Shown here: positions 1-64,000 of the stretch, one piece after another
Numbering within the stretch: the stretch's first letter is position 1
How the letters are laid out: the number at the start of each line of letters is the position of its first letter
NCBI GenBank assembly: GCA_964016885.1
Contig: OZ024763.1
Coordinates: forward strand, 16,554,001-16,618,000
DNA: 64,000 bases
Reading direction: 5' to 3'
From: Eledone cirrhosa
Lineage: Eukaryota
Notes under the pieces: model-generated
The model's input: the letters and a program-made list of their open reading frames with translations, nothing else
The model's database searches: none
Told to the model about the DNA's origin: nothing
Program-made: the position numbers and the translations under genes

Positions 1-13626: not shown

Positions 13627-13859
13627 TTTTACAAGAAGAAAACTTTAAAGGAACATCACCTCTCTGGCCCCTGTTGTTTTAATCAAACCAATATTTAACT
13701 TCATTCCTGCACCAACCACAGGATTTAACATAGACGATGGATGAGTTGCATAACGTAGAATGCTTTTCCTACTATTACATAATGGTTGACTGAACGGAAT
13801 GACCAGTTTTATCCAGTGGTGAACCATCAAACATAAATAATGCATGTATATATATATAT

Positions 13860-14208
13860 GGAGGTACGTGGCTTAGTGGTTAGAGCATTGGCCTTGCAAT
13901 TGAAAGGTTGTGAGTTCAATTCTCAGACCGGGTGATGTGTTGTTTCCTTGAGCAAGACACTTTATTTCACATTGCTCTAGTTTACTCAGCTGTAGAAATG
14001 AGATGATAGGGACTGGGGTCCCTATGATTCCACTGCAAAGTGGTCGTGGAGGTGCCACGGCAAAAAAGCAGCCAGCACTCACTGTAAATGAGGTTGGTGT
14101 TAGGAAGGGCATCCAGCTGTAGAAATCAAGCCAGAGTCAGTTCCCGTCCCACCCTTGCAAGCAGGGAAAAAGCGGACGTAAAATGAAATGATGATGATGA
14201 TGAAATGA
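13860..14208 (+). mobile_element. SINE family A, full length
   Basis: Near-identical to 7252-7590. Confidence 0.92.
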
Positions 14209-14438
14209 TATATGTATATATACAAAGATCGGAATTAAGAGTATTCCGCAGTTCACAGTAATAATAATAATAGTATTAGAGATTGGAGTCTGACTTAGTT
14301 TTTTTCTATTTAATTGCTAAACCTGTAGATATTGTTCTCTATACAGTAACGGTAAAACTCACTTGTAATAATTCTTTACACACATCTCACTGTGTAACAC
14401 ACTTCCACATCTCACTGTGTAACACACTTCTCTTTGTG

Positions 14439-14472
<34 letters not shown>

Positions 14473-14582
14473 TTAATTAGTATTAAATGCTGTAATGAAT
14501 GTTGACCCACAATATTTGCATATGTATCTGTATGTCTCTTGGGTGAAAAGGAGGTCATATAAGTGTTCATTCATTAATAAAT

Positions 14583-14629
14583 TGCTCCGAAGAATCCAAA
14601 CCTCGGTTTGGAGGAAACAGTTGTAAGCA
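14583..14629 (+). ncRNA. Type I hammerhead ribozyme with CCGAAGA (U4C) core
   Basis: tgct-CCGAAGA-a.tccaaac.ctcg.gtttgga.g-GAAA-cagttg-TA-agca; second copy at 56505-56553. Confidence 0.75.
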
Positions 14630-14842
14630 TAAAAATGTTTTGAACAGTTCTTTGATTCTCATATTTCATATATATATATATATCATCATATATGTGTGTG
14701 TATATATATATATATATTTGTAGTATGGTTGCTAGGATGCTTCCATAGGCGGTATGCCGGTTGAGCACTCTATGCCCCTTCAGAGCAGAGTATGATAAAA
14801 TGGAAAACGAAGAATCAATGATGCATCGGAACACAATTTATT

Positions 14843-14935
14843 ACGTATTACAATTGTTTCTCCGGCAAACAGCTTGAGGTGCGATCTGTGTGTGGATCAA
14901 ACCTGACTCTGGATTCACAAGTTCCTCAGATATGT
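14843..14935 (-). ncRNA. Hammerhead-like ribozyme with long stem-II insert (left arm)
   Basis: acatat-CTGAGGA-~62 nt-GAAA-caattg-TA-atacgt-aataaa. Confidence 0.6.
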
Positions 14936-15109
14936 CTAGTGATTTTGAAGCAGAAAGAGAATTTGCTTTGAAATCACTAGTCGTTTCTGAGGAACTTGCG
15001 AATCCAGAATCAGGTTCGATCTGTGTGTGGATCGAACCTGACTCTGGATTTGCAAGTTCCTCAGATATGTCTAGTGATTTCAAAGAAAATTCTCTTTCGA
15101 AGTCACTAG

Positions 15110-15202
15110 ACGTATCTGAGGAACTTGTGAATCCAGAGTCAGGTTTGATCCACACACAGATCACACCTCAAGCTGTTTGCCGGAGAAACAATTGTAATAC
15201 GT
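15110..15202 (+). ncRNA. Hammerhead-like ribozyme with long stem-II insert (right arm)
   Basis: Perfect stem I ACGTAT/ATACGT; CTGAGGA at 15116-15122; 62-nt insert; GAAA at 15185-15188; palindromic CAATTG; GUA site; AATAAA follows. Confidence 0.7.
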
Positions 15203-15243
15203 AATAAATTGTGTTCCGATACATCACAGATTCTTCGTTTTCC

Positions 15244-15279
<36 letters not shown>

Positions 15280-15304
15280 TAGATGTTCTTTTGATCAATT
15301 ACAT

Positions 15305-15355
15305 TTTATTATACATATTTCGGATGTACAACAGTACGTCCTCATCAGACAAAAT
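15305..15355 (-). ncRNA. Type I hammerhead ribozyme
   Basis: CTGATGA-ggacgtac.tgtt.gtacatcc-GAAA-tatg-TA-taataaa. Confidence 0.8.
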
Positions 15356-15856
15356 ATAATGATATATGACATACCCTGAGATGTTAAATGGTTAAGATTT
15401 AATCAAGGTAGTGATTAACCTAAGAGAAAGTTTAACATTTATACCCTAATAATGAGAAAATGCGAAAACGTAATAAATTCATTAGAGAATGTGTGAGTAA
15501 GAAAAACGTTGCTTAATGTAACAGTTATAGAGATTTTAAAATGTATGATACTATAATTTATCAGGGAAAGCGGTCAATGAGAGCTGCTGAGATAATATAT
15601 ATAGAGAGAGGGAATATATGTAGAAAGAGATTTTCCGAAAGTTAAACGGTTAAGTTTGAAAATATTTAATTTATGCTATTTTAGGGTGAAGATTCAAGAT
15701 TTTAGGTTTTTTTTTTTTTTTTAAATTTATTGAATTTATTACGTTTTCGCATTTTCTCATTATTAGGGTATAAATGTTAAACTTTCTCTTAGGTTAATCA
15801 CTACCTTGATTAAATCTTAACCATTTAACATCTCAGGGTATGTCATATACCATTAT

Positions 15857-15907
15857 ATTTTGTCTGATGAGGATGTACTGTTGTACCTCCGAAATATGTA
15901 TAATAAA
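15857..15907 (+). ncRNA. Type I hammerhead ribozyme
   Basis: CTGATGA(15864-15870)-ggatgtac.tgtt.gtacctcc-GAAA(15891-15894)-tatg-TA. Confidence 0.8.
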
Positions 15908-16052
15908 ATGTAATTGATAAAAAGAACATCTATTTTATTAATATTTGTATTTTAATATTAATAACTCTGGAAAATTATTTCCCATAGAGTGCTTCCAATC
16001 TACTGTAAAACTCATTCTTTGATGTACTCATTGAATATTGTTTAACTCTTTA

Positions 16053-16084
<32 letters not shown>

Positions 16085-16221
16085 TATATATGAGTGAGAC
16101 GCAGTCACCCAACCCTACTTGGCTCAAAATAGGACAATTCCCGTCTAACCCATGCTAGCGTGGAAGATAGACGTTTAACGATGATGATGATATATCATAA
16201 TGTATATATATATATATCATA

Positions 16222-16265
<44 letters not shown>

Positions 16266-16342
16266 ATTTTAATATAAATCAAATTACAATACATAATTTT
16301 TTTTGTTATATTTATTTTTAAAACAATATTCAACAACTGTAA

Positions 16343-16822
16343 CACCTCCACTACCACCACTACCACCATCTCTACTACAACCATTATCACCACTACCACC
16401 ACCACCACCACAACAACCACCACAACCACCACCATCTCTACTACAACCATTACCACAACCACCACTACCACCACCTCTACTACAACCACCACCACAACCA
16501 CCACCACAACCACCACCACTACCACCACCACTACCACCACCACCACAACCACCACCAGCACCACAACCACCACCACAACCACCACCACAACCACCACCAC
16601 CACCACCACAACCACCACCACAACCACCACCACCACCACTACTACAACCACCACCACAACCACCATCACCACTACCACCACCACAACCACCACCACCACC
16701 ACCACCACTACTACAACCACCACCACCACCACCACCACTACCACCGCCACAACCACCACCACCACCACAACCACCACCACAGCCACCACAACCACCACCA
16801 CCACTACTACAACCACCACCAC
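16343..16822. repeat. (ACC/ACA/ACT)n trinucleotide tract
   Basis: Directly visible. Confidence 0.95.
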
Positions 16823-16849
16823 AGAGGGAGAATATATAGTAGTAGATAA

Positions 16850-18181
16850 AGAGTGAGAGTGGGAGAGAGAGACAGAAAGAGAGAGGTAATGCACATGCAT
16901 GAGACAGAGAGAGAGAGAGAGGGAGACAAGGAGAGAGAGGGGGGGGAGATGAAATGAGAGAGAAAGACATAGAGTGAGAGGGAAAGGAGACAGAGAGACA
17001 TAGTGAGAGGGAAAGGAGAGAGAGAAATTGAGACTGATATAAAGGACAGAGAGAGAGAGGGGGAAAGAGAGACATGCATGTGGGTGTGTGAGGAGGTTTA
17101 TGTGTGTGTGTGTGAGGAGGTTTATGTGTGTGTGTGTGTGTGTATTTGTGAGGGGGTTTGTGTGTGGGTGTGTGTGTATTTGTGAGGAGGTTTATGTGTG
17201 TGTGTATTTGTGAGGAGGTTTGTGTGTGTGTGTATTTGTGAGGAGGTTTGTGTGTGGGTGTGTGAGGAGGTTTATGTGTGTGTGTGTGTGTGTGTGTGTT
17301 TGTGTATTTGTGAAGGGGTTTGTGTGTGTGTATTTCTGAAGAGGTTTGTGTGTGTGTGTGTGTGTGTGTATTTGTGAGGAGGTGTGGGTGTGTGAGGAGG
17401 TTTATGTGTGTGTGTGTGAGGAGGTTTATGTGTGTGTGTGTATTTGTGAGGAGGTTTGTGTGTGGGTGTGTGTATTTCTGAGGAGGTTTATGTGTGTGTG
17501 TATTTGTGAAGAGGTTTGTGTGTGTGTGTGTGTATTTGTGAGGAGGTTTGTGTGTGTTTGTGTGTGTGTGTGTATTTGTGAAGGGGTTTATGTGTGTGTG
17601 TATTTGTGAGGAGGTTTATGTGTGTGTGAGGAGTTTATGTGTGTGTGTGTGTGAGGAGGTTTATGTGTGTGTGTGAGGAGGTTTATGTGTGTGTGTGTGT
17701 GTGTGTATTTGTGAGGAGGTTTGTGGGTGTGTGTGTATTTGTGAGGAGGTTTGTGTGTGTGTATCAGAGAGAAAGGGAGAGACAAGGAGAGAAGGACATG
17801 TGTGTGAGAAAGAGAGAGTGAGCGAGAGAGAGGAGGTGAGAAAGAGGAGGAAAGGAAGAGAGAGAGAGAGGAAGGGAGAGAGAAGATAGACATGTGTGTG
17901 AGAGGGAGAGAGAGACAGTGTGTGAAGGAGAGGGAGATAGACAGTGTGTGAGAGAGAGGTGAGAGAGTGAGACAGTGTGTTTGAGAGAGAGGGAGAAGAT
18001 AGACATATATGAGAGAGAGGAGAGAGACAGTGTGTTTGAGAGAGAGGGAGAAGATAGACATATATAAGAGAGAGAGAGAGGAGAGAGACAGTGTGTTTGA
18101 GAGAGAGGGAGAAGATAGACATATATGAGAGAGAGAGACAAATATAGACATGTGTGTGAGAAAGAGAGACAAAGATAGACA

Positions 18182-18212
<31 letters not shown>

Positions 18213-18256
18213 CAGTGTGTGTGAGAGGGAGAGAGAGAGAGAGACAGACAGTGTGT

Positions 18257-18289
<33 letters not shown>

Positions 18290-18290
18290 T
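16850..18290. repeat. (GA)n and (GT)n-GAGGAGGTTT compound minisatellites
   Basis: Directly visible. Confidence 0.9.
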
Positions 18291-18399
18291 TAGTTTGTAG
18301 AGTCAAAATATATTTAATAACGTCTGAACAATTTTTCTTTCATTTTCAATATATCTAATTGAAAAATGTCATAAAAATAATTTTTATTTCATTCACTGA

Positions 18400-18412
18400 C
18401 TATACATATGTG

Positions 18413-18493
<81 letters not shown>

Positions 18494-18634
18494 ATGTGTG
18501 TGTATGTATATGTGAGTGCGTATATGTGTATATTCATATATATGTCTGTTGGTCTCACTTTCCCTCTGCATATGGATGTATATGTATGCATGTGTATATA
18601 TGTGTGTATATATATATATATATATGTGTGTGTG

Positions 18635-18727
<93 letters not shown>

Positions 18728-19181
18728 ATATATATGTATATATGCATATATATATATGGGGATATATATATATATGGATATATATATACACACACATATA
18801 TATATATACACACATCTTTCTCTCTCGTTATATATATATATATATATATACATACATACACACATATAATAGTATTTCTTTAGTATTTTTCCTTTTTTTG
18901 TTGTCTTAAGTATTGTTTTTGGGACAATACAAGAAGTTCAAAGGTCAAACCAATAAAAAAATATATAATTTTATTAAATAACAAAATAAAATACATATAA
19001 ACAAAGAATTCGATCCAATTTGAAACAATTTGTCTGCATGTATATATATATATTCTACACACATACACTTGTATATATATATTGTAGGGATATGTATAGT
19101 GTGTGTGTGTATATATATCTATGTATGTGTGTGTGTATATAAGTGTATGTGTATGTATATATGTATATGGATACATATATG

Positions 19182-19237
<56 letters not shown>

Positions 19238-19313
19238 CACACACACCCACTCATATATATATACATGTATATATATATTTATATATATATATAGAAGGTA
19301 TTGCAACAGTCTC

Positions 19314-19409
<96 letters not shown>

Positions 19410-19548
19410 TATATATATACACACATATATATATATACACACATATATATATATACACATATATATATATACACACATATATATATATACACATATATAT
19501 ATATATATACACATATATATATATACACATATATATATATATATACAC

Positions 19549-19581
<33 letters not shown>

Positions 19582-19728
19582 TATATATATACACATATAT
19601 ATATATATATATACACATATATATATATATACACATATATATATATACACATACATATATATATACACTCACATATGTATATATATATATACATGCACAT
19701 ATATGTATACACATATATATATTTGTAT

Positions 19729-19777
<49 letters not shown>

Positions 19778-19860
19778 TATATACATACACATACATACAT
19801 ACATACATATATATATATTATACACACACAAACACACATATATATATATATATGTGTGTT
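18400..19860. repeat. (TA)n/(CA)n/(CT)n microsatellite field with a short unique AT-rich gap
   Basis: Directly visible. Confidence 0.9.
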
Positions 19861-20044
19861 TGTTTGTATTTGAGTACACAATTATTTTTCTCTGATATTT
19901 ACTAGCAAATCGCAAGTAATTTATGAAAATTAAAAATTAATAAGTTTTTTAAAAAATTGACACAAAAATGAAAGAAAATTAACGAAGATAATCACAAAAA
20001 TAAAGAAGACAATTTTTCTAATTAGTGCGTCAAATAACATTACA

Positions 20045-20750
20045 AGGGTCGGACGCCATGCTTTCCACCATAGTTACGTCCCTTTATGATGAGTTCAAAT
20101 CCCGCCGAGGTTAACTTTGCCTTTCATCCTTACGGGGTCGATAAAATAAAGTACCAGTAATGCACTGGGGTAATTGCTGAATTTGTGCCTAAAGTAGAAA
20201 CAATTATTATTATTATTATTATTATTACTAGTAATATTATTGTTATTATTAAGGCGGCAGATTGTCAGAATCGGTAGAGAGTCGGACACAATGCTTGCTT
20301 CGCAGCACAGAGTTATGGCCCTTTATGGTCTGAGTTCAAATCCCGCCGCGGTTAACTTTGCTTTTCATCCTTACGGGGGTCGATGAAATAAAGTACCAGT
20401 CATGCACTGGGGTCGATTTAATTGACTGTCCCCTCCCCCACAAAATTGCTGGCCTTGTGTCTATATAAGGCAGTATCGGTGGAGGGTCGGACGAGGCTAA
20501 CTTTGCCTTTCATCCTGACGAGGTCGATAAAATAACGTACCAGTAATGTACTGGGTAATTGCTGGCCTTGTGCCTAAAGTAGAAACAATTATTAACCATG
20601 CTTTGCAGTATAGAGTTATGGCCCTTTACGCCCTGAGTTCAAATCCTGCCGAGGTTAACTTTGCCTTTCATCCATACGGGGTCGATAAAATAAAGTACCA
20701 GTAATACACTGAGATATAATTGCTGGCCTTGTGCCTAAAGTAGAAACACT
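20045..20750 (+). mobile_element. Cluster of four SINE family B copies (Meta-like domain, (TTA)n tail)
   Basis: Repeated GAGTTCAAATCCCGCCGAGGTTAACTTTGCCTTTCATCCTTACGGGGTCGATAAAATAAAGTACCAG containing a B box. The MetaSINE assignment is from recall. Confidence 0.85.
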
Positions 20751-20825
20751 TTTTAAGGGCAGTGGTTTCCATCTACCAAATTCCACTGAAACAGTATTGG
20801 TTCTTCAAGATAGCATGGAATAGAA

Positions 20826-21020
20826 TGGTGCCATGACTTCTGAGGGAGTCGTAGTGGCGCCATGACTTCTGAGGGAGTCGTAGTGGTGCCATGACTTCTG
20901 AGGGAGTCGTAGGGGCGCCGTAGTGGCATATGGCATTTCTTGGACATTTAAAACCTGGTGGAGCCCAACTCCTGTCCATGTCTGAACACAGCAGATTACT
21001 TCCAGAGAAGGATAGAGAGA
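20826..21020 (-). repeat. Family C repeat whose end is amplified as a 29-bp triplication
   Basis: TGGTGCCATGACTTCTGAGGGAGTCGTAG x3 adjoining the family C body. Confidence 0.75.
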
Positions 21021-21057
21021 GAGTGAGAGAATGGGAGTGAGAAAGGTGTGTATATAT

Positions 21058-21090
<33 letters not shown>

Positions 21091-21248
21091 TTCGTTTAAC
21101 GTCAATTTTCCACGCTAGCATGGGTTAGACGGGAGTTGTCCCACTTGAGGCAAGGTTGGTTGGGTGACCGTGTCTCGCTCATACAGGACTGTCTGGCAGG
21201 TTTTCTACGGCTGGATGCCCTTCCTAACACCAACCACGTATACAGTGA
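21058..21248 (-). mobile_element. SINE family D 3' part
   Basis: (CAT)n tail plus the shared CTGGATGCCCTTCCTAACACCAAC domain. Confidence 0.8.
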
Positions 21249-21476
21249 TATATATAATTGTTTCTACTTTTGGCACAAGGCCAGCAACTGCCCAGTGCGT
21301 GACTGGTACTTTATTTGGCATACGTCAAGACGGGCGGTCTAGAAAGTGAAAGTAATTTTGGACACTGTGAATTTTTTTTGAATTTTTTTTACAACAGGTC
21401 TCAATAGTGTAAGTTACAATACACACGCAATTGTATGGATTTCTTAATATATATATATGTGTGCCCATCTTGCCGT

Positions 21477-21509
<33 letters not shown>

Positions 21510-21845
21510 GGAGGCACCTGGCTTAGTGGTTAGAGCATTGGCCTTGCAATCGAAAGGTTGTGAGTTCAATTCTCAGATCGGGTGATGTGTTGTTTCCTTG
21601 AGCAAGACACTTTATTTCACATTGCTCCAGTTTCCTCAGCTGTAGAAATGAGATGATAGGGACTGGGGTCCCTATCATTCCACTGCAAAGTGGACGTGGA
21701 GGTGCCACGGCAAAAAAGCACCCAGCACTCACTGTAAATGAGGTTGGTGTTAGGAAGGGCATCCAGCTGTAGAAATCAAGCCAGAATCAGTTCCCGTCCC
21801 ACCCTTGCAAGCAGGGAAAAAGCGGACGTAAAATGAAATAAAATG
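21510..21845 (+). mobile_element. SINE family A, full length
   Basis: Near-identical to 7252-7590. Confidence 0.92.
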
Positions 21846-21885
21846 AAAATATGTATGTATATATATATATGTGTGTATATATATA

Positions 21886-21917
<32 letters not shown>

Positions 21918-22433
21918 GTGTGTTTTTCTTTATATATTTGTTTACAATCTACTATCTCTCACTACATCATTATAAGTCAGAACTATGAGAAAACAAACCC
22001 GATACTATTACATCGTTTGAACGTCTAACTAGGAAGAACTAATATATATTTATATATATATATATTGTTATACTTTGGGAGGGTCATGTTGCCAAAAAGA
22101 AACACACGCACCAGTTGCTTTCACTTCAATTTATTATATATTTATAAATTTACAAATTTATAAATTTCTGGTTGGCAACATGACCCTCCCAAAGTATAAC
22201 AATATCGGTTTCAACACACGTTTTCAGATAAAGAATCTTGCTAAACAAATTCAGAAACGAAATATATATATATAGTTATTTAAAAAGTCTACTTCTGTCC
22301 TCGCCATACACAGAGCCCTTGCTACATCTAACTAATATCAATCGATGTCCAGTTTTTAGTAATCTTTCAATATACATACATACATACATATATATATATA
22401 TATGGTATACGTCAAGACGGGCACACATATATA

Positions 22434-22776
22434 TCATCATTTCATCATTTCATTTTACGTCCGCTTTTTCCCTGCTTGCAAGGGTGGGACGGGAACTGAT
22501 TCTGGCTTGATTTCTACAGCTGGATGCCCTTCCTAACACCAACCTCATTTACAGTGAGTGCTGGGTGCTTTTTTGCCGTGGCACCTCCACGACCACTTTG
22601 CAGTGGAATGATATGGACCCCAGTCCCTATCATCTCATTTCTACAGCTGGATAAACTGGAGCAATGTGAAATAAAGTGTCTTGCTCAAGGAAACAACACA
22701 TCACCCGGTCTGAGAATTGAAATCACAACCTTTCGATTGCAAGGCCAATGCTCTAACCACTAAGCCATGTGCCTCC
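22434..22776 (-). mobile_element. SINE family A, full length, inside the right TIR arm
   Basis: Reverse complement of family A. Confidence 0.92.
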
Positions 22777-22916
22777 ATATATATATTAAGAAATCCATAC
22801 AATTGCTTGTGTATCGTAAATTACACTATTGAGACCTGTTGTAAAAAAAAAAAAAAACAAATTCACAGTGTCAAAAATTACTTTCACTTTCCAGACCGCC
22901 CGTCTTGACCTATGCC

Positions 22917-23050
22917 ACTTTATTTTATCAACCCCGTAAGGATGAAAGGCAAAGTTAACCTCGGCGGGATTTGAACTCGGATCATACAGGGAGGTAACTC
23001 TATGCTTCAAAGCATGGCGTCCGACCCTCTACCGATACTGACAATCCATA
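22917..23050 (-). mobile_element. SINE family B 5' part (3' part at 21256-21316)
   Basis: The sequence continues across the TSD. Confidence 0.85.
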
Positions 23051-23175
23051 TAATTGGTGTTGTATGCTTAAAGCGTCCGTATGCGGTAGGCCGTTTGAGC
23101 ACTCGATGCTCTCATAGAACAGAGTATGATATCACAGAAAAAAGAGAATCAGTGTTGCGACGAATGGAATTTATT

Positions 23176-23271
23176 GGACATATTACAATCGTTTCTCTGG
23201 CAACCGGCTCGAGGCACGGTCGATGTGATGATCGAACCTGACTCTGAAAATCTCAAGGTCCTCAGATACGA
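23176..23271 (-). ncRNA. Hammerhead-like ribozyme with long stem-II insert (left arm)
   Basis: cgtat-CTGAGGA-~63 nt-GAAA-cgattg-TA-atatg. Confidence 0.6.
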
Positions 23272-23414
23272 TTGATTCTAGAACCTGACTCTGAAAATCA
23301 CAAGGTCCTCAGATACGTCTTGATTCTAGAACCTGACTCTGAAAATCACAAGGTCCTAAGATACGTCTTGATTCTACGAAGCAGATTTTCCTAAATTCTG
23401 CTTCGTAGAATCAC

Positions 23415-23510
23415 GACGTATCTGAGGACCTTGTGATTTTCAGAGTCAGGTTCGATCATTACATCGATCGTGCCTCGAGCTGGTCGCCAGAGAAACGATT
23501 GTAATATGTC
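23415..23510 (+). ncRNA. Hammerhead-like ribozyme with long stem-II insert (right arm)
   Basis: Stem I GACGTAT/ATATGTC; CTGAGGA at 23422-23428; GAAA at 23492-23495; CGATTG-TA; AATAAA follows. Confidence 0.7.
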
Positions 23511-23577
23511 CAATAAATTCCATTTGTCGCAACACTGATTCTTTTTTTTTCTGTGATATATATATATAGAGAGAGAG

Positions 23578-24735
23578 AGAATCAACCCAGTAGTTAACTG
23601 GTACTTATTTTATCAACCTCAAAATGATGAAAGGCAAAGTTGACCTCAGATCAAGAATCAACCCCAGTAGTTAACTGGTACTTCTTTTATCAACCTCAAA
23701 ATGATGAAAGGCAAAGTTGACCTCAGATCAAGAATCAACCCCAGTAGTTAACTGGTACTTATTTTATCGACCTCAAAATGATGAAAGGCAAAGTTGACCT
23801 CAGATCAAGAATCAACCCCAGTAGTTAACTGGTACTTATTTTATCGACCCCGAAAGGATGAAAGGCAAAGTTGACCTCTAATCAAGAATCAACCCCAGTA
23901 GTTAACTGGTACTTATTTTATCGACCCCGAAAGGATGAAAGGCAAAGTTGACCTCTAATCAAGAATCAACCCCAGTAGTTAACTGGTACTTATTTTATCG
24001 ACCTCAAAAGGATGAAAGGCAAAGTTGACCTCTAATCAAGAATCAACACCAGTAGTTAACTGGTACTTATTTTATCGACCCCGAAAGGATGAAAGGCAAA
24101 GTTGACCTCTAATCAAGAATCAACCCCAGTAGTTAACTGGTACTTATTTTATCGACCTCAAAAGGATGAAAGGCAAAGTTGACCTCTAATCAAGAATCAA
24201 CACCAGTAGTTAACTGGTACTTATTTTATCGACCCCGAAAGGATGAAAGGCAAAGTTGACCTCAGATCAAGAATCAACCTCAGTAGTTAACAGGTACTTA
24301 TTTTATCGACCCCGAAAGGATGAAAGGCACAGTTAACCTCAGATCAAGAATCAACCCCAGTAGTTAACTGGTACTTATTTTATCGACCCCGAAAGGATGA
24401 AAGGCACAGTTGACCTCTGATCAAGAATCAACTCCAGTAGTTAACTGGTACTTATTTTATCGACCCCGAAAGGATGAAAGGCAAAGTTGACCTCAGATCA
24501 AGAATCAACCCCAGTAGTTAACAGGTACTTATTTTATCGACCCCGAAAGGATGAAAGGCAAAGTTGACCTCAGATCAAGAATCAACCCCAGTAGTTAACT
24601 GGTACTTATTTTATCGACCCCGAAAGGATGAAAGGCAAAGTTGACCTCAGATCAAGAATCAACTCCAGTAGTTAACTGGTACTTATTTTATCAACCTCAA
24701 AATGACGAAAGGCACAGTTGACCCAGGATCGATTT
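23578..24735 (-). repeat. 77-bp tandem array (~15 copies) derived from the SINE B central domain
   Basis: Period 77 (AGAATCA at 23654, 23731, 23808). The unit contains CTGGTACTTATTTTATCGACCCCGAAAGGATGAAAGGCAAAGTTGACCTC. Confidence 0.95.
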
Positions 24736-24908
24736 AAACTCAGAGTATAAGATGCTTACCCAAAGCAACTTGCCCAAGGTACACAGTGAAATTGAGCCGA
24801 GATCCACATAGTTATAAAGAAACCTGTTTAACCACACAGCACTCTGCCTGTGGCTAATTTACAGATTTTTTAAATTAAAAAAAATTTTTTTTTTAAATTT
24901 ATATTTCC

Positions 24909-24922
24909 GTTGCTATGGTAAC
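24909..24922. promoter_or_regulatory. Candidate RFX X-box
   Basis: GTTGCTATGGTAAC fits the GTTGCCATGGCAAC-type consensus and lies in a non-repetitive island. Confidence 0.45.
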
Positions 24923-25067
24923 AAAAGGTTTCCCCTACTCTCTGCTAATGTATCACTGATATGTAGAATGTAGTATGTGAATCATAGTGTGAATCATAGG
25001 CACATTGAATATATAGCCTGTTTTGAGAGGCTCAAGAGAAATAAAATACATGTCTGTATGTCTTTAT

Positions 25068-25069
<2 letters not shown>

Positions 25070-25111
<42 letters not shown>

Positions 25112-25183
25112 CACACATAACCAAACATATATATATGTACACACACACGCATAGCCAGAGATATATATATACATACGTGCACG

Positions 25184-25234
<51 letters not shown>

Positions 25235-56553: not shown

Positions 56554-56934
56554 TTATTCAGTGATTTTTTACATACTTGACCTCCCTTCCAACACAGGAG
56601 ACATATAGAAATATATGTATATATTGATACACAGTGGGTTGACATCCATTATAATAATATAGCATGGCAATTTACATACAAGATTACAGTCATATTAAAG
56701 GACAAAATTAATGTTAAAATTAAAATAAAACATTGGCAGTTTACGAAGATAAAGCAAGAGGATTGTTTGAAGTAGCCAGTGTATGCAACAGTCAGACGTG
56801 AGGCATGCACGCGTGTCCTATTTATACAAGATTACAGTGCGGCAGAGTGTTACATGTAATACAAGCAGTCTAAGCGGGCAATCAAGAGCATCATGGGGGC
56901 TGTACTGGTAAAGCATTTTTTATATATACATGTA

Positions 56935-57222
56935 CTATATAGAAGCCTGTGTGTAGAGAAACACCAAAAATATTACAAATGAGAAGCAAAACAACACCAC
57001 GGCCCTTGAACACACCACCACTCTCACAATCTAGGAAACGCAATTTATAGACTACATGTCCCTCACACAATCCACAATGATTCAACATTAGGTGCCTGAT
57101 GAACCATGTTAGAACATCACAGCTTGTCATTCTCTAATTCGATTCTATAGAGCAGGTTGTTTTTGTTTTGCTTCTCATTTGTAATATTTTTGGTGTTTCT
57201 CTACACACAGGCTTCTATATAG
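56935..57222. repeat. Inverted repeat (arms ~56935-56995 and ~57162-57222)
   Basis: CTATATAGAAGCCTGTGTGTAGAGAAACACCAAAAATATTACAAATGAGAAGCAAAAC and its reverse complement. Confidence 0.85.
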
Positions 57223-57275
57223 AGCTCAAGGCGTTTCAACGGCTATTTATGGACTGGGCTCAAGCAATACCTCCG

Positions 57276-60200
57276 ACCATCTGTAGACAGTTGCATGGAC
57301 CAGCAGTGTCTGTAGCTATTGATTCTGGGTTTAATTCTCATCTCTGATCATCAGCAGACAGTTGCATGGACCAGCAGTGTCTGTAGCTATTGATTCTCGG
57401 TTTAATTCTCATCTCTGATCATCAGCAGACAGTTGCATGGACCAGCAGTGTCTGTAGCTATTGATTCTCGGTTTAATTCTCATCTCTGATCATTAGCAGA
57501 CAGTTGCATGGACCAGCAGTGTCTGTAGCTATTGATTCTGGGTTTAATTCTCATCTCTGATCATCAGCAGACAGTTGCATGGACCAGCAGTGTCTGTAGC
57601 TATTGATTCTCGGTTTAATTCTCATCTCTGATCATTAGCAGACAGTTGCATGGACCAGCAGTGTCTGTAGCTATTGATTCTGGGTTTAATTCTCATCTCT
57701 GATCATCAGCAGACAGTTGCATGGACCAGCAGTGTCTGTAGCTATTGATTCTCGGTTTAATTCTCATCTCTGATCATTAGCAGACAGTTGCATGGACCAG
57801 CAGTGTCTGTAGCTGTTGATTCTCGGTTTAATTCTCATCTCTGATCATTAGCAGACAGTTGCATGGACCAGCAGTGTCTGTAGCTATTGATTCTCGGTTT
57901 AATTCTCATCTCTGATCATCAGTAGACAGTTGCATGGACCAGCAGTGTCTGTAGCTGTTGATTCTTGGTTTAATTCTCATCTCTGATCATCAACAGACAG
58001 TTGCATGGACCAGCAGTGTCTGTAGCTGTTGATTCTCGGTTTAATTCTCATCTCTGATCATTAGCAGACAGTTGCATGGACCAGCAGTGTCTGTAGCTAT
58101 TGATTCTCGGTTTAATTCTCATCTCTGATCATCAGTAGACAGTTGCATGGACCAGCAGTGTCTGTAGCTGTTGATTCTTGGTTTAATTCTCATCTCTGAT
58201 CATCAACAGACAGTTGCATGGACCAGCAGTGTCTGTAGCTGTTGATTCTCGGTTTAATTCTCATCTCTGATCATCAACAGACAGTTGCATGGACCAGCAG
58301 TGTCTGTAGCTGTTGATTCTTGGTTTAATTCTCATCTCTGATCATCAACAGACAGTTGCATGGACCAGCAGTGTCTGTAGCTGTTGATTCTCGGTTTAAT
58401 TCTCATCTCTGATCATCAACAGACAGTTGCATGGACCAGCAGTGTCTGTAGCTGTTGATTCTCGGTTTAATTCTCATCTCTGATCATCTGTAGACAGTTG
58501 CATGGACCAGCAGTGTCTGTAGCTGTTGATTCTGGGTTTAATTCTCATCTCTGATCATCAACAGACAGTTGCATGGACCAGCAGTGTCTGTAGCTGTTGA
58601 TTCTGGGTCTAATTCTCATCTCTCATCATCAACAGACAGTTGCATGGACCAGCAGTGTCTGTAGCTGTTGATTCTCGGTTTAATTCTCATCACTGACCGT
58701 CAACAGACAGTTGCATGGACCAGCAGTGTCTGTAGCTGTTGATTCTCGGTTTAATCCTCATCTCTGACCATCAACAGACAGTTGCATGGACCAGCAGTGT
58801 CTGTAGCTGTTGATTCTCGGTTTAATTCTCATCTCTGATCATCAACAGACAGTTGCATTGACCAGCAGTGTCTGTAGCTGTTGATTCAGGGTTTAATTCT
58901 CATCTCGGATCATCAACAGACAGTTGCATGGACCAGCAGTGTCTGTAGCTGTTGATTCAGGGTTTAATTCTCATCTCTGATCATCAGCAGACAGTTGCAT
59001 TGACCAACAGTGTCTGTAGCTGTTGATTCTCGGTTTAATTCTCATCTATGATCATCAACAGACAGTTGCATGGACCAGCAGTGTCTGTAGCTGTTGATTC
59101 TCGGTTTAATTCTCATCTCTGATCATCAGCAGACAGTTGCATTGACCAACAGTGTCTGTAGCTGTTGATTCTCGGTTTAATTCTCATCTCTGATCATCAA
59201 CAGACAGTTGCATTGACCAACAGTGTCTGTAGCTGTTGATTCTCGGTTTAATTCTCATCTCTGATCATCAACAGACAGTTGCATGGACCAGCAGTGTCTG
59301 TAGCTGGTGATTCTCGGTTTAATTCTCATCTCTGACCATCAACAGACAGTTGCATGGACCAGCAGTGTCTGTAGCTGTTGATTCTCGGTTTAATTCTGAT
59401 CTCTGATCATCAACAGACAGTTGCATGGACCAGTAGTGTCTGTAGCTGTTGATTCTGGGTTTAATTCTCATCTCTGATCATCTGTAGACAGTTGCATGGA
59501 CCAGCAGTGTCTGTAGCTGTTGATTCTCGGTTTAATTCTCATCTCTGATCATCAACAGACAGTTGCATGGACCAGCAGTGTCTGTAGCTGTTGATTCTTG
59601 GTTTAATTCTCATCTCTGATCATCAACAGACAGTTGCATGGACCAACAGTGTCTGTAGCTGTTGATTCAGGGTTTAATTCTCATCTCTGATCATCAACAG
59701 ACAGTTACATGGACCAGCAGTGTCTGTAGCTGTTGATTCTCGGTCTAATTCTCATCTCTGACCATCAACAGACAGTTGCATGGACCAGCAGTGTCTGTAG
59801 CTGTTGATTCTTGGTCTAATTCTCATCTCTGATCATCTGTAGACAGTTGCATGGACCAGCAGTGTCTGTAGCTGTTGATTCTCGGTTTAATTCTTATCTC
59901 TGATCATCAACAGACAGTTGCATGGACCAGCAGTGTCTGTAGCTGTTGATTCTCGGTTTAATTCTCATCTCTGATCATCAACAGACAGTTGTATGGACCA
60001 GCAGTGTCTGTAGCTGTTGATTCTTGGTTTAATTCTCATCTCTGATCATCAACAGACAGTTGCATGGACCAACAGTGTCTGTAGCTGTTGATTCTCGGTC
60101 TAATTCTCATCTCTGATCATCTGTAGACAGTTGCATGGACCAGCAGTGTCTGTAGCTGTTGATTCTGGATTTAATTCTCATCTCTGATCATCAACAGACA

Positions 60201-63200
60201 GTTGCATGGACCAGCAGTGTCTGTAGCTGTTGATTCAGGGTTTAATTCTCATCTCTGACCATCAACAGACAGTTGCATGGACCAGCAGTGTCTGTAGCTG
60301 TTGATTCAGGGTTTAATTCTCATCTCTGACCATCAACAGACAGTTGCATGGACCAGCAGTGTCTGTAGCTGTTGATTCTGGGTTTAATTCTCATCTCTGA
60401 CCATCAACAGACAGTTGCATGGACCAGCAGTGTCTGTAGCTGTTGATTCTGGGTTTAATTCTCATCTCTGACCATCAACAGACAGTTGCATGGACCAGCA
60501 GTGTCTGTAGCTGTTGATTCTGGGTTTAATTCTCATCTCTGATCATCAACAGACAGTTGCATGGACCAGCAGTGTCTGTAGCTGTTGATTCTTGGTTTAA
60601 TTCTCATCTCTGATCATCAACAGACAGTTGCATGGACCAACAGTGTCTGTAGCTGTTGATTCAGGGTTTAATTCTCATCTCTGATCATCAACAGACAGTT
60701 ACATGGACCAGCAGTGTCTGTAGCTGTTGATTCTCGGTCTAATTCTCATCTCTGACCATCAACAGACAGTTGCATGGACCAGCAGTGTCTGTAGCTGTTG
60801 ATTCTTGGTCTAATTCTCATCTCTGATCATCTGTAGACAGTTGCATGGACCAGCAGTGTCTGTAGCTGTTGATTCTCGGTTTAATTCTCATCTCTGATCA
60901 TCAACAGACAGTTGCATGGACCAGCAGTGTCTGTAGCTGTTGATTCTCGGTTTAATTCTCATCTCTGATCATCAACAGACAGTTGTATGGACCAGCAGTG
61001 TCTGTAGCTGTTGATTCTTGGTTTAATTCTCATCTCTGATCATCAACAGACAGTTGCATGGACCAACAGTGTCTGTAGCTGTTGATTCTCGGTCTAATTC
61101 TCATCTCTGATCATCTGTAGACAGTTGCATGGACCAGCAGTGTCTGTAGCTGTTGATTCTCGGTTTAATTCTCATCTCTGATCATCAGCAGACAGTTGCA
61201 TTGACCAACAGTGTCTGTAGCTGTTGATTCTGGGTTTAATTCTCATCTCTGACCATCAACAGACAGTTGCATGGACCAGCAGTGTCTGTAGCTATTGATT
61301 CTCGGTTTAATTCTCATCTCTGATCATCAGTAGACAGTTGCATGGACCAGCAGTGTCTGTAGCTGTTGATTCTTGGTTTAATTCTCATCTCTGACCATCA
61401 ACAGACAGTTGCATGGACCAGCAGTGTCTGTAGCTGTTGATTCTTGGTCTAATTCTCATCTCTGATCATCTGTAGACAGTTGCATGGACCAGCAGTGTCT
61501 GTAGCTGTTGATTCTCGGTCTAATTCTCATCTCTGATCATCTGTAGACAGTTGCATGGACCAGCAGTGTCTGTAGCTGTTGATTCTGGGTTTAATTCTCA
61601 TCTCTGATCATCAACAGACAGTTGCATGGACCAGCAGTGTCTGTAGCTGTTGATTCTTGGTTTAATTCTCATCTCTGATCATCAACAGACAGTTGCATGG
61701 ACCAACAGTGTCTGTAGCTGTTGATTCAGGGTTTAATTCTCATCTCTGATCATCAACAGACAGTTGCATGGACCAGCAGTGTCTGTAGCTGTTGATTCTC
61801 GGTTTAATTCTCATCTCTGATCATCAACAGACAGTTGCATGGACCAGCAGTGTCTGTAGCTGTTGATTCTCGGTTTAATTCTCATCTCTGACCATCAACA
61901 GACAGTTGCATGGACCAGCAGTGTCTGTAGCTGTTGATTCTGGGTTTAATTCTCATCTCTGACCATCAACAGACAGTTGCATGGACCAGCAGTGTCTGTA
62001 GCTGTTGATTCTGGGTTTAATTCTCATCTCTGACCATCAACAGACAGTTGCATGGACCAGCAGTGTCTGTAGCTGTTGATTCTGGGTTTAATTCTCATCT
62101 CTGACCATCAACAGACAGTTGCATGGACCAGCAGTGTCTGTAGCTGTTGATTCTGGGTTTAATTCTCATCTCTGACCATCAACAGACAGTTGCATGGACC
62201 AGCAGTGTCTGTAGCTGTTGATTCTGGGTTTAATTCTCATCTCTGACCATCTGTAGACAGTTGCATGGACCAGCAGTGTCTGTAGCTGTTGATTCTGGGT
62301 TTAATTCTCATCTCTGACCATCAACAGACAGTTGCATGGACCAGCAGTGTCTGTAGCTGTTGATTCAGGGTTTAATTCTCATCTCTGACCATCAACAGAC
62401 AGTTGCATGGACCAGCAGTGTCTGTAGCTGTTGATTCTGGGTTTAATTCTCATCTCTGACCATCAACAGACAGTTGCATGGACCAGCAGTGTCTGTAGCT
62501 GTTGATTCTGGGTTTAATTCTCATCTCTGACCATCAACAGACAGTTGCATGGACCAGCAGTGTCTGTAGCTGTTGATTCTGGGTTTAATTCTCATCTCTG
62601 ACCATCAACAGACAGTTGCATGGACCAGCAGTGTCTGTAGCTGTTGATTCTGGGTTTAATTCTCATCTCTGACCATCAACAGACAGTTGCATGGACCAGC
62701 AGTGTCTGTAGCTGTTGATTCTGGATTTAATTCTCATCTCTGATCATCAACAGACAGTTGCATGGACCAGCAGTGTCTGTAGCTGTTGATTCTGGATTTA
62801 ATTCTCATCTCTGATCATCAACAGACAGTTGCATGGACCAGCAGTGTCTGTAGCTGTTGATTCTGGATTTAATTCTCATCTCTGATCATCAACAGACAGT
62901 TGCATGGACCAGCAGTGTCTGTAGCTGTTGATTCTGGATTTAATTCTCATCTCTGATCATCAACAGACAGTTGCATGGACCAGCAGTGTCTGTAGCTGTT
63001 GATTCTGGATTTAATTCTCATCTCTGACCATCAACAGACAGTTACATGGACCAGCAGTGTCTGTAGCTGTTGATTCAGGGTTTAATTCTCATCTCTGATC
63101 ATCAACAGACAGTTGCATGGACCAGCAGTGTCTGTAGCTGTTGATTCAGGGTTTAATTCTCATCTCTGACCATCAACAGACAGTTTCATGGACCAGCAGT

Positions 63201-64000
63201 GTCTGTAGCTGTTGATTCAGGGTTTAATTCTCATCTCTGACCATCAACAGACAGCTGCATGGACCAGCAGTGTCTGTAGCTGTTGATTCTGGGTTTAATT
63301 CTCATCTCTGATCATCAACAGACAGTTGCATGGACCAGCAGTGTCTGTAGCTGTTGATTCAGGGTTTAATTCTCATCTCTGATCATCAACAGACAGTTGC
63401 ATGGACCAGCAGTGTCTGTAGCTGTTGATTCAGGGTTTAATTCTCATCTCTGACCATCAACAGACAGTTGCATGGACCAGCAGTGTCTGTAGCTGTTGAT
63501 TCAGGGTTTAATTCTCATCTCTGACCATCAACAGACAGTTGCATGGACCAGCAGTGTCTGTAGCTGTTGATTCAGGGTTTAATTCTCATCTCTGACCATC
63601 AACAGACAGTTGCATGGACCAGCAGTGTCTGTAGCTGTTGATTCAGGGTTTAATTCTCATCTCTGATCATCAACAGACAGTTGCATGGACCAGCAGTGTC
63701 TGTAGCTGTTGATTCTGGGTTTAATTCTCATCTCTGATCATCAACAGACAGTTGCATGGACCAGCAGTGTCTGTAGCTGTTGATTCAGGGTTTAATTCTC
63801 ATCTCTGACCATCAACAGACAGTTGCATGGACCAGCAGTGTCTGTAGCTGTGGATTCAGGGTTTAATTCTCATCTCTGACCATCAACAGACAGTTGCATG
63901 GACCAGCAGTGTCTGTAGCTGTTGATTCTGGGTTTAATTCTCATCTCTGATCATCAACAGACAGTTGCATGGACCAGCAGTGTCTGTAGCTGTTGATTCT
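57276..64000. repeat. 71-bp satellite (~95 copies, runs off the window end)
   Basis: Period 71 (TTGCATGG at 57291, 57362, 57433). Unit CATCAACAGACAGTTGCATGGACCAGCAGTGTCTGTAGCTGTTGATTCTCGGTTTAATTCTCATCTCTGAT. Confidence 0.98.

What the first reader, a model, noticed from the sequence alone, without database searches (positions are those of the whole stretch)
15110..15208. Hammerhead-like RNAs with a ~62-nt domain replacing stem II, conserved in two diverged subfamilies
15110-15202 and 23415-23510 both keep stem I pairing (ACGTAT/ATACGT versus GACGTAT/ATATGTC), CTGAGGA, GAAA, stem III and GUA. Their 62-63-nt inserts contain internal pairings (CTTG/C(A/G)AG and a GATC..GATC hairpin). The base of stem II does not pair canonically, so standard HHR searches would miss it. 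It may be a branched or pseudoknotted variant.
Basis: partly seen in the sequence, partly recalled or inferred. Interest (0 to 1): 0.75.

Follow-up and report, generated by a model that had tools for sequence, protein, structure and literature searches.

The report
Long-armed hammerhead of Penelope retrotransposons
This is the predicted self-cutting RNA motif (a hammerhead) at the tail of a jumping gene copied thousands of times in this animal genome; one arm is stretched into a long, unbranched, conserved hairpin, and some branches of the family kept that arm while changing letters that cutting normally needs.

Summary
They are type I hammerheads at the 3' end of a Penelope-like retrotransposon with Hydra-clade protein motifs, here as truncated, inverted insertions in (TA)n. 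The 62-63 nt insert does not replace stem II: it is stem II, one long bulged, unbranched hairpin. The mismatched first pair (A.A, C.A) varies by subfamily and has published precedent. The genome holds at least 7,679 matches (control 0) and other hammerheads with stem II regions of 12-95 nt. What I could not find in print: a near-invariant internal loop (AGARUC/YGAGCU) in the arm, and subfamilies that amplified with altered cores (CCGUCGA, 1,101 matches versus 4,204 canonical, at least two origins). Cleavage is not shown; no RNA data were available, and the window copies are likely dead. The scan noted long-stem-II Penelope hammerheads before, on other DNA of this and other genomes. Verdict: new variant of a known kind, moderate interest.

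The parts
15110..15202 (+). Type I hammerhead motif, subfamily A (stem I 15110-15115/15197-15202; predicted cut after 15196)
15116..15122 (+). Core CUGAGGA (C3-A9), canonical
15123..15184 (+). Extended stem II: A.A at the base, proximal helix 15124-15131/15176-15183 with one U.C mismatch, then middle and apical helices closing an 8-nt loop 15151-15158
15134..15143 (+). 5' strand of the conserved internal-loop motif (CAGAGUCAGG); partner strand 15166-15175 (this copy has A15170 where the family has G)
15185..15196 (+). GAAA core, short palindromic stem III (ACAAUUGU) and GUA triplet
   Evidence: monomer stem III probability 0.01, self-dimer 8 bp
14843..14935 (-). Inverted second full hammerhead copy of insertion A (core 14929-14923)
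14720..14794 (-). Optional 3' tail of the element (about 75-90 nt), present on the inverted copy only; ends approximate
14949..15098 (.). Two internal partial copies (14949-15021 +, 15012-15098 -) at the inversion junction
14718..15250 (.). Whole 5'-truncated, inverted insertion A between (TA)n tracts (14668-14717, 15244-15274)
23415..23510 (+). Type I hammerhead motif, subfamily B (core 23422-23428; 63-nt stem II region 23429-23491 with C.A at the base; predicted cut after 23503)
23179..23270 (-). Inverted second full hammerhead copy of insertion B (core 23265-23259)
23234..23376 (.). Three copies of a 48-nt tandem duplication at the inversion junction of insertion B
23048..23559 (.). Whole 5'-truncated, inverted insertion B, with the tail on the minus-strand copy

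Best explanation
It is a type I hammerhead motif at the 3' end of a Penelope-like retrotransposon with Hydra-clade protein motifs, its stem II is one long unbranched hairpin supported by covariation, and in the active parent element it likely cleaves only weakly, as a dimer or with help from the element's protein. Shown: the motif, copy number, (TA)n insertion, 5' truncation and inversion, two discrete 3' ends, an upstream RT and C-terminal GIY-YIG for subfamily A and its sisters, and the covarying hairpin. Inferred: cleavage after GUA, dimerisation through the palindromic stem III, and a second role of the conserved internal loop in stem II, most likely as a contact for the element's RT-endonuclease or a tertiary contact. 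The two window insertions are likely dead by-products: a read-through transcript is predicted to fold into a 430-450 nt hairpin that buries the ribozyme.
For: Family size and control. Hairpin: RNAalifold found the proximal and middle helices unprompted; full model 84.3% of cells paired, 20 of 31 pairs with two-sided changes, 0 of 500 shuffles as high, slid controls 27-35%; the insert alone folds to this hairpin in both window copies. Parent: a GIY-YIG-type endonuclease lies 0.7-3.5 kb upstream on the same strand at 12 distinct loci (14 rows); CxCx5C linker, CxxC and CxH around the EN end, DKT, RWR and YRDD in the RT part (L233) fit the Hydra description in PMC8557442 section 11. 3' ends pile up at +54 and about +140-150 after the cut site, matching the PLE tail signature. 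Stem III monomer probability is 0.00-0.08 in all 23 rows and it self-pairs over 8 bp, as in dimer-type PLE hammerheads. A Poseidon PLE hammerhead cleaves only with protein added (PMC11167929).
Against: No cleavage or expression data. 5' ends of genomic copies do not pile up at the predicted cut site: 1 true junction among 10 rows that break there genome-wide, and 1 local copy starting at +1. In full-motif folding the proximal stem II has low probability in the window copies (0.02 and 0.01) against 0.76 for the best A copy. Folding z-scores of the whole motifs are not significant (-0.34, -0.82). Within subfamily A the core decays about as fast as its neighbours (12 of 330 versus 4.3-5.6%). Many relatives carry non-canonical cores. 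Subfamily B was tied to the parent by homology only; no endonuclease was seen upstream of a B copy. Pfam support is weak (GIY-YIG E 0.11; none), and the clade call rests on motifs, not on a tree.
Confidence: 0.75

Rival explanations
1. Same element and fold, but catalysis is vestigial across the family: the hammerhead scaffold is kept mainly because the extended stem II and its internal loop are the cis signal that the RT-endonuclease binds before copying.
For: CCGUCGA cores (U4C plus A6U) have 1,101 matches against 4,204 canonical, arose at least twice (one clade rejected, p-AU 4.8e-64), and lie downstream of long endonuclease frames (L234, L238, L240). By-eye tally of the 100 rows: 36 canonical, 14 U4C type, 12 CCGUCGA type, 15 with an 8-nt core, 18 truncation junctions, 5 single mutants. 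The internal-loop letters are as conserved as the core across 23 representatives. Changes or insertions at A6 gave low activity in natural variants (PMC3088659 section 8), and cleavage was not needed for insertion in vitro (PMC11167929). No pile-up of ends at the cut site.
Against: C3, G5, A9, GAAAC and GU stay invariant, and stems I and III covary, in all 23 representatives including the variant-core ones, which is what catalysis or at least the catalytic fold would keep. Canonical cores are the largest class, and both window subfamilies have them. U4C is reported to keep enough activity in vivo in a viroid. Motif conservation is partly built into the motif-anchored searches (9 of 23 rows) and the loose filter.
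Confidence: 0.2
2. The insert is a branched or pseudoknotted domain that replaces stem II (CTTG pairing with CRAG, plus a 3' CUG/CAG hairpin), giving a new hammerhead topology.
For: The complementarities exist in the two window copies (MFE of the B copy includes the 3' hairpin). A different family in this genome has a 95-nt stem II region predicted to branch, so branching is possible in principle.
Against: 0 of 11 pairs with two-sided changes, 62% of cells paired in the CTTG/CRAG helix, 500 of 500 shuffles as high. No non-model run of 3 or more pairs involves the apical loop; the eight non-model runs carry 0-3 two-sided cells against 3-19 for model runs.
Confidence: 0.04
3. Chance resemblance to a hammerhead inside an ordinary repeat.
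For: No Rfam hammerhead match; whole-motif folding energy no better than shuffles.
Against: Thousands of matches against 0 in controls, covariation in all three stems, and position at the 3' end of a Penelope-like element, where hammerheads are the rule.
Confidence: 0.01

Closest known systems
Hammerheads of Hydra-clade Penelope-like elements (Craig et al. 2021, PMC8557442; seen: passages, section 11, supplement File S1 sheets and File S2 table)
   Same: Type I, near the 3' end, (TA)n insertion, short palindromic stem III (ACAA..UUGU-A in Penelope-2_NV), frequent unpaired or U.U base of stem II, C-terminal EN with CxCx5C linker and DKT.
   Different: Listed Hydra hammerheads have loop 2 of 3-10 nt (stem II region up to about 25 nt); here the region is 57-63 nt with a conserved internal loop, the 3' UTR is over 1 kb, and whole subfamilies have altered cores.
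Atypical Chlamys/PLE-X hammerheads in the same table (PLE-X1_sMoe, PLE-X1_sTam, PLE-X1_cBra)
   Same: Long loop 2 (35 and 29 nt) and, in PLE-X1_cBra, a C.A at the base of stem II as in subfamily B.
   Different: Plant and algal elements of another clade, single consensus sequences, no reported covariation or conserved motif in the long arm.
Minimal and variant PLE hammerheads (Cervera and De la Pena 2014, PMC4209133; seen: parts 1-2 of 4, no supplements)
   Same: [quoted passage not shown]
   Different: Helix II there is 6-8 bp; here about 22 bp with bulges.
PAc Poseidon element of Anolis (PMC11167929; seen: passages)
   Same: Two 3' ends defining a tail; hammerhead in the pLTR.
   Different: Shown biochemically (protein-assisted, not needed for insertion in vitro); its ORF starts in stem II, whereas here the motif lies over 1 kb behind the ORF.
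Natural hammerhead core variants (Perreault et al. 2011, PMC3088659; seen: passages and section 8)
   Same: U4C, A6C, insertion after A6 and U10.1-U11.1 are described.
   Different: U4C combined with A6U, amplified to over a thousand copies in two lineages, is not among the variants in the parts I read.

Membership tests
Type I hammerhead ribozyme | Core CUGANGA, GAAA, UH in order | tested here: met
   Both window motifs and their inverted copies
Type I hammerhead ribozyme | Stems I, II, III around the core, open at stem I | tested here: met
   Covariation in all three helices
Type I hammerhead ribozyme | Standard pair at 10.1-11.1 | tested here: not met
   A.A and C.A in the window copies; standard in 12 of 23 representatives; mismatches also in published PLE hammerheads, so this marks a variant rather than excluding membership
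Type I hammerhead ribozyme | Stem I-stem II tertiary contact or pseudoknot | tested here: inconclusive
   No supported base-paired contact; non-canonical contacts cannot be seen this way
Type I hammerhead ribozyme | Self-cleavage at the UH site | not testable with these tools
   No assay; genomic ends give no signal
Penelope-like element (EN+) | RT plus GIY-YIG endonuclease | tested here: met
   Motifs read in L091, L094, L226, L233, L234; Pfam only E 0.11, none; shown for subfamily A and sisters, not for B
Penelope-like element (EN+) | 5' truncation with inverted copy and optional tail | tested here: met
Penelope-like element (EN+) | Partial tandem forming a direct pLTR upstream of a full ORF | tested here: inconclusive
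   No intact full-length or direct-tandem copy among 20 loci of 10 kb
Hydra clade | C-terminal EN with CxCx5C linker, CxxC and CxH motifs | tested here: met
   CNCRAGTQC, CRLC, CRH in L234, L094 against PMC8557442 section 11
Hydra clade | DKT and RWK motifs in the RT region | tested here: met
   SDKTG and RWR (conservative change) in L233, L241
Hydra clade | Insertion into (TA)n | tested here: met
Hydra clade | Placement in an RT phylogeny | not tested
   No reference proteins were loaded
Pseudoknotted or branched hammerhead | Extra helix with covariation | tested here: not met
Non-LTR retrozyme | Short non-coding tandem monomers each with a hammerhead | tested here: not met
   Copies are truncated ends of a coding element, arranged inverted, not as tandem monomers

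The most novel reading that the evidence does not exclude
In this retrotransposon lineage the hammerhead has been co-opted: its stretched stem II with the invariant AGARUC/YGAGCU loop is the RNA handle for the element's own RT-endonuclease, and lineages have twice converged on the same two-step core change (CUGA to CCGA to CCGU) that either switches cutting off or is a new, protein-rescued catalytic core.
Probability: 0.25. Interest if true: 0.68.

Novelty: new variant of a known kind. Interest (0 to 1): 0.42.

Why it matters
Why Penelope-like elements carry hammerheads is open: cleavage is weak, protein-assisted in one case and dispensable in vitro. This family offers a natural series (canonical, U4C, U4C+A6U, 8-nt cores; paired and mismatched stem II base) on one conserved scaffold, each amplified in the genome, which makes 'catalysis versus binding scaffold' directly testable. 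It also shows that descriptors limited to short stem II or a paired 10.1-11.1 miss thousands of hammerheads per genome.

Tried and rejected
One search used a mis-registered structure string (my indexing slip; 44% paired) and was replaced. Rfam: whole-window scan was swamped by microsatellite miRNA matches (150 of 509 rows shown); local scans gave no hammerhead. RNA runs: no RNA holder listed; the two contig sets laid only show many related copies. Metagenome scan gave 1 match, inside what reads as bacterial coding DNA and without the hairpin, rejected as chance; viral contigs 0. Cut-site footprint in genomic ends: none; the G and J parts were swamped by (TA)n matches and were not used. Coding explanation for the conserved motif rejected: insert lengths of 57-63 nt do not keep a frame. 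An alternative pairing of the core UCUG with CAGA or CAGG is available in most rows but has 0-2 two-sided cells; left as a possible inhibitory fold. Lunse et al. (PMC5785218) is not held and was not read. Literature searches; none listed a description of this long-stem Hydra hammerhead, and the phrases 'long stem II' and 'extended stem II' had 0 occurrences in the 20 papers listed of 23. Unseen supplements (Cervera 2014 figures, Lunse, bioRxiv 2026) may hold long-stem variants.

Full report
Observation. Both motifs are present at the stated coordinates with a canonical CUGAGGA, GAAA, a short palindromic stem III and GUA, and inserts of 62 and 63 nt. Each sits in a near-perfect inverted repeat between (TA)n tracts and has a second full copy on the minus strand. 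The window is part of a 3.0-Gb, microsatellite-rich animal genome; I did not determine the organism (the repeat landscape recalled a cephalopod to me, untested, which is why searches used those terms).

Family. DNA searches returned 2,131 and 1,002 first-look candidates for the two subfamilies. A pattern covering both gave 1,589 exact matches against 0 for the control. A looser core-anchored pattern (666 matches, control 6) exposed sister subfamilies with the same long arm, and a pattern anchored on the arm and GAAAC, without the 5' core, gave 7,679 matches against 0 (a lower bound). The held loci also contain many unrelated hammerheads with stem II regions of 12 to 95 nt (181 distinct hits), so a long stem II is one end of a continuum in this genome.

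Parent element. Copies are 5'-truncated, often with an inverted partner, and end at +54 or about +140-150 nt after the predicted cut (26 and 34 copies at +54 for A and B). Walking upstream of subfamily A through a long microsatellite-rich 3' UTR reached a GIY-YIG-type endonuclease and the RT thumb. An endonuclease lies 0.7-3.5 kb upstream on the same strand at 12 distinct loci, covering A, A2 and G-type copies but not B. The protein shows CxCx5C, CxxC, CxH, DKT, RWR and YRDD, which fits the Hydra clade as defined in PMC8557442 section 11. Pfam gave only a sub-threshold GIY-YIG match and nothing; no RT tree was built, and no intact full-length copy was seen in 20 loci.

Structure of the insert. 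I aligned 23 real copies chosen as subfamily representatives (medoid identities of the six larger clusters 52-80%). RNAalifold found the proximal and middle helices by itself. The full model (stem I, a 22-pair unbranched stem II, stem III) has 84.3% of cells paired and 20 of 31 pairs with two-sided changes, 13 of 22 in stem II; 0 of 500 shuffles reached this, and slid controls gave 27-35%. The rows are related, so these counts are not independent events. No other helix with support, and none from the apical loop, was found in alignment plus flanks. The inserts of both window copies fold alone to the same hairpin (100 shuffles, z -0.7 and -2.4). The first pair of stem II is G-C in 6, G-U in 4, A-U or U-A in 2 and mismatched in 11 of 23 rows. 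Published Hydra hammerheads mostly have U.U there and PLE-X1_cBra has C.A; U.U is also noted in PMC3088659 and PMC7229834.

What stands out. First, the middle of the arm carries a motif (5' AGARUC, 3' YGAGCU, a 2x1 internal loop between short helices) whose letters are kept in 21-23 of 23 rows, like the core, while the flanking helices and the apical loop change freely. Nine rows came from motif-anchored selection; in the 14 from core-anchored searches GARUC is present in 14 and GAGCU in 12 (read), though a loose motif filter adds some circularity. Second, when the 5' core is not demanded, it is often changed subfamily-wide: only 8 of 30 loci had CUGANGA, and my by-eye tally of the 100 rows gave 36 canonical, 14 U4C type, 12 CCGUCGA type, 15 with 8-nt cores, 18 junctions and 5 single mutants. 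CCGUCGA has 1,101 matches against 4,204 canonical. In a tree of 66 copies built without the 5' core, thinned from 155, the 10 CCGUCGA rows fall in two lineages about 52% alike, each with U4C-only relatives, and one clade is rejected; recombination could mimic this. Changes at A6 lowered activity in natural variants, so these cores are predicted to be impaired.

Mechanism. Shown: sequence, context, covarying fold. Inferred from PLE literature: weak cleavage after GUA through a dimer formed by the palindromic stem III (monomer probability 0.00-0.08; 8-bp self-duplex) or with the element's protein. Against activity: no end pile-up at the cut, neutral decay within subfamily A (core 12 of 330; 21 of 30 copies with an intact core), and low probability of the proximal helix in the decayed window copies. 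A read-through transcript of either window insertion is predicted to be one long hairpin, so these copies are probably inert.

Novelty. Hammerheads in Penelope-like elements, mismatched stem II bases, long loop 2 and inverted truncated insertions are all published. I found no description of this long conserved arm or of amplified CCGUCGA cores; one key paper was not held and several supplements were not seen. Earlier notes of this scan report long-stem-II Penelope hammerheads on other DNA; they are leads, not support. Verdict: new variant of a known kind, interest 0.42.

Noticed in passing
window 12980-13045 (-) and 13140-13205 (+): Another inverted pair of type I hammerheads with a 31-nt stem II region and ATATAT palindromic stem III.
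   Followed up: partly
window 15298-15360 (-), 15852-15914 (+), 39180-39232 (-): Canonical short-stem (20-nt) hammerheads of a third family, an inverted pair directly next to insertion A; Rfam missed them too.
   Followed up: partly
L189:815-965 (-); L277-L296: A separate, young family (1,865 candidates, about 97% identity) whose 95-nt stem II region is predicted to branch into two hairpins above an 8-bp stem with a U.U base; 19 of 20 loci matched. Copies are too alike for covariation.
   Followed up: partly
L116 (-) near 964: Hammerhead-like motif with a 91-nt unbranched stem II and CACGUG stem III; single copy seen.
   Followed up: no
L246-L275 and genome-wide: CCGUCGA core in two lineages, 1,101 matches.
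   Followed up: yes
L197, L198, L206 and similar: Abundant subfamily with an 8-nt core CUGAAAGA and a non-palindromic CAUUUG stem III.
   Followed up: partly
L182, L183: More distant family with a 59-nt stem II and a related-looking internal loop.
   Followed up: no
window 21482-22790: Several nested inverted repeats of other interspersed elements (for example 22071-22130 against 22165-22205), suggesting inversion on insertion is common here.
   Followed up: no
window 57129-64000: Long 71-nt tandem array, at least 93 copies.
   Followed up: no
window 53608-54066 (-): Fragment reading like the C-terminus of an RTE-type LINE protein (label recalled, not tested).
   Followed up: no
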